Notes under the pieces: model-generated | Seen by the model: only the letters and a program-made list of their open reading frames with translations | Told to the model about the DNA's origin: nothing | Database searches by the model: none | Made by a program: the position numbers and the translations under genes | Assembly (NCBI GenBank): GCA_041663165.1 | Contig: JBAZRF010000005.1 | Span: forward strand, 502 to 64,501 | DNA length: 64,000 bases | Direction of reading: 5' to 3' | Source: Minisyncoccota bacterium | GTDB lineage: Bacteria > Patescibacteriota > Minisyncoccia > Phycocordibacterales > XYD1-FULL-46-19 | In this document: one piece after another, positions 1 through 64,000 of the stretch | Layout of the letters: each line of letters starts with the position of its first letter | Position numbering within the stretch: the first letter of the stretch is position 1

Positions 1-12
1 TACTTTAATGTT

Positions 13-2502
13 ATGGGCGGTAAAATCTCTAATCATACTTCATCAATGTCGATTATTGGCGGTACAAATTTATCTTTGCCTAGGATAAACGGTCTATCTG
101 TCTCTCAAGAGCTGGTTGGTAATTACCTGTACATGGCTTTTCAAACAATGGTCCCGACTGATGTGCTGAGGATTGTTGACGTAACAGATTTGTCCAATCC
201 GACTGTTATTGGCGGAGACAGCCTTAGTTTTCCCATCCCTTCTGGTTCGCCCGGGGATAGTGCCGCTCGGTGTATCGATGTGAGTGGCAAGTACGCTTAC
301 TTGGGCTTTGAAGATTTTACGCCCGGCGATTATAAAGATTTTCGAATTGTCGATGTTAGCGACCCCAAAAATCCATATATTGTCGGCGGGAGCAATTTGG
401 AATTTTCCGCGCCAATTAGGGGCATTAAGGTTATTGGTAAATATGCTTATTTGGCCGTTTATTCTCCGGTCGTTGGCGAAGGTTTTGCAATCCTGGATGT
501 CTCTGATCCAACCAACCCTCGGCGAATTAGTCCAGTCAGTATTTCTGGACTACAGGGCCATGTCAGAAGTGTCGATATCCAGGGTAAATATGCCTATGTT
601 GTCTCTTATATTTCGGCCGGAACTAACATCATGCGAATTCTCGATATCAGCGATCCCACTAATCCGGTTGTGGTGGGCGGCAGTGGTATCAGTCTACCCG
701 GTTATGGCCGGCAGATTAAGGTTGTCGGCAAATATGCCTATGTCATTTTCGATGCCTTTGGTACCGCCCAAGGTATTGATAACGGGCTAGCGGCCAATGA
801 GGTTTTTAGAATTGTTGACGTCTCCGACCCCACTAATCCGGAGGTCGCGGGCGGTAGTAATCTTAATTTTGCCCATATCGATGATTCAAACACTTCCGGT
901 TCTAAATCAATGTGGATTGCCGACCAGTACGCCTATGTCATGGATAGTGTTGAGAACAGTCTTAGGCTCATTGATACTTCCTCGTCAACCAACCCGACCT
1001 TTATCGATAGGCTGGTTTTTGGGATTTCGTCTTGGTCAGTCATTGCTTCCGGCCATCACGCTTTTGTCGGCTTCAATCCTGGCCCAGTTGGCTATGGCAC
1101 CGATGTTTTAAGAATCGTCGATATGGGTGGATTTGATAGCTTTGCTGGCGATATCAGCTCACTTCACGCGGGCAATCTTAGTGTTGTTAATGATGCCACA
1201 ATTTTCGGCCGGCTAAAGGTTTTTAACGGTCTAGTCGTTGACAGTTTGGGTATTTATTCTAACGGTGTCTTGACGGTAACGGCGACCACTTCGGCCTCAT
1301 ATCTTGCCGGCGGTTTGGGTATCGGTTCTTCTACCCCATCAACAATGCTTACCGTCTCGGGAACTTCTACTTTGCGCGACGTTATCCCCGAGGCCAACTT
1401 AACTTATACTCTGGGAGATATTGGCCATCAATGGAATTCGTTATGGGCCAAGGACGCTCTCTTTTCTGGTAATTCAACAACGACGGGCTTTTCGGCCCTT
1501 TCGACAACGACACTGGCCTTTGATTCTAAAATTGGCAACACGACACAAGGTTATTTATCGGTCGAGAATTATTATATGGGGACCATTCCGCCAAACACTT
1601 TTGAGCCAGGTGTGCCCGCCGTTGATACTCCGAGCTACATTCCCCTTATTAGATTTTCTAGTCCTAATTTGATTATAGACAATGGCGCTGGCGGCATTGC
1701 TGATACGCTCTTTATCACTCAAACCTCTGACGACAGTGATCCCTCCTTGGTTTTTGGCGCCAAGGATTTTATCGCTGGGGCTGAGACAACTCTAAATGGA
1801 GGAATACTTAACTATGCTACAACTACTCACACCTTCTTTTTCACTAATGTTGACCAAAATCCGATTGAATTGATTGTAAACGGTAGCACAACAATCGCCG
1901 GTCTAACTGACAATGGCGCCGTCTATTCCAATAATGGACTTCTTACCAACACCGCTCCGTCTTCAATGGAGTACAAGAATAGTATTGCTACCACCACGTT
2001 AAATATCGATGCCCTGCTCGGTTTACAAGTCAAGTCATTTAATTGGAAAAACAATGGTCATCAAGATTATGGCTTGATCGCCGAAGACATTAAAGAAGTT
2101 TTACCCGAACTTTATCATGATGACGGGGTAACTAAGGGTTATCGTCAGGATCATCTGGTCTTTTATCTCCTGCAGATTGCTCAACGTCAGGAAGCCGATC
2201 TAAAGGCACTAAAGGCGGCTCTGGGTGTGGATAGTTTAAGCATTGGTTCTGATGGCAGTCTTACTTTTAAGAAGGTAACGATCGGTGATTTAATTGTTGA
2301 CCAGGGTGTAACTATCAAGGATCGGGCAACTGGCCAATATACCTGCGTCTACGTTGAAAACGGAGTAATCAAAACAAGTATTGGCGAGTGTGCCATAGGC
2401 GCAAGCTCTAATGCGTCGGCTAAGAGCGGATCGACTGACGGTGGCGAAGAGGCCAGCTCCACCCTATCTGATAGAGAGACCGGGTACGGTACTAGCCCCT
2501 AA
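13..2502 (+). CDS. Large surface protein with N-terminal LVIVD-type beta-propeller repeats and a C-terminal peptidase S74 intramolecular-chaperone (tail-spike/endosialidase-like) autoprocessing domain. Probably 5'-partial, since the reading frame is open to the window edge.
   Basis: The motif 'V/LDxSDPTNP' recurs at least 7 times in the N-terminal half. The C-terminus reads 'LNIDALLGLQVKSFNWKNNGHQDYGLIAEDIKEVLPELYHDDGVTKGYRQDHLVFYLLQIAQRQEADLKALKAAL', which matches the S74 chaperone-domain pattern (YxWK..G..HYGFIAQEV..V.PE....D..G...V.Y..L..LL). Confidence 0.6.
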   Translation: MGGKISNHTSSMSIIGGTNLSLPRINGLSVSQELVGNYLYMAFQTMVPTDVLRIVDVTDLSNPTVIGGDSLSFPIPSGSPGDSAARCIDVSGKYAYLGFEDFTPGDYKDFRIVDVSDPKNPYIVGGSNLEFSAPIRGIKVIGKYAYLAVYSPVVGEGFAILDVSDPTNPRRISPVSISGLQGHVRSVDIQGKYAYVVSYISAGTNIMRILDISDPTNPVVVGGSGISLPGYGRQIKVVGKYAYVIFDAFGTAQGIDNGLAANEVFRIVDVSDPTNPEVAGGSNLNFAHIDDSNTSGSKSMWIADQYAYVMDSVENSLRLIDTSSSTNPTFIDRLVFGISSWSVIASGHHAFVGFNPGPVGYGTDVLRIVDMGGFDSFAGDISSLHAGNLSVVNDATIFGRLKVFNGLVVDSLGIYSNGVLTVTATTSASYLAGGLGIGSSTPSTMLTVSGTSTLRDVIPEANLTYTLGDIGHQWNSLWAKDALFSGNSTTTGFSALSTTTLAFDSKIGNTTQGYLSVENYYMGTIPPNTFEPGVPAVDTPSYIPLIRFSSPNLIIDNGAGGIADTLFITQTSDDSDPSLVFGAKDFIAGAETTLNGGILNYATTTHTFFFTNVDQNPIELIVNGSTTIAGLTDNGAVYSNNGLLTNTAPSSMEYKNSIATTTLNIDALLGLQVKSFNWKNNGHQDYGLIAEDIKEVLPELYHDDGVTKGYRQDHLVFYLLQIAQRQEADLKALKAALGVDSLSIGSDGSLTFKKVTIGDLIVDQGVTIKDRATGQYTCVYVENGVIKTSIGECAIGASSNASAKSGSTDGGEEASSTLSDRETGYGTSP

Positions 2503-2638
2503 TTTTTTGATAGCTTGTCCTGAGCGAAGTCGAAGGGTTATCAACAGCTTATCAAGGTTTTATAACAGAACCATTTGGATTAGAATGGTGAAGGTTTTGT
2601 TAGTTTTTATTATAAATTTTTAATTTTTTTGTAAAAAA

Positions 2639-4996
2639 ATGGCCAAAAAACAAAAAATTGCGCGAAAAATCATCAAAAAGGTCAAATCCGAGAAGAAAGT
2701 TTCTCTCACGGTTAAACAGATTCAAAAACGTGATGGGGTGAGAGTGCCTTATGATGAACAAAAGATCGTGAGCGCGATTGGCAAGGCGATGAAAGCGGCC
2801 GGCGAGGGGGGTTTGGCCGATGCCGAAAGGGTAGCTCGCTCGGTTCAGGCGGAGCTATTGCGCATTTGTTTGGCCAAGGGGGCTAAGACGAGCTCTGACT
2901 GTGTTCCCGCCGTCGAAGATATTCAGGATGTGGTAGAAAAACAACTTATTTTTCATCAATTTGCCACTACGGCCAAAAGCTACATTCTCTATCGCGAAAA
3001 ACGAACCGAGTTACGGCGCGAACGAGGCGAAGTCCCCACCAAGGTCCGTGAATTGGCCGCTGAAAGTAAAAAATATTTTCAAAACGATTTATCTGAATTT
3101 ATATATTATCGTTCTTACTCGCGTTGGATCGACGAGGAGAATCGTCGCGAAACCTGGGTAGAATCGGTTGACCGTTACCTCTCTTTCATGAAAGAGAACT
3201 TGGGCAATAAACTTAAGGAAACCGAATATGAGGAGTTGCGAGCAGCGATGCTCGCTCAAAGAGTGATGCCCTCGATGCGTCTAATGTGGAGTGCTGGGGC
3301 GGCGGCTCGGCGGACCAACGTTACCGGCTATAATTGCACCTATATGGCTCCAACTTCTTTTCAGGATTTGGCGGAAATTATGTATCTATCGATGTCGGGT
3401 TGTGGTGTTGGTTTTTCGGTTGAGAGTCAGACGGCTCAACAATTCCCAATCATTCAGCGGCAGAATGGTAAAATAAGAAAAACTCACGTTGTTGATGATA
3501 GTCGCGAAGGTTGGTGTGATGCCTTGGTTATTGGTTTGAAGACGTGGTTTGGCGGCGAGGACATTGAATTTGATTATTCACAATTACGACCAGCTGGCGC
3601 ACGCCTTAAAACAATGGGTGGGCGATCTTCGGGACCCGAACCCCTTATTGCTTTGATGCAATTTACCCGTAGCAAGATTCTCAGCCGTCAAAGCAAGCGT
3701 TTACGCAATATCGATTTACACGATATTATTTGCAAAATCGGAGAAGTCGTTGTCTCTGGTGGTGTGCGCCGAACGGCGATGATTTCATTGTCTGATCTCG
3801 ACGATTATGAAATTCAGCATGCCAAGGATGGTCAGTTTTATATGACCGAACCACAACGCGGTTTGGCTAATAATTCGGCCGTTTTTAACGAAAAACCATC
3901 TTCGGCCGAATTTTTGTCAGAATGGATTTCGCTGATGAAAAGCGGTTCGGGCGAGCGAGGAATTTTTAACCGCGGTTCGTTGCAAAAACAATTGCCGAAG
4001 CGCCGTTGGGAAAAATTTGAAAAAGACGCCCCGACTTGTGGCATGAATCCATGCGGCGAAATTGTACTCAAGTCCAAACAATTTTGTAATTTAACTGAAG
4101 TGGTGGCGCGGGCCGGCGATACCGAACAAGACTTGCTCGATAAAGCCCGTCTGGCAGCAATTTTAGGCACTTATCAAGCTAGCCTAACCCATTTCCCTTA
4201 TCTCTCGGAAGAGTGCAAAGAAAATTGTGAAGAGGAGGCTCTGCTGGGCGTTTCGATTACTGGCCAATGGGACTGTAAAACTGTGCGCAATCCGGAAATT
4301 ATGCGCAAAATGAAAGACGAGGCTGTCCGGGTTAACAAAGAATATGCTAAGCGCTTTGGCGTTAATCGAGCAACCGCCGTGACCTGTGTTAAACCTTCTG
4401 GCACTGTCTCTCAGCTCGTTGATTCGTCCTCGGGTATGCACCCGCGACATTCTCGTTATTATGTCCGGCGTATTCGCATTTCAGCCACGGACGCGCTTTT
4501 CAAGATGATGAAAGATCAGGGCTGTACCTATTATCCAGAAGTTGGCCAGACCATGGATAGTGCTAACACCTTTGTTCTTGAATTTCCAGTTAAAGCGCCT
4601 GAAAATTCTATCTATAAGGATGATCAAACCGCGATTGAACAATTAGAGTATTGGAAGATGGTTAAAGAGAATTATACTGAACATAATCCATCGGTGACAA
4701 TCTCAATCGGCGAAGATGAATGGGTCGCGGTGGCTGATTGGCTCTATAAAAATTGGGATATTATCGGCGGCCTTTCCTTCCTGCCGCGCTCGAATCATGT
4801 TTATAAATTAGCGCCTTATGAAGAGGTTGCTAAGGAGCGTTATGATGAGATGGTTAAGAATTTCCCAGAACTCGATTTTTCGAAGATCGTACTCTATGAA
4901 CAAGACGATCAAACTCAGGGTTCGAAAGAATTGGCCTGTTCATCGGGTGTCTGTGAAATCGATATGGCACCGACAAGCGAAAAAGAGAAGAAATAG
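2639..4996 (+). CDS. nrdJ: Class II (adenosylcobalamin-dependent, monomeric NrdJ/RTPR-type) ribonucleotide reductase with an N-terminal ATP-cone.
   Basis: An ATP-cone is visible at 'VKQIQKRDGVRVPYDEQKIVSAIGKAMKAAG'. The protein is 785 aa with a C-terminal CxxxxC pair ('CSSGVCEI'), as in L. leichmannii RTPR. It has no NrdD glycyl-radical/Zn-ribbon tail. Confidence 0.55.
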   Translation: MAKKQKIARKIIKKVKSEKKVSLTVKQIQKRDGVRVPYDEQKIVSAIGKAMKAAGEGGLADAERVARSVQAELLRICLAKGAKTSSDCVPAVEDIQDVVEKQLIFHQFATTAKSYILYREKRTELRRERGEVPTKVRELAAESKKYFQNDLSEFIYYRSYSRWIDEENRRETWVESVDRYLSFMKENLGNKLKETEYEELRAAMLAQRVMPSMRLMWSAGAAARRTNVTGYNCTYMAPTSFQDLAEIMYLSMSGCGVGFSVESQTAQQFPIIQRQNGKIRKTHVVDDSREGWCDALVIGLKTWFGGEDIEFDYSQLRPAGARLKTMGGRSSGPEPLIALMQFTRSKILSRQSKRLRNIDLHDIICKIGEVVVSGGVRRTAMISLSDLDDYEIQHAKDGQFYMTEPQRGLANNSAVFNEKPSSAEFLSEWISLMKSGSGERGIFNRGSLQKQLPKRRWEKFEKDAPTCGMNPCGEIVLKSKQFCNLTEVVARAGDTEQDLLDKARLAAILGTYQASLTHFPYLSEECKENCEEEALLGVSITGQWDCKTVRNPEIMRKMKDEAVRVNKEYAKRFGVNRATAVTCVKPSGTVSQLVDSSSGMHPRHSRYYVRRIRISATDALFKMMKDQGCTYYPEVGQTMDSANTFVLEFPVKAPENSIYKDDQTAIEQLEYWKMVKENYTEHNPSVTISIGEDEWVAVADWLYKNWDIIGGLSFLPRSNHVYKLAPYEEVAKERYDEMVKNFPELDFSKIVLYEQDDQTQGSKELACSSGVCEIDMAPTSEKEKK

Positions 4997-5051
4997 CTTT
5001 TTCGCCAGTTCCCTCTTTGCTTTACTTATAAATCCATGTTATAATGACCAG

Positions 5052-5352
5052 AGCTGGCCAGTAGGCAATTGCTCTGTATCGCAAGATATGGGGAGGAAAG
5101 TCCGAACACTCCTCTGTTTCGGCAGAGAGCATGGTAGCGGGTAACGCCCGCCTGGCGCAAGCCACGAGGTGCGAACAGAAACGACCCGGTTTAGTCCGGC
5201 TGAAACGTGCTAAATCCTTACCTGGGTGCAAGGCCGTGCCCCGAGAGAAATCGAGGGGAGTGCCGCTTGAGGCTAACAGTAATGTTGGTCCCAGATAAAT
5301 GATTGCCCTCCGCCAGTTGGCGGAACAGAATTCGGCTTATCGCTGGCCAGCT
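5052..5352 (+). ncRNA. rnpB: RNase P RNA (bacterial type A-like, compact, about 300 nt).
   Basis: The universal motif 'GGGAGGAAAGTCCGAACAC' is at 5092-5110 and 'ACAGAAACGACCCGG' follows. The 5' stretch 'agctggccag' (5052-5061) pairs with the 3' stretch 'ctggccagct' (5343-5352) to form a P1 helix. The region is GC-rich relative to flanking DNA and has no plausible ORF. Confidence 0.85.
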
Positions 5353-5359
5353 AACAAAA

Positions 5360-5386
5360 AACCCGAGTAGATCTCGGTTTTTTTGT
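5360..5386. terminator. Bidirectional rho-independent terminator (A-run, 'cccgag-tagat-ctcgg' hairpin, T-run).
   Basis: A hairpin at 5363-5377 is flanked by an A6 run upstream and a T7 run downstream. It sits between the rnpB 3' end and the stop codon of the convergent minus-strand HTH gene. Confidence 0.6.
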
Positions 5387-5598
5387 TAATCCGACAATTT
5401 GGCCCGTTTGGTTTGGGATGGCTTAGCTTTGGCTGTTTTGAGAAATTCTTGAATATGGGAGATCGAATAAAGGCGATAGCCATTTTGGGAATCGCGTTTT
5501 GAGCGTAGTTTGCCCTGTTTGTCCCAATTGCGCAGTGTCTCAATTGACACTCCGACGATTTCGGCCGCTGATTTAATTGTGACAAAACCTTTTTGCAT
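5386..5598 (-). CDS. Small excisionase/MerR-family HTH DNA-binding protein. The true start is the internal Met 'MQKGFVTIKSAAEIVGVSIETLRNWDKQGKL...'; the longer ORF in the track is a lysine-rich upstream extension.
   Basis: The HTH pattern 'VTIKSAAEIVGVSIETLRNWDKQGKLRSKR..GYRLYSISHIQEFL' matches the excisionase-family DNA-binding domain. An ATG (read on the minus strand) is at 5598-5596. Confidence 0.5.
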   Translation of the reverse strand: MQKGFVTIKSAAEIVGVSIETLRNWDKQGKLRSKRDSQNGYRLYSISHIQEFLKTAKAKPSQTKRAKLSD

Positions 5599-5610
5599 AT
5601 TCAAAATATT

Positions 5611-5634
5611 GCTAGTATTATATAATACTAGCAT
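5611..5634. promoter_or_regulatory. Perfect 24-bp palindrome TGCTAGTATTATATAATACTAGCA in the divergent promoter region; candidate operator for the adjacent HTH protein.
   Basis: The perfect inverted repeat was read directly from the sequence. Its centre, TATATAAT, resembles a -10 element. It lies between the minus-strand HTH gene (start 5598) and the plus-strand gene starting at 5663. Confidence 0.5.
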
Positions 5635-5662
5635 TAATAGCAAAAATGAAAACATAAATCTT

Positions 5663-8077
5663 ATGGAGGGAGAAACCCGCGTTAAATCTTTCTGGTCTTT
5701 CGACCGCTTAGCCCTGTTTGTTTTAACGGCTGGTTTTCTTATTTTACCGATTTTTACTCTACCCCTCTGGGCGACATCGCTTGAGATTAGTAAACACTTA
5801 CTTTTAGTTTTGACAGTTTTTGTTGCTTTCACCTTTTGGCTACTTGGGCGCTTACAGGCCGGTAAATTAGTTTTACCCAAAAATTTAATTGTCGCTGGGG
5901 CCTTTATCGTCTCATTAATTACCCTTTTATCAGCGGCCAGCTCTGGTTCTTTTTGGAATTCTTTTTCTGGCCTGGGTTATGAACTCGATACCTTTCTTAC
6001 TATCTTTAGTTTGTCCCTGCTCCTTTTTCTTTTTGGCATTTATTTTCAATCTCGCAAACGTTTTCTGACAGCTTATATCGGTGTTTTTGTTGTGGCGATC
6101 ATTTTCTTTGTCTTGGAGCTTTTGGCCGTAATTGTTTTACGCACCAGCGCCCTTAGCCTACTTAAGCCCTTCTTTCTTCTGCCTTTCAATAACTTGCTCA
6201 CTAGCCTTATTGGCAAATGGTACGATTTTGGCGTTTATTCTGGTTTTATCCTACTGTCTTCTCTTATTATGCTAGAATTCTTTTCCCTAAAGAGAATGCC
6301 GATTTTCAAAGGTTTCATTGCCACTTGTTTCATTTTGTCCTTAATTTGTTTGGTCCTCGTAAATTATTTACCAATCTGGATTGTTTTGGGGATTGCGGCG
6401 CTAATTCTCTTTGTCTACAAAATTTCTTTTTGGGAGGCCAACTCCGATAAAGAGGAGGGAGAAAAAAAACAAGTTAGTAAAGTCTTCCATCCGTCATTCG
6501 TCGTTATTTTAATTGCTTTACTCTTCATAACTCTTGGCGGCTCTGATAAATTAGGGCAAAACATTAGTCGCTGGCGAGATGGTTGGGGGGTCTCAGTTTT
6601 TGAAGTTAAACCATCGTGGCAAGGGACATGGAATGTTGTTGAGAAATCTCTAGTTGGCAAAACCTTATTGGGAGCTGGTCCCAATCGCTTTGTTAATGAA
6701 TGGATAAAGTTTAAGCCCGCCGCGGTTAACAATACTCTTTTTTGGAATATTGATTTTCGTTATGGGGTGGGGCTCTTACCCTCCTTGCTTGTTACCACCG
6801 GACTTCTGGGACTTCTGGCTTGGCTCTTTTTCTTTGGGGCTATTCTCTGGTATGGTTTGCGTTTTATTTTTACCACGAAGCAAGACCGGAGTACTCGAGC
6901 TTTACTTCTGCTCTCCTTCTTGGGGTCGGTTTATCTTTGGTTATTTACCATTATCTATGTTCCTGACACCGCTCTTTTAGCGTTAGCCTTTATGGTTACT
7001 GGTTTGTTTGTGGCGATTTTAACCGATACCCAAATTATTAAATATGGCGAAATTTCTCTAATTGAGAATCCTCGACACTCTTTTGTGGCGACGCTTGTTT
7101 TTGTTGTTCTGATCATCGGAACCATTGCCGTTGGCTATCTTTCTTTGCAAAAATATGTTTCAGTTTATCTTTTTCAGCGAGGATTGACGGTTTTAAATCA
7201 ACCGGGTGATCTTGATAAGGGTCGGATGCTAATTAGTCAGGCGGCGAGCTTAAGCGACCAAGATACTTATTACCGAACTTTATCCGAAATTGATTTGGTT
7301 CAGATTAATCGCTTGCTCGCTGATTCGAAATTAACAAAAGAAGAGTTGCGCGTTCGTTTCTTAGCTCAAACCGACTCAGCTATCAAAAATGCAATCAAGG
7401 CCACAACGCTTGATTCACAAAATTATCTAAACTGGTTAGCTCTCGGCCGCGTCTATGAAGCCCTTGTGCCTTTAGGAGTCGATAAGGCTTACGAACAGGG
7501 ACAATTAGCCTTTAATCGTGCTAAGCAATTAAAACCAACTGATCCTTCAATTCTCTTAGACTATTTCGCTCGTTTAGAGATCAGTAATAAAAATCTGGCC
7601 AAGGCCCGTGATTATGTCAAAGATTCTTTAGCGGTAAAAAATGATTATGCCCCAGCCATTTCTCTGCTGTCTCAACTTGACGCTCAAGAAGGCAATCTTG
7701 ACGTCGCCGCCCGTCGCCTCGAAGAATTTTTGGGGATCTATCCTCAGTACAACGATGCTAACCTCTATTTTCAGCTCGGTTGGCTTAAATATCAGCGTGA
7801 AAATTATCGAGGAGCAATCTCGGCCCTAGAGCAAGCGGTGACGATTGTCCCAAATTTCTCTAATGCCAAATATTTCTTAGGATTAAGCTATGATCGGATA
7901 GGGGACAAAGCTCTAGCTCTAAAACAATTTCAGGAAATAGCCAAACTTAATCCAGGAAATAAAGAAGTAGAGCAAATAATAAGTAATTTATTGTCCGGTC
8001 AGGGATCCCTTGCTCCCGTCTCGGCGGTTACGTCTACCTCCACTAAAATGGCCACGACAACTCCTCGAGTTAAATAG
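5663..8077 (+). CDS. Polytopic membrane protein (about 12 TM in the N-terminal 450 aa) with C-terminal TPR repeats; O-antigen-ligase/polymerase-like architecture.
   Basis: The N-terminal half has many hydrophobic segments. The C-terminal roughly 300 aa carries TPR-like repeats ('YYRTLSEIDL', 'LALGRVYEAL', 'AKYFLGLSYDRIGDKALALKQFQEIAKLNP'). The start was taken at 'MEGETRVKS' (ATG 5663), downstream of the palindrome. Confidence 0.45.
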   Translation: MEGETRVKSFWSFDRLALFVLTAGFLILPIFTLPLWATSLEISKHLLLVLTVFVAFTFWLLGRLQAGKLVLPKNLIVAGAFIVSLITLLSAASSGSFWNSFSGLGYELDTFLTIFSLSLLLFLFGIYFQSRKRFLTAYIGVFVVAIIFFVLELLAVIVLRTSALSLLKPFFLLPFNNLLTSLIGKWYDFGVYSGFILLSSLIMLEFFSLKRMPIFKGFIATCFILSLICLVLVNYLPIWIVLGIAALILFVYKISFWEANSDKEEGEKKQVSKVFHPSFVVILIALLFITLGGSDKLGQNISRWRDGWGVSVFEVKPSWQGTWNVVEKSLVGKTLLGAGPNRFVNEWIKFKPAAVNNTLFWNIDFRYGVGLLPSLLVTTGLLGLLAWLFFFGAILWYGLRFIFTTKQDRSTRALLLLSFLGSVYLWLFTIIYVPDTALLALAFMVTGLFVAILTDTQIIKYGEISLIENPRHSFVATLVFVVLIIGTIAVGYLSLQKYVSVYLFQRGLTVLNQPGDLDKGRMLISQAASLSDQDTYYRTLSEIDLVQINRLLADSKLTKEELRVRFLAQTDSAIKNAIKATTLDSQNYLNWLALGRVYEALVPLGVDKAYEQGQLAFNRAKQLKPTDPSILLDYFARLEISNKNLAKARDYVKDSLAVKNDYAPAISLLSQLDAQEGNLDVAARRLEEFLGIYPQYNDANLYFQLGWLKYQRENYRGAISALEQAVTIVPNFSNAKYFLGLSYDRIGDKALALKQFQEIAKLNPGNKEVEQIISNLLSGQGSLAPVSAVTSTSTKMATTTPRVK

Positions 8078-8082
8078 CCAGA

Positions 8083-9771
8083 ATGGTTAGGCGTCTGTTA
8101 AAAATATTTAATAGAGAGTTTGGCGGTCTCCACGAGGCCGCCCTGCTTTTAGCGTTGTCAATGTTTATGTCGCAACTCTTGGCTCTCGCTAGGGATCGGT
8201 TGCTGGCCGGAACTTTTGGCGCTAGTACTACTCTGGATATTTATTATAGCGCCTTTCGCTTGCCGGACTTGCTCTATGCTACCTTAGCCTCTTTTGTCTC
8301 GGTCGCCGTACTCATCCCATTTTTAGTTGAGCGACTAGAGAATGGCGAAGAACAAACGGCTCGCAATTTTCTCTCAGCGGTCTTCAGCCTTTTTATGTTA
8401 GTAATGATTTCTGTCGGCGCCGTAGCTTGGATTTTCATGCCAGAACTTGCCCCATGGCTGGCGCCCGGTTTTGATTCTGGCGCTCAAACTCAAATGATTG
8501 AGATGGCTCGAATTCTTCTACTTTCTCCAATTCTACTCGGATTGTCTAATCTTTTAGGGAGTGTGACCCAAGTCTATCGAAAATTCTTTGTTTATTCTCT
8601 TAGTCCCATTTTCTATAATGTTGGCATCATTGTGGGAATTGTTTTCTTTGTTCCTATTCTGGGGCCACGGGGATTAGTTTGGGGTGTAATCCTGGGAGCT
8701 CTGCTTCATTTGTTTGTTCAGTTGCCGACTCTTTGGTCGATTGGCTTTTGGCCCCGCTGGTCGCCCAAACAATTGATTTCAAATATCCGACCTATTGGCC
8801 GGATGATTATGACCTCTTGGCCGAGGACATTGACTCTCTCAACAAGCCAGTTGGTCATTTTAATTTTTATCGCCCTAGCCTCTTATTTAGGGCGAGGGTC
8901 GATTGCTATTTTTAATTTTGCCTACAATCTCCAATCTGTTCCACTCTCAATCGTTGGTATTAGTTATTCAGTGGCGGCCTTTCCGACTTTATCAAAATAT
9001 TTTGCCCGTGGCCATCTTGATAAATTTATCGGGCAAATTACCTCTGCGACACGGCATATTATTTTTTGGTCCATGCCGGCGACGGTGATGTTTATTGTTT
9101 TAAGGGCCCAAATTATTCGGGTGGTTTTAGGGACGGGACGTTTTGATTGGACCGCGACCAGATTAACGGCCGCTTGTCTGGCCCTATTTGCCATCTCAGT
9201 TCTTGCTCAAAGTCTGATCCTTCTTTTAATTCGCGGTTATTATGCCAGTGGCCAAACGGCCAAACCGCTCTTCATGAATATTTTTTCCTCGATCTTAATG
9301 GTCGGCGGAGTTTTTGCTTTTAGCGCTTGGTGGCAGGCTGGTTCGCCGTTTCGGTTATTTTGGGAAAATATCTTGCGGGTCGGGGATTTACCCAATACCT
9401 CTGTTTTGATTTTACCCCTAGCCTATTCGCTCGGGACGGTTATTAATTGTCTTTTATTGGCAATTTTCTTTGCTTGGGAACATAAGTTTTCGGTTTGGCC
9501 AGTTTTAAAAACTTTTAACCAGGCCCTTTGGTCGGCGGCGGCGGGTGGCGTCGTTGCCTATTATCTTCTTAATGTTTTAAGTTTTTATTTACCTCTGCGC
9601 ACCCTAACGGGTATATTTTTACAGGGCCTGTCGGCTGGTGTTGGCGGCCTGGTCGTTAACCTACTTCTCCTTTGGCTTTTAGGCAGTCAAGAACTAAAAG
9701 AATTAGTCAGAGCAATACGACACAAATTCTGGCAAAGCGAAACTTTAGTTCCCGAGCAATCGGAGCTATAA
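8083..9771 (+). CDS. murJ: Lipid II flippase MurJ (MviN).
   Basis: The N-terminus 'LLALSMFMSQLLALARDRLLAGTFGASTTLDIYYSAFRLPDLLY' is typical of MurJ. The protein is 562 aa and polytopic. Confidence 0.8.
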   Translation: MVRRLLKIFNREFGGLHEAALLLALSMFMSQLLALARDRLLAGTFGASTTLDIYYSAFRLPDLLYATLASFVSVAVLIPFLVERLENGEEQTARNFLSAVFSLFMLVMISVGAVAWIFMPELAPWLAPGFDSGAQTQMIEMARILLLSPILLGLSNLLGSVTQVYRKFFVYSLSPIFYNVGIIVGIVFFVPILGPRGLVWGVILGALLHLFVQLPTLWSIGFWPRWSPKQLISNIRPIGRMIMTSWPRTLTLSTSQLVILIFIALASYLGRGSIAIFNFAYNLQSVPLSIVGISYSVAAFPTLSKYFARGHLDKFIGQITSATRHIIFWSMPATVMFIVLRAQIIRVVLGTGRFDWTATRLTAACLALFAISVLAQSLILLLIRGYYASGQTAKPLFMNIFSSILMVGGVFAFSAWWQAGSPFRLFWENILRVGDLPNTSVLILPLAYSLGTVINCLLLAIFFAWEHKFSVWPVLKTFNQALWSAAAGGVVAYYLLNVLSFYLPLRTLTGIFLQGLSAGVGGLVVNLLLLWLLGSQELKELVRAIRHKFWQSETLVPEQSEL

Positions 9772-9957
9772 TCGGGGGATTAGATTAATAGGTTAATTTT
9801 AACAATATGGAGAAGGGAGATCCGGGTAAACCTAAAGAGGAGGAAGGTCAAGATAAAGAAAAAGACCTTACTCTTAGAAAGTTAGATAAATATGTCAGAG
9901 GCACAGGGAGTTTTATAGAAGCCATAACTAAAGCCCTTCACTTAACTTCCCCAAAAG

Positions 9958-10263
9958 ATGACGCAAACGATTGATGAAAATTTAAAAGCTGAAATCATTG
10001 AAGATTTAGGTCTCAATGATTTGACCTCCTTTGAACAAGAGGCGATTATTAGCGACCTAGAAGAAAAGGTTATTGAACAAGTAAACTCGATTATTCTTGA
10101 TCGTTTAACAAAAGAAGAGAAGGCTGAACTAGAGACTTTGGCCGAAGACGAGGAAGTGGCCAGCTTTTTGCAAAAAACCATTCCTGATCTCGATCACGTT
10201 AAACAAGAGGCCGCCCTCTGGGTGATTAAAAATTGGCGCGAAGAATTCAAACGAGAGAATTAA
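9958..10263 (+). CDS. Small acidic hypothetical protein.
   Basis: An intact 101-aa ORF, glutamate-rich, lies upstream of lepA on the same strand. Confidence 0.35.
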   Translation: MTQTIDENLKAEIIEDLGLNDLTSFEQEAIISDLEEKVIEQVNSIILDRLTKEEKAELETLAEDEEVASFLQKTIPDLDHVKQEAALWVIKNWREEFKREN

Positions 10264-10266
10264 CCT

Positions 10267-12063
10267 TTGTTTTTAATGGATCTAAAACATATCCGGAATT
10301 TTAGCATTATCGCTCATATTGACCACGGTAAAAGCACCTTGGCTGATCGGTTGTTGGAGATTACTGGTACAGTGGCCAAGCGCCAAATGAAAGAACAATA
10401 TCTCGACATGATGGAACTTGAGCGTGAACGGGGGATTACCATCAAGATGCAGCCCGTGCGGATGAACTGGCAGGGCTATGAAATGAATCTAATTGATACA
10501 CCTGGTCATATTGATTTTTCTTACGAAGTTTCGCGAGCGCTGAAAGCGGTTGAGGGGGTGGTGCTTTTGGTTGATGCTACTCAAGGCGTGCAAGCTCAAA
10601 CCTTTACCGTACTAGCCATGGCACGAGAGTTAGGCTTAACAATAATTCCCGTCTTAAATAAAATCGATTTGCCAAACGCGAGGGTTGAAGAATCGCGGGC
10701 CGAAATCGTTAAGCTTCTTGGTTGTGATTCCGGTGAAATTTTGGCCGTATCAGGCAAGACTGGCGAAGGGGCCGAGGCCCTCTTGGCTGAAATAATCAAA
10801 AAAGTGCCTTCTCCTGTTTCTGAATACCCCGGCACTGATAGTTTGCGCTCGCTCGTCTTCGATTTTGAATACTCGGCTCATCGCGGGATTATTGTTTATG
10901 TGCGCGTTTTGGATGGGGTAATTAAAAAGGGCGATCAACTTATTTTTAGCGCTGCTCGCGAAAAATTTATTGCCCAAGAGGTTGGGACTTTCTGTCCGCT
11001 GAAAGAGCCAAAGGATAAATTATTGGCCGGTGAAATTGGTTATATTGTAACTGGTATTAAAGAGCGTGGCCAAGCTCGTGTCGGCGAAACGATCACTAAA
11101 ACCATTCATTCGTTACCGGTTATTGCCGGTTATATGCTACCGCGGCCGGTGGTTTGGGCTTCGGTGTACCCCGAGAGCCAAGATGATTTTGCCCTGCTTA
11201 AACAATCGCTGGAGCGTCTTAATCTCCAGGATGCGGCCTTGTCGTTTGAAGAGGAATACTCGGGTGCTCTGGGCCGAGGTTTTCGCTGTGGTTTTTTGGG
11301 TATGCTTCACCTAGAAATTGTCACCGAGCGCTTGCGTCGTGAATTTAATTTAGAGTTAATTGTCACGACGCCGACAATCAGTTATGAGGTCATTGATAAA
11401 AAAACCGAAAAATCGGAGATCGCTTATTCCCCGCACCTTTTCCCTAAAGATACCAAAGACAAGACAATTAAAGAACCGTGGGTCAAAGTTAAGATTATGA
11501 CCCCGCAAATTTATATGGGGCCAATTATGACCTTGCTTTATGATCATGAGGCAACGATCGTTGGTACTCAAAATTTTGGCGATGATCGCACCGCTTTTGA
11601 TATTGAGATGCCCTTGCGCGAGTTGATGCGTAATTTCTTCGATGAGGTTAAGAGCGTGTCATCTGGCTTTGCTTCTCTCTCCTATGAGATCGGGGAGAAA
11701 AAGGGGGCCGATGTTGTCCGGCTCGATGTCTTGCTGAACGAAGAAATAATGGCGGCTTTCTCGCGGATTGTTCCGCGCCGACGGGCCGAGCGCGAGGCTG
11801 AAGAGATGGCCGACAAACTAAAAGAATTCTTGCCACGCCAGATGATTATCATCAAAATTCAGGTTGAGGGAATGGGCCGAATCATTGCCTCGCGCTCAAT
11901 TTCGGCGCTTAAAAAAGACGTTACCGGCTATCTGTATGGCGGCGACATTACTCGTAAAATGAAGTTGCGCGAAAAGCAAAAAAAGGGCAAAAAGAAAATG
12001 CAGTCATGGGGCAAAGTTAACGTCCCCCATGAAGTTTTTCTCAAAATGATGAAGTCTGGTTAA
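10267..12063 (+). CDS. lepA: Elongation factor 4 (LepA).
   Basis: The sequence 'NFSIIAHIDHGKSTLADRLLEITG ... NLIDTPGHIDFSYEV' is seen. The G-domain motifs and the length of about 595 aa fit LepA. The start could be ATG 10267 or ATG 10276. Confidence 0.9.
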   Translation: MFLMDLKHIRNFSIIAHIDHGKSTLADRLLEITGTVAKRQMKEQYLDMMELERERGITIKMQPVRMNWQGYEMNLIDTPGHIDFSYEVSRALKAVEGVVLLVDATQGVQAQTFTVLAMARELGLTIIPVLNKIDLPNARVEESRAEIVKLLGCDSGEILAVSGKTGEGAEALLAEIIKKVPSPVSEYPGTDSLRSLVFDFEYSAHRGIIVYVRVLDGVIKKGDQLIFSAAREKFIAQEVGTFCPLKEPKDKLLAGEIGYIVTGIKERGQARVGETITKTIHSLPVIAGYMLPRPVVWASVYPESQDDFALLKQSLERLNLQDAALSFEEEYSGALGRGFRCGFLGMLHLEIVTERLRREFNLELIVTTPTISYEVIDKKTEKSEIAYSPHLFPKDTKDKTIKEPWVKVKIMTPQIYMGPIMTLLYDHEATIVGTQNFGDDRTAFDIEMPLRELMRNFFDEVKSVSSGFASLSYEIGEKKGADVVRLDVLLNEEIMAAFSRIVPRRRAEREAEEMADKLKEFLPRQMIIIKIQVEGMGRIIASRSISALKKDVTGYLYGGDITRKMKLREKQKKGKKKMQSWGKVNVPHEVFLKMMKSG

Positions 12064-12217
12064 TTTTACTTATTGCCAAAAAGCGGGCAGATAGAGCAAA
12101 ATCATGCTCACAATCACCAAAACCCCGACAATCGCTGAAATTATCCCAAGATATTTTCTTTGTTTCTTGCCGTAAAACATAATATAATTCAATTGGCATT
12201 ATATTATTTTTGAGGCC

Positions 12218-12571
12218 ATGACACAAGGGAAAAATGAACGAAAAAAAAGATGGGCCGATCGACTGATTTTACTGGGTCTAGTGGTTGTTTTGCTGGTTGT
12301 TACCAAGGCTACCTGGAGTTTATACCGAAAAAATCAAATGGCGATAGAAAACCTCCGTTCTTCGACCGAACGCATGGCCAAATTGACCGAGCGAGAGGCC
12401 ACTTTGCATGACAAACTTGAACGCCTTAAAACGGCTCGCGGAGTAGAAGAAGAAATTCGCAACAATTTCCCAGTGGTTAAAGAAGGGGAGCAAGTAATCA
12501 ATATTGTCGAAGAGGGTTCCGTGCCAACCACTACTGCCACCACCTCTAAATCCTGGTGGCAAATCTGGTAA
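12218..12571 (+). CDS. FtsB/DivIC-like septum-formation initiator (single TM plus coiled coil).
   Basis: The N-terminal TM segment 'LILLGLVVVLLVVT' is followed by a coiled coil, 'IENLRSSTERMAKLTEREATLHDKLERLK'. Confidence 0.4.
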   Translation: MTQGKNERKKRWADRLILLGLVVVLLVVTKATWSLYRKNQMAIENLRSSTERMAKLTEREATLHDKLERLKTARGVEEEIRNNFPVVKEGEQVINIVEEGSVPTTTATTSKSWWQIW

Positions 12572-12579
12572 AAATTAGG

Positions 12580-12650
12580 TGCGGGTAGGGAGAATCGAAC
12601 TCCCGTCCTATGCTTGGGAAGCACATGTTCTGCCACTAAACCATACCCGC
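12580..12650 (-). tRNA. tRNA-Gly (anticodon CCC).
   Basis: The reverse complement 'GCGGGTATGGTTTAGTGGCAGAACATGTGCTTCCCAAGCATAGGACGGGAGTTCGATTCTCCCTACCCGCA' has a 7-bp acceptor stem, the T-arm 'GGGAG TTCGATT CTCCC', and the anticodon loop 'TTCCCAA'. Confidence 0.8.
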
Positions 12651-12700
12651 TTTCGTTTGTCTTATTTTTGTATTATATTAGAAAAACAGTATTTTAAGCA

Positions 12701-12994
12701 ATGACCCAAAATTTTAAGCGTCAAATTGAAGATTTTAAGTGTGAAAATTGCGGCGAGAAGGTTGCCGGCAATGGTTTTACTAACCATTGCCCACGCTGTC
12801 TGTGGAGCAAGCATGTTGATATTACTCCGGGTGATCGGGCCGAAGAGTGCGGTGGCTTGATGGAGCCAATTGGTGTAGAACTAGAAAAAAGCAAATATAT
12901 TATCATTCAAAAATGTTTAAAATGCGGTCGAATCTGGCGTAACGAAGCCTCTTTTAACGATCAAATTAGTGAGTTCTTGACTGGCATGCTATAA
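12701..12994 (+). CDS. RNHCP-domain protein (Zn-ribbon-like).
   Basis: 'FTNHCPRCLWSKH' contains the eponymous RNHCP motif, with additional CxxC pairs at 'CENCGEK' and 'CLKCGRIW'. Confidence 0.55.
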   Translation: MTQNFKRQIEDFKCENCGEKVAGNGFTNHCPRCLWSKHVDITPGDRAEECGGLMEPIGVELEKSKYIIIQKCLKCGRIWRNEASFNDQISEFLTGML

Positions 12995-13001
12995 TATAAG
13001 G

Positions 13002-13244
13002 ATGAAGACTAACAAAAAAGTGCAAATTTACACCTCGCCTACTTGTCATTACTGCCATATGGCTAAAGATTTTTTTGCCAATAACGGCATTAAATATGAG
13101 GAATTTGATGTCATGATCGACGTCAACAAGCGCCAGGAAATGATCGAAATCAGCGGCCAAATGGGCGTGCCAGTGATTGTGGTTGATGATCAGCCAATGG
13201 TCGGCTTCGACGAGGGCCATCTCAAGTCGGTTTTGGGGCTCTAA
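13002..13244 (+). CDS. Glutaredoxin/NrdH-like small redoxin.
   Basis: 'VQIYTSPTCHYCHMAKDFF' carries a CxxC active site. The protein is 80 aa and the line '...GVPVIVVDDQPMVGFDEG' is typical of Grx/NrdH. Confidence 0.7.
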   Translation: MKTNKKVQIYTSPTCHYCHMAKDFFANNGIKYEEFDVMIDVNKRQEMIEISGQMGVPVIVVDDQPMVGFDEGHLKSVLGL

Positions 13245-13340
13245 ACTGGTCCCCTCAGCAGGCCCGCCGACGCTTAAGCTTTGGCGGGTAAAAATCGTAC
13301 CTGTTGCTGGTGCGGTTTTTGTGCTAAATTTTAAAGTGTA

Positions 13341-13412
13341 GCCTCCGTAGTTCAATGGATAGAACGGGCCCGTCCTAAGGGTTTGATGTCAGTTCGATTC
13401 TGGCCGGAGGCA
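13341..13412 (+). tRNA. tRNA-Arg (anticodon CCT).
   Basis: 'GCCTCCGTAGTTCAATGGATAGAACGGGCCCGTCCTAAGGGTTTGATGTCAGTTCGATTCTGGCCGGAGGCA' has acceptor stem gcctccg/cggaggc, T-loop TTCGATT and anticodon loop GTCCTAA. The anticodon stem has two G-U pairs. Confidence 0.7.
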
Positions 13413-13413
13413 C

Positions 13414-14670
13414 ATGGTTAAGGACTTATTTGAGCAAAATATTGACCCCAAGGGTGCGCCGTTGGCCGACCGGCTAAGACCCGAGAAATTGGTTGATTTT
13501 GTCGGCCAAGAGGAGGTGATTAGCGAGGGTAAATTATTGCGCCAGTTGATTGAGAAAGACGAGGTGCCCTCTCTCATCCTCTGGGGGCCGCCAGGATCGG
13601 GCAAGACGACGCTGGCGCGGATAATTGCCAAATTGACCGGGGCCGAGTTTATTGCCTTACCCGCGGTCACTTCGGGTGTGGCCGAACTGCGGACGGTTAT
13701 TAAAGAAGCGCAAGATCGTCGTAAATTTAATCAAAAAAAGACCATTTTATTTATCGATGAAGTTCATCGTTGGAATAAAGCCCAACAGGATGCACTCTTG
13801 CCCCATGTTGAAACTGGCACGGTGGTGTTGATTGGGGCCACGACCGAAAATCCAAGTTTTGAAGTTAATTCGGCGCTCTTGTCGCGCTGTCGAGTTTTTG
13901 TTTTTAACCAGCTCGATGATGTTGCCATTTCGAAAATTCTAAATCGAGCATTGAAAGATAAAGAACGAGGACTTGGCTCTCGCAAAATAAAAATAGATAA
14001 AAAAACTTTAGAATTTTTAGCCAAGGCTTCGGACGGCGATGCGCGCAATGCTTTAAATGCACTCGAACTAGCCACCAAAACGGCAAAATTAGATGCCAAA
14101 AAGAATTTAGTGATAGACAAAAATTTAGTTAAAGAATCGCTGCAAAAATCCCATCTGCTTTATGATAAAAAAGGGGATGAGCATTACAATATAATTTCCG
14201 CGCTTCATAAATCACTAAGAGGAAGCGACGCTGACGCATCTTTGTATTGGCTGGCGCGAATGCTTGAGGGCGGGGAGGATCCGCTCTATGTGGCGCGTCG
14301 ACTGGTGCGTTTTGCGAGCGAAGATGTTGGCTTGGCCAACTCGCAAGCGCTCACTCAAGCGGTCGCCGGCTATCAAGCTTGCCACTTTATTGGTATGCCC
14401 GAATGTAATGTAATTTTGGCGCAAGTGGTGGTTTACTTAGCTAAGTGTAAAAAAAGTAATGAACTTTACGAAGCATATCTTACTGTGCAAAAAGATGTTA
14501 GAGAAACCGTGGACGAGCCGGTCCCCATTCATCTCCGTAACGCGCCCACCAAATTGATGAAAAATCTTGGTTTTGGCAAGGATTATAAATATAGCCCCGC
14601 CTTCAATTACGAAGAAAAACAGGAGTATCTACCGAAGAAATTAAAAGGGAAAAAGTATTTAAAAGACTAA
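13414..14670 (+). CDS. rarA: Recombination factor RarA/MgsA (AAA+ ATPase).
   Basis: 'LADRLRPEKLVDFVGQEEV...LILWGPPGSGKTTLARIIA' shows Walker A, 'ILFIDEVHRWNKAQQDALLPHVE' shows Walker B/sensor, and the C-terminal 'MgsA_C' region is recognisable. Confidence 0.85.
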   Translation: MVKDLFEQNIDPKGAPLADRLRPEKLVDFVGQEEVISEGKLLRQLIEKDEVPSLILWGPPGSGKTTLARIIAKLTGAEFIALPAVTSGVAELRTVIKEAQDRRKFNQKKTILFIDEVHRWNKAQQDALLPHVETGTVVLIGATTENPSFEVNSALLSRCRVFVFNQLDDVAISKILNRALKDKERGLGSRKIKIDKKTLEFLAKASDGDARNALNALELATKTAKLDAKKNLVIDKNLVKESLQKSHLLYDKKGDEHYNIISALHKSLRGSDADASLYWLARMLEGGEDPLYVARRLVRFASEDVGLANSQALTQAVAGYQACHFIGMPECNVILAQVVVYLAKCKKSNELYEAYLTVQKDVRETVDEPVPIHLRNAPTKLMKNLGFGKDYKYSPAFNYEEKQEYLPKKLKGKKYLKD

Positions 14671-14676
14671 GAATTT

Positions 14677-14753
14677 TGGTGCCCAGGGCCGGGCTCGAAC
14701 CGGCGACCCCTTCCTCTTCAGGGAAATGCTCTACCAACTGAGCTACCTGGGCG
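14677..14753 (-). tRNA. tRNA-Phe (anticodon GAA), CCA encoded.
   Basis: The reverse complement 'GCCCAGGTAGCTCAGTTGGTAGAGCATTTCCCTGAAGAGGAAGGGGTCGCCGGTTCGAGCCCGGCCCTGGGCACCA' has a D-arm typical of tRNA-Phe and the anticodon loop CTGAAGA. Confidence 0.7.
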
Positions 14754-14799
14754 TTAAAGGCATTTTAACATAAGAATCGTAAAAATCTAGGGGGGGGTT

Positions 14800-15054
14800 T
14801 TACTGTCCAGGTAGAGTCCGGATGCTCGTCTCGCTAACATTGTTTAGAAGTTCGGTATAAGTACCCCACAGCTTATCTATCATTGGCTGGAGATAGTAAA
14901 GAGCGCCAATTGCCGCGCCGACGACAATGATCCATTTGATCGCGCCAAACCAGCGCGCCCATTTTTGATACCACACCAGCTTGTTTAAAAGCTTGTTATT
15001 TTCTTTATTTACCTCAAGTTCCTCTTTTAGGAGTTTTTTAGCTTCTTCGTCCAT
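14800..15054 (-). CDS. Small hypothetical membrane protein.
   Basis: An 84-aa ORF has a hydrophobic segment, 'WIIVVGAAIGALYYL'. It lies between tRNA-Phe and the hsp20 gene. Confidence 0.3.
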   Translation of the reverse strand: MDEEAKKLLKEELEVNKENNKLLNKLVWYQKWARWFGAIKWIIVVGAAIGALYYLQPMIDKLWGTYTELLNNVSETSIRTLPGQ

Positions 15055-15057
15055 AAG

Positions 15058-15555
15058 CTACAAGCTTCTAACTTTGATTTTTTGCGTACGTTCTTTGTCA
15101 ATTTTGGGCATGCGCAAAGTAAGCAGACCGTTTTTTTCGTAGGCTTCAGACTCTGACGGTTCGACTTCGCAGGGCAATAAAATTTTGCGGGCAAAAGAAC
15201 CCCAATATAATTCTTTCATAAAATAGCCATCACCCTCTACCTCGCTGGCTTTTTGGCGACGACCCTCAAGCGTAACCATTTCGCGGGTGATCGAGACATT
15301 TAGATCTTCAGACCTGACGCCCGCGATCATTGCCTGAACCACGATGTCATTATCGGTTTGATAAACGTCTACCGAGAGTTCGCCAATTTCTTCTACGGTC
15401 GGTTCGGTTTCGTTCAACCATTGGTTATTGCTGCTGACCTTTATTTTGGGCGAGAAGGCTTTCTCGAGCGGTTTTTGAGTTACCTCTTCTTCATCACTTA
15501 CCGAGATGCTACCGGTAATTCTCTCAAAAAACGAACGTTTGTCTTTATTGAACAT
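15058..15555 (-). CDS. Hsp20/alpha-crystallin family small heat-shock protein; the start was trimmed to the internal Met 'MFNKDKRSF'.
   Basis: The alpha-crystallin domain is recognisable in 'LSVDVYQTDNDIVVQAMIAGVRSEDLNVSI...GYFMKELYWGSFARKILLPCEV...GLLTLRMPK'. Confidence 0.7.
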   Translation of the reverse strand: MFNKDKRSFFERITGSISVSDEEEVTQKPLEKAFSPKIKVSSNNQWLNETEPTVEEIGELSVDVYQTDNDIVVQAMIAGVRSEDLNVSITREMVTLEGRRQKASEVEGDGYFMKELYWGSFARKILLPCEVEPSESEAYEKNGLLTLRMPKIDKERTQKIKVRSL

Positions 15556-16351
15556 ATGACTGTTGATTGATTGGTTTAGTAATAGTTCTGGCATAGGCCA
15601 GACGCTTAACAATTTCAAAAAGAAAGATAATGAACATCGCAAACATCCAAAGCACGACGAGAACACGAAAAACTCCGCTTCCCTCGTTAACAATTATAAA
15701 GAAATTAAAGAGGGTATGCAAGGCGGTAGCGGTTAAGAGACCGATAATACCGCTCAAAAATTTAAATCGTCTAGATCGATAAAAGCTAAAACTTAAAAAG
15801 GCGCCCATGGTGGCTGAGGTCACGGTGTGAAGCAGAGTCGCACCCAAAAAACGAAGATTCCCTGTCAGTAGAAATGAACCAAGGGCAAAATTGTCCGTAT
15901 GCAAAACATTTAGTAAAAAGAGAAAATTTTCCACCGCGGCAAAACCGAGTGCTGCCGTGATCATATAAATCATCGCATCGATTGGTTCGTCAAAATTCTT
16001 GTTTTTAAGCGCCGCAACGTAGGCCGCGGCATATTTTACAAATTCTTCAATTAATGCCCAGGCTACTAGCGGCCAACCCGCAGTGATGATTAGCCATAAC
16101 GAGAAATTGTTTTGATACGCGTCAAGAATTTGGTTAATTAGATTGCCACTCGGAGCAACTAGTTTTTCTAGTAAAAAAGCGGCCACGATAAAAAAACCGC
16201 CGACAATAAAGGTTTTCATGATCAGGCGCGTTGGCTCAGGCTTCTTGCGGTCCTCATGAAGCCAAAACCAGAGCCAAAAAATCGTGGGCAAAAAACCGCC
16301 CACTGCGGCAAGCAACAAAAAGAAACTCATTTGGCTAGCGCCAGCAGTCAT
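15545..16351 (-). CDS. PrsW-family intramembrane metalloprotease-like protein.
   Basis: The protein is polytopic and carries the PrsW signature motifs 'IEEFVKY' (EExxK), 'FAAVENFLF' (FxxxE/N) and 'HTVTS...HTLFNFF' (HxxxN). Confidence 0.5.
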   Translation of the reverse strand: MTAGASQMSFFLLLAAVGGFLPTIFWLWFWLHEDRKKPEPTRLIMKTFIVGGFFIVAAFLLEKLVAPSGNLINQILDAYQNNFSLWLIITAGWPLVAWALIEEFVKYAAAYVAALKNKNFDEPIDAMIYMITAALGFAAVENFLFLLNVLHTDNFALGSFLLTGNLRFLGATLLHTVTSATMGAFLSFSFYRSRRFKFLSGIIGLLTATALHTLFNFFIIVNEGSGVFRVLVVLWMFAMFIIFLFEIVKRLAYARTITKPINQQSYVQ

Positions 16352-16373
16352 TCCTTAAATTATAGCACGAACT

Positions 16374-18554
16374 TTACTCAACCGGCCACGATTCGATCAT
16401 TAGTAGAGAATTGGAACCAAGCTCCTGCCAAATTTCCTCAGTGATGAAGGGCATGAAGGGGTGCAGAGTGATGAGGATTTTCTTGAGAGTGTGAAGGAGG
16501 AATTGTTGACGCGAGGTTCTAGTTGGTCCGTCGGAGCCGGCAAAAATCTTTTTGCTATCTTCTAAAATATTAGCTGCCAATTCATCCCAAACATAATGAT
16601 AGAGTTTGTCAGAGGCGAGATGAAAGCGGAAGTTATCGAAATCGGTGGTGATATCAACAATCAAATTATGTCTAATCTCTCTTAATTTTTGATCAGTCTC
16701 TGTATACTTGTTGAAACTCGCGTCATATTGTTTGAAATCCGCATTACTTAAAATGAAGCGGGCCACATTCCACAATTTGTTAGCAAAAAGTTTATAGGCC
16801 TTAATCTTGTCCTCCGACAGGGCCATATCGGTGCCGGGTGTGTTGCCAACCACGAGGGCCATGCGCAGGGCATCGGTGCCATATTTTTCGCCAATCTCCA
16901 CCGGGCTAATGACGTTGCCCTTACTCTTGCTCATTTTTTGGCGCGAACCGTCACGGACCATGCCATGCAAATAGATGGTATGAAAGGGAATTTTACCGGT
17001 ACGATAAATACCAAGCATAATCATTTTGGCCACCCAAAAGAAGAGGATATCGGCGGCCGTTTCCATCACATCGGTTGGGTAAAAAGTTTTAAAATCAGGA
17101 TTATCCGGATAACCCAGGGTCGCAAAAGGCCATTGGCCCGACGAAAACCAAGTGTCAAAGGTATCGGGATCTTTAACTAATTCAGCTCCACATTTTTTAC
17201 ATTTAGTTTCTTTATTATCTAAATTCACCCTGTCGAGTTGTTCGCTATACTCTACAGGGTAAACAACGCCATAATCGCAGAGAGGATTGGTGCAAATTTT
17301 CGCTGGGATTGGGATGCCCCACACAATTTGGCGCGAGATATTCCAATCGCGGATATTCTCAAGCCAATGGAAATAAATTTTTTCTTGAAAGTCGGGGATA
17401 ATTTTTACTTCACCCGATTTAACCACTTCAATTGCTTTTTTCGCGAGCGGTTCCATTTTTACAAACCATTGAGGCATCACTCGCGGTTCGAGGGTGCGAT
17501 TGCACTTATAACAGGTATTGATGGTATGCTCGTAATCTTCTTCTTTTTCCATCAAACCTAAGGTCTTTAAATCTTCAACCACCTTTTTTCTGGCTTCCTC
17601 AATTTTTAAACCTTCGTATTTGCCGGCCGCGCTCGTAAGCCGGCCATTCTTGTCGATTACTTCGACGCCGGTTAAGTTGTGACGCTCGGCAATTTCGAAG
17701 TCAGCGGTATCGTGCCAAGGGGTAATGGTCATTACTCCGGTGCCAAATTCCATATCAATAACTGAATCCTTAACAACCGTAGCTGTAATTTTCCCTTCCA
17801 ACCAATCAACCGGGATTTGTTGCCCTTCCTTATACTCAGCATAACGAGGATCATCGGGGTGCATCACCACATACTTATCGCCAAACTTTGTTTCTGGACG
17901 AGAGGTAGCAATGGTGAAGGGTCCGTACTTCATATAGTATAGTTTATCGGTTTGAGTCACTGGCGTGGTTTCAAGATCAGAAAGGGAAGTTTGATGTTTG
18001 GTGCACCAATTAACAATTCGTTTACCGCGATAAATCAAACCATCATCTGACATTTGTTTGAAAGTGGCGTAAACGGTTTGGATGATGTCTGGGTCAAGCG
18101 TAAATTTTTCGCGCGACCAATCGCAAGATGAACCCAGGGCGCGCAGGTCAGTTTCGGTTGCACTTTTATTATCCTGAGTGAACTTCATAATCTCGCCATA
18201 TAATTCTTCTGGCGAAAAATCGAAGCGAGACTTGCCTTCTTTTTCCAATTTTTTTTCAAACACCACTTGAGTTTCAAAACCGGCATGATCAGTGCCTGGG
18301 AGCCAAAGAGTTTTATAGCCGCGCAGACGCTTATAACGCGTCATCACGTCTTCTAGGGTGACAAACAGGGCGTGACCAGCATGGAGACGGCCGTTGGCGT
18401 TGGGCGGGGGCATGATAATAGTAAAGGCCCCCTTGTCGGTTTGGGGTAAATTATCGGGATTAAAATATCCGCTTTTCTCCCACCGCTCATAAATTCGCTT
18501 CTCGGTCTCGCTCGGGTTATAGGGTTTTAGGAATTTTGAATCGTTATTTAACAT
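16374..18554 (-). CDS. valS: Valine--tRNA ligase (short form lacking the C-terminal coiled coil).
   Basis: This is a class I aaRS: 'PPPNANGRLHAGHAL' (HIGH-type motif), 'KMSKSKGN' (KMSKS), and the ValRS-like 'GTDHAGFETQVVFEKKLEKEGKSRFDFSPEEL'. Confidence 0.7.
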   Translation of the reverse strand: MLNNDSKFLKPYNPSETEKRIYERWEKSGYFNPDNLPQTDKGAFTIIMPPPNANGRLHAGHALFVTLEDVMTRYKRLRGYKTLWLPGTDHAGFETQVVFEKKLEKEGKSRFDFSPEELYGEIMKFTQDNKSATETDLRALGSSCDWSREKFTLDPDIIQTVYATFKQMSDDGLIYRGKRIVNWCTKHQTSLSDLETTPVTQTDKLYYMKYGPFTIATSRPETKFGDKYVVMHPDDPRYAEYKEGQQIPVDWLEGKITATVVKDSVIDMEFGTGVMTITPWHDTADFEIAERHNLTGVEVIDKNGRLTSAAGKYEGLKIEEARKKVVEDLKTLGLMEKEEDYEHTINTCYKCNRTLEPRVMPQWFVKMEPLAKKAIEVVKSGEVKIIPDFQEKIYFHWLENIRDWNISRQIVWGIPIPAKICTNPLCDYGVVYPVEYSEQLDRVNLDNKETKCKKCGAELVKDPDTFDTWFSSGQWPFATLGYPDNPDFKTFYPTDVMETAADILFFWVAKMIMLGIYRTGKIPFHTIYLHGMVRDGSRQKMSKSKGNVISPVEIGEKYGTDALRMALVVGNTPGTDMALSEDKIKAYKLFANKLWNVARFILSNADFKQYDASFNKYTETDQKLREIRHNLIVDITTDFDNFRFHLASDKLYHYVWDELAANILEDSKKIFAGSDGPTRTSRQQFLLHTLKKILITLHPFMPFITEEIWQELGSNSLLMIESWPVE

Positions 18555-18669
18555 TTTTTACCCTATTGAGTAAAAATCTTTTAAGATTTTATGGTGTTAA
18601 AACACCATTACTCAACAGGGTTAATCATACCAAAAAACCCATAATTGGCAAAGGGGAATTGGAGGAGGA

Positions 18670-19869
18670 TTATTTGAGATTTAAATTACCATCGGCTTTG
18701 AAAGTGTTAGATTTTTGGGACTTGCCAGCCAACAAGCGCAAGCCGGCGGAGAGGGCAATCATGGTGGCGTTATCGGTTGAGTAAGATAGCTCAGGGATAA
18801 GTAATTTTAAATTATTGACGCTGGCCATTTTGCTTAAAGCCTCACGCAAGGCGGTATTAGCAATAACCCCGCCACCAGCAATAATGGTTTTGGCCTTGAA
18901 TTTTTGGCCGGCCGATAAAGTTTTAGTCACCAGCACTTCGATGGCGGCCTGTTGAAACTCGTAGGCAATCTCGGCCTTTATTTTTTCGTCAAATTTATTG
19001 GCTTGTTTTAATTTTTGCACCAAATAAAGTACTGCGGTTTTAAGACCCGAAAAAGAAAAATCAAAATCGCCAGAATGGAGCATTGGCCTGGGTAATCTGA
19101 ACTGAGAGGCCTCGCCTCTCAGTTGGGAGTTAGGGTTAACTAAGAGGCGAGGCCTCTCAGTGCTTATTGTTGCCGCTAGTTTAGAAATCTCTGGTCCGCC
19201 CGGATAGGGGAGGTCCAGGATTCGTGCCACTTTATCAAACGCTTCGCCGACTGCGTCATCGCGAGTTCGGCCGATAATTTTATATTTCAGCCAATCTTTC
19301 GATAAAACCAACTCGGTATGCCCGCCGCTAACGATTAAAGAAATGATGGGGAAGGCCACTTTTTGCGGTGTTGCGAGCGAAGCCAGGATATGTCCCTCCA
19401 GATGATTAACCGGGTAAAGTGGTTTATCCCACACCAGCGCCAACGCTTTGGCAAAATTAATACCCACCCACAGCGCCGGCTCCAAGCCTGGCCCCTTGGT
19501 GACGGCAATAGCGTCGATTTTTGGGATTTTTAATTTTGGAATTACGGCAAAAAATTGTTCCTTTAATTCGGGTTCTCGTTCTAAAATTTTATTTATCTTT
19601 TTTTCTATTTTTTCTTCAAACTTTTTCTCTTTGCCTTCTCCCTTACCGAAAGCTTCTCCTAGTGATTTAACCAAAATTGGCACCAAATTCTTGCCGTGTT
19701 CTCGTTTGGCGAGAGAAGGAACAACTCCGCCCCATTCCTGATGGATCTTAATTTGCGAGGAAATATTATGGGCAAGCACCTTAAAAACGGGCTTGGTGAG
19801 AGAGCCTTTAACGTCAACGATACTAATAGCGGTATCGTCGCAACTGGTTTCGATAGCCAAAATTTTCAT
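18670..19869 (-). CDS. tsaD: tRNA N6-adenosine threonylcarbamoyltransferase TsaD (Kae1/YgjD). It carries an in-frame insertion of about 20 aa encoded by a REP-like palindrome doublet.
   Basis: 'MKILAIETSCDDTAISIV', the 'HLEGH' metal motif, 'VSGGHTEL' and 'DFSFSGLKTAV' are present. The protein is 399 aa, against about 340 typical. The extra segment 'TERPRLLVNPNSQLRGEASQF' maps to 19101-19162. Confidence 0.85.
   Translation of the reverse strand: MKILAIETSCDDTAISIVDVKGSLTKPVFKVLAHNISSQIKIHQEWGGVVPSLAKREHGKNLVPILVKSLGEAFGKGEGKEKKFEEKIEKKINKILEREPELKEQFFAVIPKLKIPKIDAIAVTKGPGLEPALWVGINFAKALALVWDKPLYPVNHLEGHILASLATPQKVAFPIISLIVSGGHTELVLSKDWLKYKIIGRTRDDAVGEAFDKVARILDLPYPGGPEISKLAATISTERPRLLVNPNSQLRGEASQFRLPRPMLHSGDFDFSFSGLKTAVLYLVQKLKQANKFDEKIKAEIAYEFQQAAIEVLVTKTLSAGQKFKAKTIIAGGGVIANTALREALSKMASVNNLKLLIPELSYSTDNATMIALSAGLRLLAGKSQKSNTFKADGNLNLK
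19101..19162. repeat. REP-like palindromic element doublet (two inverted copies of core GAGAGGC-CTC/GAG-GCCTCTC separated by 16 nt), located inside the tsaD coding sequence.
   Basis: 'ctgagaggcctcgcctctcag' (19102-19122) and 'ctaagaggcgaggcctctcag' (19140-19160) are visible. The same core, 'ttagaggc(ctc/gag)gcctctaa', recurs at 39256-39280, 39745-39773 and 39961-39989. Confidence 0.75.
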
Positions 19870-20415
19870 AATCTAGCTTAGACAATATAAAGCAAAATGG
19901 GTCAAATTACAAACATAACAAAAGGCGCCTTGGCATATTCTACTGGAGGTAGACTGCTTTGGCGCCGTTCTCTTTTGTCTGGGTGTCTCCCTTTGTCGTT
20001 CCTAGGATCGAGCAAAGTTTGACTGTGAACTTCAGCATGTGCCCGTTCGGTATAGTGACCGGAGTCGGGCTAGGTGTTGCATTGCTTCGGGGGAAACCCG
20101 AAGCGTAAGCGGGGTACTACACGGTACTACGGATGCCATTCTGTGGACATCATCACAATAGAGACTTGTTCGTTGCTCCGCGTAAAAACGGAGAGTCTTG
20201 CGGTATTGCCCTGCTACACTTGGTCTGGTCCTGGGCCCTACCTAGGAAAACCTAAGCCAAACCCTACACGCAGACACAATGCTGTTCCTCAAACATCAAA
20301 GAACTTAATACACTGTATCTGGCTCAAGTATAGCAGATAACGGATAGCTTGTCAAGTATTTTTTATTAAAATCAACCACTTCACCAAAATATGGCTTAAA
20401 ATAAGGGTAAATTGG

Positions 20416-21759
20416 CTACTTCAAAATTGGTTTTAGCCTTTCCCCTAATCCTCGGTAGATTCTGACAAGCAAAAACGTCAATAAGGCGATTCCGCTTGGG
20501 ATTAATGAGGTTAAAGGATTGTCAGTTACAAATTTTAGTATAAGGCCAAGGACATAAACAATCGTACCGACAATAAGGAAGGTATTAATCTCAAAAGCGC
20601 TGGGTTTAAACAAAAAAGAAATAAGAAGGGCCGCGCCAATAACTGAAATCAATGAAATAAGAGCAAAGACTGACGACAAAAAGGAAAATAAATATAAAGA
20701 GGCTCCGGCCGAAATAATTATGCCGAGGATTGTGAAGAGCCTTGTTTTTCTAATGACATTTTCCTTTTTGGTTTTTTTCATTTTCGCTACCAGAACACCA
20801 AGAGCGAAAGCGCTAGAATCGATTGTGCCCATAAAGGCGGCAATTAGAGAGATAATAAGCAATGATCCTAGCCATCCTGGCAGGGCCGCCAAAACCCCTT
20901 CGCTAAATAGATTAGAGGGGTCAGCAATAATCCCAGCAAATTTGAAGTTTATTCCCAAATAGGCAATTGCTCCGGCGACTAAGGCGAGCAGGATAAAAGC
21001 AAAAATCAGTCCTTTTTTTAGGGATTGCGCATCTTTGCTAGCGAAGATTCTTTGAAAACTCTCGGCTTGTCCTAGTAGGCTTAAAAATTGTAATAGCGCC
21101 AGACCGATGGCGAACCAAAATTGAGAAGGATCAAGAGCGGTTGGTATTTTGGCAATTGTAAAATTGACCGGGAAAATAAAAATAGTCAAGACGATTGGTA
21201 ATATCAGAAGTCCTTGAAAGATATCAGTTTTAATGGAGGCCTTAAAACCACCAAACCAGAGATAGACACAAACCACTCCCGTGGTGAGTAAGAGAGCCGG
21301 TATTTTTTCGATGTGGAGCAGGGTGGAGAAGAGGCCGGTGTTAACGAACATTTGTAAAATTAAAAAAAGTGATAGTCCGCCACATAAAATTAAGTTAACA
21401 AAGATTTTACTTAATGATCCATACTGGAGACCAAAGTAATCGCCAATCGAAAGAAGATTGTACTCCTTTTGCAAAGAAGAAAGTCGCTTTTTGTAAAAAA
21501 AGTACAGAACCACAAGGGCCATACCGGCTCCAACAAAGGCCATTAAATACCAAAAGCCATAAAGATAAGCAAAGGTAACACCCAGTACAAAATTATAACC
21601 GGTTAAGAGAGAAGCAAATGTCGTCCAAGTGGACTCGGTCGCCGTGAGATTTTTGGCGCTATTAATGTACTCATCAACGGTTTCTCGACGAGAGGATCGC
21701 CAGGTAATAATGGCCAGTATGCCTAAATACAAAATTAGATAAAATACAGTAATATTCAT
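20416..21759 (-). CDS. Sodium:solute symporter (SSS) family-like transporter.
   Basis: This is a 447-aa polytopic membrane protein (about 12 TM) with an SSS-like N-terminal region. The assignment is tentative. Confidence 0.4.
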   Translation of the reverse strand: MNITVFYLILYLGILAIITWRSSRRETVDEYINSAKNLTATESTWTTFASLLTGYNFVLGVTFAYLYGFWYLMAFVGAGMALVVLYFFYKKRLSSLQKEYNLLSIGDYFGLQYGSLSKIFVNLILCGGLSLFLILQMFVNTGLFSTLLHIEKIPALLLTTGVVCVYLWFGGFKASIKTDIFQGLLILPIVLTIFIFPVNFTIAKIPTALDPSQFWFAIGLALLQFLSLLGQAESFQRIFASKDAQSLKKGLIFAFILLALVAGAIAYLGINFKFAGIIADPSNLFSEGVLAALPGWLGSLLIISLIAAFMGTIDSSAFALGVLVAKMKKTKKENVIRKTRLFTILGIIISAGASLYLFSFLSSVFALISLISVIGAALLISFLFKPSAFEINTFLIVGTIVYVLGLILKFVTDNPLTSLIPSGIALLTFLLVRIYRGLGERLKPILK

Positions 21760-21844
21760 AGTTCCTATTTAATCACACGGGCTAGATAAATGGGGTGAAA
21801 AACAGAGGGGGAGATATAGCCTTATCTTATAAACATATTTTAGC

Positions 21845-21875
21845 TACTAATTGACAAATTATTTGTCAATTAGTA
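21845..21875. promoter_or_regulatory. Perfect 31-bp palindrome TACTAATTGACAAAT-T-ATTTGTCAATTAGTA in a divergent promoter; candidate operator of the adjacent wHTH regulator.
   Basis: The 15-bp arms were read directly from the sequence, and each arm contains TTGACA. It lies between the minus-strand transporter and the plus-strand HTH gene. Confidence 0.5.
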
Positions 21876-21888
21876 TATTTAGATAATT

Positions 21889-22587
21889 ATGATCGGATTA
21901 GACAATTTAGACAATAAAATCTTGAAATTGCTTGGGGAAGAACCCAGTCACCCCTCGGAGATGGCTAGAGAATTGGGGATACTAAGAACAACGATTCATT
22001 ATCGTTTAGGTCGCCTGGCCGAGGCTGGATTAGCAAAAAAGACCATTGTTGGTCGAAAATCTATTTGGCGTCCGGTTTATAAGAATGAGCATAATAAGAG
22101 TTATTACCAGGCCTATTTAGGTCGAGACATTGTCCAAGCCTATAGACAACTTCTCAACTTACCGCCCGACTCAACCATTTTCGCCGTTCAGGGAAGTCTT
22201 GCCGCCAAGAGTGAGTTTGAGAGTTTGCCAACACTCTTTATTAAAGAAGCTCACCGGATATTCAAAAGAAAAAAGATCGTCATGAGAGGGATTTTAAATG
22301 AGAGAGCCTTAGATTTGTTTGCTAAATTAAAAAAAGATCTCGTTAAATCTCATGTTGGCCGAACCCAAAGCATCAAGATGATTTCTGGTAATAAGTTGAG
22401 TGCTCACGGCGAAATAATGTCTAGCGAAAAGATTTTATTACTATCTAACCCAAAGTCGCGTTTTGTTTTAGTGATAAAAGATCCTGGCGTAACAAAAATC
22501 GTCAACGACATGTTTAAACTACTGTTCGAGCTACTTGACGGGAATAAGACCTTTGATCTAAATAGTTATCTAAGTTCAAGATCCTGA
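21889..22587 (+). CDS. Winged-helix (TrmB/MarR-like) transcriptional regulator.
   Basis: The N-terminus 'ILKLLGEEPSHPSEMARELGILRTTIHYRLGRLAEAGLAKK' forms a wHTH. Confidence 0.4.
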   Translation: MIGLDNLDNKILKLLGEEPSHPSEMARELGILRTTIHYRLGRLAEAGLAKKTIVGRKSIWRPVYKNEHNKSYYQAYLGRDIVQAYRQLLNLPPDSTIFAVQGSLAAKSEFESLPTLFIKEAHRIFKRKKIVMRGILNERALDLFAKLKKDLVKSHVGRTQSIKMISGNKLSAHGEIMSSEKILLLSNPKSRFVLVIKDPGVTKIVNDMFKLLFELLDGNKTFDLNSYLSSRS

Positions 22588-23169
22588 TTCTTTTTCGGCC
22601 ACGAGATAATAACGAAAATCGATCGGTTTGAGCTCAACTTTAAAATTATTGGTCGAAAATAGGCTGGCGAGAGAATTTGGGGTATGAAAATGACTGCCCA
22701 TTCGTAGAACTTTTTCAAAGGCCTTAACTAATCGCCCTTTGCCTCTTGTCGGATCATATTCTTCCATCACAATTTGGCCCTTGGTTTTTAAAACTCGCGC
22801 CATTTCTTTGATTGCTTGGTTTTGATTAGGAAAATGATGAAAAGCGTCAACTAAAATTATTTTATCAAAACGATTATCGGTAAAAGGCAAATTCTCGGCG
22901 CTGGCTAAAACGCAAGTCAAACCTTTTTTTTCATGACATTCTTTAAGCATCCCGGTCGAGATGTCGACCACGGTGATTTGGGCGACCTTACCAATTAAAA
23001 ATTTAGCAATTCGCCCGCTCCCGCCACCAAGGTCTAAGACTTGATCAGTCGGCGCAAAATCGGCCAATTCGGCTAGGTGCCCAAAAGTCTTTTTATCACT
23101 AGTGGCCAGATAGTCGTAAATGGGGGCGGTAACATCAAAAAAGCTTTTCATTTTATTTTGCAGATACAA
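22576..23169 (-). CDS. Class I SAM-dependent methyltransferase.
   Basis: 'VLDLGGGSGRIAKFL' is a glycine-rich motif I, and 'KIILVDAFHHF' is motif-II-like. Confidence 0.7.
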   Translation of the reverse strand: MYLQNKMKSFFDVTAPIYDYLATSDKKTFGHLAELADFAPTDQVLDLGGGSGRIAKFLIGKVAQITVVDISTGMLKECHEKKGLTCVLASAENLPFTDNRFDKIILVDAFHHFPNQNQAIKEMARVLKTKGQIVMEEYDPTRGKGRLVKAFEKVLRMGSHFHTPNSLASLFSTNNFKVELKPIDFRYYLVAEKESGS

Positions 23170-24409
23170 TCGAAGTGAACGATGGTTTGATTATCCGACT
23201 ACTTTTAACTAAATAATAAAAACCACCGAGACAAATTAGCATCAATAAAAGGATCGATCCTCGATATTGGATATTCTCACCAAAGTTTTTGAGTAAATAA
23301 AAAGTAAAAAGCCAAACCAACGGCCCCAGAACAGAAGCCGCACGCTCAAAGATCGTAAACAGGCTAAAAAACTCCCCTTGTCTATTTTCGGGCGAAATTT
23401 CAGAATACACCGCTCTTGCCAGAGAGAATAAAAGTCCATAAGCAATACCACTTAAGGCTAAAACAACAAACACGAACGAGGGTATTTGCGGAATAAGGGC
23501 GATAATGCCAAAACAAAACGCATAAAAAACGCTCGATACCCCCAGCGCTTTTTCTTTGTCTTTTAATTTGTAAACAAGCCTGTTTGCCATAAAGCCACCC
23601 ACGACCGTGAAGATTAGACCAGTCATGCCGGCATAGGTTACTAATTTGTCTGAAAAATCAAATACTTTTGTTATGTAAAGCGTTAAATATAACTGAAAAG
23701 TAAGTATCGAATCGGCCAGCAATGAATAACCGATTAAAAAAAGAAAGATTCTCTTTTCGGAAAGTATTGTTTTAAGAAATATTTTGTAAGAAAAGCCCAT
23801 TTTCTCTGCATCGTTTTTTAAATCCTTTTGCTTGAAAAAGGGAATTGAAATTAATGCGAACAATACACCACCGAGGAAAAGCGCCAGCGGCTTTCCACTC
23901 AAACCAATGATCACGAGTGATGAACCCATTATTGGTCCAATTATCCCAAGAGCAAAAGCATTTCCTAATTGTCCTAGACCAAGACCCACCCCTGATACCT
24001 TGGCATTGTTATCAACGCTGGTTATACTTCGCAGCATTGCTGAATAAAAGACATATGAACCCTGAAAACAAACTTGAAATAGAATATAAAAGAAGGAGAG
24101 TCCCAATAATGCCGACACGTTAAAAATATCTATGCTTTGTATTAAAAAGGCGAGAACAAATAATGACACCACCATTAAAACGGAAGCGATTTTTATGAAG
24201 AATATTCTCTTGCCCGTTCGATCAGAGTAGGATCCTAAGTAGGGTAATATAAGCAACAATAATACCGTCGCGACTGACGCCGACACTCCAACCCAAACAT
24301 TGCTCGCGCCTCTCTCCGCCAGCATGAGGGGATAATAAAAAATCAGAACAATTGAAGCAAAGGAGTTTGCAAAATCATAAAGATACCAAAGTCGTACAGC
24401 TTTTTTCAT
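23153..24409 (-). CDS. MFS transporter.
   Basis: The protein is 418 aa with about 12 TM segments, and the loop 'GSYSDRTGKR' resembles the MFS motif A. Confidence 0.55.
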   Translation of the reverse strand: MKKAVRLWYLYDFANSFASIVLIFYYPLMLAERGASNVWVGVSASVATVLLLLILPYLGSYSDRTGKRIFFIKIASVLMVVSLFVLAFLIQSIDIFNVSALLGLSFFYILFQVCFQGSYVFYSAMLRSITSVDNNAKVSGVGLGLGQLGNAFALGIIGPIMGSSLVIIGLSGKPLALFLGGVLFALISIPFFKQKDLKNDAEKMGFSYKIFLKTILSEKRIFLFLIGYSLLADSILTFQLYLTLYITKVFDFSDKLVTYAGMTGLIFTVVGGFMANRLVYKLKDKEKALGVSSVFYAFCFGIIALIPQIPSFVFVVLALSGIAYGLLFSLARAVYSEISPENRQGEFFSLFTIFERAASVLGPLVWLFTFYLLKNFGENIQYRGSILLLMLICLGGFYYLVKSSRIIKPSFTSIVSAK

Positions 24410-24425
24410 ACAAATTCCGTTCGAG

Positions 24426-24498
24426 TGGGCGATACAGGATTCGAACCTGTGACATCCACAACGTCAATGTGGCGCTCTACCAACTGAGCTAACCGCCC
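24426..24498 (-). tRNA. tRNA-Val (anticodon GAC).
   Basis: The reverse complement 'GGGCGGTTAGCTCAGTTGGTAGAGCGCCACATTGACGTTGTGGATGTCACAGGTTCGAATCCTGTATCGCCCA' has anticodon stem ccaca/tgtgg and loop TTGACGT. Confidence 0.75.
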
Positions 24499-25181
24499 AA
24501 ATTATCTGCAATTTCCTGACAAAACTTTCTGCCAATATATACTAATTTTCTTTGTATGGCAACATTGCCGCAACTAATTATACAGACGCCTTTATAATTA
24601 GGATAAGTCTTTGTACCAAGCGTTCTTTTGTCAATTGAGACTTTCCTAAACCTATCAGTCGGCATCTCTAATTTTTTTGCCCAGTATTTTTTCAAAAGCT
24701 CTGGGTCCTGGTCGGCCCGTAAGTGAAGGTAAAAAGATATATTTTCCATCTTAAGATTGTAGACAAATTTCATTACTTTTAAAAAGAATTTTAAAATTAG
24801 CGGGTCTGAATTACCCAAACTCGTTGCTGATCCAGCTTTGTACCCTTCGCCAAGATAAAGCATTGCCAGGCTTAATTCTAATATTTCTCGGTCTTTGTCG
24901 ATTTTATTGAGCGTTTTATCTGCTTCAATTTCGGCGGTTCTCAGTCTGTCTTCTTTTTGCCCGTTGTGCCACTTCGTCGCTCCTTTCCTTGCTTTGATCA
25001 AAGCTCTTTCATGTTTTCGCTTCAATCTTTTCTTTTGTAACGAAGTAAGTTTTATATCTCTGAACCAGCCACTCAAAGTGGAGCGGGGAATGTCCAGAGT
25101 TTTTTCGACATCCCTAATAGATTTGCCTTTTTCTCTTAGTGAGATTGCCTTTGACTTTAACTCGAACCACCTTGATTTCAT
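24489..25181 (-). CDS. HTH-containing protein with a possible single LAGLIDADG-like motif ('LAMLYLGEGYK'); a free-standing homing-endonuclease-like gene next to tRNA-Val.
   Basis: The N-terminal HTH 'GKSIRDVEKTLDIPRSTLSGWFRD' and the stretch 'ILELSLAMLYLGEGY' resemble LAGLIDADG/GxxEGEG variants. The assignment is tentative. Confidence 0.3.
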   Translation of the reverse strand: MKSRWFELKSKAISLREKGKSIRDVEKTLDIPRSTLSGWFRDIKLTSLQKKRLKRKHERALIKARKGATKWHNGQKEDRLRTAEIEADKTLNKIDKDREILELSLAMLYLGEGYKAGSATSLGNSDPLILKFFLKVMKFVYNLKMENISFYLHLRADQDPELLKKYWAKKLEMPTDRFRKVSIDKRTLGTKTYPNYKGVCIISCGNVAIQRKLVYIGRKFCQEIADNLGG

Positions 25182-25245
25182 GTATAAATTATATCATCTG
25201 TGGTTCGAATGAATCAAACAAAAACTGGGGATAAATATATAGCAA

Positions 25246-25719
25246 TTACCCGAGAGCAATATTGTAATTTAGATAAGCGGCGAAAATTACCCAGAGCAGA
25301 TAAGGGACAAGTAACCAGCCGGCACGACGATCAATCTTTTTAAAGGTTAAGGTGGTAAACAGAACAAATAACCAGAGCACCACAATCTCCATTAATGCCC
25401 AAGATGGCTTTTGTAGGTAAAAGAAAAGAACTGACCACCAGACATTAAGAATTAATTGGGCGGCAAAGAGCAGGTAGGCTAAATGGGCCAGGTGCCTTTT
25501 GGTGTTTATGGGCCTCTTCCAAACAAGATAAAGAGCGATGCCCATTAAGATAAAAAGTATTGTCCAAGCGATCGGGAAAACCCAGCTTGGCGGTGTTAAA
25601 GCTGGCCTAGTCAAGGTCTCATACCAGCCACTCTTAATTGACGGAGTAGTAAAAAGTGAACCGATAAAACCAGCGAGAAGGGGAATGGCGATGGAGATTA
25701 AAAGTTTGAGATACTTCAT
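25246..25719 (-). CDS. tspO: TspO/MBR (tryptophan-rich sensory protein) family membrane protein; start trimmed to 'MKYLKLL'.
   Basis: The protein has 5 TM segments and is Trp-rich ('PSWVFPIAWTILFILMG', 'NVWWSVLFF', 'WLLVPYLLWVIFAAYLNY'), with the typical length of about 157 aa. Confidence 0.65.
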   Translation of the reverse strand: MKYLKLLISIAIPLLAGFIGSLFTTPSIKSGWYETLTRPALTPPSWVFPIAWTILFILMGIALYLVWKRPINTKRHLAHLAYLLFAAQLILNVWWSVLFFYLQKPSWALMEIVVLWLFVLFTTLTFKKIDRRAGWLLVPYLLWVIFAAYLNYNIALG

Positions 25720-25756
25720 CTCCCTATTATAAAATGAATAGGAAAAAAAGTCTCTG

Positions 25757-25843
25757 CGGAGGCGGGAGGATTCGAACCCCCGATGCCCTTTCAGGCATAC
25801 ATGTTTTCGAAACATGCGCGTTCAACCACTCTGCCACGCCTCC
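25757..25843 (-). tRNA. tRNA-Ser (anticodon CGA), with a long variable arm.
   Basis: The reverse complement 'GGAGGCGTGGCAGAGTGGTTGAACGCGCATGTTTCGAAAACATGTATGCCTGAAAGGGCATCGGGGGTTCGAATCCTCCCGCCTCCG' has anticodon loop TTCGAAA and the variable stem-loop tatgcc-tgaaa-gggcat. Confidence 0.75.
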
Positions 25844-25933
25844 TTTCGACAAACCAAATCCTAACATTTTCTTGGCAACTTTTCAAAAAAATGATATATT
25901 GCTGGCGTCAAGTTCGGGTTCTAAAAATTTATT

Positions 25934-26005
25934 GGCCCCATCGTCTAATGGTTAGGACATCACCCTTTCACGGTGGTAATCCGGGTTCGACTCCCGGTGG
26001 GGTCA
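25934..26005 (+). tRNA. tRNA-Glu (anticodon TTC).
   Basis: 'GGCCCCATCGTCTAATGGTTAGGACATCACCCTTTCACGGTGGTAATCCGGGTTCGACTCCCGGTGGGGTCA' closely resembles bacterial tRNA-Glu(UUC). Confidence 0.8.
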
Positions 26006-26027
26006 CAAAATTCATACAATTTTAATG

Positions 26028-26060
26028 TTTATCCAGTGCTTATCCACAGGGTTATCCTTG
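26028..26060. promoter_or_regulatory. Array of three DnaA-box-like 9-mers at about 11-bp spacing (TTTATCCAG, TTATCCACA [a perfect consensus match], TTATCCTTG), directly upstream of a DnaA-like gene.
   Basis: 'tttatccagtgcttatccacagggttatccttgg' was read directly. TTATCCACA at 26040-26048 equals the E. coli DnaA-box consensus. Confidence 0.55.
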
Positions 26061-26169
26061 GTTTGGGGCTTTGATTTGACCACCATTGTGACAAAATGTA
26101 AGAGGAGAAGACCGGTGTGCGGTCTTCCTGTTCGTTGAAAGACGACAGCGTAAGCGAAACAAATATGAG

Positions 26170-27819
26170 GTGTTGATCATGGAGACCGATGCTAAGACGG
26201 TTGGTGGCGCCGATGCCACTATCGGTCTGGCTCCGGTCCAGGTCGATCATCTCGCGATTGTTCGAAGTGAGTTCAGCCGGAAAATGCACGAGCGGGTCAG
26301 AACCAATCTTGGCGATCAATCGTATGATCTCTGGATTGTCAGCGGGGGAGTAACGTTCAGTTTTTACGAGGATCAACTCTCAGAAAGACTGGCTGGAGTC
26401 GTCTATACGGCGAGTTCCTTTGCTTCTGGCTGGCTCGGTGACCCCAAAAAGGTTTATCTAGCCGCTATAACCACTGCGTTCAGAGAGCAAGAAATCTTCC
26501 ACTGGAAGTGCGTGGAGGATGGGGCACTCTGTGAAGTGGCCAAGAAAGAAGTTCTGCCGGTAAGACAGTGTTTACCGAATCTTGAGGCCGAGAAGCCCGA
26601 GCCGGTAGTAAGTAACAAGAAGGTGCCGAAGTTCTGCCCTGGCAGGCCACCTGTTATCGGAGTTAGTTTCGAAGACTTTGTCCCCGAAACCTCGGCTAAC
26701 AAAATGGCGCTGGAGGCAGCCCAGGAGCTTACCAAGAGCCGAAAAGCAGCTAGGTTTACCAGCGCGATTTTTCACGGACCTAGCGAGTCCGGAAAGAAAC
26801 ACCTGGTTCTCTCGACTCTTCGGGCGATGTTGGAGGCTTATCCAAGACTGGATGTCTTCTACTTGGATGGAGACGGGTTCGGTACCCTGTTCCCGAGTTT
26901 CTTCTGGACAGGAAAGGGTGGCCAAACTCAAGCCAACGACGCGGATCTCAAGATCTTCAAGGACCGTCTCTACGCCGCCCAAGTTCTCGTTATCCCCGAC
27001 CTTGACCTTGTTGGCCTTAGGCATGACGGGAGCAAGAGACAAATGGCTCGGGCCATAAATCTGGTTCGCCAGAATGGAGGCCGAGTCCTGATCTCTCTGC
27101 TCCAGCCGCTGCCGGAAAGTGAGGCTGAGGGTATCGACCTGTTTGGACCAGAGCTCTACCGGGTGATAAAAGAGATAAGAAATTTCCGAATGGAAAGAAT
27201 TTCTCGGGAATCTTATCCCCTAGTTGCCCAAGCGTTTCTGGCTAAGCAGTTCATCTCGGCTAAAACACCGGGAGAGAGGGCAATTGTCGATTGGATAGTG
27301 AGGAGGACAAAAAGCCTCACTGTGCTAAAGAATCGACTTGAAACCCTTGTTGAAGAGCATAACAGGAGGGCGACGGATGGCCGCCGTGTCACCCTGCCGG
27401 AGGTGCAAGAACTGTTCAAGTTCCCGCCAAACGCCGACGATCTCATTGCCCTAGTACTGGAGGTCGGGAAACTTCAGCGGAAGGTCCGTCGTGGCGAGGT
27501 CGAATATAAGCGAGTTTTAGATATCGCTTGCTACCTTGCTTCTGAAGTTGTCGGTCTCGACCGGGAGAAGGTTGCTCAGTGGTTCTATCCGGACACCATC
27601 TGGGCAAGTTGCGATGTCAGCGGTGGCCTAATGCGTATCGAGAAGCTTCTGGAGACCTCAGAGGCCCGCTTTCCTCTCGGCATTTTGGCAAGAGAACTCT
27701 TGCGCCGGTTCTCCGTTCCTGAAGGGAAAAGAGAATTCTGGGCCAGCAGGCTAAAGGAGTGGACTCTCTCTGAGTCGGGCAAGAGCAAGGGTCGTCGTCG
27801 CTGTCGAGACAAGTTTTAG
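26170..27819 (+). CDS. Divergent DnaA-like AAA+ protein (DnaA domain III and IV homolog with a non-canonical Walker A, GKK, and an unrelated N-terminal domain of about 170 aa), located in a high-GC island.
   Basis: 'SFEDFVPETSANKMALEAAQEL...FHGPSESGKKHLVLS' parallels DnaA 'TFDNFVxGxSNxLAxAAA...LFLYGGxGLGKTHLL'. 'VLVIPDLDLV' is Walker B. 'KRQMARAINLVRQNGGRVLISLLQPLPE' parallels DnaA 'KERTQEEFFHTFNAL...QIVLTSDRPP'. The C-terminal 'KRVLDIACYLASEVVGLDREKVAQWF...SGGLMRIEKLLE' parallels the DnaA domain IV HTH. Confidence 0.55.
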   Translation: MLIMETDAKTVGGADATIGLAPVQVDHLAIVRSEFSRKMHERVRTNLGDQSYDLWIVSGGVTFSFYEDQLSERLAGVVYTASSFASGWLGDPKKVYLAAITTAFREQEIFHWKCVEDGALCEVAKKEVLPVRQCLPNLEAEKPEPVVSNKKVPKFCPGRPPVIGVSFEDFVPETSANKMALEAAQELTKSRKAARFTSAIFHGPSESGKKHLVLSTLRAMLEAYPRLDVFYLDGDGFGTLFPSFFWTGKGGQTQANDADLKIFKDRLYAAQVLVIPDLDLVGLRHDGSKRQMARAINLVRQNGGRVLISLLQPLPESEAEGIDLFGPELYRVIKEIRNFRMERISRESYPLVAQAFLAKQFISAKTPGERAIVDWIVRRTKSLTVLKNRLETLVEEHNRRATDGRRVTLPEVQELFKFPPNADDLIALVLEVGKLQRKVRRGEVEYKRVLDIACYLASEVVGLDREKVAQWFYPDTIWASCDVSGGLMRIEKLLETSEARFPLGILARELLRRFSVPEGKREFWASRLKEWTLSESGKSKGRRRCRDKF

Positions 27820-27958
27820 TCAGGGCCCCCGGAGTACACTGTCCGCGGGCCCTTTCGCATTTTTATAATTTTTAGAAATAAAAGTTTCCCCAAACCAAAA
27901 GCCCCTTGTCGGGGCTTTTGGGCCTACTGCTTACCACTAATCAACGTGCCTTTAGCAA

Positions 27959-28900
27959 TTACATGGCCGGCGTGGTAAACGAGTAGGTCGTGGAGGTAGC
28001 TGTTCCTCCTCCGGCGTTGGTCGAGGTCACGACATAATAATAAGTCGTGTTGGGGATTAGACCGGATAAGGTTCCCAGATGGAAGAAGGCCGGCACCACG
28101 TCACTGGCCGCTGGAGTTCCGGCCGTGCTAACCGGTGTTGTGGTTGAGAGCCACAATTTCCCATCAGCTAACTGGTCGGTAACGAGAATCACTATCGCGC
28201 TGGTACTAGACACGTTGAAAGCGCTAGTGAAGAGGATGGCTGGTGGCGGGGAAATTACCGGCGGGGTACTTGTTCCGGTAGCCGTAGTGGTAAACGATAC
28301 AACCGAGGATGTTGCCGTTTTGTCGGCACTGCTTGCTCGAACGGTCAGATAATAGGTGGTACTAGGGATGAGACCGGTCAAGGCCAAACTATGAGTAGTT
28401 GTTGTGGCGGTCGGGTCAATTATCACCGTCCCTCCGTTCGTGGCCAACTGAGTGGTGGTGCCAAACATCACGTTGCCGGTTGTTGGTAAATTGGTTAACC
28501 AACTGATACTGGCCGAGGTCGAGGCGACGGAAGAGAAATTGATACTAGAGATTGACAAGATCGCCTGACCACCGCCATGTTCAGCTTCATTTTCGTGTTC
28601 ATCTTCTCTCTCTCCGTATCCGGTTTGTTCGTTTTGATTCTTGCCGTGATCGTCATCGTCTTCTTTCTTGCTACCAGAGTTGTCACTATTCTGATTTTGC
28701 TGACCATGATCATCTTGGGTTGCCGGTGTGGCCACTACTTGATGTTGATCTTGTCTTCTTTCGGCTTGATCTCTTCCAGACGGCTCTCGGCCACCGCCAT
28801 CCTCGGCGAGAGCCAAAGCGCCAGGCACGGCGAGCACCAACGCTAAAGCGATCGAGAAAGGGACGAGTTTACTATGCCATTTAATCAATAATCTTTTCAT
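27959..28900 (-). CDS. Secreted protein with an acidic/His-rich linker and two FN3/PKD-like beta-sandwich repeats (high GC).
   Basis: A signal peptide is at 'MKRLLIKWHSKLVPFSIALALVLAVPGALA'. The 'GLIP(S/N)TTYY' repeat occurs twice, which is typical of FN3-like domains. Regional GC is about 57%. Confidence 0.4.
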   Translation of the reverse strand: MKRLLIKWHSKLVPFSIALALVLAVPGALALAEDGGGREPSGRDQAERRQDQHQVVATPATQDDHGQQNQNSDNSGSKKEDDDDHGKNQNEQTGYGEREDEHENEAEHGGGQAILSISSINFSSVASTSASISWLTNLPTTGNVMFGTTTQLATNGGTVIIDPTATTTTHSLALTGLIPSTTYYLTVRASSADKTATSSVVSFTTTATGTSTPPVISPPPAILFTSAFNVSSTSAIVILVTDQLADGKLWLSTTTPVSTAGTPAASDVVPAFFHLGTLSGLIPNTTYYYVVTSTNAGGGTATSTTYSFTTPAM

Positions 28901-29061
28901 AAGATTTTTTAAGTTAAGTTAATCGACTAAACATCAATGGCGACTAATTTACTCAACTAGCGACGACCAGAGACTCATTTGGCGGGGATTTATTGGCTTT
29001 TCCGCCAACGGCCCGCTAGGTAGGTTGTAGGTTTATAACTACGATTTGGTCCCAAATTCTG

Positions 29062-29883
29062 GTGCAAAGCCCGGATGTTTGTTATAGTTTTCTTATGATA
29101 ATTTGGATTGCGCTAGCCACTTTTTGCTCAACACTTTTGGGCGGACTTTTTGCTTTGCGGTTTCGGGATAAGTTGCACTTGATTCTCGGCTTCTCGGCCG
29201 GGGCGGTGATTGGCGTCGCTTTTTTTGATTTATTGCCCGAAGCGATTAATTTGGGGCAAGGACTTTATGATGTTTCTTTTGTTACTGGCATTGTCGCACT
29301 CGGTTTTATTGTCTACATGACTCTTGACCGTTTGATTTTATTTCATCCGCCGGCCGACGAGGATTGTCTCGACTGTCATAACGAGCACCACCAATTAGGA
29401 AGTTGGCCCCAAGGCCTTTGGCGGGGTAAACTAGGCGCTGGCACCTTGGCCGTGCACAGTTTTCTCGACGGCTTGGCAATTGGCCTGGCCTTCCAAGTTT
29501 CATCGGCCGTCGGCGTGATTGTGGCGGTCGCGGTTTTAACTCATGATTTTTCTGACGGCATTAACACGGTTGGTTTGATTTTAAAAACCGGGCACTCTGC
29601 GGTGCCCGGCCAGACCGATCCAGACAAGAAACGCCAAGCGTTTAGCTGGCTTTTGATAGATGCCATTGCGCCGGTGCTGGGTGTTTTGGCCACTTTATTT
29701 TTTACTCTCTCCGAAACTTCCCTCGGCCTCATCCTGGCCGTTTTTTGCGGCTTCTTCCTCTATATCGGCGCCTCCGAATTGCTCCCTGAGAGTCATCACG
29801 GCCACTCCACGCGCTTGACTACCCTAATGACGATTCTCGGCGCCTTGGTGCTATATCTGGCGGTTAAACTGGCCGGGGTCTAA
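29062..29883 (+). CDS. zupT: ZIP-family zinc/metal transporter (ZupT-like).
   Basis: 'HNEHHQ', 'HSFLDGLAIGLAF', 'HDFSDG' and 'HHGHS' are ZIP signature His/Asp-rich TM motifs. Confidence 0.75.
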   Translation: MQSPDVCYSFLMIIWIALATFCSTLLGGLFALRFRDKLHLILGFSAGAVIGVAFFDLLPEAINLGQGLYDVSFVTGIVALGFIVYMTLDRLILFHPPADEDCLDCHNEHHQLGSWPQGLWRGKLGAGTLAVHSFLDGLAIGLAFQVSSAVGVIVAVAVLTHDFSDGINTVGLILKTGHSAVPGQTDPDKKRQAFSWLLIDAIAPVLGVLATLFFTLSETSLGLILAVFCGFFLYIGASELLPESHHGHSTRLTTLMTILGALVLYLAVKLAGV

Positions 29884-29884
29884 A

Positions 29885-30832
29885 TTATTTCCTCTGCAAA
29901 AAGTTATAGATATCTTCAACGGCGTTGGCGGCATCGCCGGCGGCGATATTGTTTTGACGATAGAGAACATCGGTGCAGTCGCCGGCTGACCAGATTCCTT
30001 CTTGCGAGGTGGTCTGGCGAAGGTGGTCAACAACGATTTCACCTCTTTCATTTAATTTAACGATGTCTTTAAAAATAGCGGTATTGGCGACAAAACCAAT
30101 CTCAACAAAAATACCGGTCACGGGCAATTCAATCGGCTCACCGGTGGCTAAACCTTGTTCATCTTTGTTTTTGTAAACTAAACTTTTGACAAATCCGCCA
30201 GCTGGCGGAGCGCCTTTAATCTCAACCAGCTCAACATTTTTAAATGCTTTGAATTTTGGGTTTTGCAAAAGTTTGTCAATCGTGATTTGTTCGGCACGAA
30301 AGGCGGGCATGGTTTCAAGTAGGGTGACACTATTGCAATAAGCAAGGAGTTGGCCAGCCGAATTGAAACCGGCATTACCGCCGCCAATCACCGCCACATC
30401 TTGACCAGAGAAGATTGGGCCATCGCAGGAGGCGCAGTAAGTAACGCCTTTTTGTTCGAAAACGTCAGCGCCCGGCACGGTTAATTTTCGTCTGACAGCG
30501 CCGGCGGTAATAAGGACAGTTTTAGCTTTGTATTCGTCTTTGTCAGTTTTTACCACAAAGCCGTTGCTTTCCTTGGTCAGCCCGGTTACTTGCTCGGGAA
30601 CCTTAATTGTTAAATCGGGTCCTTCATAAGAACGCAAATGTAGCTCAAGTTTTTTGGCCAGGTCAATGCCGGAGATATTTTGCTCGCCGATCCAATTTTG
30701 AATTTCGGGTGAGACCGAAGATTGGCCGGCTAATTCTTGAGCGATAAGTAAAGTTTTTAATTTTTTTCTAGCAGCATAAACGCCCGCCGATACGCCGGCT
30801 GGTCCGCCACCAATAATGATTAGGTCGTACAT
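29885..30832 (-). CDS. trxB: Thioredoxin-disulfide reductase; start trimmed to 'MYDLIIIGGGPAG'.
   Basis: The FAD motif 'IIIGGGPAG', the redox-active 'CASCDG', and 'GQDVAVIGGGNAG' (NADPH site) are present. Confidence 0.8.
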   Translation of the reverse strand: MYDLIIIGGGPAGVSAGVYAARKKLKTLLIAQELAGQSSVSPEIQNWIGEQNISGIDLAKKLELHLRSYEGPDLTIKVPEQVTGLTKESNGFVVKTDKDEYKAKTVLITAGAVRRKLTVPGADVFEQKGVTYCASCDGPIFSGQDVAVIGGGNAGFNSAGQLLAYCNSVTLLETMPAFRAEQITIDKLLQNPKFKAFKNVELVEIKGAPPAGGFVKSLVYKNKDEQGLATGEPIELPVTGIFVEIGFVANTAIFKDIVKLNERGEIVVDHLRQTTSQEGIWSAGDCTDVLYRQNNIAAGDAANAVEDIYNFLQRK

Positions 30833-30854
30833 AGCTACATTATAGCACACCTGT

Positions 30855-32066
30855 CTACTTAGTTTTCGAACGGCGAAGAAAAGCGGGGATTGACGACCAA
30901 TCGTCATCTTCGAAATTTTCATCCTTTTTGTCTTTAGTCAGGTTGCTCAAACCATTTCCATTTCCGATCGTCGTTTTTGTTTCAAGTTCTTTACCTAGCT
31001 TGTTTTCTTCAATTTCAGTTTTGATTTTAGCGGACTCTTCTTTAGCGGGCATTTCTTTTTTGGGTTCGATTGAATCAATTATTTTAAAATCATCCCGCGA
31101 CTTTTTGCCGTCGCTCGAGAAACCGCAGGCGATAACGGTGATCTTAACCTCATTCTTCTTCATCTTGTCATCTTTAATTGTGCCAAAGATAACCTTGGCC
31201 TCTGGGTCGATTGATTCGGTAATGATTTTGGCCGCTTCTTGAAGTTCGAAGAGGGTTACGTCTTCACCGCCGGCCACCGTAAAGAGAATGCCCTTGGCGC
31301 CGTTGATTGAGACATCAAGCAGTGGGGAACTGATCGCCATTTTGGCGGCCTCAACGGCACGATTTTCACCCGAGGCGACACCCACGCCCATGAGAGCAGA
31401 GCCGGAGTTTTGCATAATGGTACGGATATCGGCGAAGTCAGCATTGATTTTGCCGGGCATGGTGATGGTATTGGAGATACCCTCAACTGCCTGTTTTAGA
31501 ATTTCATCACACATGGCAAAGGCCGAAGTGCAGGTGGTATCGTGACTGATTAGTGTTAAGAGGCGGTCATTGGGAATGGTAATAATTGCATCCACTTCTT
31601 TTTTGACTTCCTCGATACCTTTTTCGGCGATGGCTTTGCGTTGTTTGCCTTCAAAATAAAATGGGCGAGTGACGACACCAATGGTTAGGGCGCCCAAGTC
31701 CTTGGCAATTTTTGCCACCACTGGCGCCGCGCCGGTGCCGGTACCGCCGCCCAAACCGCAAGAAATAAAAACCATATCAGCGCCCTTCAAAACGTTTTGA
31801 ATGTCCTCCAAACTTTCTTCAGCCGCTTGCCGGCCGAGGTCGGGATTCATGCCGGTACCGAGACCGCGGGTTAAACTTTTACCAATATGGATTTTTTTGC
31901 TAGCTCGCGAGTTTTGGAGATGTTGAGCATCGGTATTCATGGCGATAAATTCAACGCCTTGAACTTTAGCTTCAACCATGTGAGTAATCGCGTTGGTGCC
32001 CGAACCGCCGACGCCGACGACTTTGATGCGGGCAAATGATTCAATTTCAGGGTTTATTTTAGGCAT
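30855..32066 (-). CDS. ftsZ: Cell division GTPase FtsZ; start trimmed to '[21 protein letters not shown]'.
   Basis: '[10 protein letters not shown]', the tubulin signature '[15 protein letters not shown]', and 'NVDFADV'-like '[11 protein letters not shown]' are seen. Confidence 0.9.
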
Positions 32067-32125
32067 AAAAAATAATTGGGGTCTTAATTTCCCCCATCTT
32101 AGCAAACCGCTTAAAAAAGGCAAAT

Positions 32126-33292
32126 TTAGGGCATCAGTTCTTTAATCCAGCTCCAAATTTTGCTTCGGGTGTCCTTAATGAGCCTTAAACCGAATGATTC
32201 TTCCCCCCCATCTTCGAGGCTATAAACACATAAACCATAGGAAACTGACCAAGCGGCATCGCGAATCTGACTCTTAGAGTTCGAGGCGATAGCCGATACC
32301 GCCACTTTCGCTGGGAGTTTAAAATAATTTTTAGCGAGCTCTTCAATATTTGGGATACTTGATCCGCCGCCAGTGATAACTAAACCGGCCGGAAGTAAGC
32401 CATTGCGGCCAAGTTTTTTAAGATGGGTTTCGATGAATTCAAAAATGTCAGACAAACGAGCCTCGATAATTTCATCCAATTTCTTTTTGGTGCCGACCGG
32501 TTCGCCTTCTCCCCGTTTGATTTTTTCAGCTTCTTCAATTGGGATACGAAAACCGAGGGCGATGTCGTTGGTAATATCCATTGACCCGATGGGAAAGACT
32601 TGAATTGAGACCGGGACACCCTCTTCAAAAACGGCAATCGAGGTAGTTTGCGAGCCGATATTAACCAAGACGCTGCCGGCCATTTTTTGGAGTTTGGACA
32701 TTATCACCAAACTGGCCGAGAGAGGAGCGGCAATGACATCCTCGACCATTAAACCGGCATCCTCAATCACTTTAATAAGATCTTTGAGGTGCTGGCTAAG
32801 GCAAGTGATAAAAAGAGTTCGAGCTTCGAGTTTTCCGCCGTGCATGCCTTCAGGATGGCCAAGCACTTTTTCCCCATCAATTTTGAAGGAAATAGGAATA
32901 CGATGAAGAATGTGTCGGTTGATCATGTCGGGCAAGTTGGCCTGACTAGCCTCAATGGTACGATTAACGTCAGCTTCAGAAATTTCGGTGTCTGGCCGAG
33001 CGGTCAAAACACTACCCTCCGTTACCCTTGAATCGAGTGAGACTCCCCCCATCCCCAGGAAAATTTTGCGGATTCGTAACTTCAAGCTTCGTTCGGCGTC
33101 GGCAACAGTGGCGCGAATTGCTTCGGTTGCTTCATCTGGGTTAATAACATAACCGCGACGCAAACCGCGAGCTGGTTTTTTAACCAAGGCCAAAACTTGC
33201 GGAGTACTATCCCCGGTTTTAATTTCGCAGACGACGAGCCGCACCCACGCGGTTCCCACGTCCAATCCCGCGATGATTTGTCGATTGGCCAT
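32126..33292 (-). CDS. ftsA: Cell division protein FtsA.
   Basis: The actin-like ATPase motifs 'IIAGLDVGTAWVRLVV' and 'VITGGGSSIPNIEELA' are present, and the gene lies directly upstream of ftsZ. Confidence 0.85.
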   Translation of the reverse strand: MANRQIIAGLDVGTAWVRLVVCEIKTGDSTPQVLALVKKPARGLRRGYVINPDEATEAIRATVADAERSLKLRIRKIFLGMGGVSLDSRVTEGSVLTARPDTEISEADVNRTIEASQANLPDMINRHILHRIPISFKIDGEKVLGHPEGMHGGKLEARTLFITCLSQHLKDLIKVIEDAGLMVEDVIAAPLSASLVIMSKLQKMAGSVLVNIGSQTTSIAVFEEGVPVSIQVFPIGSMDITNDIALGFRIPIEEAEKIKRGEGEPVGTKKKLDEIIEARLSDIFEFIETHLKKLGRNGLLPAGLVITGGGSSIPNIEELAKNYFKLPAKVAVSAIASNSKSQIRDAAWSVSYGLCVYSLEDGGEESFGLRLIKDTRSKIWSWIKELMP

Positions 33293-33635
33293 TCTTTTTT
33301 AACGAAGACAAAAACCTTTTCTCTTCAGTCTCCATTTTACTACCATGAGTGAATCCTGCCAAATGCAATAGGCCGTGGATAAACAAATGGTCAACAGCAA
33401 AGTCGGTAATCGGTAATTTTATAAAAATTTCGCCCGAAGTTTTAGTGAGTGGAAATGATAAAATATTAGCGATTTTGTCTTTGTTCCGCCTCTCTTTGTT
33501 TAGTCTGTGAGTTAGGGTTTCACCGCAAAAGACCAAGCTCAAATCATATTTTGATCCGAGGATTTTTTCGGACAATTTTGCAAAAGGCCCGCTCGGGGCC
33601 GGCCTTTTGGTTAAATTAACGATAGCTAGGGGCAT
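33219..33635 (-). CDS. ybeY: Endoribonuclease YbeY (rRNA maturation factor).
   Basis: 'HLFIHGLLHLAGFTH' is the H3xH5xH Zn-binding motif. The 3' end of the ORF overlaps the ftsA start by about 74 nt. Confidence 0.65.
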   Translation of the reverse strand: MPLAIVNLTKRPAPSGPFAKLSEKILGSKYDLSLVFCGETLTHRLNKERRNKDKIANILSFPLTKTSGEIFIKLPITDFAVDHLFIHGLLHLAGFTHGSKMETEEKRFLSSLKKNGQSTNHRGIGRGNRVGAARRLRN

Positions 33636-33864
33636 CTTTGATTTTGCCGAGTTTCTTCAGTCGTTCATAGGCGGTTCGTTTAGTCATTCGTTTGAGCGCT
33701 TCATTTTTGCGCTTGAGGGCCGATTTGGGTCGTTCGTTATAGCGAGCACTGCGAGTCTTTTTAATTAAACCAGCGCCGGAGACGCGCTTCGAAAATCGGC
33801 GCATCACGCTCATGTTGGTTTCGGAGGCACCTTTAACTACCTCAATCGTGCTGTTTTTGGTCAT
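33616..33864 (-). CDS. rpsU: 30S ribosomal protein S21; start trimmed to 'MTKNSTIEV'.
   Basis: 'RRFSKRVSGAGLIKKTRSARYNERPKSALKRKNEALKR' matches the S21 pattern. Confidence 0.65.
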   Translation of the reverse strand: MTKNSTIEVVKGASETNMSVMRRFSKRVSGAGLIKKTRSARYNERPKSALKRKNEALKRMTKRTAYERLKKLGKIKDAPSYR

Positions 33865-33994
33865 GACAAGAGGATAACATTTTTCTCTAAAAATGGCAAA
33901 CCTCACCCTCTCCCCGCCAGACCTCAAGTGAGCTCGAGGTCTGGCGGGTTAGCGATTTGTATGCTAGTAATTAAACTAGACACTAGACAAATCT

Positions 33995-34396
33995 TTGAAG
34001 GGAGGTGAATCGAAAATGAAGACCGTTACTCTTCATGGTTCCAGCGGGGAAGTTCTGGCTCCGTTCGGCGAGCCGGGGACATTCATCAGGGGTAAACGCC
34101 AGGCAGTACGGATCATTGGAGTTGGCCCTGACGAGGAGACACCTCTCGAAGTCCGGGAAGCCCTTGTCGGAAAGGTGGTTGATGCCATCCTTACCCAAAA
34201 ACAAGTCATCGAGCAGGGAGGTTCGGCATTTGCGGATGTCTTGCCCGAAGGATGCCTTCTGGCATATGCGCAAGAGGTGATCGAGTTACTGGAAACATGC
34301 CATGAGTTATCGGCTGCCGAGGCACTGCGGAACATTGCCGGCGCCGACCTGGACATGTATATCCTCGAACGAGAGATTTACGAAGTTATCCCTTGA
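33995..34396 (+). CDS. Hypothetical protein (high GC; gene status uncertain).
   Basis: A 133-aa ORF in a region of about 58% GC; several overlapping ORFs occur on both strands here. Confidence 0.2.
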   Translation: MKGGESKMKTVTLHGSSGEVLAPFGEPGTFIRGKRQAVRIIGVGPDEETPLEVREALVGKVVDAILTQKQVIEQGGSAFADVLPEGCLLAYAQEVIELLETCHELSAAEALRNIAGADLDMYILEREIYEVIP

Positions 34397-35023
34397 CCAT
34401 GAGACCCGCCCACGACAACGAGCCTAAATCGCTCGCGCGAGGCGGGCCTGTTGTTTTTAATAAAAAATTTGAAATGGCAAACCAGCGGCGCGCTTGCGCG
34501 CCGCTGGTGGATACGGTCATCTCAACCAGATACAGTCTTTCTCCCCGATTCGATACAAACGTACCGTTCGCCAAGCCCAAACCCTCCCGAGAGATTCTGT
34601 CCAGAGCACGAGAATACCCCATGCTCTTTTGATGGCGGTCTTGCGACAACCGGCCCATATGTACCTAGTCTTTTGGCGGATGAAAAGACCAGGTTTGCCG
34701 GGGTCTCGCGAATAACAGCCTGCCGAGCAAACGACCCGATATCTTTTCATCCTAAAACTCCCTTGTTGTTGGTCTAGCTCAATACTAATTATATTCTAAA
34801 TAATTGTCCAATTCCTCATCCTGTTTAAAACTGCAAGGTTGAACCTTGCGGTAGCAGTCAAGCGAGGCCCGTTCAGTTAAACAACCTCGCGTAGCCACGG
34901 CCAGCATGGTTTTCGCCATCATTTATTGTTCGCAGAACTATGGCGAAATGGCCGTCGCGGAGCGTAAGAAAACCATTCGCGGGAATGATTTTCTGTGTTG
35001 TTTAACTGAACGTGGCCGAGCGC

Positions 35024-36334
35024 CTATTTAATTTTTTTCAAGTACTCGGCCAGTTTGGCGACCTTGATCGTGTCTTGAGAGCGATTGTCCATATTGCGGA
35101 CAATCACGGTGCCATCAAGGGCTTCTTTTTGGCCTAGAATAATCGTAAAGGGGACTCCCAGTTTTTCCGCGAGACCGAGTTGGGTCGAGAGTGAGTCCTT
35201 AGAAAGCGAGTGCTGAACGGGGATTTTGGCCTGGCGCAGAGCCTCGATAACTTCAAAACTCTTCAATTTTGCATCAAAGGAAAGTTGAATGAAAAAGACC
35301 TTGGGCTTCTTTAAGAGACGGGGCGACAGCTTGGCGTAGGTGGCAAGCTCGGTAATGCGATCAACGCCAAGCGACACACCCACGGCCGGGACTTCTTTTT
35401 TAATATTCAAACTCTTGGCCAAGCCGTCATAACGACCGCCACCGCCCAGAGCGAGGGAGTCAACCGTGCCATTCTCGTCCGTTTTTTCGATAAAGACTTC
35501 GAAGACGGTACGGGTGTAGTAGTCAAGACCGCGCACCAAAGTGTTGTCAATTTCATAATTAATACCAAGTTCATCGAGATATTCGAGTACTTCTTTAAAG
35601 TGAGTTTTGCACGAGGCGCAAAGATAGCTAATTGAATCCGGCGCCCCTTTTTTGATTTCTTGGCAATTAGGATTTTTACAATCGAGGAGGCGGATTGGAT
35701 TGGTCTTTAACCGTTCACGGCAATCAGCGCAAATACCCTTGATATTCTTTTTATAATAATTAACTAGCTCACGGCGAAAAGTCCCGCGACATTCGCTGTC
35801 GCCCAGGCTGTTGATTTTAAATTTGAGATTCGTGATACCGGCTTCTTCTAAAATAATTCTCGTCAGATTGATGATCGTGGCATCGGCTATACTTTTCTTG
35901 GTGCCCAAAATTTCTAAACCAAATTGATAGAATTGACGATAACGTCCCTTTTGTGGATTCTCATGGCGAAAGAAGGGGCCATGATAATAAAACATTAATG
36001 GTTGAGGCACGGAGAACATACCATGTTCAACATAGGCGCGCATCACTCCGGCGGTATTCTCTGGACGCAAGACTAGGCGATCTCCGCCCTTAGTCCTAAG
36101 ATTGAACATCTCCTTGCTGACAATATCGGTCTCTTCCCCCACTCCTCGCGAAAAAAGTTCCTCTTTTTCCAAAATGGGTGTTTCGATCGGTTTAAAACCA
36201 TAATAAATGGCAATTTCGGCGGCTTTTTCGAAGAACCCTTGAAAAAGATAAACCTCGTCACCAATCAAGTCACGCATACCCTTGGGTGACTGCAATTCCT
36301 CGCTTTTACTTGCTTTAGGCATAATTTGTCTCAA
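35024..36334 (-). CDS. hisS: Histidine--tRNA ligase.
   Basis: The class II aaRS motifs 'LRPENTAGVMRAY', 'YYHGPFFRHENPQKGRYRQFYQFGLE' and 'GGGGRYDGL', and the C-terminal anticodon-binding domain, are present. Confidence 0.85.
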   Translation of the reverse strand: MRQIMPKASKSEELQSPKGMRDLIGDEVYLFQGFFEKAAEIAIYYGFKPIETPILEKEELFSRGVGEETDIVSKEMFNLRTKGGDRLVLRPENTAGVMRAYVEHGMFSVPQPLMFYYHGPFFRHENPQKGRYRQFYQFGLEILGTKKSIADATIINLTRIILEEAGITNLKFKINSLGDSECRGTFRRELVNYYKKNIKGICADCRERLKTNPIRLLDCKNPNCQEIKKGAPDSISYLCASCKTHFKEVLEYLDELGINYEIDNTLVRGLDYYTRTVFEVFIEKTDENGTVDSLALGGGGRYDGLAKSLNIKKEVPAVGVSLGVDRITELATYAKLSPRLLKKPKVFFIQLSFDAKLKSFEVIEALRQAKIPVQHSLSKDSLSTQLGLAEKLGVPFTIILGQKEALDGTVIVRNMDNRSQDTIKVAKLAEYLKKIK

Positions 36335-36365
36335 ACTAACACAGTTTTTTAATCAAAGCAAATTT

Positions 36366-36923
36366 CTATTTTGTCGCGTAAGTTACCAAGCCGGGCAAAT
36401 AGGAGATTTTTTTTGGCGGGAAGAGGCGCAAAAGCGCCCGGCCCTTGATTAGGTTGCGAGGCAGCGCGCCCCAAAAACGTGAATCCCAGCTAACGGCTCG
36501 ATTATCTCCCATGGCAAAATATTCGTTTGGTCCTAATTTGCGATAGGCGCTAATATTACTCTCGCTGCCCAAATATTTTTCTTGTAGAGCTAGCTGTTCG
36601 CCATCCTTGGTAATTATTGTTGTTTGACCGTTGCGAACACTAACCGTTTCGTTTGGTAAGCCAATAACACGCTTGATAAAATATTGAGATTTGTTGACAG
36701 GATTTTTAAAAACAATTACCTCGCCCCGTTCCGGATCTCGGAGCAAATAAGAAGCCTCGTCAATAATTAAATAATCATTCTCTTTAAAAGTATTATCCAT
36801 TGATGAACCGTGAACAATAAACGGTTGAGCGATGTACATACGAAAAGGAATAATAATCACGACCAAAATAGCCGCAAATTTTATCGCTTCCCACCAACCG
36901 TCAGACTTTTTAGGGTTTTCCAC
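36366..36923 (-). CDS. lepB: Signal peptidase I.
   Basis: 'VHGSSMDNTF' (catalytic Ser box), 'YFIKRVIGLPNE' (Lys box) and 'GDNRAVSWDSRFWG' are present. Confidence 0.8.
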   Translation of the reverse strand: MENPKKSDGWWEAIKFAAILVVIIIPFRMYIAQPFIVHGSSMDNTFKENDYLIIDEASYLLRDPERGEVIVFKNPVNKSQYFIKRVIGLPNETVSVRNGQTTIITKDGEQLALQEKYLGSESNISAYRKLGPNEYFAMGDNRAVSWDSRFWGALPRNLIKGRALLRLFPPKKISYLPGLVTYATK

Positions 36924-36950
36924 CAGTCAATATTATTATATAATGGCGAA

Positions 36951-37568
36951 ATGAGCAAGAAAACAAATTATATTTTTGTTGGGCTGGGTAATCCCGGGGA
37001 AGAATATGTCCAAAGCCGGCATAGTTTTGGCCGGATGATTTTGCTGTCGCTCGCGCAAAAGCCGGTTGAAGGAATGACGATCGGCGATTGGCGTTTTGAT
37101 AAAAAAATGAAAGCGCAATTAGCGGGCGGGCGGGGAGCCAAAAATAAGTTTCAATTATTATTGCCCGAAAACATGATGAATAATTCAGGTGGTTGCATTA
37201 AGCCCCTCATTAAAAGTAAAAAAGAGGCGGGGGACGTCGTCGTCATTCATGATGACATTGATTTACCACTCGGCACCGTTAAACTCTCGTATCATCGAGG
37301 GTCGGGCGGCCATCGTGGGGTTGAGTCAATCATTAAGGCTTTAAAAACAAATGAGTTTGTTCGGTTACGTTTGGGCGTGGCGCCAACTATGCCGTCGGGT
37401 AAAATTAAGAAACCGGGGAGCGACAAAATTATCAATTTTATTATCGGCAATTTTAAGCCGAGCGAAGAAGGGGAAGTAAAAAAAGTAATTAAAAAAGCAA
37501 AAAAGATTGTTGAATCATTGGTTGAAGTTGGTCTGGATAAGACCATGAATCTCTATAACAAGACCTAG
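36951..37568 (+). CDS. pth: Peptidyl-tRNA hydrolase; start trimmed to 'MSKKTNYIFVGLGNPG'.
   Basis: 'FVGLGNPGEEYVQSRHSFG' and 'VVIHDDIDLPLGTVKL' are Pth family signatures. Confidence 0.8.
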   Translation: MSKKTNYIFVGLGNPGEEYVQSRHSFGRMILLSLAQKPVEGMTIGDWRFDKKMKAQLAGGRGAKNKFQLLLPENMMNNSGGCIKPLIKSKKEAGDVVVIHDDIDLPLGTVKLSYHRGSGGHRGVESIIKALKTNEFVRLRLGVAPTMPSGKIKKPGSDKIINFIIGNFKPSEEGEVKKVIKKAKKIVESLVEVGLDKTMNLYNKT

Positions 37569-37768
37569 CTGGTTATTATAATAATTATAAAAAAGAAAGG
37601 CCAGGTCGTCGAACATCAACGCCTAGCCCATTCTGCCGTCGAAACGGCTGCCCATAAGGATCAGGGTGCGCACCCTGCCGTGCGTCACTACAGCCCGAAG
37701 CGACGCCGGCCGTCCCGCTTAATAGGATAACAGATTGCTAAAATCTGTCAATAGCCCAGACCTTATTA

Positions 37769-38977
37769 TTAGGCCTTTTTCTCTTCTGTCTTAACTCGTT
37801 CTGGCACTGAGCCAAAAAAGAGGGTCATTCGTTGATCTTTAGGTTCGAAGATATTTATCGTAAAGGTGTAAGTCTTTCCCAGCTCAAGAGTCTGGCGTAA
37901 ATCCTCATCACTCTTGAATTCGGAGATATGAACTAGACCAGCCACTCCCTCCTCGAGCGAAACCAAGGCCCCATGCTTATTGTGCTTGATAACGGCGCCA
38001 GTAACGATTTGTCCTCGATGGTATTTTTTCTCGGCATCTTTCCAGGGGTTGTCTTTGAGTGCTTTAATAGAGAGGGAAATCTTGTCGTCTTTTACCTCAA
38101 TAATCTTAGCTTTGACCTTATCACCGATATGATATAGATCGCGCGGATTTTCCACTAAGGACCAGTCGATTTCGGAGATATGCACTAGGCCTTCAAGGTT
38201 TTCTTCGATCTTAATAAAGATGCCAAAATCAACGGCGCCGGTCACTTCTCCCTCAACGATGTCGCCCAAGGCATATTTACTAATAATCTCTTTTTTAATC
38301 TTATTGTCTTGGTTTTTTTCGGAGAAGATCAATTTCCCCTCCTTTGAATCAGTACCAATAATTGAAACGGTTAAGGTTTTGCCCACCAATTTCTTCAATT
38401 CCTCCACAATCGCTTCTTTGTCTCCACCCTCAACACGAGGATAATGTTCGGCCTTGAGTTGTGAGGCGGGGAGGAAGCCGTCCATCCCGTTCCAATCCAA
38501 AATTAAACCACCCTTATTGGCCTCTTTAACCAAAAGTTCAAACTGTGATTTATTTTTTGAAGCCTTCTCGGCATCATTCCAGATTAAGGCCTGCTTGGCT
38601 TCTTTGAGGGAGAGTTCAAAATAACCCTCTTCGCCCTCAGTTTCGATCACCTTGGCCGTTACAAAGTCGCCGACCGCGATCTTCTTAATAATGTCTTTAG
38701 CATTTAAATATTCTCGGCCAAAAATGATACCCGTGCCAAACGGCGGGACATCAATGTAAATAGTCTTACTCCCCTTGCCAATCACCATACCTTCGACAAT
38801 GGCGCCAGCCTCGGGCTTTTGCGCAGATTGCTTGATATATTCGTCCATCAAGCGTTTGGGGCCTTCTAACTCAACACGCTCTTCATCCTGACCGGATAGG
38901 TCTTTATCGGACAAGCGCTCGTCATCGACGATCTCGGTCTCGGCCACTAAATTAGGATCACTTATAATGTTTTTCAT
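37769..38977 (-). CDS. rpsA: Ribosomal protein S1-like (four S1 domains); start trimmed to 'MKNIISDP'.
   Basis: S1/OB folds repeat ('GAIVEGMVIG...', 'GDFVTAKVIE...', 'GDIVEGEVTGAVDFGIFIKI', 'GQIVTGAVIKHNKHGALVSLEEG'). Confidence 0.7.
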   Translation of the reverse strand: MKNIISDPNLVAETEIVDDERLSDKDLSGQDEERVELEGPKRLMDEYIKQSAQKPEAGAIVEGMVIGKGSKTIYIDVPPFGTGIIFGREYLNAKDIIKKIAVGDFVTAKVIETEGEEGYFELSLKEAKQALIWNDAEKASKNKSQFELLVKEANKGGLILDWNGMDGFLPASQLKAEHYPRVEGGDKEAIVEELKKLVGKTLTVSIIGTDSKEGKLIFSEKNQDNKIKKEIISKYALGDIVEGEVTGAVDFGIFIKIEENLEGLVHISEIDWSLVENPRDLYHIGDKVKAKIIEVKDDKISLSIKALKDNPWKDAEKKYHRGQIVTGAVIKHNKHGALVSLEEGVAGLVHISEFKSDEDLRQTLELGKTYTFTINIFEPKDQRMTLFFGSVPERVKTEEKKA

Positions 38978-39255
38978 AATGTCTCCTACTATACAAAATA
39001 AAGCCCAAATTGGCAAATTTAACAAAAAACAAAGGCGGGGTCCGGAGACTTGCCGCCTTGCGTTGCTGGTTCGTGGCCTCCCTCAAGGAGAGGACCGACT
39101 AAATTGTCCGGGATGACCCTCGGGATAAACTCGCTTTCCCTAACGGTTTTGACGAGTTACCTCGTCCCTGAACCCGAACGCTTCCTTCCCGCAGTAACCA
39201 GCCCCAACCTCAGGGAATTAGCCGTATTGTATCTTTAACTAAAAATTTTGCAATC

Positions 39256-39280
39256 CACTTAGAGGCCTCGCCTCTAAGTG
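39256..39280. repeat. REP-like palindrome (cacttagaggc-ctc-gcctctaagtg) upstream of the RAYT gene.
   Basis: An 11-bp perfect stem with a 3-nt loop. Confidence 0.7.
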
Positions 39281-39304
39281 CCAAATTTGTTAATATGCTA
39301 AGCA

Positions 39305-39961
39305 ATGTCTCAAAGAAAAGTCGCTTTTGCTATCGGAGAATATTACCACGTTTTCAATCGCGGGATTGAAGGTCGGAGTATTTTTGCCAATGATGAAGAC
39401 CTCAATCATTTTATTCAAAGTGTCGAAAAATTTAACGACAACAATGTTGTAGGAGGTTTATACATGAGCTCGTTCGATAAATACAAGAAAAAAGGGAAGA
39501 GATTAGTAAATATCATTTGTTATGCTTTCAACCCAAACCATTATCATTTTTTAATGACTCCCTTGGTCGAGAAAGGTATAGAAAATTTTATGCAACGGCT
39601 CGGTACCGGTCATACAATGTTTTTTAATCACCAGCACAAGAGGAAGGGGAGATTGTTTCAAGGTGTTTTTAAATCAGCCCATATTGATTCGAATGAGTAT
39701 TTAATGCATTTGAGTGTTTACATTAATTTAAACGACAAAGTTCACCAACTTAGAGGCGAGGCCTCTAAGTTGGCAAAAACTAGCTGGAATAGCTATGCCT
39801 CGAAAAAGAGAGACATTTTGCTTAGGGATATAAGCATAATTACCAATCAATTCAAAAATCCCAAAGAGTATAAAAAATTCGCCGAAGAAATTTTGCCAGA
39901 TATTATTGAAAGAAAACAATTACTGAAAGAGCTTGAAGCTATCATTATCGAGGAAGAATAG
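39305..39961 (+). CDS. REP-associated tyrosine transposase (RAYT; IS200-like Y1/HuH transposase family), carrying an internal in-frame REP copy.
   Basis: The N-terminal 'YYHVFNRGIEGRSIFANDEDLNHFIQ' matches RAYT 'YHVxxRGNxRQxIFxDDxDRxxFL'. The HuH motif is in 'ICYAFNPNHYHFLM'. 'GRLFQGVFKSAHIDSNEYLMHLSVYINLN' parallels 'GHLWQGRYKSxLVxxExYLLxLSRYIxLNP' and contains the catalytic Tyr. 'SWNSYAS' parallels RAYT 'WSSY'. Confidence 0.65.
   Translation: MSQRKVAFAIGEYYHVFNRGIEGRSIFANDEDLNHFIQSVEKFNDNNVVGGLYMSSFDKYKKKGKRLVNIICYAFNPNHYHFLMTPLVEKGIENFMQRLGTGHTMFFNHQHKRKGRLFQGVFKSAHIDSNEYLMHLSVYINLNDKVHQLRGEASKLAKTSWNSYASKKRDILLRDISIITNQFKNPKEYKKFAEEILPDIIERKQLLKELEAIIIEEE
39745..39773. repeat. REP-like palindrome (ccaacttagaggc-gag-gcctctaagttgg) inside the RAYT ORF; it encodes 'HQLRGEASKLA'.
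   Basis: A 13-bp perfect stem whose core is identical to the other copies. Confidence 0.7.
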
Positions 39962-39989
39962 CCACTTAGAGGCGAGGCCTCTAAGTGGC
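39961..39989. repeat. REP-like palindrome (gccacttagaggc-gag-gcctctaagtggc) immediately after the RAYT stop codon.
   Basis: A 13-bp perfect stem. Confidence 0.7.
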
Positions 39990-40030
39990 TTGCTGATGAC
40001 TTACTGATTTTAACTTGCTATAATTTTTTT

Positions 40031-40684
40031 GTGGATAAAATAATCGGTTCATTCGTCGAAGAACTTAAAAAAAGACCAGACGTTATTGGTATTATTCTTT
40101 TTGGCTCTTGGGCCAGGGGAAACAATCGGCCGGATAGTGACATCGATCTAATGGTTATTACCATTGAGGAGTTTAGGAGGACCGTTGAATATAAAGATAA
40201 TCGAGCTTTTGAAATTACTTATACGACAGAAAAATCAGCGATGGACTATTGGGAGAGTCACAAAAATGATTGTGCTGGATTGTGGGAAGTGGCAAAAATT
40301 CTCTACGATAAGGACGGAACGATAAAAAAGCTCGAAGAGTTTGCTCAAGGGATTATAAAAAAAGGGAAAAACCCGTTGGATGAAATAAAGATAGGTCATC
40401 TTAAATTTGACGCCAAGGACAGTTTAGAGGCGGTTAAGGCTCTTGCTAAAACCGAACCAGTCCTAGCTAATTTTTTATTAACGAACAAAATCTTTTGGCT
40501 GACTGAATTATTTTTTGATATCCGCCAATTGTGGGTACCGGCTCCTAAACAGAGGTTCGACAAAATAAAAGAAATTGACAAAGAGTTTTTCGATCTTCTA
40601 ACTCAGTTTTATCAAGACGGCATTGCTCTTACTGAGAAAATAAAAATTGCTGAAAAGACCATACCGATAGTTTTTAAAAGTTAG
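40031..40684 (+). CDS. Nucleotidyltransferase-domain protein (minimal Pol-beta-type NTase fused to a C-terminal helical domain; KNTase/Lnu-like architecture).
   Basis: 'GIILFGSWARGNNRPDSDIDLMVI' carries the GS...DxD NTase motif. The protein is 217 aa. Confidence 0.5.
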   Translation: MDKIIGSFVEELKKRPDVIGIILFGSWARGNNRPDSDIDLMVITIEEFRRTVEYKDNRAFEITYTTEKSAMDYWESHKNDCAGLWEVAKILYDKDGTIKKLEEFAQGIIKKGKNPLDEIKIGHLKFDAKDSLEAVKALAKTEPVLANFLLTNKIFWLTELFFDIRQLWVPAPKQRFDKIKEIDKEFFDLLTQFYQDGIALTEKIKIAEKTIPIVFKS

Positions 40685-40736
40685 ATTTCCCCTTTGTTTT
40701 TGGGCGCCTTTTGTGCTACAATAGAAGGGTAATTCT

Positions 40737-41363
40737 ATGATTATCACCTATCATCGAGAGGGTTTTGTTAAGGTCCAGCAAGGCGACTTGGTGGTCGCTT
40801 TTAACCCGATTAGTCGAGAAATTGACGCTAAAGCGACGCGTTTTGGGGCGGATTTATGTTTAATTGCTCTAAACAGTCCGTCGTTTAATGGTTGCGAGAC
40901 AGTCACTTTTGGCAATAAAGAACCGTTCATTATTGATGGTCCGGGCGAGTATGAGATCGATGGTATTTTTGTTTACGGTTTAACGAGCGGTGGCGCCGAC
41001 GGTCAAGTTAACACGATTTTTACCACCGAGATTGAGGGGATTCGCTTGTGCCATTTGGGCGCTCTGTCTAATCCGGCGCTTGACCCCAAAACGATCGAAG
41101 ATATTGGCGGCGTTGATATTTTATTTGTGCCGATCGGTGGCGGTCCGGTCTTGTCGCCCAAAGATGCGGCTAAGTTGGCGGCTTCGCTTGAACCCAAAAT
41201 GATTATCCCGGTAATGTTTGAAAATGGCGAAGGGGAGACGGCGCTCAAAACTTTCTCTAAAGAAATTGGCGGTAATGCTGAAAATCGTGTCGATAAGCTA
41301 ACGGTCAAGAAAAAAGATGTCGAGGGCAAAGAGGACGAGGTAATTATTATTCAAGCCAGTTAG
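40737..41363 (+). CDS. MBL-fold metal-dependent hydrolase-like protein (COG2220-like).
   Basis: A beta-lactamase-fold pattern is suggested by 'DLCLIALNSPSFNG...', 'IRLCHLGALS' and 'VDILFVPIGGGPVLSPKDAAKL'. The assignment is tentative. Confidence 0.4.
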   Translation: MIITYHREGFVKVQQGDLVVAFNPISREIDAKATRFGADLCLIALNSPSFNGCETVTFGNKEPFIIDGPGEYEIDGIFVYGLTSGGADGQVNTIFTTEIEGIRLCHLGALSNPALDPKTIEDIGGVDILFVPIGGGPVLSPKDAAKLAASLEPKMIIPVMFENGEGETALKTFSKEIGGNAENRVDKLTVKKKDVEGKEDEVIIIQAS

Positions 41364-41372
41364 GATTGTAGT

Positions 41373-41702
41373 ATGTCAATTACCAAATATATAGAAAAAG
41401 TTAAAGCCAGACCAGAGGAGGAAAAACGGCGAACGGTTTTTGTTTGGACCACAGGGTTGGTTTTCTTGATTTTTATGGTTTGGGCGATTACTTTTAGTTT
41501 ATCAGTGGTTAATGATCAAGCCGATTCTGCCAGTCTTAGGGCTGAAGCCGAAGCGAGCGCTAAAACCCAATTAGCTATGGGTACAACAACTCCCGAGCAG
41601 AAAGGTGTTTCGTGGAGCGCTGATCTGGTCCGGTTTATCACCAGTGGTGCCAGCTCAATTAACGAAGGTTTTTGGACGGTTGGTAGTTGGTTGCACAAAT
41701 AA
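41373..41702 (+). CDS. Small hypothetical membrane protein.
   Basis: A 109-aa ORF with the TM segment 'VFVWTTGLVFLIFMVWAITF', immediately upstream of gyrA. Confidence 0.3.
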   Translation: MSITKYIEKVKARPEEEKRRTVFVWTTGLVFLIFMVWAITFSLSVVNDQADSASLRAEAEASAKTQLAMGTTTPEQKGVSWSADLVRFITSGASSINEGFWTVGSWLHK

Positions 41703-41708
41703 AAAATT

Positions 41709-44180
41709 ATGCCAAACAAAAAAGGACAAAAAAAAGAAGACGACGGTTTGCCAGTACCAGCGGAAAAGATTTTGCCGATCGATATTGTTAAAGAGATGCG
41801 CGATTCGTATCTCGACTACTCAATGTCGGTTATTATCGGTCGGGCCTTGCCCGATGTGCGCGATGGGTTAAAACCAGTGCAACGCCGCATTCTTTTCTCG
41901 ATGCACGAACTCGGCCTAACTTTTTCGGCCAAATTCCGCAAATCAGCGACCGTCGTTGGCGATGTATTGGGTAAATATCATCCCCATGGCGATTCGGCCT
42001 GTTATGAGGCGATGGTACGTTTGGCTCAAGACTTTTCTTTGCGCTATCCGCTTGTCGCTGGTCAGGGTAACTTTGGTTCAATCGATGGCGATTCGGCGGC
42101 GGCCATGCGTTATACCGAGGCCAAATTATCACGCTTGTCGAGCGAAATTTTGCGCGATATCGAAAAAGATACCGTTGATTTTATTCCCAATTACGATGGT
42201 ACCCGACAAGAGCCGGTGGTGATGCCATCGGTGGTACCGAATCTTTTATTAAATGGCGCGATGGGGATTGCGGTGGGTATGGCGACCAAAATCCCGCCCC
42301 ACAATTTAACCGAAGTGATGGACGCTCTTATTCACCTAATCGACAATCCCGAGGCAACGACTGACGACTTGCTCGAATTTGTTAAAGGCCCTGATTTCCC
42401 GACTGGTGGTTTGGCTTATAATCTTGCCGATATCCGTCACGCTTATGCGACTGGCAAAGGGGGAGTCTTGACCCGCGGCGAAGCCGAAATCGTCGAGAAT
42501 AAAGCGGGCAGCTTCCAAATCATTATCAAATCAATTCCCTACCAGGTTAATAAGGCGGAATTGATTATTAAAATTGCCGATTTGGTCCACGAAAAGAAAC
42601 TGGAGGGGATTCGCGATATTCGCGATGAGTCGACCAGAGAATTGCGAGTGGTCATTGACCTTAAAACCGGCACTCAACCGCAAAAGATTTTAAACGCGCT
42701 CTATAAACATACCGAGCTCGAAACTATTTTCCATTACAATTTGCTAATGCTCGTTGACGGGGTGCCTAAATTAATGCCGCTCGAAGGAATTTTGGAAGAA
42801 TTTCTGAAGCATCGCCAAATTATTGTTGTGCGCCGAACAAAATTTGATTTAAAGAAGGCCGAAGATCGCGCTCATATTTTAGAGGGTTTAAAAAAGGCGC
42901 TCGATCATATTGATGAAATCATTAAGCTGATTAAGAAGTCTAAGGATACGATAGTGGCGCATGCCAACCTGATGAAAGAGTTCAAGTTTAGCGACTTACA
43001 GGCGACCGCCATTCTTGAAATGCGTTTGCAAAAACTAGCTGGTCTCGAGCGCCAGAAGATCGAAGACGAATTGAAGGAAAAATTGGCGCTGATCAAAGAC
43101 TTAAAAGCGATTTTGGCTGATCCTAAAAAAGTGCTAGCCATTATCAAAAACGAATTTGTTGAGATCAAAGAGAAATACGGCGATGAACGCAAGACCCATA
43201 TCGTTAAAGGCGGGGTCAAAGAAATTAATGTTGAGGATTTAGTTGCCGAAAAAGAAGAAGTGTTGGTGGTGACGGCTGGCGGTTATATTAAGCGCACTGA
43301 TCCGACTGAATATAAAGCGCAAAAGCGCGGCGGGGTCGGTGTGGTAGATGTTAATATGCGCGAGGAGGATTTTGTCACCATCTTCTTGACGGCGAATACT
43401 CACGACGATCTCTTATTCTTTACCGATAAGGGCAAAGCCTTTCAACTTAAAATGTACGATATTGCCGAGGGCAAACGAGCGACGCGCGGCAAGTCGATTA
43501 TGAATTATCTGGCGCTCTCGCCGGAAGAAAAAATTACATCAATTCTCGCCTTGCCAAAAGATTTGAAGACAGCCAAATTCTCGCTCATGATGTTGACGAA
43601 AGACGGTGTGGCGAAGAAGGTTTCGGCCGATAGCTTCAAAGACGTTCGTCGCTCTGGTTTGATTGCGATTAAACTCGCTGATGGTGATGAACTTTTGGCC
43701 GTGCGGCCAGTTGATAAAGGCGATGAAATTATGATGTCTTCACAATTAGGCCAATCCATTCGCTTTAAAGAAACAGATATCCGCGAAATGGGTCGCAATG
43801 CCGCCGGTGTTCGCGGGATGAAATTGAAGAAGGGCGACAAGATTGTCGGTGCCGAGGTGGTTAAAAAAGAACAGGCTACGGGTGACTACCTAGTGATGAG
43901 TGAAAACGGTTATGGTAAGCGCACCAAACTCAAAGAATACAAAATTCAAAAGCGGGGCGGTTCGGGTATCAAAACCATGAGCGTTACTAAGAAAACCGGC
44001 CAGCTCGTTGCCGTTCATGTAAATGACGGGACGGAAGAGGAGGTGTTTGCCATTTCCAAAATGGGTCAAGTCATTCGCACGAAACTCGCCGAAATCTCGG
44101 TTCTTGGCCGGGCTACTCAAGGTGTCCGCGTCATGAAACTCCGCGAAGGGGATTCACTCGCTTCGCTTACCTGTTTATAA
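41709..44180 (+). CDS. gyrA: DNA gyrase subunit A.
   Basis: '[21 protein letters not shown]', '[26 protein letters not shown]' and '[21 protein letters not shown]' are present, followed by C-terminal beta-pinwheel repeats. Confidence 0.9.
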
Positions 44181-44332
44181 AAAAGACTTTAAATTTGAGA
44201 TAAATTATAGCTATTGACAAATAGGCTATTGCTTGTTATATTTAAACACGGAAGTTGAAAAAAGCGTAAATAAGATAAAACCCAGATATTCGTGAACCAT
44301 AACGCCTACGGGCCACGGGAGAATTAAGCGTC

Positions 44333-44881
44333 ATGAGTAGTCAGATTAGTAGTGCAACGGCGAAGAAGGGTTTGTTCTGGATGGCGATCGTTTTCGCTCT
44401 GGCTCTGGGGGTGTGGGCATGGTACTCCTTTGTCTACCGGCCCGATCACCAGAATCCTCAAGTGGCGGTTGCTCAAGTGGCCACGACCGAGATAGTTAAG
44501 ACCGATCTCGCCAGCCTGAACATTGGCACGGAGGACTTTGGCTGGCTGCCGGTGGTTTGGATGGAAGGAGTAGATAGTGCTAGCGGCCTGTCCGCGATCA
44601 TCATCTCTCTAGATCCCTCTAATTCCAAAGACACCGCCACCTGGCGACCGGCGATTATGAGGACTGGCGGATTCAACCCGGACAAGCGATCATATTCGCA
44701 GATCGCCGACAACGCGTCGGTCGGCGGTTTCAGTACTGTTGCCCACATCTACTCGAAGATCACACATCTCGAAAGAGCGCCCTTCTCGGATGTCTTCTTC
44801 GTCGGTGGCGGAGAGTATCCGGGCAACGTAGCCTACGCGAATTATCTAGCCGAACAGGCGGCCAACAAGAAGAAGCCATAA
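44333..44881 (+). CDS. Hypothetical membrane-anchored protein (high GC).
   Basis: A 182-aa ORF with an N-terminal TM anchor, 'LFWMAIVFALALGVWAWYSFV'. Local GC is about 57%. Confidence 0.3.
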   Translation: MSSQISSATAKKGLFWMAIVFALALGVWAWYSFVYRPDHQNPQVAVAQVATTEIVKTDLASLNIGTEDFGWLPVVWMEGVDSASGLSAIIISLDPSNSKDTATWRPAIMRTGGFNPDKRSYSQIADNASVGGFSTVAHIYSKITHLERAPFSDVFFVGGGEYPGNVAYANYLAEQAANKKKP

Positions 44882-44998
44882 CGTCGCCAAATAACACGCC
44901 CCACTGCGAACCCTACATTCCAGTGGGGCTTTCGCATTTATTAAAGGTGACGTTTTCCCCTTGTTGATAAATCTCTTAACGTGGTAAAATAAGGGCAA

Positions 44999-45529
44999 AT
45001 GGCTTTTGCGGATCCGCTCACTAATTTACAACAAATTAACTTAACCCTGGGGATGACAGTGGTAGATTTTGGCGCTGGTTCGGGCGCCTACACCTTACCG
45101 GCAGCGCGCTTGGTGGCGCCGGCTGGTAAAGTTTACGCGGTTGAAATTCAAAAAGATTTACTCGAGACAATCAAAAAGGCCGCCGAAGCTGAGCATTTGG
45201 GCGGAAACGTTAATTTGATTTGGGGAGATGTTGAGCAGCCTGGCGGTGTTGGGTTGGGAGACAATCTGGCCGATGTCATTATCATTTCTAACCTTTTGTT
45301 TCAGGCTAAATCAATGTACACGCTGGTCTTAGAGGCTAAACGGATCTTAAAACCCAATGGGAAGATTATGGTTATTGACTGGACGGGATCTTTTGGCGGA
45401 CTAGGACCTCAACCTAAAGATATTGTTTCGGCCGAAGAAGTAAAAAAGACTTTTGGCAGCGCTGGGTTAGTTTTCACCTCAGAATTTTCAGCCGGGGAAA
45501 ATCATTATGGGCTAATTTTTATGAAATAA
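44999..45529 (+). CDS. Class I SAM-dependent methyltransferase.
   Basis: 'VVDFGAGSGAYTLPAARLV' is motif I and 'VIIISNLL' is post-I-like. Confidence 0.6.
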   Translation: MAFADPLTNLQQINLTLGMTVVDFGAGSGAYTLPAARLVAPAGKVYAVEIQKDLLETIKKAAEAEHLGGNVNLIWGDVEQPGGVGLGDNLADVIIISNLLFQAKSMYTLVLEAKRILKPNGKIMVIDWTGSFGGLGPQPKDIVSAEEVKKTFGSAGLVFTSEFSAGENHYGLIFMK

Positions 45530-45533
45530 ATTA

Positions 45534-46844
45534 ATGAGTGGTAAAAGTTTGTTCCAAACCATTCTCCTTGTTCTCTTGGGTGCCGCCCTGGTGGTTGCCG
45601 TTTTAATTTTTGCCGGTGTTTTGCCGGGCTTTCGACAGAAAAAAGTTGGTCAGGCTGGTGAAGTTGTGGTCTGGGGCAGTTTTTCTGACAATTCTTTCAT
45701 CCAAATGATGACGACCGACCTTCCTCAAGGGCACGAAAAGGAGTTTTCGGTTAGATATTTTGATAAGGGCGCTGATCTTGAGTCGTCTTTAATCAATGCG
45801 CTTGCCTCCGGCCAAGGTCCCGATGTCATCATTGCTCCCCATGAGCTAATTCTTAAACAGCGCGACAAATTTGCCCTGATTCCTTTTACCTCGGTTCCGC
45901 TTCGCTCTTATCAAGACACTTTTGTTGACGAGGGTGATCTCTTTGTTGTTAAAGATGGGTTTATGGCGCTACCATTGTCAATTGATCCCCTTCTTCTTTA
46001 TTACAACAAAGACGTCTACAATAATGTTAATTTGCTCAAAGCGCCGACCAATTGGGAGGAGTTTATTAAAATTCAACCCATCCTGACCAAAGTGGGCGAA
46101 CTCCATCGATTAGAACAGAGCGCCTTTGCCCTGGGTACTTTTGGCAATAATAATAATGCCAAAGATATTTTATCCTTACTTATTCTCCAGGCCGGGGGCT
46201 CGCCGGCCGTTTCTAACGATGGCCAGATTTCCGTAACCCTCAATAACGACTTTGGTTTTTCTATTAAACCGGCTCAAGCCGCCCTTTCTTTTTTCCTGCA
46301 ATTTGCCGATCCTGTTAAGAGCACCTATTGTTGGAATCGTTCTTTGCCTGAGGCCCGGGATAGTTTCTTGGGTGAAAGTTTGGTCAATTATTTTGGCTTT
46401 GGAAGCGAGGCTTCTTATTTGCGAGAAAAAAATCCCCATCTTAACTTAAACTTAAGTATCGTGCCCCAAATGGAGGGCAAAAATCGCCTGACCTTTGGCC
46501 GTCTGTACGGGGTGGCCGTTCTTAAAACTTCGACCAAATTAAGTGCCACTTGGCCAATGATCTTTGCTTTGACCGGACAAGAACATTCCCAAAAGGCTGC
46601 CGATATTCTTAATCTCGCTCCCTCTCGGCGAGCACTTCTGGTTCCTGACCCGGCTAAGCCGGACCAAAAAGTTATTTTTGATTCCGCCCTCATTAGCCGT
46701 GGTTGGTATGATTTTGCGCCGGCCGAAATCAAGAACCTTTTTCAAACGATGAATGATAACGCTGCTACCGGTCGACTTTCGCCGTCCGAAGCGGTAGAGC
46801 AGGCAGCGGGAGAAATTAGCAAATTAATTAATCCTTCTCAATAA
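45534..46844 (+). CDS. Membrane-anchored extracellular solute-binding protein (family 1, sugar-type ABC SBP-like). It is orphaned, with no permease or ATPase adjacent.
   Basis: An N-terminal TM anchor is followed by about 400 aa with SBP_bac_1-like features ('LSIDPLLLYYNKDVY', 'WEEF'). The assignment is tentative. Confidence 0.45.
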   Translation: MSGKSLFQTILLVLLGAALVVAVLIFAGVLPGFRQKKVGQAGEVVVWGSFSDNSFIQMMTTDLPQGHEKEFSVRYFDKGADLESSLINALASGQGPDVIIAPHELILKQRDKFALIPFTSVPLRSYQDTFVDEGDLFVVKDGFMALPLSIDPLLLYYNKDVYNNVNLLKAPTNWEEFIKIQPILTKVGELHRLEQSAFALGTFGNNNNAKDILSLLILQAGGSPAVSNDGQISVTLNNDFGFSIKPAQAALSFFLQFADPVKSTYCWNRSLPEARDSFLGESLVNYFGFGSEASYLREKNPHLNLNLSIVPQMEGKNRLTFGRLYGVAVLKTSTKLSATWPMIFALTGQEHSQKAADILNLAPSRRALLVPDPAKPDQKVIFDSALISRGWYDFAPAEIKNLFQTMNDNAATGRLSPSEAVEQAAGEISKLINPSQ

Positions 46845-46845
46845 A

Positions 46846-47268
46846 ATGACCGCTAAGAAAGTCAATTATCGTTTCGCCCTCGCTTTCCTGCTGGTTTTGG
46901 TGTTTTTTAATTTCTTGCCACTTTTACTCTTGGCGGCTGACGCTCCGCTTGTTACTACAGTCGGCAGTGATGGTCCGGGCGATTACACCTGGAAGGAGCT
47001 CGTTCAATTATTTAGAAATGTTACCGACTTTATTTTCTTAAGATTGATGATTCCTCTTGCGGTGATCGCCATTGTTTACGCCGGTATTCGAATTTTGTTG
47101 GGGAAGAGCAAGCCAGAAGATTTAATTAAAGAAAAGGGGACGCTTCGCAATGTGGCGATCGGGATCTTTATGGCATTGGGCGCCTATGCTATAGTTAAGA
47201 CAATCTTTAGCTTGCTAGCTGACGATAGTACCAGCGTGATTAGGGGAGTGATGGATCAAGTTTTTTAA
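46846..47268 (+). CDS. Pilin-like small membrane protein (TrbC/VirB2-like two-TM), paralog 1 of 6.
   Basis: A signal peptide plus TM, a charged loop 'GKSKPEDLIKEKG', and a second TM; this architecture is shared by the next five genes. Confidence 0.4.
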   Translation: MTAKKVNYRFALAFLLVLVFFNFLPLLLLAADAPLVTTVGSDGPGDYTWKELVQLFRNVTDFIFLRLMIPLAVIAIVYAGIRILLGKSKPEDLIKEKGTLRNVAIGIFMALGAYAIVKTIFSLLADDSTSVIRGVMDQVF

Positions 47269-47277
47269 TTACCGAAG

Positions 47278-47682
47278 ATGAGAACAAAAAAATATCAACT
47301 TTTGGCTTTGATTTTATTTTTGACCGCTGTGGCCATGCCCAGCTTGGTTTGGGCGGTGGATCCGGTCGGCACCAAAATTTTTGTAAATCCTCTTAAAGCC
47401 GATAACATTACTGAATTGTTAACCGCTGTTCTCGATGTCGTTGTCCAGGTTGGCCTTGTTATTGTTGTCTTTTTTATTATTTACGCTGGTTTCCAATTTG
47501 TAACCGCCCAAGGAAATACGGAAAAAATTAAAGATGCGCGCAAAGCGCTGGTCTACACTCTTATTGGCTCAGCCATTGTTATTGGTTCTTATGCTATTGC
47601 CTCGGCGCTTAAAAGCACGGTCAATCAGCTCACCAACGGTGTTGTCGTTCAATTACAGGAAATTACTAAGTTTAAAACCTAA
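47278..47682 (+). CDS. Pilin-like small membrane protein, paralog 2.
   Basis: A signal peptide, TM1, the loop 'AQGNTEKIKDARK', and TM2. Confidence 0.4.
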   Translation: MRTKKYQLLALILFLTAVAMPSLVWAVDPVGTKIFVNPLKADNITELLTAVLDVVVQVGLVIVVFFIIYAGFQFVTAQGNTEKIKDARKALVYTLIGSAIVIGSYAIASALKSTVNQLTNGVVVQLQEITKFKT

Positions 47683-47686
47683 AAAT

Positions 47687-47992
47687 ATGGCTGCTGCGGG
47701 GAACCTTCAAGGCATTATCCAAGTTATTTTGAAGTCAATTATCGAACCGCTTATCCCGATTTTAGTGGCTCTCGCCATCATTCTTTTTGCTTGGGGATTA
47801 TTTAATTATCTAAAATCAGGGATGGGTGACACTGATGATATCCGAGGAGCCAAAAGCCTAATGTTTTGGGGGATGATTATTATTTTCGTGATGTTTTCGG
47901 TTTGGGGTTTGGTGCTTATCCTTCAAGATGTGTTTTTTAACGGTGGCACGGTGCCAATGGTCGCCCCCAAAGTTATCAGGTATGGTCTGTAA
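47687..47992 (+). CDS. Pilin-like small membrane protein, paralog 3; start trimmed to 'MAAAGNLQG'.
   Basis: TM1 'PILVALAIILFAWGLFNYL', the loop 'KSGMGDTDDIRGAKS', and TM2. Confidence 0.4.
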   Translation: MAAAGNLQGIIQVILKSIIEPLIPILVALAIILFAWGLFNYLKSGMGDTDDIRGAKSLMFWGMIIIFVMFSVWGLVLILQDVFFNGGTVPMVAPKVIRYGL

Positions 47993-48014
47993 TAATTTTT
48001 AATTATTCATTTTT

Positions 48015-48359
48015 ATGTCATTACGTTCTAAAATTGTGGTCGGTTTTGCTTCGCTCTCGCCGGTGATCGCTTCGGCCGGTTATCTCGATGATGTTGCCAC
48101 CACCTTTAAGAAGGTGATTGCCACCGTCTTGCCCGCCTTCATCGGCCTGGCCATCATCGGCTTCGCTTACGGCTTGTTCGTTTATCTTAAGGGTGGGGCT
48201 GAAGACAAGGAGAAGGGTAAGACTTTGATCTTTTGGGGCGGCTTATCAATTGTTGTTTTAATCTCTCTCTACGGTATTGCCGGGTTATTGCAAACTCTCA
48301 CCGGGGCCACGGGGACAATTATTAATGTTCCCTCGGTGGTTACCGGTTTGCATCAATGA
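48015..48359 (+). CDS. Pilin-like small membrane protein, paralog 4.
   Basis: 'LPAFIGLAIIGFAYGLFVYLKGGAEDKEKGKTL' is identical to the corresponding segment of paralog 5. Confidence 0.45.
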   Translation: MSLRSKIVVGFASLSPVIASAGYLDDVATTFKKVIATVLPAFIGLAIIGFAYGLFVYLKGGAEDKEKGKTLIFWGGLSIVVLISLYGIAGLLQTLTGATGTIINVPSVVTGLHQ

Positions 48360-48474
48360 TTCGTTTATCCACCTTTCGGTTTTACTAACCGGCTTTTAAA
48401 CGATATAATTAAGGAGGTCATTATTATTAAATAGTCGATTAATTATTAACTTTAATTATTAAGAAATATTTATT

Positions 48475-48834
48475 ATGTCGCTTCGTGTAAAAATTGGGGC
48501 TGGGTTAATGGCTCTTTTGCCAATGACTTCTTTCGCTCTCGGGTTTAATAATGCTTACTTTACGAACATGTCGGTAGCGTTTAAAACCATAATCGGGAAC
48601 CTTTTGCCCGCCTTCATCGGCCTGGCCATCATCGGCTTCGCTTACGGCTTGTTCGTTTATCTTAAGGGTGGGGCTGAAGACAAGGAGAAGGGTAAGACTT
48701 TGATGATTTGGGGCGGTCTAGCCGTTGTCATCTTGATTTCTATTTACGGCATTGCCGGGTTATTGCAAGATCTGACGGGGGCAACCGATACTAATATTAC
48801 TCCGCCGACGACTATCAAGGGCCTAAATATATAG
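48475..48834 (+). CDS. Pilin-like small membrane protein, paralog 5.
   Basis: A nucleotide block of about 100 bp (48604-48704) is identical to 48129-48229. Confidence 0.45.
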   Translation: MSLRVKIGAGLMALLPMTSFALGFNNAYFTNMSVAFKTIIGNLLPAFIGLAIIGFAYGLFVYLKGGAEDKEKGKTLMIWGGLAVVILISIYGIAGLLQDLTGATDTNITPPTTIKGLNI

Positions 48835-48851
48835 TGGGTTTCTAGATAAAA

Positions 48852-49100
48852 ATGAAATTGCTCGACAATATTAAGGCCTTTGTGGTTGATCCGGTCATTC
48901 TTTTGCTCTTTGGTTTGGCGCTTGTCATTTTCCTTTACGGTTTGGTTATGTTTTTATGGCAAGGCGATACGGTTAAGAATTCGACCGAGGGACGCGATAA
49001 AATTATCTGGGGTCTGGTCGGGATGGCAGTTATGGCTTCGGTTTACGGCTTCTTGGAGGTCATTTCTAAAACCATTGATCAACTGATGACAGGAGTTTAA
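48852..49100 (+). CDS. Pilin-like small membrane protein, paralog 6 (no cleavable signal peptide).
   Basis: TM1 'VILLLFGLALVIFLYGLVMFL', the loop 'WQGDTVKNSTEGRDK', and TM2. Confidence 0.35.
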   Translation: MKLLDNIKAFVVDPVILLLFGLALVIFLYGLVMFLWQGDTVKNSTEGRDKIIWGLVGMAVMASVYGFLEVISKTIDQLMTGV

Positions 49101-49180
49101 TATTTTAAAGAGTAAAGAAAAGTGCCACACCTCCTTGCGGGGGTGTGGCACTTGGTTTTTGTCAAACGCTTCTCCTTTCT

Positions 49181-49759
49181 CTACTTTGTTTTCCACCGCC
49201 AGGTCACATATAGCGGTGGTTCACCTTTGTTCACCTTGAAGTAAACGGGTTCTCCTGGGTCCAGCGTCACGCTGTCCCCGTCGCCAACCGAATGCCACTC
49301 TCCACCGCCACTCTTTATCAAGAAGCGGCGGCCGTGTTCCGCACCCGGAGCTAGGCGGTGGTCGCCTTCAATCGCTCCGTTTTCCCAGGCGATCGGTACT
49401 ACTTCGTCGGTGAGACGAAGGGTTCGCCACTCGCCCCAGCTAGCCTCTTTCGCCGCCGGGCAAGTCTTAGTGCTGCTACACACAGACGCGATATAGCAGA
49501 GCCCATATACGAAGATTACCGCCAACGCCAGAATCATGAACATCCCGTCTCGTGGCAGTGGGGCCTTGGCCTTAGGCTTCTTCTCGGCCGTGGCCGCCGC
49601 TTCCTTGGTGTCGGTCTTCTTTTCTGCCCCTTTCTCTTTGGCCTTCGACACCTTTTCCTTGTTTGTCCTTCTGGCTTGGCATAGCGCCAGAACGACGAAG
49701 ATGGTTGACGGTATCGTTACCACGGAAAGGATTGCTCCTATTGTCCACCACATTGTCAT
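49181..49759 (-). CDS. NfeD-like membrane protein (C-terminal beta-rich/OB-like domain); putative partner of the upstream SPFH protein. High GC.
   Basis: An N-terminal TM, a Lys/Ala-rich linker and a second TM are followed by the C-terminal 'GEWHSVGDGDSVTLDPGEPVYFKVNKGEPPLYV'. The protein lies immediately downstream of an SPFH gene. Confidence 0.35.
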   Translation of the reverse strand: MTMWWTIGAILSVVTIPSTIFVVLALCQARRTNKEKVSKAKEKGAEKKTDTKEAAATAEKKPKAKAPLPRDGMFMILALAVIFVYGLCYIASVCSSTKTCPAAKEASWGEWRTLRLTDEVVPIAWENGAIEGDHRLAPGAEHGRRFLIKSGGGEWHSVGDGDSVTLDPGEPVYFKVNKGEPPLYVTWRWKTK

Positions 49760-49768
49760 ACTCCTTTC

Positions 49769-50839
49769 TTACTTCTTATTGCTAGGGTCAATGTTGAGGA
49801 GAATGCCGCCCGTGTTCTCTGCAACCATATTGATTGTCGCCGGCGGCTGTTTTTCGAGCATATCAAGCACGTTCTGTGACCTGTAGATGGCCTCTGCCGC
49901 TCGCCACGAAACTACCCGTCCCTTGCGAACGACGGTAACACCGTCGGCCGCAAAAACTGGCTTGGCAGCTTCATCAATGATCGCCAAGATCGCGAGGGCA
50001 TGTCCTCTTCCCTTGGCTTGATGGCCCAGGGCTTCTTTCTCGGCACTAAGGACACCTTCGCGGTCTTTCTTCACACTCTCCGGCAGAGCAATCCGTTTGA
50101 GGGTGATCCCGCTCTCCGGACACAGGCGAACGCCGATGTTTGCCAATGCCTGCAAGAAGGTTCGATCCCATAATACTTTTTGCGAGATCTCGCCTGTCTT
50201 GAGCGCCGCGTCATCAACGTTGTAACCCTGAATGATTCGCCGGACCGCTTCTATTGCCAGACTCTTTATCCGGGCCGGTGTATCCTCAACCACGTAGACG
50301 AACAGGTAGCAGGGGTCATCGTGGCCCCGGCTTGGTGCCCCAGTTATTTTGTCGGGGGTCGGGGTGCCGGTGACGGTGGTGGGGATTTCGATCTCTGCCC
50401 TATCGCTGTCGATGACTTGGGCGACGATTTTGAATTCCGGCGTTCCACTACTGCCCCCAAGAAAGACGACTTCGCCTCCCATGTCAGCAGCCGTGACCTC
50501 GATAATGACTTGTTCGAAGGTCCCGTCTTCTCCGCCGTGTGGGGCAAACTTGTCGATCAGTCCCGGTAGACAGAGAATGTGCCAGCCGCCCCTTAGTGTC
50601 AGGTGATAGGTGCCGAGCCGCTCAACGACCCGGAAGTCCTTCTCGGTTACGAATGTCAGCCCTACTCCCGCGTAGATGGCAAACCAGGATAAGAGCCCGG
50701 TCAAACCAAATACGACAGACAACTTCCCAGCTCCTAAGAGCCAGGTCAGGACAATGGTCCCTAAGCCACAAACCGCTCCGCCACCAAGGATCACCACCCA
50801 GGCCAACAACTGCATCTGCCATTTCTTCATCGCGTCCAT
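49769..50839 (-). CDS. SPFH/band-7 (stomatin/prohibitin/HflKC-like) domain membrane protein (high GC).
   Basis: N-terminal TM segments are followed by 'FRVVERLGTYHLTLRGGWHILCLPGLID', an SPFH-domain start, and a long helical tail 'SVKKDREGVLSAEKEALGHQAKGRG'. GC is about 58%. Confidence 0.55.
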   Translation of the reverse strand: MDAMKKWQMQLLAWVVILGGGAVCGLGTIVLTWLLGAGKLSVVFGLTGLLSWFAIYAGVGLTFVTEKDFRVVERLGTYHLTLRGGWHILCLPGLIDKFAPHGGEDGTFEQVIIEVTAADMGGEVVFLGGSSGTPEFKIVAQVIDSDRAEIEIPTTVTGTPTPDKITGAPSRGHDDPCYLFVYVVEDTPARIKSLAIEAVRRIIQGYNVDDAALKTGEISQKVLWDRTFLQALANIGVRLCPESGITLKRIALPESVKKDREGVLSAEKEALGHQAKGRGHALAILAIIDEAAKPVFAADGVTVVRKGRVVSWRAAEAIYRSQNVLDMLEKQPPATINMVAENTGGILLNIDPSNKK

Positions 50840-51041
50840 CCTTCCTAGTTCAGAGTCACACCCTTCTTGAGGGGGACATTAGCTTAACGAAATTGACAAA
50901 AACCTATACAGTCACGAAACGAGGGAACATCCCTGTTTCGATTGTTCAGTGTATCTGCTATTGATTATACACTATATCATACAAGAAGTCAAGGGGTAAA
51001 AGTCCTTGTCTGGCAAGGCTTTTTGAGCGCTTTAATTCTGT

Positions 51042-51123
51042 GCCGAGGAGAGGACTTGAACCTCCATGGATTGCTCCACTAGCTCCTAAGGCTAGCGCGT
51101 CTGCCAATTTCGCCACCTCGGCA
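51042..51123 (-). tRNA. tRNA-Leu (anticodon TAG), with a long variable arm.
   Basis: The reverse complement 'GCCGAGGTGGCGAAATTGGCAGACGCGCTAGCCTTAGGAGCTAGTGGAGCAATCCATGGAGGTTCAAGTCCTCTCCTCGGCA' has anticodon stem ctagc/gctag and loop CTTAGGA. Confidence 0.75.
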
Positions 51124-51181
51124 AGTTTGATTTAAGGACACACGCGCTCGGACCTAAAAAATTTTTAAGTCGCTCGCTTGT

Positions 51182-51254
51182 CCGCCCAGTAGGATTCGGA
51201 CCTACGACCGTTCGCTTAAGAGGCGACTGCTCTACCAACTGAGCTATGGGCGGA
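51182..51254 (-). tRNA. tRNA-Lys (anticodon CTT).
   Basis: The reverse complement 'CCGCCCATAGCTCAGTTGGTAGAGCAGTCGCCTCTTAAGCGAACGGTCGTAGGTCCGAATCCTACTGGGCGGA' has acceptor stem ccgccca/tgggcgg and anticodon loop CTCTTAA. The T-loop is non-canonical (TCCGAAT). Confidence 0.65.
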
Positions 51255-51297
51255 ACTTTTTAATTTTAACAACTAACAAACAACAACTCAACGGTGT

Positions 51298-51379
51298 GCT
51301 TGGGGCGGGAATCGAACCCGCATGAGCATGGCTCACAACATTTTAAGTGTTGCGCGTATACCAATTCCGCCACCCAAGC
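51298..51379 (-). tRNA. tRNA-Leu (anticodon TAA), with a long variable arm.
   Basis: The reverse complement 'GCTTGGGTGGCGGAATTGGTATACGCGCAACACTTAAAATGTTGTGAGCCATGCTCATGCGGGTTCGATTCCCGCCCCAAGCA' has anticodon stem caaca/tgttg and loop CTTAAAA. Confidence 0.75.
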
Positions 51380-51380
51380 C

Positions 51381-51854
51381 TTATTTTTTACGATTCCGAC
51401 CTCTATGTGTTGGTTTTAGACTGTAACAATTGGGGCAGAGAACTCTTAAATTAGATAGTCGGTTGTCGTGCCTGTTTCCATTTATATGGTCTAACTCTAA
51501 TGGGAGTCGACCGTCCTCTGATCTTTTTGCCCAGCCACACTCTTCACATTGAGGCTCCTTTATTTTGGCAGAAAACAATCTATTTTTCAACTTAAAACTT
51601 TGGAAAGTGCTATTTGGAACAAGAATCTCGTTGAGAGGTATTGAAGTTTTGCCCGTCCCTTTTAAACCCTTATTCCAACCCTTTCCTGTAAAATGTTTGG
51701 TATTAAGAGACAGTTCCTTTATATATTTTTTTAGTTGGTCATAATTCCCGCCAGCTTCTTTTAGGTCTAATTCATGTAAAACCTGTCTATAGCTTGTGCA
51801 TTTTTTTACGGCGATTCTCAATTTCTCAATCGTCCAAGTTCGTTTCTTCGGCAT
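51381..51854 (-). CDS. Free-standing HNH endonuclease (homing-endonuclease-like), directly abutting tRNA-Leu(TAA).
   Basis: 'CEECGW...LELDHINGNRHDNRLSNLRVLCPNCYSLK' is an HNH motif with flanking Cys pairs. Confidence 0.6.
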   Translation of the reverse strand: MPKKRTWTIEKLRIAVKKCTSYRQVLHELDLKEAGGNYDQLKKYIKELSLNTKHFTGKGWNKGLKGTGKTSIPLNEILVPNSTFQSFKLKNRLFSAKIKEPQCEECGWAKRSEDGRLPLELDHINGNRHDNRLSNLRVLCPNCYSLKPTHRGRNRKK

Positions 51855-51964
51855 TACCTATATTATATCGTAATGGTAGAGGTAAGGAAAGTGGATAATT
51901 TTGCGTTTACCTAATAGTTTTGGGTATTTTAAAAATACAGTTTTTTTGCTAGACTTTAACTATC

Positions 51965-52034
51965 GGCCTGGTCGCCAAGTGGTAAGGCAAGGGTCTGCAA
52001 AACCCTTATACGGGAGTTCAATTCTCCCCCAGGC
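51965..52034 (+). tRNA. tRNA-Cys (anticodon GCA).
   Basis: 'GGCCTGGTCGCCAAGTGGTAAGGCAAGGGTCTGCAAAACCCTTATACGGGAGTTCAATTCTCCCCCAGGCCT' has anticodon stem agggt/accct, loop CTGCAAA, and T-arm gggag-ttcaatt-ctccc. Confidence 0.75.
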
Positions 52035-52035
52035 C

Positions 52036-52359
52036 TCAAATTTTTTCTAGAATCCCCTCGATTTTTTGGCGGTTTTTTTCGCCGGCATCAATTTCGAATT
52101 CGACGAAAGGGATGGTTTTCATTGGCAAGGCATCGGCAATAACCGAACGGAGTTCACTGCGCTTGCGCTTGGCAAATTCAAGCGCGGCGGTCTCGAAATT
52201 TTCGGGAAAGACGGTTATAAAAGCTGTGACATTTTTCAGGTCACGGCCAACCTCGCAATGGGTTACCGTTACGACCGATTGGGTATTAGCCTCTTTGTTT
52301 AGAAAGGCCGAAATTATTTCTTGCAATCTCCCTTCCACTTTTTCTTGTCTGAAAGTCAT
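52036..52359 (-). CDS. rbfA: Ribosome-binding factor A.
   Basis: The protein is 107 aa, with 'RLQEIISAFLNKE...VTVTHCEVGRDLKNVTAFITV', a KH-like RbfA pattern. It lies immediately downstream of infB. Confidence 0.7.
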   Translation of the reverse strand: MTFRQEKVEGRLQEIISAFLNKEANTQSVVTVTHCEVGRDLKNVTAFITVFPENFETAALEFAKRKRSELRSVIADALPMKTIPFVEFEIDAGEKNRQKIEGILEKI

Positions 52360-52387
52360 ATTTTTTGCCAGACGGGGTCTAGCGGAT

Positions 52388-53887
52388 TTATTTTGTTACA
52401 GTTTCAAAGACTTCAATATAGTCGCCCGGAGCAATTTCTATTTTGGCGTCAATCTCGGCGCCGAATTGGTTGTTTTCATCAACTTCATCTGCCTTAATTT
52501 TTTGCATTTGCAGGCTGACAATCTTGCCGCGGCCAATTTCGTTCTCGCGGCGCATAATCTTTACCTCCTTACCCTTGATCACTTTGCCTTGACCAACAAT
52601 GCCACCAACAATTTGCTTGTCGCCATTTGTGCCAAAAGTCTTTAAGATTTTAGCCTTACCCAGAAGTTCTTCAACTATCTGTTTGGGTGCGGCCCGCTTC
52701 ATCTCTTCTTCTAGCCATTCGGATAATTTATAGATAATATCTGATGTTTCTATTGTTGCCTGGCTTTTCTCAGCTAACGACAGGGCACTTTTCTCGGCTT
52801 TAACGCGAAAGCCCAAGATTTTGGCGTTAGGAAAGGCTTGGACGAGCTTTATGTCATTTTCGGTAATCGAACCAACTCCCAAGTCGATGATATTGAGATT
52901 TACATTTTCCACTTTTAATTTAGCCAGCTCTTTTTCGACGGCTTCAAGGGTGCCCGATACGTCAGCCTTAATGATGATTGGGAGGTTTATAACGCCGTCA
53001 GCCTCGCTCACGCTATTTAAAGTTCGGCGAAAATTTTCTTCAGCCGGAGCCGAGGCGGCAAAACTCTCGGCATCTTTTTTGTCGGCGAAAGCCTTAAAAG
53101 GAGCGCCAATTAGTGGTAATTTAGCAAAACCAAAAATATGGGATGGCGCGCTGAAGGTAAGTTCTTTAACTTGATTATCCAAAAAATCAGCCAAACGTTT
53201 AATTTTGGTTACTTCTTTGCCGATGACAATAAAATCACTCCCATGTAAGGTCCCGTTTTTAATGATGAAAGTAGCGGTTGTTCCGCTTCGCGGGTCGAGA
53301 TGAGTTTCTAACACAAAACCTTCGGCCCCGATTGAGGGGTCACCCTTAAGTTCCTCAAGTTCGGCCACTAAGAGGAGCAGGTCAAGTAATTCGTTTACGC
53401 CCGTTCCTTCTTTGGCCGAAATCAACGCCACCGGAATATTACCGCCATAACCCTCGACGAACACACCATTTTCGGCCAAGCTCTGTTTGGTTTTTTCGAT
53501 ATCAGCGGCCGGTTTGTCGATTTTATTAATAGCCACAACGAAGGGTGTGTTATGGTCTTTGATCGACTGCAAGGCTTCAAGGGTTTGGGCTTTGACGCCC
53601 TCCTCGGCGGAAACAATCAAAATGGCAATATCGGCAATTTGCGCCCCACGTTCGCGCATGGTGGTAAAAGCGGCATGGCCCGGGGTATCAACGAAGGTAA
53701 TCTTCTTGTTGTTATGGACCACTTCATAAGCGGTCGTGTGCTGAGTAATGCCGCCCGATTCCTTGTCAACAACATTAGTTTTGCGGATGTAGTCGAGGAG
53801 TTTTGATTTGCCATGATCAATATGCCCCATGACGGCAATCACTGGCGGACGCTCAACTAAACCGGTTTCAACGGTATTTTCACTCAT
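52388..53887 (-). CDS. infB: Translation initiation factor IF-2 (short form lacking the long N-terminal domains).
   Basis: 'VIAVMGHIDHGKSKLLDYIR', 'VDTPGHAAFTTMRERG' and 'NKIDK' are G-domain motifs, and the C-terminal beta-barrel domains are present. The protein is 499 aa. Confidence 0.85.
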   Translation of the reverse strand: MSENTVETGLVERPPVIAVMGHIDHGKSKLLDYIRKTNVVDKESGGITQHTTAYEVVHNNKKITFVDTPGHAAFTTMRERGAQIADIAILIVSAEEGVKAQTLEALQSIKDHNTPFVVAINKIDKPAADIEKTKQSLAENGVFVEGYGGNIPVALISAKEGTGVNELLDLLLLVAELEELKGDPSIGAEGFVLETHLDPRSGTTATFIIKNGTLHGSDFIVIGKEVTKIKRLADFLDNQVKELTFSAPSHIFGFAKLPLIGAPFKAFADKKDAESFAASAPAEENFRRTLNSVSEADGVINLPIIIKADVSGTLEAVEKELAKLKVENVNLNIIDLGVGSITENDIKLVQAFPNAKILGFRVKAEKSALSLAEKSQATIETSDIIYKLSEWLEEEMKRAAPKQIVEELLGKAKILKTFGTNGDKQIVGGIVGQGKVIKGKEVKIMRRENEIGRGKIVSLQMQKIKADEVDENNQFGAEIDAKIEIAPGDYIEVFETVTK

Positions 53888-53921
53888 AAGATTTAATTAA
53901 ACCAGAAAAAGCTTAAGATTA

Positions 53922-54380
53922 CTAGCTTAAGGCTTTGTTGATTACGTCTTTTTCTTCTTCAGAGAGTTCATATTCACTTTTACCTTCGGTGAGCGGTTTG
54001 GCATAAACACTCACTTTGTCTCGCGAATATAAACTAGAAATGACCACACCATCACCCTTTTCATTCATTAGGCAAGTGGCGAAACTTTGATTTCCACCCT
54101 GATCACGAAAAGGGTTAAAGCGGATGGTATGAATTTTTTGTAGGGCCTTAGCCAAACGCTCATTGATATTGTCAATTTCCTGGGCGATCATTTTTGTCCG
54201 TTCATCGAGCCGGCGCGCGGTTTTTACAAACTCATCAATTACGTCTTCAAAATCGTTGGCTCGCCGACCCGACAAGAGACGAGTAAGGCGCTTGTCTAAA
54301 ATCAACAAGCGGACCAATAAAAAAATAGTGATCACGATAAACCCAACAGTGACAATAAAAAGAGTGGTCAAATCAATCAT
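53922..54380 (-). CDS. Hypothetical single-TM protein (DUF4446-like).
   Basis: An N-terminal TM 'LFIVTVGFIVITIFLLVRLLIL' is followed by a coiled-coil-like region. Confidence 0.3.
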   Translation of the reverse strand: MIDLTTLFIVTVGFIVITIFLLVRLLILDKRLTRLLSGRRANDFEDVIDEFVKTARRLDERTKMIAQEIDNINERLAKALQKIHTIRFNPFRDQGGNQSFATCLMNEKGDGVVISSLYSRDKVSVYAKPLTEGKSEYELSEEEKDVINKALS

Positions 54381-54398
54381 TGGCCCATTATATAAAAT

Positions 54399-55745
54399 TT
54401 GTCATTTTTAAGCAAAAGGGCTTTATGGTACGATTACAAAATGAGACGAATTTACTGGGACACGGCGGCGGGGACGCCGATGGATAAAAGGGTGTTGAAA
54501 GCGATGTTGCCGTATTTAATGGGCAAGTTTGGCAATGCTAACAGTCTTCATCAGGAAGGGGTAGAAGCGCAAAAAGCGGTGGAGGGAGCACGAGCGAAAA
54601 TTGCCCAGATTCTTTTTGCGCACCCAGACGAAATTATTTTTACGGGTAGTGGAACGGAGAGTGACAATTTAGCGATTTTGGGTGTGGCGGAAGCTATCGG
54701 CGTGCGAAGTCCCATTTCGTTGCACGAAAAACGACTTCTCGCGCCCCGACCTGGCCATATAATCACTACCGCGATTGAACACAAGGCTATACTTGAACCC
54801 TGCCGGTATTTACAGAAAAAGGGCTACAAAGTTACTTATCTTAAGGTTGATAAAAATGGACAAATTGATTTGAAGGAGCTTAAAGAATCTTTAACCAAAG
54901 ATACTTTTTTGGTGTCAGTGATGATGGCGAATAATGAGATTGGTTCAATTCAGCCAATTAAAGAAGTGGCGAAAATCATTAGGCATTTTAAGAAGAATAC
55001 CCCTTCGACCGGTTCGACTTCGCTCACCACAAATCCGCTCAGGGTAAATACCCCGTATTTACATGTTGACGCTTGCCAAGCGCCGAGACTTTTGGATTTG
55101 AATGTTGAAAAATTGGGTGTTGATTTGATGACTTTCAATGGTTCAAAAATTTATGGACCAAAGGGTGTTGGCGCGCTTTATGTTCGGCGCGGGGTGATGC
55201 TTGCGCCAATCATCATGGGTGGGGGACAAGAACGGGGTTTAAGGTCGGGGACGCTAAATGTGGCGGGGATTGTTGGGCTGGCCGAAGCGCTCGCGATTTG
55301 TGCCAAGGAAAGGGGGAAAGAAGGCGCTCGTCTGTTTAAGTTGCAAAGCAAACTTATGGCCGAGCTTAAAAAAATAAAAAACCTAACAATTAATGGGCCA
55401 GAGGCTGTGAGAAATGCGACTTCAAGTGGGCCCGAAGTCGTTTTTCGCACAATTTCGCCCACATCGCTCCGCTTACCCAATAATATTAATTTTTCGGTTG
55501 GAGGCCTCGAAGGTGAGCAATTAGTAATCGAGCTTGATGCCAAGGGCTTTGCGGTTTCCAGCGGTAGTGCTTGCTCTCACGATAGTGGCGAAGGGTCGTA
55601 TACTATTCGGGCGATTGGCGGTTCGGAAGAACAAGTGGTCGGCGCTGTGCGTCTTAGCTTGGGCCGTGACGCCAAAACCAGCGATATTGCTCGTTTTACG
55701 AAGTCACTAAAAGAAATAATTGCGAAATACAAAATTAATACTTAG
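54399..55745 (+). CDS. Cysteine desulfurase family protein (class V aminotransferase fold, NifS/IscS-like) with an internal insertion.
   Basis: 'RIYWDTAAGTPMDKRVLKAMLPYL...FGNANSLHQEG', 'FNGSKIYGPKGVGALYVR' (PLP-Lys region) and 'SSGSACSHDSGEGSY' (active-site Cys loop) are present. Confidence 0.7.
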   Translation: MSFLSKRALWYDYKMRRIYWDTAAGTPMDKRVLKAMLPYLMGKFGNANSLHQEGVEAQKAVEGARAKIAQILFAHPDEIIFTGSGTESDNLAILGVAEAIGVRSPISLHEKRLLAPRPGHIITTAIEHKAILEPCRYLQKKGYKVTYLKVDKNGQIDLKELKESLTKDTFLVSVMMANNEIGSIQPIKEVAKIIRHFKKNTPSTGSTSLTTNPLRVNTPYLHVDACQAPRLLDLNVEKLGVDLMTFNGSKIYGPKGVGALYVRRGVMLAPIIMGGGQERGLRSGTLNVAGIVGLAEALAICAKERGKEGARLFKLQSKLMAELKKIKNLTINGPEAVRNATSSGPEVVFRTISPTSLRLPNNINFSVGGLEGEQLVIELDAKGFAVSSGSACSHDSGEGSYTIRAIGGSEEQVVGAVRLSLGRDAKTSDIARFTKSLKEIIAKYKINT

Positions 55746-55776
55746 TTAATAGTTAAAAGTTTAGACTTAACCTATT

Positions 55777-56406
55777 ATGTATACACTACCAAAATTGCCC
55801 TACGATTATAATGCGCTCGAACCGTTTGTCGACGAGGCGACGATGCGCTTGCATCATGGCAAACATCATCAAGCTTATTGTGATAAATTAAACGCGACTC
55901 TCGAAAAATATCCTGATTTGATGACTAATCCGGCGGAGGAATTGCTGGTTAAACTAAATGACTTGCCCGAGGAAATTAGGGTGGGAGTCAGAAATTTTGG
56001 TGGCGGTTATGTTAATCATAATTTCTTTTGGCAGATTTTAAACATACCCAAAGAAAATAATTTACTTGACCAGCCGGGGCCCGTCGGCGGATTGGCAAAA
56101 AAAATTGATGAACAGTTCGGCAGTTTTGCCGACTTCAAAAAACAATTGAGTGACAGGGCGATCGGTCTATTCGGTTCAGGTTGGGCGTGGCTGGTTTTTG
56201 ATAAAGGTAAATTGGCAATCACCACGACTATTAATCAAGATTCTCCGCTTTCTCTTGGTCAAATTTCATTATTAACGATTGATGTTTGGGAACACGCTTA
56301 TTATTTGAAGTACCAAAATCGCCGAGCGGAATATGTTGAGGCGATCTGGTCAGTTTTTAATTGGTTCAAAATCGCAGAGAATTATGATCTGGCTTTAAAA
56401 TCCTAA
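55777..56406 (+). CDS. sodA: Fe/Mn superoxide dismutase.
   Basis: 'LPKLPYDYNALEPFVDEATMRLHHGKHHQAY' and 'DVWEHAYYLKYQNRRAEY' are present. Confidence 0.85.
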   Translation: MYTLPKLPYDYNALEPFVDEATMRLHHGKHHQAYCDKLNATLEKYPDLMTNPAEELLVKLNDLPEEIRVGVRNFGGGYVNHNFFWQILNIPKENNLLDQPGPVGGLAKKIDEQFGSFADFKKQLSDRAIGLFGSGWAWLVFDKGKLAITTTINQDSPLSLGQISLLTIDVWEHAYYLKYQNRRAEYVEAIWSVFNWFKIAENYDLALKS

Positions 56407-56487
56407 AAGTGCTATAATTCACCCTATAGAGTAATGATGCTTTAGCATCATAAAATTATGAATAATTTTTACTCAATAGGGTAAAAT

Positions 56488-57276
56488 ATGGACATTAAGG
56501 ATTTAAATCGAAGCCAATTTTTGTTGTTGCTCTTGTTGATTATGCTGGTTACCTCGATTACTACCGCCGTTGTAACAGTTACCTTATTTGATCAAACGCC
56601 CAAGGCGGGGATTGTCAATACTGTTAATCGGGTTATCGAACGAGTAATCCCTGGTGCCACAACCACGGTAATAAAGATCGTCAAAGAAGCGCCGACTGTC
56701 AGTGAGGGAGAACAAATTGTTAAAGCCACCGAATCGGTTTCTCCTGCCGTGATAAAATTGGTTAACAAAACCGACAAGGGAAGCGAAAATCTTGGTACCG
56801 GCTTCATTATTCGCGACGGCCTGGTGGTCACCGCCCTTAAAAATATTCCGAGCGATTTGACTGGCGTTAATCTCGAGGTGGTAAGAAATACGACCGTCTC
56901 CTTGGCCGAGGTTTTGTCACGAGATGTTGATAATAATATTGTTTTCATTAGGTTTACGGCCACCAGCACTCTTTCGGTTGGTAACCTAACTCTAAGTGAT
57001 AAGTCTCCGACCAATGGCCAAACCAGCGTTGCCCTGTCTTATTCAGACAGTGGCAATCCGGATATCATGATCGGTTTAATTATGGGTCTAATAAATGCCA
57101 CCTCTTCAACCACACCGAACCAAAGTGTTGATCTCATTCGTACTGGCTCAGTGATTGGTGATAATATTGGCGGACCGGTGGTCGGCTTGGATGGCAAGGT
57201 GATCGGGATCGGGATTTCTCGTGGCTATGCCTTGGCTGCTCCGGCACTGAAGGCTCTGGTTGACCAAATAAAATAG
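56488..57276 (+). CDS. Trypsin/HtrA-like fold protein with substituted catalytic residues (probable pseudoprotease), membrane anchored.
   Basis: 'GTGFIIRDGLVVTALKN' has Lys where the catalytic His is expected in 'TNAHV'. 'GDNIGGPVVGLDGKVIGI' has Asn/Ile where 'GDSGGP' is expected. Confidence 0.4.
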   Translation: MDIKDLNRSQFLLLLLLIMLVTSITTAVVTVTLFDQTPKAGIVNTVNRVIERVIPGATTTVIKIVKEAPTVSEGEQIVKATESVSPAVIKLVNKTDKGSENLGTGFIIRDGLVVTALKNIPSDLTGVNLEVVRNTTVSLAEVLSRDVDNNIVFIRFTATSTLSVGNLTLSDKSPTNGQTSVALSYSDSGNPDIMIGLIMGLINATSSTTPNQSVDLIRTGSVIGDNIGGPVVGLDGKVIGIGISRGYALAAPALKALVDQIK

Positions 57277-57308
57277 TTGTTGTATGATTAGCGAAAAAAT
57301 AAATAATT

Positions 57309-59990
57309 ATGCCCCCATTTCAAAACTTTACAACCAAAGCGCGCGAGGCCATTCGCCGAGCTCATGAATTAGCGATCGAGCGTGGCCAGAACCAAGTCAA
57401 CCCATTTCATTTGTTGGCAGCTTTGCTCGTTCAAGAGGAGAGTTTGGTTGTTTCGATTCTTGATAAACTTGAGATCGATTCTCTTGCTTTGACTGAGCAT
57501 GTTATCGATAGTATCGAGGCCTTTGGTGGTGGCAATGTGATGAGTCCGTCTTATCAAATTTACCTTACGCCAGATTTGGTCAAGGTTTTTGACACCTCAG
57601 CCAAAGTCGCTAGTAGTTTAAACGAAGATTTTGTTTCGACTGAGCATTTGCTCATTGCTCTACTTGATGTACCAAGCGCGGCGCGCGATTTGCTTACTCG
57701 TTTTAAAGTTGCCCGCGAGGCGATCCTTAATGTTGTTGATGAAATAAAATCTGGCAAAATTTCGCCCCTCGGCTCTAATAAAAAACTTAAGGCCATTGAG
57801 AAGTTTACCAAAAATCTTACCGACTTGGCTCGGGCTGACAAACTCGATCCGGTTATCGGTCGCGAAGAAGAGATTCGGCGGGTAATGGAAATTCTCTCGC
57901 GGCGAACTAAAAATAATCCAGTCTTGGTTGGCGAAGCTGGTACTGGCAAGACAGCGATTGTTGAAGGTTTGGCCATCAGGATTGCCAAGGGCGAAGCTCC
58001 CGAATCCTTACGCGATCGCGAAATTGTCTCACTCGACCTGGGGATGCTCTTGGCGGGCACCAAATATCGTGGCGAATTTGAGGAACGTCTGAAGAATATT
58101 ATTAAAGAGATTGAAAAATCTGACGGGCGAATAATTTTGTTTATTGACGAGATTCACACTATCGTCGGCGCGGGAGCGGCCGAAGGGGCGATTGATGCTT
58201 CAAATATGTTAAAACCGGCGCTGGCCCGCGGCGATTTGCGGACGATTGGCGCGACCACGATCAAAGAATATCAAAAATATATCGAAAAAGATCAGGCGCT
58301 AACCCGTCGCTTTCAGCCGGTGACAGTGGAAGAGCCAAGCATTGAAGATGCGGTGACTATTCTGCGCGGACTCAAAGATAAATATGAACTTCACCACGGC
58401 GTTCATATTACCGATGACGCCATAATTTCGGCGGTAAATCTCGCTAGCCGTTACATTACTGATCGCTTCTTACCCGACAAGGCAATTGACCTGATCGATG
58501 AGGCCGCGAGCGCTCTGCGTTTACAACTAGAAAATAAGCCGGCCGCGCTTGAAGATGGCGAGCGTAAGATTATGCGTCTTGAAGTAGAAAAGGAGGCTCT
58601 TAAAAAAGAGGTGGAGCTATCGGATAAGAAGAGTGCTAAAACTCGAATTAAAGAAATTGACAAAAGTATCAGTGAGTTAAAAGAAAAAATTAGCGAGCTT
58701 GAGCTAAAGTGGAAAAACGAGAAACAGCTGATCGGCGAAATTCGCAATTCTAAGGCCGAGATTGAGAAACTACGCCTTGAGGCGGGTCATGCCGAACTCC
58801 GGGCCGATCTGTCAAGAGCGGCCGAGATATTGTATGGTCGTTTGCCAGAAATTCAAAAAAATCTCAAAGCGAAAGAGTTAAGGTTAAAGAGGTTACAAAG
58901 TGCTCGCAAAATCTTGAAAGAGGAGGTTGGTGACGAAGAGGTGGCCAAAGTGGTTTCGCGCTGGACGGGTATCCCGGTTACGCGCATGCTTGAAGAAGAA
59001 ACCAATAAACTTATTCGGATGAAAGAGGAGGTGAGAAAGCGTGTCTGTGGCCAAGATGAGGCCGTCCTGAAGGTTGCTGAGGCCGTTCAACGCTCTCGCG
59101 CCGGTGTGGCTGATCCCGATCGACCGATTGGCTCATTTATGTTTTTGGGCCCATCGGGTGTTGGTAAGACTGAACTTGCTCGGGCGCTGGCCGGTTTTCT
59201 CTTTAATGACGAAAAGGCGTTAATCCGGGTGGACATGTCTGAATATATGGAGAAATACTCCGTATCAAAATTGATTGGCTCGCCAGCTGGTTATGTTGGC
59301 TATGAAGAGGGTGGTCATCTAACTGAGATGGTACGCCACCGTCCCTACTCGATCCTTTTGTTTGACGAGGTGGAAAAGGCTCATCCCGAAGTTTTTAACG
59401 TTTTACTTCAGGTGCTTGATAATGGCCGTTTAACCGACGCTAAAGGGCGAACCGTCAACTTTAAAAATACCATCATTATTCTTACTTCAAATATTGGTAG
59501 TCAGTTTATCAAAAATTATCAGCGTATTGGTTTTGCTCGCGGCGATGGCGAACAGGGTTATGGTGAAGTTAAAGAAAAAATTCAAGATAGCCTGCGTGAT
59601 CATTTTCGCCCTGAATTCTTAAATCGGCTTGATGAGATCGTAGTTTTTAATCCGCTGTCGGTTGATGTTTTGCGAGAGATTGTCGATTTACAATTAGACA
59701 TTGTTCGCGACCGCCTGCTGAAGAAGGGGATTAAACTTGAAATTACCGATGAGGTGATGAACTTTTTGGCTAAAGAGGGTTATAGCCCAGAATATGGTGC
59801 GCGACCCTTGAAACGCTTGATTCAGAATAAAATTCTTAATCCGGTGGCGCAATTTATCATTGGCCGGCGCGTCGAAGGCGGAGGCATCGTGACAGTCTCG
59901 CTTAAAGATGGTGAACCGCTGGTTGAATTAACCAAATCAGTAAAATCTAAAATAAGACCACGAACCAATAATAAAATCGAGTCTAACTAG
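57309..59990 (+). CDS. clpB: Chaperone ClpB (two AAA+ modules plus the middle coiled-coil domain).
   Basis: The Clp N-domain is followed by '[18 protein letters not shown]' (NBD1 Walker A) and '[17 protein letters not shown]' (NBD2 Walker A), with a long coiled-coil M-domain between them. Confidence 0.9.
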
Positions 59991-60048
59991 TTATGTTTTA
60001 CTTTGTATTGCCGGGAGGGACTTTTTAAGCTAATATTTAGGAGTTATT

Positions 60049-60135
60049 GCGTAGGTGGCGGAGTGGTCAATCGCAACTGACTGTAAATCAGTCGCCCATT
60101 GGGCTACGGAGGTTCGAATCCTCCCCTGCGCACCA
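60049..60135 (+). tRNA. tRNA-Tyr (anticodon GTA), with a long variable arm; CCA encoded.
   Basis: 'GCGTAGGTGGCGGAGTGGTCAATCGCAACTGACTGTAAATCAGTCGCCCATTGGGCTACGGAGGTTCGAATCCTCCCCTGCGCACCA' has anticodon loop CTGTAAA. Confidence 0.8.
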
Positions 60136-60251
60136 AAATATAATACTTGACATATTGTCAAGTTTAGTATATACTCAACAACAGGTCTAAGTATGGGCAA
60201 TTTCGCCTATTTTTTGTTGTTTTTTGGCATAAGGAAAGAAAGGAGGTTCTC

Positions 60252-60527
60252 GTGAAGAACCTGGTTATCGTAGTTTTGGTTATATTGGTGTCGGCGTTGG
60301 TACTAGCTCTCGGGTGGACTTCATGTCCACTTCGTGTGCCAGTGCCAGCGGTGACGGTGCCAACAGTGTTGACGGCGGCTCCGATTTCCATTGGCGAAAA
60401 ACCGGTCTCCGGACCGGTAGCAGTAACGACTAAGGCGCCTGTCGCGCCAGAGTCGGAAACGGATCGAGTGCTCAAGGAGTTGGGCTTCCGTCCGTCGAAT
60501 CAACTCAGCAAGATCACAGTGAAGTAA
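60252..60527 (+). CDS. Small secreted hypothetical protein (high GC).
   Basis: A signal peptide 'MKNLVIVVLVILVSALVLALG'; the protein is Pro/Val/Thr-rich and 91 aa. Confidence 0.3.
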   Translation: MKNLVIVVLVILVSALVLALGWTSCPLRVPVPAVTVPTVLTAAPISIGEKPVSGPVAVTTKAPVAPESETDRVLKELGFRPSNQLSKITVK

Positions 60528-60547
60528 ACAGCGAGGAGAAGACCGAA

Positions 60548-61693
60548 ATGAAGAAGACAGTGGTGTTGGGTGTGGCGATGTTTGCGTTGTTGTTGTGCGG
60601 TGTGGGTTGGGCTCAGACGAGCACGGTTCCGACGGAATCGACGGCTGTTACGCCCGTGGTGGCCAGTTCGGGGAACAGCGAGGCGATTGCCCGCGCGTTC
60701 CTGTCGAAGGATGTGACCAGTTATTACGGCTGGCTCAACTTCTTGCGCGTGTCCGTCGCGGGCGGTTCGCAATGGGTGTCGGGGAGTTTCGAGATGACGA
60801 AAGACGGCTGGATAAGCAGTCTCGTCATTGATGGAACAATCGTGCCCTTGCCCGACGGCGAACCGTTTGCCGGGTTGCCGATTAACCAGGCCGGAAGCGC
60901 GACACAATTCAGCGTTAGCTTGAGCGGCGTGGATGCCGGAGGCCGGTACGTGGTCAACGGCAGTTTCTACACGTCTCTGCTGTCACCGGGCGATCCCATC
61001 GTGATTGTCTTGCATCCAAACAACGAGGACCGGTTCATCCCGTACACCGTTCCGGCGGGGGTTGATCCGAGTAATCTGCGGATCCGGACGCAAGACGGAA
61101 ACATTTGGACCTACGATTCGACACGTGATGGATTTGATCTGTGGGTTGACCCGGCCTATCCCAGTATGACGTACGAGATTTTCGACGTTTCAACTGGGGC
61201 GATCTACTCACGCGGGGTGATCGATGACAACGGCATCGACGGTTCGGCTGGCGAGAACATCATCAGCACGACCTATGCGGGTGTCTCGGCCATGTTGATG
61301 GATCCCCTGAAGTTCTGGGACAATATCCAGTCGACGACGCTCGACAACTCGGTCGAGCGCGACGGCAGGTTTGTGCCGGCCAAGGTCGTCATGGCTCGGG
61401 CCTATGGCCAAGCGATAACGATCCAAGTAAACGATCTCCCTGGCGATGGGCTTGTTGAAGTTCGGGCCTGGACGCCGTTCGGGCAGGAGATGCCCGTCAT
61501 CTCCTCAACTCTTGCCGTGTATGTGGCTCCCGAGGACGGTGGCCGAGGCAAGGCCTATGCTGGAGGCGGTTACTATTACGCCAACCTCAATACGCCGGTA
61601 GGCTATGATCGCCTGGTGATTACTATTACCGGCACGGCCGATGGACAGCCCTTCGACGTCTACCTCTCACGGGGTGGCGGCGGCAAGGGCTGA
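60548..61693 (+). CDS. Secreted hypothetical protein (high GC, about 58%).
   Basis: A signal peptide 'MKKTVVLGVAMFALLLCGVGWA'; the protein is 381 aa with no recognisable catalytic motif. Confidence 0.35.
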   Translation: MKKTVVLGVAMFALLLCGVGWAQTSTVPTESTAVTPVVASSGNSEAIARAFLSKDVTSYYGWLNFLRVSVAGGSQWVSGSFEMTKDGWISSLVIDGTIVPLPDGEPFAGLPINQAGSATQFSVSLSGVDAGGRYVVNGSFYTSLLSPGDPIVIVLHPNNEDRFIPYTVPAGVDPSNLRIRTQDGNIWTYDSTRDGFDLWVDPAYPSMTYEIFDVSTGAIYSRGVIDDNGIDGSAGENIISTTYAGVSAMLMDPLKFWDNIQSTTLDNSVERDGRFVPAKVVMARAYGQAITIQVNDLPGDGLVEVRAWTPFGQEMPVISSTLAVYVAPEDGGRGKAYAGGGYYYANLNTPVGYDRLVITITGTADGQPFDVYLSRGGGGKG

Positions 61694-61736
61694 TCACCCT
61701 GAACGATCGAGTAGTTAACTTCCTTCAACCTTAACC

Positions 61737-61776
61737 CAACCCGTGGCGCGTTTCGTGCCGCGGGTTGCTTTTTTTA
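61737..61776 (+). terminator. Rho-independent terminator (GC-rich hairpin 'acccgtggcgcg...cgcgggt' followed by a T8 run).
   Basis: 'aacccgtggcgcgtttcgtgccgcgggttgcttttttta' was read directly, downstream of the 60548..61693 ORF. Confidence 0.5.
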
Positions 61777-61836
61777 TAAAAATCAGTTATATTTACAGGG
61801 CTAAACCCCTCGACAAGCTCGGGGCAAGTAAAAGTT

Positions 61837-61995
61837 ATGTCGCAAGATTTCTTAATCAAATTGGCTTGCAAGAACTGCAAGCGCATCAATTACTGGAGCC
61901 GAAAAAACCGCAAGAAGGTTGAACGCAAAATCGACCTCAAGAAATATTGTCGTTGGTGCAAAAAGCATACCCAGCACGTCGAAGTCAAAAAATAG
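61837..61995 (+). CDS. rpmG: 50S ribosomal protein L33. It is 52 aa and so below the 60-aa cutoff of the ORF track.
   Basis: The translation 'MSQDFLIKLACKNCKRINYWSRKNRKKVERKIDLKKYCRWCKKHTQHVEVKK' matches the L33 pattern 'C..C....Y.T.KN......LEL.KYC..C.KHT.H.E.K'. Confidence 0.7.
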   Translation: MSQDFLIKLACKNCKRINYWSRKNRKKVERKIDLKKYCRWCKKHTQHVEVKK

Positions 61996-62089
61996 GACGG
62001 GTTTTGGCCCGTCTGGGCGCCAAGAAGAGCATTGTTACTTGGTTTGTTACCGGGCTTTTTTTGTGTATAATTTATTTGTCAGAAGGTCT

Positions 62090-62160
62090 GGGCCTATAGT
62101 TCAATGGTAGAACGATGGTCTCCAAAACCATTAATCGAGGTTCGAGTCCTCGTGGGCCCG
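62090..62160 (+). tRNA. tRNA-Trp (anticodon CCA).
   Basis: 'GGGCCTATAGTTCAATGGTAGAACGATGGTCTCCAAAACCATTAATCGAGGTTCGAGTCCTCGTGGGCCCG' has anticodon stem atggt/accat and loop CTCCAAA. Confidence 0.8.
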
Positions 62161-62302
62161 CAGTGAACGTTAGTGAACAAGAGAGGCCACGAGGACTCGA
62201 GCCAGAGGTGGGATCGGGAGGACTGGGTGTCCTCCCGTGGAGGAAATTATTCAAAACCGTGGGTTTTGAAAATCGTGAGATTCCTCGTGGGCCCGCTGTC
62301 GC

Positions 62303-63196
62303 TTAGGCTTCGACGGGTAAATCTGTCCAGAGTTTGATCCACTTAATTCGTTTGTCTCTTTTAAACCAGGTCATTTGGCGTTTGGAGTATTTAATGATCT
62401 CTTTTTCGAGTTGCTCAATCATCTTCGGCTTGGTGATTTTGCCCTGCAAAAAACGGGCGAGACAGCGGTATTCTAAACCTAATTCTTCCATTCGCTTCCA
62501 ACCCAAGCCTTGTCGGTGTAGTTTCTTAACTTCAGCTATCATCCCGTGTTCTAGCCTCTCGATTAATCTTTTATGAATTTTTTTATTTAATTCTTCTTGA
62601 TCGATCCTTATGCCGATAATTTCAAAATTATAAGGGGCTTGCCCTTCGTAGCCTTGGCGAAGAAGGGGCACCCTTCCCAATTCTTTTGCGATCTCAATTG
62701 CCCTAATCAAACGCACCGGGTTCTTGCTGTCAATTTCTCTGGCTCGTCTCGGATCTAACTTTTTTAACATCGCGAAAAGTTCGCTTGGAGGTGTCGCCTC
62801 CAAGTTGGCCCGCAGTTTTTTATCTGGCGCAACTTCCGGTAAAACCAAGTCATCGACTACCGCTTGAACATAAAAACCGGTTCCGCCGACAATAATTGGC
62901 GTATGACCGCGAGCGATAATTTCTTTAATTTTTTGCTCGGTGATTCTTTTAAAATCGGCCACCGTAAAAACCTTTTTCGGGTCAGCCACATCAAGCAGAT
63001 GATGAGGAATACCGGCCATCTCTTTTTTGGTTACCTTGCCAGTGCCAATATTTAGGCCTCTATAGACCTGCCTTGAATCAGCGCTGATAATCTCACCATT
63101 TAACTTCCTGGCGAGCTTAATTGACAAAGCCGTCTTGCCTGACGCGGTTGGGCCAACGACGACGATAATCTTTAATTTTTCCCATTTTGGAGCCAT
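62303..63196 (-). CDS. miaA: tRNA dimethylallyltransferase.
   Basis: 'IIVVVGPTASGKTALSIKLARKLNGEIISADSRQVYRGLNIGTGK' is the P-loop and the MiaA N-terminal signature. Confidence 0.85.
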   Translation of the reverse strand: MAPKWEKLKIIVVVGPTASGKTALSIKLARKLNGEIISADSRQVYRGLNIGTGKVTKKEMAGIPHHLLDVADPKKVFTVADFKRITEQKIKEIIARGHTPIIVGGTGFYVQAVVDDLVLPEVAPDKKLRANLEATPPSELFAMLKKLDPRRAREIDSKNPVRLIRAIEIAKELGRVPLLRQGYEGQAPYNFEIIGIRIDQEELNKKIHKRLIERLEHGMIAEVKKLHRQGLGWKRMEELGLEYRCLARFLQGKITKPKMIEQLEKEIIKYSKRQMTWFKRDKRIKWIKLWTDLPVEA

Positions 63197-63289
63197 ACTT
63201 TATCAAGTTGATTCTACTCTTATAGGTGTTAGAATGTAAACAGGCTAATTGTTAGCTTTTTATTACTAAAATCTTTTTAAATAAAATTT

Positions 63290-63811
63290 ATGGAAGAAGC
63301 AATTGTCCCGGGAAGCGGATCTGTTCAAGAGGTTAGTCTCAACACTGAGCAGCAGGCAGCCTTCGATAGTGTTATGGCTAAGGAGGGTCTAGAGTATTAC
63401 GCCGAAGAGCTTAGGACTGTTTTAGCTACGGCCGAGACAGTACCGTTGCCAGTAGATCTAACCGCTGATGGTGCCAAATACTATGGGGCCAAATGGCGTT
63501 GGCTGCCGCTACCCCCAGAGCGTGATGCCCTTGTTCAGGCCAGCCGAAATACCGCACTCGTCCTTCCTCGTCGGCCAGGAGATGCAAATTTTGCCCTTTT
63601 CCACAGCCTTGGCGTCTTAGATGCTTACCAAAATGATCAGCCATATACCTATGAAGAAAAAGGTCCTACTAAAGGGACACCGGTTCCTGGCTTTGATCGA
63701 AAAATTACCGGGCCAGGTTTTAATGACCAAGAGGTAAAAACATTTGCCTTAAGTATCGCTAAGTTCTTAGGATTGAAGGATCTGACAGATCCCGAAAGGC
63801 TTTACGGGTAA
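63290..63811 (+). CDS. Hypothetical protein (moderately high GC).
   Basis: A 173-aa intact ORF with no recognisable motif. Confidence 0.3.
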   Translation: MEEAIVPGSGSVQEVSLNTEQQAAFDSVMAKEGLEYYAEELRTVLATAETVPLPVDLTADGAKYYGAKWRWLPLPPERDALVQASRNTALVLPRRPGDANFALFHSLGVLDAYQNDQPYTYEEKGPTKGTPVPGFDRKITGPGFNDQEVKTFALSIAKFLGLKDLTDPERLYG

Positions 63812-63839
63812 TCAGAATCTGATAATTTTCCCTAAATTT

Positions 63840-63923
63840 GGTGCCGGAGGAGGGACTTGAACCCACACATCTTGCGATACACGATTTTGAGTCGTGCGCG
63901 TCTACCAATTCCGCCACTCCGGC
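63840..63923 (-). tRNA. tRNA-Leu (anticodon CAA), with a long variable arm; CCA encoded.
   Basis: The reverse complement 'GCCGGAGTGGCGGAATTGGTAGACGCGCACGACTCAAAATCGTGTATCGCAAGATGTGTGGGTTCAAGTCCCTCCTCCGGCACCA' has anticodon stem cacga/tcgtg and loop CTCAAAA. Confidence 0.8.
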
Positions 63924-64000
63924 TTAAGCTCTATTTTACCCAAATTTTGTCAAAAAGCAATTTGTGTTAAAATGGCAACATGTCAGGCAACTACGAAGAT

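Follow-up and report, generated by a model that had tools for sequence, protein, structure and literature searches.

In-frame REP hairpins in tsaD and in a RAYT gene of a patescibacterial genome

The hairpin doublet and its host gene tsaD

The window, the whole 64,000-nucleotide stretch of DNA analysed here, holds a pair of inverted REP hairpins within tsaD, three further copies at a RAYT gene and a degenerate REP-like hairpin in miaA (Table 1). The core GAGGCSWSGCCTC occurs five times, against 0.01 occurrences expected from shuffles, with 2 of these copies in tsaD and 3 at the RAYT gene. The two inverted palindromes that a preliminary description had placed in tsaD are present at 19102–19122 and 19140–19160. 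Hairpin 1 has a perfect stem of 9 bp, or 11 bp including its flanks. Hairpin 2, separated from it by a gap of 17 nt, is an inverted copy of the 21-nt hairpin with one mismatch to the reference hairpin, which appears as a G.U pair on the tsaD sense strand and as an A.C mismatch on the opposite strand. The complementarity extends outwards into arms of 31 nt each (19094–19124 and 19138–19168), which are 87% complementary and lie 13 nt apart. As sense RNA, the doublet is predicted to fold into one 24-bp stem closed by a 13-nt loop (−46.9 kcal/mol, z = −11.0); the fold of the plus-strand DNA reaches −25.7 kcal/mol (z = −8.9). Inverted REPs, a short spacer and a single long hairpin together give the doublet the make-up of a REPIN. 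The stems of the tsaD copies read CTGAG/CTCAG and those of the three RAYT-locus copies CTTAG/CTAAG, a mismatch indicating that the tsaD doublet has not been kept in step with the RAYT REPs of its own genome. No target-site duplication was found at the tsaD insert, where the loop is too diverged for exact boundaries.

Table 1 Hairpins and host genes in the window
Feature	Coordinates	Strand	Description
tsaD	18670..19869	minus	Single intact ORF, 399 aa; host of the doublet
REPIN-like unit	19094..19168		Two inverted REPs with extended arms
Hairpin 1	19102..19122	minus	CTGAGAGGC-CTC-GCCTCTCAG; read as L-R-G-E-A-S-Q, TsaD residues ~250–256
Hairpin 2	19140..19160	minus	CTAAGAGGC-GAG-GCCTCTCAG; read as T-E-R-P-R-L-L, TsaD residues ~237–243
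Upstream REP	39256..39280		Loop CTC; 11-bp stem; 25 nt before the RAYT start codon
RAYT gene	39305..39961	plus	Distant HUH/Y1 transposase, 218 aa
Internal REP in RAYT ORF	39745..39773	plus	13-bp stem; reads HQLRGEASKL
Downstream REP	39960..39990		Loop GAG; 14-bp stem; overlaps the RAYT stop codon
miaA	62303–63196		Host ORF; matches PF01715 (IPPT), 5.8e-68
Degenerate REP-like hairpin in miaA	62784..62804	minus	CTTGGAGGT-GTC-GCCTCCAAG; in-frame; 8-bp stem; repeat family D2

TsaD is an essential enzyme of tRNA modification (the tRNA t6A37 threonylcarbamoyltransferase). A decaying pseudogene, considered from the outset, is contradicted by the single open frame and by a full-length match to TIGR03723 in a profile search (358 bits, cut-off 296; 3.1e-107); PF00814 is matched as well (3.4e-81). 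Residues H156, H160, D204–D205 and T365–D366–N367, which form the conserved metal and ATP motifs, are invariant across the TsaD alignment, and the AlphaFold2 model has a mean pLDDT of 89 and a pTM of 0.87. A class I tRNA synthetase gene adjoins tsaD both in the window and in orthologs.

Read through in frame, the doublet appears in the protein as ...STERPRLLVNPNSQLRGEASQFRLPRPM.... The peptide of TsaD that spans the translated insert is TERPRLLVNPNSQLRGEASQF, flanked by ...ATIS on one side and ...FRLPRPM on the other. The insertion is in-frame, as had been proposed, and stop-free, but it is smaller than the ~20 residues first given: net ~16 aa relative to an empty-site ortholog and 14–17 aa relative to solved TsaD structures. 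Nor does it account for the whole length of the 399-aa protein, which had been put down to it; the remaining excess is due to a separate insert of ~40 aa at residues 72–111, shared by 40/40 aligned relatives. The doublet insert itself is lineage-specific. It is present in the window protein, P0004 and P0006, and absent from P0011, P0012, P0014, P0022 and P0025, from more distant TsaDs and from the solved ones. In the AlphaFold2 model the doublet-derived segment is coil, with pLDDT <50 at residues 238–252, and the insertion site is, on this prediction, a flexible and permissive surface loop, as the preliminary description had expected.

Hairpins at and within the RAYT gene

The window contains one RAYT copy, whose two flanking REPs form an inverted pair (repeat I2; 39250–39280 and 39963–39993, 31 nt, 97% complementary). 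The internal REP sits ~25 nt past the catalytic-tyrosine motif YINLN and is read in frame within the ORF, which bears out the earlier observation at this gene. The protein is remote from known models: it scores 21.7 bits with PF01797, under the cut-off of 23, and 19.8 bits with the NCBIfam REP_Tyr_transpos model, for which the cut-off is 80. PF01797 is matched by 27/27 aligned RAYT relatives, and H79-x-H81 and Y139 are invariant across the 27 homologs. A comparison with the PDB by sequence profile returned nothing meaningful, and fold comparison alone gave a match. The best hit of the RAYT model is 4er8_A (E 6.8e-6, TM 0.62), the complex of E. coli TnpA_REP with a REP hairpin; IS200/IS605-type TnpA proteins (IS608, ISDra2) occupy ranks 2–19. 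The order S1-domain gene, RAYT, Lactamase_B_3 and gyrA is common to the window and to loci L011 and L013.

Across the RAYT family, 80 loci were compared. Perfect hairpins both flanking and internal occur in 52/80, an upstream hairpin in 58/80 and a downstream one in 51/80. The loci carry 29 distinct stems, and the internal stem is the same as the flanking stem of its own locus in 50 of the 51 scorable loci, against 4.4% in comparisons across loci. Among 38 scored loci the internal REP lies at the same position with locus-specific stems, and in 37/38 cases its 3-nt loop coincides exactly with one codon, the encoded peptide being free to vary. Base pairing is maintained through these changes: the covariation of the internal hairpin is 0.441 against 0.194 when shuffled, a value reached by 0/500 shuffles, and compensatory changes are found at all 10 base pairs, with 125 double-sided changes where shuffles give 42.8. 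The relative orientation of the loops is ~50:50 across loci. An outer stem, ACTT/AAGT, is conserved and is followed in many copies by G or GG, yielding AAGTGG; a separate unpaired GTAG tag next to the palindrome is not evident at the RAYT-locus REPs.

We considered whether the internal palindrome is a by-product of a conserved peptide, and rejected this since the pairing is preserved across a range of different peptides, among them LGNRIAK, LGHSMSK, LRHGVSK and RGRRAST. As judged from these alignments, the internal REP is a conserved, fixed-position feature of the family, not a sporadic insertion, and patescibacterial RAYT genes of this family carry one or two in-frame REPs at fixed positions that match the flanks of the same locus.

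Dispersed copies and the TsaD loop in relatives

Away from the RAYT gene, the window holds the tsaD pair and one degenerate copy in miaA, which reads as ANLEATPPSELF, and nothing else. In relatives, whose host names are given by their sources as Candidatus Paceibacterota, single in-frame REPs lie in ychF, pyrD, pheT and fmt; in ychF, the same site is occupied by different REPs in L008 and L014. Exact copies dispersed away from RAYT loci number ~9 in ~596 kb, or approximately one per 60 kb, and a scan of a genome collection for CTNAGAGGCCTCGCCTCTNAG returned seven loci only. The earlier view of the palindrome as a dispersed repeat therefore stands as regards its presence at the RAYT flanks and in other genes of relatives, but the copy number is very low. 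Being far below that of classical REP families, it lends no support to ongoing mobility. In the metagenome-assembled genome (MAG) LW4_55 the genome scan registered six exact copies. Its intragenic copies are retained although the cognate RAYT is reduced to a C-terminal remnant, so at least some copies are fossils. Six of the 9 dispersed exact copies lie in long ORFs. The coding density of such genomes is an estimated ~90%, and the share of copies in ORFs is not above that expectation, which points to tolerance and led us to reject a preference of the REPs for genes. Two of the seven loci from the collection scan, L004 (a Bdellovibrionales MAG) and L007 (an Anaerobiospirillum MAG), with 51–53% GC, were set aside as unrelated or unexplained, and a search of viral contigs for the hairpin gave zero matches.

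The TsaD loop itself is occupied by at least 4 different REP doublets among related Paceibacterota, and one ortholog has none. Three independent assemblies (L001, L002 and L005) carry the same doublet as the window and keep its 38-nt spacing. In L003 the loop holds GAGGT-TTC-ACCTC and GAGGT-GAA-ACCTC, its changes being mirrored in both hairpins. The CTTGGAAGC doublet of L098 reaches −45.5 kcal/mol and the CTTGGAGGT doublet of L099 −43.7 kcal/mol, L094 has one REP only, and the site in L096 is empty (−7.5 kcal/mol). The doublets of L001, L003, L098 and L099 are predicted to fold like that of the window, at −43.7 to −52.9 kcal/mol. The presence of different RAYT-superfamily REPs at the same loop in different genomes suggests either that the loop has been colonised repeatedly or that a resident element has been rewritten.

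Interpretation and relation to known systems

We consider it highly probable that the tsaD doublet is a REPIN-type pair of the window RAYT's family, lodged in-frame in a flexible loop of TsaD, most likely translated into ~16 residues and tolerated there. In the mechanism that we propose, the RAYT would recognise and cut REP hairpins in single-stranded DNA and from time to time place a copy of a REP or REPIN elsewhere. Because most sites in a gene-dense genome are coding, the copies that survive would be those that keep the frame, lack stops and land in a permissive loop. In either orientation the palindrome has two open frames out of three. Inside an essential gene a copy could persist because its imprecise deletion would be lethal. 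The likeness of the copies may reflect selection that keeps all of them usable as substrates while the RAYT co-evolves, or else short-patch conversion or template switching among palindromes that lie close together.

How the different doublets came to occupy the TsaD loop bears on an alternative history, in which one ancestral REPIN insertion was rewritten in place by self-correction or gene conversion, with some losses and no new transposition. In the window, L001 and L003 the insertion has the same boundaries (after AGC ACT), the same 38-nt spacing and related spacers, and the three cluster on a tree of gap-free TsaD columns; the two hairpins of L003 differ by mirrored transitions only, and the RAYT-locus copies show that concerted change of fixed-position REPs occurs. 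Against such a history, the doublets of L098 and L099 have spacers of ~5 and ~10 nt instead of 13–17 nt and shifted boundaries, P0003 (from L098) is nested within the clade of the window-type doublet, the loop peptides of the near-identical sister proteins P0020 and P0021 are unrelated, and the tsaD copies of the window have not followed their own RAYT REPs. Taken together, these points make a history of rewriting alone a possibility of somewhat less than even standing. A role for the hairpins in cis regulation, with the RAYT repressing or limiting its own expression by binding its internal sites in single-stranded DNA or mRNA and the 24-bp RNA stem of tsaD modulating translation or mRNA stability, seems to us unlikely. 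In its favour, position and codon phase in the RAYT gene are fixed over 36–78% protein identity with a varying peptide, which implies selection or homogenisation acting on the nucleic-acid structure; the internal stems are identical to flanking REPs that, by analogy with 4er8, would be bound by the RAYT; and the one stem difference of the tsaD doublet is a G.U pair on the sense strand but an A.C mismatch on the other. However, a perfect internal copy is missing in 21 of the 73 position-scorable RAYT loci, the even loop orientation makes it less likely that a protein contacts the loop in a strictly strand-specific way, and the existence of TsaD orthologs free of the insert makes a tsaD-specific role unnecessary.

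Two further explanations were weighed. Bypassed GC-rich palindromic inserts are known in yeast mitochondria, and a highly stable hairpin (−47 kcal/mol) within an essential ORF invites the idea that the insert is removed from the message or that the ribosome bypasses the hairpin, leaving TsaD without the extra residues. Every intragenic copy examined, namely those in tsaD (seven genomes), ychF (two), pyrD, pheT, fmt and miaA, keeps the frame and is free of stops, a constraint that would be absent if the inserts were skipped, and we regard such skipping as very improbable. The chance that the doublet is an artefact, whether a chance palindrome, an assembly chimera or part of a decaying gene, is close to negligible: the low copy number in the window is the sole point in its favour, and it is opposed by the excess of core matches over expectation, by the same doublet in independent JGI, ENA and NCBI assemblies, and by the full-length equivalog match and confident model of TsaD.

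Returning to the translated and tolerated REPIN that we favour, a broader reading can be offered tentatively. The REP–RAYT system of Patescibacteria may live inside genes, with codon-phased internal copies tied to the flanks and with REPINs turning over in the loops of tsaD and ychF, and the RAYT may rewrite or maintain the coding hairpins or regulate itself. If this reading holds, the system would offer a natural and tractable example in which a transposase co-evolves with substrates in its own gene. The internal RAYT copies, drawn from more than 50 loci and comprising 29 stem variants at fixed position and phase, constitute a covariation data set that could test RAYT specificity and REP co-evolution against the homogenisation of palindromes by conversion. 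Part of the length variation and of the 'low-complexity' loops of TsaD, YchF, Fmt, PheT and PyrD in CPR bacteria is most likely translated mobile palindromes, a point to bear in mind when proteins of this phylum are annotated, aligned, used in phylogenomics or submitted to structure prediction.

The closest known systems are the REP/REPIN–RAYT systems of Proteobacteria, including E. coli TnpA_REP/yafM with its BIMEs and the Pseudomonas REPINs (Nunvar 2010, PMC2817692; Bertels & Rainey 2011, PMC3116915; Bertels 2017, PMC5581495). The system described here resembles them in having an HUH/Y1 gene that is single-copy, syntenic and, to all appearances, inherited vertically, with two short inverted GC-rich hairpins at its flanks, doublets of inverted REPs that form a long hairpin, compensatory stem changes and a fold match to 4er8. 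It differs in its host, a member of the Patescibacteria, in a RAYT protein very distant from those described, in having approximately one copy per 60 kb as opposed to tens to hundreds of extragenic copies per genome, in dispersed copies that lie mostly within genes, and in a RAYT ORF that holds one or two fixed in-frame REPs, a feature unmentioned in the literature found. REP–RAYT systems are usually presented as intergenic in large proteobacterial genomes; here a distant RAYT family persists in ultra-small, gene-dense CPR genomes with its hairpins mostly coding, some of them in the RAYT gene itself. IS200/IS605 elements (the TnpA of IS608 and ISDra2) share the Y1 HUH fold and the recognition of hairpin ends on single-stranded DNA, whereas the gene here is single-copy, at a fixed position, not dispersed, without tnpB and furnished with extra hairpins in its ORF.

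In-frame palindromes in proteins have precedents. Rickettsia palindromic elements (RPEs), cited in Di Nocera 2013 (PMC3733652), lie in frame in functional genes of a small, gene-dense genome. As there, in-frame palindromes seem to be tolerated by the proteins here, a resemblance that is functional only and drawn by analogy. RPEs are longer than the elements here, and to our knowledge they have no cognate transposase and are confined to Rickettsia. By contrast, the present elements are 21-nt hairpins or ~60-nt doublets with an identifiable RAYT. The preliminary description was right that in-frame tolerance is known from Rickettsia, but it extends further: the available text of PMC3733652 describes intragenic GTAG/CGTC REPs, the GTAG families being RAYT-associated, and dimers that lie wholly in housekeeping ORFs, the dimers contributing 20–30 aa proposed to sit in linkers or loops, and reports that orthologs of Xanthomonas recB carry different REPs at nearly the same site. 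The GTAG/CGTC tag of those elements is not evident here, their hosts are Opitutus, Rickettsia, Thauera and others, and that text describes neither an internal REP in a transposase gene nor copies at orthologous sites with genome-specific REPs. In mitochondrial genes of Nematomorpha, long perfect inverted repeats lie in coding sequence with both arms translated (PMC6649704); there the setting is an organelle, the organisms are unrelated, and no associated transposase is named in the abstract.

In-frame REPs are therefore already known, from Rickettsia RPEs and from the intragenic REPs of Di Nocera 2013 (PMC3733652), and the tsaD insertion alone fits that kind. The preliminary description had supposed that such insertions were undescribed for CPR genomes and unlinked to a RAYT, and a literature search for RAYT or REPIN with Patescibacteria or CPR, and for REPs within RAYT ORFs, agrees in returning nothing relevant. 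The novelty lies in the CPR host and in a RAYT gene whose internal REPs evolve in concert with its flanks.

A REPIN-like doublet in a loop of TsaD

The doublet in tsaD consists of two REP hairpins in opposite orientation, separated by 17 nt, with complementary arms that reach out to 19094-19124 and 19138-19168. Pairs of inverted REPs that form one unit are known as REPINs, and the doublet has that anatomy. Folded as sense RNA, it gives a single 24-bp stem capped by a 13-nt loop (-46.9 kcal/mol, z = -11); the plus-strand DNA has a fold energy of -25.7 kcal/mol (z = -8.9). The core, GAGGCSWSGCCTC, is found 5 times in the window, where shuffled sequence gives an expectation of 0.01, and the three copies outside tsaD all lie at the RAYT gene.

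As the preliminary description had reported, the doublet is read in-frame, as STERPRLLVNPNSQLRGEASQF. The pseudogene that it had allowed for is not what we find: tsaD is a single ORF whose product scores 358 bits against the NCBIfam equivalog model (cut-off 296), in agreement with Pfam. In the AlphaFold2 model (40 orthologs; mean pLDDT 89, pTM 0.87), the insert follows the helix ending ...GPEISKLAA and precedes the conserved LPRPML segment, with residues 233-261 modelled as coil and pLDDT below 50 at 238-252, in keeping with the suspected surface loop. The insert had been put at about 20 aa and held to explain the length of the protein. Its location stands, but its size is 16 residues relative to the nearest insert-free ortholog (P0011, from locus L096; LALEVKDSGEIKLPRPM) and 14-17 residues, exactly at this site, relative to the solved TsaDs 8iey and E. 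coli 4wq5; a separate insert of approximately 40 aa at residues 72-111, present in all aligned relatives, accounts for the remaining extra length. Alignment and model together place the doublet in what is predicted to be a permissive loop of an intact enzyme.

Further repeats were seen in the window. An inverted pair of approximately 98 nt, 79% complementary by repeat search and 84% identical by alignment, also has internal palindromy (ACCCTATTGAGTAA ... TTACTCAACAGGGT, with ATGGTGTTAAAACACCAT as inner hairpin). The valS-tsaD spacer contains one copy, which overlaps the valS start, and ORFs 55777-56406 and 56488-57276 flank the other; the repeat could be a shared operator/promoter module or a small mobile element. 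A 220-nt direct repeat (84% identity, copies 475 nt apart) probably represents two tandem paralogous small genes, and the corresponding region of relatives holds small T4SS-pilin-like genes.

The RAYT gene and its internal hairpin

The window's RAYT alone scores 21.7 bits against PF01797, slightly under the cut-off, and all 27 of 27 aligned homologs match this family, with H79, H81 and Y139 invariant. The top fold match of its structure model (pLDDT 87) is 4er8_A, E. coli TnpA_REP bound to a REP hairpin (E 6.8e-6), followed by IS608 and ISDra2 TnpA, and the source annotation of the gene or its cluster mates reads 'REP element-mobilizing transposase RayT'. Inverted REPs lie on both sides, with 31-nt arms that are 97% complementary. 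The tsaD hairpin is the REP of this RAYT. The gene order, S1-domain gene, RAYT, Lactamase_B_3 and gyrA, is common to relatives at 64-78% identity. A nucleotidyltransferase gene (PF01909, 3.7e-12) lies between the downstream REP and the Lactamase_B_3 gene, is missing at the corresponding position in locus L011, and may be a small insertion beside the REP.

The in-frame palindrome noted earlier inside the RAYT ORF is present, and it proves to be one instance of a fixed-position feature of the whole family. Following the catalytic-Tyr motif Y(I/V)NLN, the aligned proteins read HQL(R/G)G.(A/S)SKL, at a position that is constant down to 48% identity; a second peptide of this type occurs near residue 65 in some members. 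In the DNA of 84 loci (36-100% identity), one locus-specific stem is common to all hairpin positions of a RAYT locus. Perfect hairpins, both flanking and internal, are found at 52 of 80 loci; the inner 7 nt of the internal stem equal the same-locus flanking stem in 50 of 51, compared with 4.4% of different-locus pairs, and 29 distinct stems are represented. An internal REP at a fixed position, changing in concert within each locus, is therefore a feature of this RAYT family.

The internal hairpins covary when the loci are aligned with MAFFT using the Tyr motif as anchor. Pairing cells make up 83.5%, compared with 65.7% in shuffles; double-sided changes occur at 10 of 10 pairs (125 cells versus 42.8), and the covariation score of 0.441 (shuffles 0.194; slid controls 0.06-0.14) is reached by none of 500 shuffles. 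The outer pairs ACTT/AAGT are conserved, the inner four vary most, and in 37 of 38 cases the 3-nt loop coincides exactly with a codon, with loop orientation between hairpin positions approximately 50:50. As pairing is kept while the encoded peptide varies freely, conservation acts on the nucleic-acid hairpin and not on the peptide.

Features of the window, of RAYT loci (positions counted from the Tyr motif) and of TsaD loops in relatives' loci (fold energy of the loop segment, kcal/mol)
Feature	Position	Strand	Description	Energy
tsaD	18670-19869	minus	single 399-aa ORF; NCBIfam equivalog and Pfam	
REP hairpin, tsaD	19102-19122		CTGAGAGGC-CTC-GCCTCTCAG, 21 nt	
REP hairpin, tsaD, inverted copy	19140-19160		CTAAGAGGC-GAG-GCCTCTCAG, 21 nt	
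RAYT gene	39305-39961		218 aa, distant IS200-like Y1 protein	
REP core copy	39256-39280		at RAYT gene	
REP core copy	39745-39773		in-frame in RAYT ORF	
REP core copy	39960-39990		at RAYT gene	
Nucleotidyltransferase gene	40031-40684		PF01909	
miaA	62303-63196	minus	PF01715 at 5.8e-68	
REP-like hairpin, miaA	62784-62804		CTTGGAGGT-GTC-GCCTCCAAG, one G.T pair; degenerate, in-frame	
98-nt repeat	18535-18632; 56410-56507		inverted orientation	
220-nt repeat	48105-48324; 48580-48799		direct	
RAYT-locus hairpin	~-450 to -490 nt		immediately 5' of start codon	
RAYT-locus internal hairpin	~-245 nt		optional	
RAYT-locus internal hairpin	~+25 nt			
RAYT-locus hairpin	~+225 to +250 nt		at stop codon	
TsaD loop, L098 (P0003)			doublet of CTTGGAAGC-type REPs	-45.5
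TsaD loop, L099 (P0021)			doublet of CTTGGAGGT-TAA-ACCTCCAAG	-43.7
TsaD loop, L094 (P0010)			single TTTGGGAGC-TCG-GCTTCCAAA	-12.4
TsaD loop, L095			different long hairpin	-29.4
TsaD loop, L097			different long hairpin	-33.8
TsaD loop, L096			no element	-7.5

Palindromes in relatives and in other host genes

The ortholog alignment shows that the insert is lineage-specific. The window's doublet recurs, at an unchanged position and spacing (38 nt), in three independent assemblies of one relative (L001, L002 and L005; ortholog P0004). Ortholog P0006 (L003) has a doublet with identical boundaries and hairpins GAGGT-TTC-ACCTC and GAGGT-GAA-ACCTC, in which six mirrored transitions preserve both stems. 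A TsaD tree from 362 gap-free columns groups the window with P0003, P0004 and P0006, with P0003 inside this group bearing a different doublet, and loop peptides are unrelated between the close sisters P0020 and P0021; the loop has therefore been either colonised repeatedly or rewritten. Palindromes also occupy other variable TsaD loops of some orthologs. In L094 and L095, a different doublet (CGAAGTCCAACTTCG ... CGAAGTTGGACTTCG; stems 13-20 bp, approximately -33 kcal/mol) is translated at residues ~67-90, and P0004 and P0006 have extra peptides at further sites, for example SAQGRPTLSGK.

The repeat had been expected to be dispersed; copies do occur in other genes, but at very low copy number. 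A count of each locus's own REP over approximately 596 kb surrounding RAYT genes gives 166 copies no more than 300 nt from the RAYT and nine elsewhere, six of the nine in long ORFs including ychF, fmt, a pilin-like gene and a gene for a 1855-aa protein. REPs are tolerated in genes, not enriched there. The ychF copies of L008 and L014 share a site and differ in REP, that of L014 matching its own RAYT locus. In the window, the miaA hairpin, translated as ANLEATPPSELF, is probably a long-resident, decaying member of the same REP superfamily.

In a scan of the genome collection, the exact hairpin turned up in just two other Paceibacterota MAGs: LW4_71, in pheT, and LW4_55, in tsaD (two copies), the YchF GTPase gene, the dihydroorotate dehydrogenase gene, a RAYT remnant and one intergenic site. 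This cognate RAYT of LW4_55 is cut down to its C-terminal 52 residues (167-218), starting exactly at the internal REP, and a 41% identical paralog lies elsewhere in the genome (loci L010 2199-2576 and L009 910-1314). Some intragenic copies therefore outlive their enzyme, and the deletion end point hints that these hairpins are recombination-prone. Exact 21-nt matches were also seen in contigs of 51-53% GC from unrelated phyla, a Bdellovibrionales MAG (L004 1505-1525, apparently between genes, where the match to the window's downstream REP, at 39962-39987, extends to 26 nt) and an Anaerobiospirillum MAG (L007 3803-3823); these may reflect chance, mis-binning or a related REP family.

Proposed mechanism and relation to known systems

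Across these genes, identified hairpins of one family lie in-frame and stop-free in loops, and the host genes are intact. By analogy with 4er8 and IS608, RAYT would bind and cut REP hairpins on single-stranded DNA and occasionally seed new copies, of which purifying selection would spare only those in permissive loops. Two processes could keep the RAYT-locus copies identical: a requirement that all remain substrates as the enzyme co-evolves, possibly with self-regulation, or homogenisation of adjacent palindromes through template switching or gene conversion. The window's tsaD copies have CTGAG/CTCAG where 3 of 3 RAYT-locus copies have CTTAG/CTAAG, so the distant copy is not kept in step, whichever process acts at the RAYT locus.

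A literature search of open-access papers, in which absence is not proof, found no report of RAYTs or REPINs in Patescibacteria or CPR, nor of REPs inside RAYT ORFs. The conserved neighbourhood of the window's RAYT agrees with the view in the literature that RAYTs are inherited vertically as single-copy genes (PMC5581495). The Rickettsia RPEs are known examples of in-frame palindromic repeats, and PMC3733652 describes REPs and REP dimers coding for 20-30 aa within housekeeping genes of several phyla; the tsaD insertion, likewise a palindrome in-frame in a housekeeping gene, thus belongs to a known kind of event. Only flanking REPs are described in the founding papers on RAYTs; the RAYT family of the window has internal, in-frame REPs as well.

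Follow-up and report, generated by a model that had tools for sequence, protein, structure and literature searches.

The non-coding gap of 546 bases (positions 19870-20415) that separates the gene for a 447-aa membrane transporter (20416-21759) from tsaD (18670-19869), both on the minus strand, very probably holds, in this uncultured Patescibacteria genome, a separate minus-strand gene, whose product would be a tightly folded RNA, about 405 bases long, that belongs to no known family. This judgement is made from the sequence of the window, as the whole analysed stretch of 64 kb is called here, and from that of related loci. A preliminary description had proposed a GC-rich large non-coding RNA at this place. 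The position and the two neighbours are as it claimed, and the RNA candidate is supported in a refined form, in which the predicted transcript lies on the minus strand and runs from 20320 to about 19915 instead of filling the whole 535 bp. The G+C content originally given, about 52-55%, was slightly overstated: the block is indeed richer than its flanks (about 0.41), with values of 0.505-0.515 in 200-nt windows and 0.500 for the predicted transcript, the figure for the whole window being 0.452. The complete explanation that we favour, an independent minus-strand gene for a stable structured RNA of about 405 nt that represents a small undescribed family in one Patescibacteria (Paceibacteria-type) clade, has in our estimate a little better than an even chance of being correct. 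As far as the compared sequences go, the RNA is lineage-restricted, with a few close relatives as its only other carriers.

The folding of the block is far better than that of shuffled sequence. Positions 19900-20340 fold with z-scores of -3.8 (plus strand) and -5.3 (minus strand), none of 100 shuffles being as stable, and the predicted transcript of about 405 nt has a minimum free energy of -140.9 kcal/mol (z = -3.7). The RNAs of all homologous or same-slot loci have z-scores between -3.6 and -4.2, and the predicted folds are multi-branched. Two hairpins quoted earlier are present in the sequence, namely gcttcgggggaaacccgaagc at 20085-20105 and the nested helices agagact...ctccg-cgtaaaaa-cggag...agtcttg at 20161-20200. 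The direct repeat cggtactac that had been reported is exact as the 8-mer ggtactac (20113-20120 and 20124-20131), but not as the full 9-mer, and repeat tools found no meaningful repeats in the block (Tandem Repeats Finder returned 0 rows, and a repeat finder one weak 14-nt pair).

A sigma-70-type promoter on the minus strand (20327-20355) consists of TTGACA, a 17-bp spacer and TATACT with an extended -10 element (TGc); with TG preceding the -10 hexamer it scores 11/12, and the promoter scan found no plus-strand promoter in the block. The spacer sequence differs between the related loci L083, L086 and L112, in all of which the elements CTTGACAA and TCTGCTAT are kept. Further upstream, a conserved 22-bp box, CCCTTATTTTAAGCCATATTTT, composed of two 11-bp half-repeats (20386-20407, minus strand), ends 30 bp ahead of the -35 hexamer. 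Within the 64 kb of the window it has a single occurrence, even when four mismatches are allowed; L083, L112 and L144 carry the same sequence, and L086 a version with two changes. By an exact-pattern scan the box was found in 64 metagenome loci, where the distances that separate it from the promoters downstream are phased (6, 15-21, 29-31 and 40-43 bp), and one viral contig carries it three times. The box is probably a binding site for a transcription activator. Phage and plasmid collections gave no match to the block, and scanning viral contigs with a promoter-plus-start pattern returned one coincidental AT-rich phage promoter only. The block lies near a DnaA-like gene and the 22-bp box is found beside DnaA-box clusters at other loci; a replication origin at the block was rejected, as DnaA boxes are not clustered there and the GC skew does not turn.

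The start of the transcript is predicted at A20320, with the sequence AGAUACAG, and its end, likewise predicted, at a U-run. A conserved start AGAUA(C/A)(A/G)G, 6-7 nt past the -10 hexamer, is shared by the window, L083, L086 and L112. The first 50 nt can form a hairpin, P1 (20271-20320), with an outer stem closing from +1/+2 and a boxA-like block in the inner stem; its fold has an energy of -20.1 kcal/mol and a z-score of -4.35. A strand test gave -17.5 kcal/mol for the sense sequence versus -2.5 for the antisense sequence, and the assignment of the RNA to the minus strand is based on the formation of P1 on that strand only, together with the lack of a promoter on the plus strand. Next to P1, a second hairpin, P2 (20233-20264; GGGUUUG-GCUUAGG-UUUU-CCUAGGU-A-GGGCCC), appears in the minimum-energy folds, and its core GCCUAG/CUAGGUARG is common to the window, L083 and L086. 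The central body (19967-20232) contains about six further hairpins, including both of those quoted earlier.

At the 3' side an intrinsic terminator (19911-19966) is formed by a two-tier hairpin (19924-19966) followed by UUUUGUUAUGUUU. The hairpin has a GGCGCC outer stem, a GCA/UGC middle stem and a UCUAC/GUAGA inner stem, and folds with -20.3 kcal/mol (z = -3.3); a consensus terminator scan with a loop limit of 8 nt missed it because the loop is too long. The same architecture is found in L083 and L086, where the middle stem is invariant and the inner stem is changed at every pair, yet still paired, and a terminator hairpin with U-run was present in 5/5 RNAs examined. Beyond this boundary, outside the RNA, tsaD has a separate promoter (TTGTAA, 17 bp, TATATT; 19884-19912, minus strand), of which the block is also present in L159, a relative that lacks the RNA. 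The RNA unit thus appears to be independent of tsaD, since that gene has its own promoter even where the RNA is absent, and since the L112 homologue is not located beside tsaD.

The boxA-like block GUUCUUUGA (20296-20304, minus strand) is positioned at +17. The pattern GYTCTTTGA occurs once in the window and about 1.6 occurrences are expected by chance, so the weight of this element rests on its position and conservation. The window, L083, L086 and L112 have GYUCUUUG at positions between +7 and +17, as does L116, whose RNA body is unrelated, and this is the sole sequence block kept across lineages. In Firmicutes and Mollicutes, boxA reads GUUCUUUGAAAAC. The published consensus GYTCTTTAANA is gamma-proteobacterial (PMC5725501). 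As compared to the published consensus, the block has a G instead of an A at position 8, and it is predicted to be paired inside the P1 stem. We infer that it is a candidate NusB/NusE antitermination site.

Taken together, these elements suggest a mechanism in which the near-consensus extended -10 promoter behind the 22-bp box would start transcription at about A20320, after which the first 50 nt would fold into P1 and close the 5' end, followed by P2 and some six more hairpins. The two-tier GC-rich hairpin and the U-run would end the transcript about 45 bp before the promoter of tsaD itself. A paired 5' end and a terminator hairpin may well give a long-lived RNA. The GYUCUUUG block in P1 could act as the boxA of an rRNA leader does, by recruiting NusB/NusE, and this recruitment might allow RNA polymerase to resist Rho along an untranslated and strongly folding RNA. 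The RNA itself would be the product; acting in trans, it would most likely serve as a scaffold or decoy that binds protein, and would not be a regulator of tsaD. Its two ends can be envisaged as constrained 'handles', with a hairpin-rich central body that is free to turn over.

Same-slot counterparts upstream of tsaD occur in relatives with TsaD proteins that are 72-89% identical, and the preliminary description's suggestion to look for conservation and covariation was borne out by these homologues and by compensatory changes in P1, in the 3' hairpin and in L083/L086 pairs. Homologous units occupy the tsaD slot in L083/L084/L118 and L086/L087/L158, and the L112 homologue adjoins a tRNA-Asn gene. 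The same-slot counterparts share the 22-bp box and the promoter, the RNAs of L083 and L086 also P1, P2 and the two-tier terminator hairpin, and RNA lengths among the loci range from about 320 to 520 nt. Evidence for purifying selection comes from L083 and L086, of which the RNAs are 77% identical versus 45% at four-fold degenerate sites of the adjacent tsaD; among 61 predicted pairs in their alignment there are four double and four single compensatory changes, and none is broken. In the outer stem of P1, 7/7 pairs are kept in the window, L083, L086 and L112, with two double changes (C-G to A-U and A-U to G-C, in L083), two single compensatory changes and none broken. Since MAFFT misaligned P1 and the 3' hairpin, the pairs there were counted by script in a structural alignment made manually; the covariation has a base of 3-4 sequences, partly aligned by hand, and any two terminators that are aligned by structure appear to covary.

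The central body behaves differently from the ends. Making up the middle two-thirds of the RNA, it is not alignable with that of L083/L086, L112 or L144, local alignment scores being equal to those of shuffled sequence. As the neutral distance between L144 and the window equals that between L083 and L086, this lack of alignment fits weak constraint or replacement as well as a variable body. Between the window and L083/L086, TsaD is 77-78% identical, and the identity of the four-fold sites, at 37-38%, is near saturation. The close relatives L085, L088, L090 and L159 lack the RNA in the tsaD slot, which implies that it is dispensable or located elsewhere in those genomes, and in the nearest relative, L081, tsaD is preceded by a different GC-rich leader that continues directly into the gene. 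Among GTDB species representatives, the best tsaD relatives are at most 57% identical and neither blastn nor nhmmer detected similarity to the block; the gaps between the last tRNA and tsaD contain protein genes there, and the Rfam matches in them are tRNAs only. A search for a core motif shared by eight box-driven RNAs gave 8-mer support no better than shuffles, except for the 5' GYTCTTTG. No conserved partner protein was found beside the RNA: an ORF of 263-265 aa that adjoins it in L083/L086 has no counterpart in the window or the other loci.

That the block encodes a protein, either the 88-aa product of a plus-strand ORF or a small minus-strand peptide, is extremely improbable. The sole 88-aa ORF that had been noted does exist (20074-20340, antisense to the RNA) and is open over its length, and a comparison with 5.8 billion proteins yielded a single match, P0121, which is 64% identical over 68% of it. 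This protein aligns to two frames of the window (20052-20319) with a stop codon between them, so the two are similar as DNA, without conservation of the ORF; the ORF of P0121 is in fact a closer relative of the RNA body. None of the five ORFs, including this one, has a Pfam match at E<=1, and a convincing protein homologue, which the preliminary description would have taken as a refutation, was not found. Minus-strand ORFs are not longer than 37 aa, indels between L083 and L086 shift the reading frame, and the plus-strand ORF runs through the opposite-strand promoter and P1; we judge it spurious.

Known RNA families were considered in the same way. The block and its homologues in L083, L086, L112 and L144 were searched with all 4227 models of Rfam 15 at E<=10, the check that the preliminary description had recommended, and the whole window at gathering thresholds. 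Inside the RNA coordinates no family matched at E<=10, save a 17-bit antisense chance match (Xist_exon1). The earlier impression by eye that the block is not RNase P RNA, tmRNA or SRP RNA agrees with this outcome. RNase P RNA, which is recognised by a match to the class A or B covariance model with the conserved GGAAAGUCC core, is located elsewhere in this genome, at 5053-5355 (140.5 bits); the only match in the block, to class B with 12.5 bits, is a spurious fragment within the AT-rich promoter region. For tmRNA, ARAGORN, including permuted forms, found none in the window and no clan member matched the block and its four homologues at E<=10; the 3' end is a terminator hairpin and not a T-arm with CCA, and a tag reading frame is lacking. 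The same five sequences gave no match at E<=10 to the SRP clan, whose helix 8 has a GNRA loop and conserved AGCA/GGAA internal loops and for which also no helix-8 motif conserved among homologues was seen by eye, to 6S RNA, a rod of about 180 nt with a large central bubble for which the multi-branched folds are unsuitable as well, or to OLE, ROOL, GOLLD, raiA, HEARO and ARRPOF. A riboswitch, T-box or ribosomal-protein leader was rejected on the lack of a cis-regulatory match and on the conserved tsaD promoter between the terminator and the ATG; a CRISPR or TIGR guide array because the block has neither tandem nor interspersed repeats and no Cas or Tas (Nop-domain) gene nearby; and a CsrB-like sponge because GGA occurs 5 times versus 6.7 expected in the window RNA, with no repeated loop motif. 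A vestigial rRNA operon leader and trailer, an idea prompted by the boxA-like block, fits poorly with the signs of purifying selection and the compensatory changes of L083/L086, and no match to an rRNA fragment was found. In the literature, we did not find an RNA of such kind described for Patescibacteria.

The rival that deserves most attention, unlikely as we consider it, is that of a transcribed relic. The slot between tRNA-Val and tsaD would then be a recombination or integration hotspot, in which leftover DNA of a decayed mobile element or rearrangement happens to have a strong promoter and a terminator, with a functionless RNA and hairpins that are a by-product. Much of the genomic context is in line with this: the slot is empty or otherwise filled in close relatives and has received four additional genes in the window, the unit of L112 has a tRNA-Asn gene on one side and, on the other, a 37-nt copy of the 3' end of that tRNA, which is the footprint of integration at a tRNA gene, the box is present in triplicate in a viral contig, bodies cannot be aligned between lineages, and several assemblies break just upstream of tsaD. 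A relic would not be expected, however, to show the excess of RNA identity over neutral identity in L083/L086, with changes that are compensatory, nor to keep a z-score of about -4, a consensus promoter and a strong terminator in every version, and P1, P2 and the two-tier terminator have persisted between the window and L083/L086 over a divergence that brought the four-fold sites close to saturation.

It is quite improbable that the RNA is a housekeeping RNA too diverged for the models, in which case an RNA polymerase-binding RNA of the 6S/Ms1 type would be the likeliest, and tmRNA or SRP RNA less so. RNAs of the 6S type keep their shape and not their sequence, a strong promoter and stable ends would suit an abundant RNA, and the window has no recognisable 6S RNA, SRP RNA or tmRNA despite carrying RNase P RNA and 13 tRNAs; with a window of only 64 kb, however, their absence says little. 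Against this idea stand the negative searches at E<=10 for these families in the window and four homologues, the failure of ARAGORN to detect a tRNA-like domain or tag frame, the lack of a 3' CCA or T-arm, folds that are multi-branched instead of a rod with a central bubble, the wide range of lengths, and the several close relatives that have a slot without the RNA. Still less credible, and very improbable indeed, is a cis-acting leader or attenuator of tsaD-valS, with a terminator that is read through under some condition. In the window, L083 and L144 the RNA directly precedes tsaD in the same orientation, and in L081 a different GC-rich leader continues into the gene, but a conserved tsaD promoter is present between the terminator and the start codon, also in relatives without the RNA, a 105-aa ORF separates the RNA from tsaD in L086, the unit is unlinked to tsaD in L112, and no riboswitch or T-box matched.

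A wider interpretation can be formulated, which we regard as distinctly unlikely: the 22-bp activator box, the consensus promoter and the boxA-like 5' hairpin could be a dedicated expression module for fast-evolving, cassette-like structured RNAs, with conserved 5' and 3' 'handles' and a hypervariable body that close relatives exchange, beside tRNA genes. Proposed examples are the window RNA, the L083/L086 type, L112, L144, and the unrelated RNAs of L116/L120 and L094. Were this true, it would point to an RNA-level accessory system, e.g. with a decoy or defence function, or to a new ribonucleoprotein, and Nus-factor antitermination would extend to orphan non-coding RNAs. To our knowledge, the non-coding RNAs of Patescibacteria (Candidate Phyla Radiation), which have tiny genomes, are almost unstudied beyond rRNA, tRNA and RNase P RNA. 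The region offers a concrete candidate, with predicted ends, strand, promoter and terminator and the first signs of structural selection, that no family model recognises. If it is transcribed, it would be highly attractive to establish whether GYUCUUUG acts as a boxA, with Nus factors protecting and chaperoning an orphan RNA, which protein binds the widespread 22-bp box at this and many other promoters, and why the body is replaced between close relatives while the ends are kept. If it is not transcribed as proposed, the region is a relic in a recombination hotspot, and of local interest only.

It is useful to compare the predicted RNA with systems that are better understood. The rRNA leader with boxA, on which NusB, NusE, NusA and NusG, as well as SuhB, act, and the boxA of other transcripts resemble it in the strong promoter with an upstream (here putative) protein-binding site, in a GYUCUUU within 20 nt of the start and in a long, untranslated and strongly folding transcript; here, however, no rRNA follows, position 8 is a G and the block is predicted to be paired in P1. 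ROOL and GOLLD tend to lie near tRNA genes and in mobile DNA. Together with OLE, raiA and HEARO they share with the window RNA a length of several hundred nucleotides, a GC content that is high for the genome, many hairpins and their own promoter and terminator, but their cores are conserved across many genera, whereas for the window RNA conservation is restricted to the ends and the distribution to a few close relatives. The 6S and Ms1 RNAs are abundant, stable and non-essential, and drift in sequence while the structure stays; the window RNA differs by the lack of a rod with central bubble, by a greater and more variable length and by its absence from some close relatives. With CsrB/RsmZ sponges it has in common a variable number of hairpins, a variable length, poor sequence conservation and an own promoter and terminator, but not the enrichment of GGA or a repeated loop motif. 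TIGR arrays, known from phages and parasitic bacteria and defined according to PMC12045711, end in a rho-independent terminator. Like these and CRISPR arrays, the RNA would combine a conserved leader with a variable and untranslated part that ends in a terminator, yet it has no repeats and no accompanying Cas or Tas gene. At the level of sequence, the locus has the marks of an independent bacterial small or non-coding RNA gene of generic type, as it combines a predicted promoter, a predicted terminator, the lack of a conserved ORF, conservation above the neutral level and compensatory changes.

The two minus-strand genes tsaD (18670-19869, downstream, followed by valS) and that of a 447-aa membrane transporter (20416-21759, upstream) are separated by a gap of 546 bp (19870-20415). 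The best-supported interpretation of this block is that it carries an independent, stable and structured non-coding RNA gene, predicted to represent a new, narrowly distributed family. Measured in 200-nt windows, its G+C content is 0.505-0.515, whereas the flanks have about 0.41 and the window as a whole 0.452. This confirms the enrichment noted in the preliminary description, although the 52-55% given there is slightly too high. Both hairpins quoted there and an 88-aa plus-strand ORF are present in the sequence, whereas only an 8-mer of the reported direct repeat recurs exactly, and repeat tools detect nothing meaningful. Compared with dinucleotide shuffles, the folding z-score is -3.8 for the plus strand and -5.3 for the minus strand, with 0 of 100 shuffles folding as well.

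A comparison of the block with all Rfam models, as had been advised, matched no known family. With Rfam 15 at gathering thresholds, the whole window yields RNase P RNA (5053-5355) and 13 tRNAs, with no match inside the block; at E<=10 the block gives just three chance fragments, and ARAGORN finds no tmRNA. The homologous RNAs of relatives are likewise without Rfam match. The RNase P RNA, on the plus strand, is itself short (303 nt versus a 367-position model), its alignment lacking large parts of two helices (by reading, the P12 and P15-17 regions); for small-genome bacteria there are reports of reduced RNase P RNAs.

The predicted gene lies on the minus strand. Its promoter (TTGACA, 17-bp spacer, TGcTATACT; 20355-20327) scores 11/12 and has an extended -10, while no plus-strand promoter was found in the block. 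Since AGAUACAG starts 6-7 nt past the -10 both here and in three homologues, the predicted transcript start is A20320. The first 50 nt form a hairpin, P1 (-20.1 kcal/mol, z = -4.35), with several G-U pairs; because it is stable on the minus strand (-17.5 kcal/mol) and not on the complement (only -2.5 kcal/mol), the minus strand was assigned. A second hairpin, P2 (20264-20233), follows, and about six more precede a terminator, which consists of a two-tier GC-rich hairpin (19966-19924, -20.3 kcal/mol) with UUUUGUUAUGUUU after it. A consensus scan overlooked this terminator because the hairpin loop exceeds the length limit of the scan. This gives a predicted RNA length of about 405 nt (20320 to ~19915; G+C 0.50); the RNA's paired 5' end and terminator would be expected to stabilise it. 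The promoter of tsaD itself (19912-19884, minus) lies some 10 bp beyond the terminator.

A protein-coding function of the block is very improbable. Its five plus-strand ORFs have no Pfam match, and its minus-strand ORFs do not exceed 37 aa. The preliminary description had named a convincing protein homologue of the 88-aa ORF as evidence against an RNA, but a search of 5.8 billion proteins with this ORF retrieved only P0121, encoded on ENA contigs of at most 537 nt, and this alignment is split: residues 40-102 align to one window frame (20140-20319) and residues 7-39 to another, with a stop codon inside. As two frames are needed and one contains a stop, the similarity exists at the DNA level, and the alignment shows that the RNA body of the window has a closer homologue. 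Indels between the homologues in loci L083 and L086 also break the frame.

The source organism is a Patescibacteria metagenome-assembled genome, whose TsaD is found in public databases. The nearest GTDB species representatives by TsaD are Paceibacteria-type genomes of at most 57% identity, in which no nucleotide similarity to the block was detected. Closer relatives (TsaD 72-89% identical) were reached via protein hits and contig look-ups, and further loci by a single exact-pattern scan of metagenome contigs with a 22-bp box that lies upstream of the RNA promoter. Between tRNA-Val and tsaD, homologous units occur in L083 (=L084, L118; ~320 nt), L086 (=L087, L158; ~460 nt) and L144 (=L148; ~420 nt); a unit of ~520 nt in L112 lies outside this slot and adjoins a tRNA-Asn gene. 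In L085, L088, L090 and L159 the RNA is missing and tRNA-Val directly abuts the tsaD promoter, L081 carries a GC-rich leader of another kind (L081 150-343), L089 a small RNA of ~140 nt (L089 ~1345-1485), and the window has four extra genes (20416-24409). The slot is thus a variable spot (compared over window 19870-24500), being empty or filled with RNA only, RNA plus ORF, another leader or another small RNA among close relatives. Assemblies break just 5' of tsaD in L082, L155 and the contigs of protein hit P0014.

All five loci (window, L083, L086, L112, L144) have the 22-bp box and promoter in common. The start sequence and the outer stem of P1 are kept in the first four of these, with 7/7 pairs in each; L083 carries the double changes C-G to A-U and A-U to G-C, and two further changes among the four sequences are one-sided. 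The window, L083 and L086 also share P2 and the two-tier terminator hairpin, whose GCA/UGC middle stem does not vary and whose inner 5-bp stem has all its pairs exchanged with pairing retained. In contrast, no alignment is possible between the central bodies of the window, L083/L086, L112 and L144, whose local scores equal those of shuffles, yet the folding z-score is -3.6 to -4.2 in every version. The sole pair alignable over the full RNA length is L083/L086. Their TsaD proteins have 89% identity and the four-fold degenerate sites 45%, which is near saturation, whereas the RNA shows 77% identity over 277 nt. Of 61 predicted pairs, 4 carry substitutions in both partners and 4 in one partner, and no pair is lost; differences are mostly in loops, and the indels keep no reading frame. 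This pattern is what purifying selection on a structured RNA is expected to leave, and the covariation in relatives that had been proposed as a check is found here, in P1 and in the terminator hairpin. The window and L144, with the same neutral distance (four-fold identity 45%, TsaD 83% identical), share no body sequence; in some lineages, therefore, the body has been replaced or its evolution proceeds in bursts.

A role as cis-regulator of tsaD is unlikely, since the tsaD promoter block (TTGWAATTTGACC...TATATTG) is kept with or without the RNA, an additional ORF separates RNA and tsaD in L086, and the L112 unit is not linked to tsaD. The tsaD mRNA appears leaderless or nearly so, the -10 ending 6-14 nt before the ATG with no evident Shine-Dalgarno sequence (window 19884-19869; L085 ~3975-4003; L090 ~2975-3003). 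The main rival explanation sees the block as a relic that lies in a recombination hotspot and is transcribed, which would agree with the patchy distribution and the turnover of the RNA body. The L112 unit is bracketed by a complete tRNA-Asn (2980-3052) and, ~770 bp downstream, a 37-nt copy of the tRNA 3' end (3823-3859, one mismatch), each followed by a terminator. The arrangement resembles what integration into a tRNA gene usually leaves behind, or an insertion in a second copy of the tRNA. In L083, L086 and L144, too, tRNA genes adjoin the unit. No integrase or other conserved protein lies beside the RNA among the loci compared, and phage and plasmid collections contain no similar DNA. Just upstream of the unit, L083 (2413-3204) and L086 (1862-2659) encode, between tRNA-Glu and a tRNA-Val in inverted orientation, a 263-265-aa protein without Pfam domain. 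The two versions are 52% identical, and neither the window nor any other locus compared has this protein.

Against a relic stand the selection signal and the fact that every version has kept a consensus promoter, strong structure and a strong terminator. The RNA may also be a diverged 6S/Ms1-like RNA, but nothing positive speaks in favour of this. The family is small and the evidence comes from few sequences; these support the predicted gene anatomy, strand and non-coding nature, conservation of both ends with compensatory change and, for one pair, purifying selection. Judged from sequence, the block is very probably a real and unclassified orphan structured bacterial RNA gene, in line with the large non-coding RNA of the preliminary description, to which strand, predicted ends and the lack of an Rfam family are now added. 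That it works in trans, as a scaffold or decoy that binds proteins, is a tentative and rather improbable suggestion.

The RNA also points to a wider set of box-driven unclassified RNAs in these genomes. The 22-bp box CCCTTATTTTAAGCCATATTTT (20386-20407, minus) occurs, exact with two degenerate positions, in 64 metagenome loci (L091-L154) of very different content: upstream of rpmA (L108, L153), near tRNA genes and near many protein genes. An IMG/VR viral contig (L157 1436-1518) has two full boxes and a third partial one within ~170 bp. Distances from box to -35 cluster at 6, 15-21, 29-31 and 40-43 bp, a helical phasing as expected of a putative transcription-activator site. Terminator-ended, box-driven non-coding RNAs are predicted in L116 (9899-10225, plus), L120 (1515-1794, minus) and L094 (~2010-2240, minus). 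These RNAs (~215-325 nt) have no Rfam match at E<=10 and all terminate in a hairpin with the inner part YGUC-GUGA-GAYR; L116 and L120 have the 3' 110 nt in common (UAGAGGRACC...CUCAGGAAAAACNGGCCGG...CCGUGGAACUGAA). At least one further RNA family, so far undescribed, seems to be represented by them. Within the window, a second unannotated intergenic block (34397-35023; 627 bp, G+C 0.50), also without Rfam match at E<=10, has a promoter-like site at 34810-34782 (minus) and a very strong hairpin with T-run (ccagcggcgcgc...gcgcgccgctgg) at ~34481-34508, and may encode another unclassified RNA. In L091/L127 and L106 the box adjoins DnaA-box clusters with an AT-rich stretch. The window has one perfect DnaA box (26040-26048) and shows neither a clear cluster of such boxes nor a turn in GC skew over its whole length. 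At the position of the 358-367-aa DnaA of L086 and L090 it encodes a protein of 549 aa (26170-27819, plus) that contains a Walker-A-like motif of the AAA+ type and may be an unusually long, diverged DnaA.

The only RNA sequence block kept across lineages lies in apical P1, at +10 to +17, and reads AAGUUCUUUGAUG in the window, AAGUUCUUUGUUA in L112, AUGCUCUUUGAGU in L083 and GGCUCUUUGAGU in L086; the L116 RNA, with the box promoter and an unrelated body, has a similar GCUCUUUC at +7. It occurs once in the window, versus 1.6 times by chance. Among known systems it resembles boxA, the NusB/NusE-binding signal in rRNA operon leaders. In Firmicutes and Mollicutes boxA is GUUCUUUGAAAAC, with which GTTCTTTGAAAA, from literature on mollicute 16S-23S spacer primers, agrees. 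The P1 block resembles the gamma-proteobacterial consensus GYTCTTTAANA (PMC5725501), which may not be that of this clade, and differs from it at position 8; it is also predicted to be paired. By analogy, the P1 block may function as a boxA, which on a long untranslated RNA would shield the transcript from Rho, to which such RNA is otherwise exposed. In the known systems, the antitermination complex also acts as an RNA-folding chaperone.

Follow-up and report, generated by a model that had tools for sequence, protein, structure and literature searches.

We found that the 64-kb stretch of DNA analysed here (hereafter the window) carries an array of three DnaA-box-like sites directly ahead of a gene for a divergent DnaA paralogue, whose product is a full-length DnaA homologue with domains I, III, and IV. 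The three boxes are clustered beyond chance and stand in helical phase. Our preferred reading, which we hold tentatively, is that canonical DnaA, encoded elsewhere in a genome where we assume it to be present, binds the array and in this way may tune the expression of the paralogue.

The array at positions 26028-26060 reads tTTATCCAGtgcTTATCCACAgggTTATCCTTg, exactly as quoted in the preliminary description of this DNA, and an independent Logan assembly (L001) that includes the array is 100% identical to the window across 25975-29963. The hexamer TTATCC starts at 26029, 26040, and 26052, each time on the plus strand, so that the three boxes run head-to-tail with start-to-start distances of 11 and 12 bp, in agreement with the 11-12 bp intervals first described, and the 3-bp gap between boxes 2 and 3 is GGG (Table 1). 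It had also been claimed that the array contains one perfect box and two near-matches. The 9-mer at 26040-26048 is indeed the consensus (TTATCCACA; TTATNCACA) and box 1, with two mismatches, can pass as a near-match, but the term is generous for box 3, which has three, leaving a single box in the array with ≤1 mismatch. From these sequences, the central box would be a high-affinity consensus site and the two flanking boxes weak ones.

Table 1. Features in and around the DnaA-box array, in window coordinates.
Feature	Position	Strand	Remarks
tRNA-Ser(cga)	25756..25843	-	divergent partner of tRNA-Glu
tRNA-Glu(ttc)	25934..26006	+	3' end 22 bp upstream of box 1
DnaA-box-like site 1	26029..26037	+	TTATCCAGT; 2 mismatches to TTATCCACA; TTATCC half kept
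DnaA box 2	26040..26048	+	perfect consensus TTATCCACA; 2 bp gap from box 1
DnaA-box-like site 3	26052..26060	+	TTATCCTTG; 3 mismatches to the 9-mer; TTATCC half kept
Promoter-like stretch	26071..26104	+	conserved in the leaders of orthologues (alignment A3)
Hairpin GAAGACCG-gtgtg-CGGTCTTC	26107..26127	+	predicted 5' end of the leader; conserved in orthologues
Ribosome-binding site GAGGTG	26167..26172	+	6 nt ahead of ATG 26179
Divergent DnaA paralogue (P0001), 546 aa	26179..27819	+	DnaA-like domains I, III, and IV

Whether such an array could arise by chance depends on how the question is put. A same-strand triple of TTATCC occurs only once within the 64-kb window, appeared in 0 of 200 dinucleotide-preserving shuffles, and has an analytic expectation, from the background hexamer frequency, of 1.8e-4 per window. 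Triples of some hexamer at 9-13 bp spacing are not rare (about 0.2 sites per shuffle), so the significance hangs on the DnaA-box core having been specified beforehand. The 9-mer by itself is not enriched in the window, with 17 matches at ≤1 mismatch against 12.9 expected. Because the 9-mer alone is unenriched and triples of arbitrary hexamers are not rare, the signal lies in the phased repetition of the DnaA-box core, and a box density above chance, which had been put forward as a test of the array, is found for the phased triple but not for single boxes. The preliminary description had also proposed a scan for further boxes; we found none with ≤1 mismatch within ±150 bp of the array.

To place the array in a wider context, public metagenome contigs were scanned with the pattern TTATCC-N5-TTATCCACA-N3-TTATCC, which matched at least 120 contigs, a number that is probably far above the chance expectation for 21 specified bases. 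Among the matches listed, a full box 1 is present in 109 of 117 distinct arrays and a full box 3 in 107 of them, and the commonest spacers are GG and GGG, with GGG the most frequent second spacer, as in the window. Canonical dnaA is present at 23 of the 120 loci listed, in 21 of these about 20-730 bp from the array, and at the listed dnaA loci the array lies 3' of dnaA with dnaN on its other side. When only the 30 listed arrays flanked by 2 kb or more to the left and right are considered, 10 have dnaA within 1 kb. Others are found elsewhere on chromosomes or on contigs that resemble phages or plasmids, and apart from the array in the window none of those listed adjoins a member of the paralogue family. 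The recurrence of the pattern and its linkage to dnaA and dnaN mark the triple (9+2+9+3+9) as a genuine and widespread DnaA assembly module, typical of origins and employed at oriC by many bacteria, and since the same spacing recurs between dnaA and dnaN, the window holds a degenerate copy of such a module. Like the oriC-type arrays of the dnaA-dnaN intergenic region, the window copy has the motif, the orientation, the phasing (9-mer, 2 bp, 9-mer, 3 bp, 9-mer), and the GGG spacer, but it retains one intact box, has no extra boxes and no unwinding element, is accompanied by neither dnaN nor a skew switch, and lies 5' of a paralogue rather than 3' of dnaA. By the number of good boxes (≤1 mismatch) within ±150 bp, which is one in the window against a median of five and a minimum of two among the listed arrays, the window array is the poorest of the listed set.

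The array is most likely not a replication origin. In principle it could mark one, either as a chromosomal oriC at which the divergent protein is the real initiator or, as had been proposed, as the origin or iterons of an integrated or extrachromosomal element, here one inserted at tRNA-Glu. The architecture, shared with arrays of the dnaA-dnaN interval and of contigs that resemble phages or plasmids, would fit this idea, as would the adjoining DnaA-family gene and tRNA, the local rise in GC, and 64 kb of sequence in which we found neither a canonical dnaA nor dnaN. We nevertheless regard an origin of either kind as very improbable. Cumulative G-C climbs from a minimum at about 2.0 kb to a maximum at about 62.5 kb and is flat around the array, with values of 393, 379, and 520 at 20, 26, and 32 kb, so no skew switch shows up as an extremum near 26 kb. 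DnaA-trios are lacking beside the boxes, where trio-type trinucleotides never occur two or more in a row, and so is an extended AT-rich unwinding element, which the preliminary description had suggested looking for; the one AT-rich stretch near the boxes is the spacer of about 22 bp that follows the tRNA. An origin would also have to function with a single good box, at a position where orthologous loci have no array, and with a protein in which the Walker A, Walker B, and arginine finger motifs needed for origin melting are degenerate (discussed below).

The surrounding genes speak to the second form of this idea, the inserted element. The host contig, from a Candidatus Paceibacterota (CPR) genome bin, carries ordinary chromosomal genes, namely those for RNR, MurJ, LepA, a ValRS-type synthetase, TsaD, FtsZ, FtsA, and HisRS, and the window also contains genes for signal peptidase, Pth, S1, GyrA, IF-2, and ClpB, along with 13 tRNAs and an RNase P RNA; a search of the window with Rfam returned only the tRNAs and the RNase P RNA. 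Pfam annotation of the neighboring ORFs gave, on one side, the DnaA-like protein, an fn3/PAP_N protein, Zip, TrxB, FtsZ, FtsA, TspO, and an HTH protein, and further upstream an HTH_20 protein, a methyltransferase, and an MFS transporter. The position of the paralogue gene (TspO/tRNAs, gene, (Zip), trxB-ftsZ-ftsA) is kept in four other CPR loci. The order is TspO, tRNA-Glu, tRNA-Ser, gene, Zip, TrxB in locus L002, where the tRNA pair is inverted, and gene, DUF378, Zip, TrxB in locus L007, from Ca. Vogelbacteria; loci L003/L004 have the order gene, TrxB, FtsZ, FtsA, YbeY ... HisRS, LepB, Pth, S1, which matches the order downstream in the window. Variation among the loci is confined to the cassette that separates the gene from trxB (fn3 protein, Zip, DUF378).

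Base composition had been described as an island of 56% GC in a backbone of 40%. A rise is present, but it is smaller than this: the block at 26007-29883 has 51.1% GC and the gene 53.3%, compared to 43-46% in the flanks. Because the gene is GC-rich in every locus, 7-10 points above its surroundings, the step characterizes the family and does not point to recent import. We found no att repeats, since tRNA-Glu and its flank share no k-mer of ≥12 nt with any other site in the window, and no integrase or recombinase domain was detected among the neighboring ORFs scanned with Pfam. The DnaA-like protein has no relatives in PHROGs, GenBank phages, or IMG/VR viral contigs, and a PLSDB plasmid search gave a weak AAA+ match to a canonical dnaA and nothing more. 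The gene is chromosomal and vertically inherited, and the array most likely does not belong to a mobile element.

The array lies next to tRNA-Glu, as had been noted; the tRNA ends at 26006, and no terminator was found between this tRNA and box 1. Downstream of the array, 10 bp separate the end of box 3 from the first base of a putative -35 element, so that the boxes would lie upstream of the promoter. Two readings of the promoter-like stretch are possible: TTGATT (26071-26076) with a 15-nt spacer containing TGa and CAAAAT (26092-26097), which would be an extended -10 promoter, or TTGACC (26076-26081) followed after 17 nt by TAAGAG (26099-26104). Since a consensus promoter scan made no call at 26071-26104, the assignment is drawn from conservation. 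In an alignment of five leaders, the array region is not conserved and the stretch after it is, including a TTGA-type -35 region and extended -10 variants (TGnCAAAAT, TGnTAGAAT, and TGnCAGAAT, at 26089-26097 in the window). A hairpin of 8 bp follows, in which three of the eight pairs show compensatory changes across four sequences and the motif GTGYGGTCTTT is kept in orthologues. We considered whether this hairpin is merely the terminator of tRNA-Glu and rejected the idea, as it is also kept in orthologues without a tRNA in the readable 200-340 bp upstream, and it therefore belongs to the leader of the gene. The most likely start codon is ATG 26179, which lies 118 bp past box 3 and is backed by the GAGGTG ribosome-binding site and by the N-termini of the orthologues. 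The distance of 110 bp between array and gene given previously fits an in-frame GTG at 26170, but this codon lies inside GAGGTG and the ATG is better supported. Two candidates on the opposite strand were set aside. An ORF at 26029-26376, which runs antisense to the conserved DnaA-like gene and takes its stop codon from the TTA of box 1, was treated as an artefact, and a promoter-like match at 26046-26019 would fire antisense into tRNA-Glu.

The boxes themselves are missing from the relatives. No box with ≤2 mismatches was found upstream of the four orthologues with readable leaders (L002, L003/L004, L007, and L005), and the intergenic DNA around the array has fully diverged between relatives. 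Because the boxes are absent while the promoter-like stretch and the hairpin are kept, the array is outside the conserved regulation of the family, and the site where it lies, between tRNA-Glu and the conserved promoter region, is a lineage-specific junction.

The protein encoded downstream had been described as similar to DnaA domains III and IV, and several methods agree on this and extend the similarity to domain I. Pfam Bac_DnaA (PF00308) matched residues 163-306 with 34.7 bits against a cut-off of 23. There was no match to Bac_DnaA_C (PF08299) in this protein, and scores were far below the cut-offs of the NCBIfam models for DnaA (TIGR00362, 29.8 bits against 343.9) and Hda (TIGR03420, 17.2 bits against 194.8). 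Individual members of the family have weak matches to DnaA_N and Bac_DnaA_C, such as that of P0005 to Bac_DnaA_C (E 1e-5). When the family alignment was compared with canonical DnaAs using hhalign, the match ran from domain I through domain IV (99.8%, E 5.9e-29, 424 columns). The best PDB matches that Foldseek found for an AlphaFold2 model of the protein (mean pLDDT 70.7) were DnaA III-IV structures (8btg, 1l8q, and 2hcb), and a sequence search of the PDB gave no match. The protein shares the DnaA/Hda AAA+ clade with Hda, the regulatory inactivator of DnaA, but Hda is a short protein without domains I and IV, consisting of domain III, whereas the paralogue has 546 aa and keeps three DnaA-like domains, including those at the N- and C-terminus. 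Second full-length copies of DnaA exist in other bacteria, for example the chlamydial DnaA2, and other DnaA paralogues are likewise encoded away from dnaN.

The motifs on which an initiator depends are eroded throughout this family. In the Walker A motif (canonical GxxGxGKT), GKT is replaced by GK followed by K, S, R, K, K, or G, the first Asp of the Walker B motif (DD) is changed to P, T, T, V, A, or E, and there is no invariant Arg at the box VII position of the arginine finger. The DnaA signature DHSTV aligns with ASCDV in the paralogue and varies across the family. The residues with which DnaA contacts bases are R399, P423, D433, H434, T435, and H439 (PMC2533591), and the positions aligned to these are not conserved; in the hhalign comparison, the E. 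coli contact positions D433, H434, T435, and H439 correspond to A, S, C, and G in the paralogue. We therefore regard it as unlikely that the paralogue reads TTATCCACA in the canonical way, and judging from its sequence it probably serves as a DnaA-like regulator with a dead ATPase and not as the initiator.

The family is also very small. When 1.84 billion representatives were scanned exhaustively with HMMER, only five related clusters emerged, with 27-46% identity, for a total of six clusters at 50% identity, and canonical DnaAs come next with E values of about 1e-4. One of these distant canonical DnaA matches (P0015) has a locus context that is not CPR. Word-indexed protein searches found nothing beyond the query, whether the single sequence or the family profile was used, and a scan of genome contigs with an alignment of four sequences returned just the two contigs already known. 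In literature searches on DnaA paralogues and on DnaA in Patescibacteria, we found no description of such a paralogue family.

An autoregulated promoter of a DnaA paralogue had been one of the two readings first offered for the array, and its anatomy is partly borne out, as the array lies 10 bp upstream of the conserved promoter-like stretch. The array is absent at the four orthologous loci, and the “auto” in autoregulation is in doubt, since the residues with which TTATCCACA is read are missing from the paralogue. In our view it is improbable that the paralogue controls its own promoter by binding the three boxes with its divergent domain IV. The location of the boxes directly upstream of its promoter region would suit this model, domain IV retains a DnaA-like fold, with the AxYLA helix of P0001-P0003 preceded by an Arg-rich loop, the weak Bac_DnaA_C score of P0005 points in the same direction, and autoregulation is classical for canonical dnaA genes (PMC2533591). 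However, neither DHSTV nor the counterparts of P423, D433, H434, T435, and H439 are conserved within the family or with DnaA, boxes would be expected in orthologues and are present in none, and the upstream element that is conserved, the hairpin or palindrome at 26107-26127, is more plausible as an operator specific to this family. The changes at the contact positions favor canonical DnaA, and not the paralogue, as the candidate reader of the boxes.

Under our preferred reading, canonical DnaA, which we assume to be encoded on another contig, would nucleate on the central box 2 and, at high levels of DnaA-ATP, spread cooperatively onto the weak boxes 1 and 3. This would place bound DnaA about 10-40 bp upstream of the -35 region, where it may modulate transcription of the paralogue, block read-through from tRNA-Glu, or both, and expression of the paralogue would thereby be coupled to the status of the initiator. 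Gene regulation by DnaA through promoter-proximal box clusters has been reported in B. subtilis (PMC2533591) and P. aeruginosa (PMC13438810), with clusters outside the origin at dnaA, sda, ywlC, and yydA in the former and at gidA in the latter. The window array resembles these regulatory clusters in that intergenic boxes lie just upstream of a promoter and DnaA would act as a transcription factor, but here we infer the regulation, and the target is itself a DnaA paralogue. Another parallel is datA of E. coli, where a cluster of boxes follows a tRNA operon, is crossed by read-through transcription from the tRNA promoter, and attenuates this transcription when DnaA binds (PMC10950094). The boxes in the window are likewise immediately downstream of a tRNA gene. 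datA has more boxes than the window array; it also contains an IHF site that is essential, and it stimulates the hydrolysis of ATP bound to DnaA. Stable binding in vivo in B. subtilis has been associated with about four or more clustered boxes with ≤1 mismatch (PMC2533591), a count that the window cluster does not reach; known stable clusters have roughly 4-8 such boxes and the window array one. This low box density, together with the lack of conservation of the array in orthologues, counts against canonical DnaA tuning the paralogue through these boxes.

The same two observations also fit a serious rival, according to which the array is either a relic in decay or a neutral by-product. A triple-box module that used to be complete, or a short local duplication of the 11-bp unit TGYTTATCCA, would have arisen where the tRNA pair meets the gene, a junction that has been rearranged, and would now be drifting, with any DnaA binding being without selected function. 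We consider this possible, if on the unlikely side. Positions 7-9 are no longer intact in either flanking box, whereas 109 (box 1) and 107 (box 3) of the 117 listed metagenome arrays still have them, units 1 and 2 have TGnTTATCCA in common (repeat family D4), and the junction is lineage-specific, with the tRNA pair inverted in L002. Against drift, the three TTATCC cores, their phasing, and the GGG spacer are intact even though the intergenic surroundings have fully diverged, and Tandem Repeats Finder called no repeat at the array. In the E. coli oriC, moreover, low-affinity sites that are specific for DnaA-ATP function in just such a layout, with weak boxes 2-3 bp from a strong one.

DnaA-box clusters at promoters and DnaA paralogues are each of a kind that is already known. 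What is new is a weakened origin-type triple box before a full-length, motif-degenerate DnaA paralogue, in a family that is tiny, syntenic with division genes, and compositionally odd. It is intriguing to consider a broader possibility, although we think it rather unlikely as a whole: that these catalytically degenerate, full-length DnaA paralogues without the DnaA signature form an undescribed family, fixed beside trxB-ftsZ-ftsA in a narrow clade of Paceibacteria, whose members act as regulators linking replication initiation to division or tRNA transcription, and that in this genome alone the promoter has become connected to the true initiator by way of a weakened, origin-type triple box, in a small datA-like layout of tRNA, boxes, and gene.

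In the CPR/Patescibacteria, epibionts with tiny genomes, the control of replication is nearly unstudied. Whether or not our preferred reading is correct, the readings of this locus as an origin or as an island can be dropped. If the array is a relic, the result is an ordinary one, a fragment of DnaA boxes that survived by chance next to a lineage-specific paralogue. If instead canonical DnaA does act through these boxes, the array would provide a cis-site at which to ask whether DnaA is a transcription factor in the CPR, and the paralogue would be a candidate for a trans-acting, ATPase-dead, DnaA-like regulator that is conserved beside the division genes.

The composition of the DnaA-like gene sets it apart from its neighbours, whose GC content it exceeds by 7-10 points in the window and in all of the orthologous loci (L002, L003, L005 and the Ca. 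Vogelbacteria locus L007), and synteny is kept around it. Its GC3 in the window is 0.58, versus 0.45-0.51 in the adjoining genes. The GC-rich block of the window (25975-29963) is the exact span of L001, an independent Logan assembly contig. Two further patches of the window, 49001-51000 and 60001-62000, have 53-54% GC; within them, the ORFs at 49181-49759 and 60548-61693 had no Pfam family, while the one at 49769-50839 had only a weak match, to Band_7. The cassette that lies between the DnaA-like gene and trxB differs among loci, as listed in the table.

Coordinates and contents of features at the DnaA-like gene and its orthologous loci
Feature	Locus	Coordinates	Content
GC-rich DnaA-like gene	window	26179-27819	
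GC-rich DnaA-like gene	L002	3255-4958	
GC-rich DnaA-like gene	L003	202-1806	
GC-rich DnaA-like gene	L007	341-1987	
GC-rich DnaA-like gene	L005	1805-3412	
8-bp hairpin, leader start	window	26107-26127	conserved motif GTGYGGTCTTT
8-bp hairpin, leader start	L003	~127-147	conserved motif GTGYGGTCTTT
8-bp hairpin, leader start	L007	~277-297	conserved motif GTGYGGTCTTT
8-bp hairpin, leader start	L002	~3196-3216	conserved motif GTGYGGTCTTT
Gene-to-trxB cassette	window	27959-29883	fn3/purple-acid-phosphatase-N protein and ZIP transporter
Gene-to-trxB cassette	L002		ZIP alone
Gene-to-trxB cassette	L007		DUF378 and ZIP
Gene-to-trxB cassette	L003		empty

On the upstream side, L002 (2560-3092) carries the divergent tRNA-Ser/tRNA-Glu pair in inverted orientation relative to the window (25756-26006), and an ORF for a GIY-YIG endonuclease (L002 2618-2866) separates its two tRNAs there; the DNA immediately 5' of the gene's promoter is thus a rearrangement junction.

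Besides the box of the triple-box array itself, the only perfect TTATCCACA in the window is at 40030-40038 (-), adjoining the start of an ORF with a nucleotidyltransferase domain (40031-40684), and this lone box is compatible with chance. Among metagenome contigs, arrays of three boxes with the same spacing were seen on L061, L103, L110, L093, L106 and L097, where the adjoining ORFs resemble, by eye, phage terminase/lysozyme or plasmid Rep; L106 and L097 carry at least seven perfect boxes in tandem, with spacings of 11 and 12 bp in alternation.

The product of the DnaA-like gene, P0001, continues past DnaA-like domain IV in a basic, cysteine-containing tail (residues ~530-546). Such tails (KGRRRC, KNRRRC and KKRCRERC) are common to the three closest family members (P0001, P0002 and P0003) and are absent from more distant ones.

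A GATC stands directly 5' of the start codon in the window (26175-26181, TTGATCATG), L002 (~3248-3257, TCGATCATG) and L003 (~193-204, GATCGATCGATG), and an inexact one in L007 (TCGATTATG). A conserved hairpin stands at the start of the leader in these four loci, with compensatory changes in three of its eight pairs (n = 4); downstream of it, L002, L003 and L007 have a TTGACA-like element. The hairpin may serve as a family-specific operator, or as a 5' stem-loop that stabilises the mRNA.
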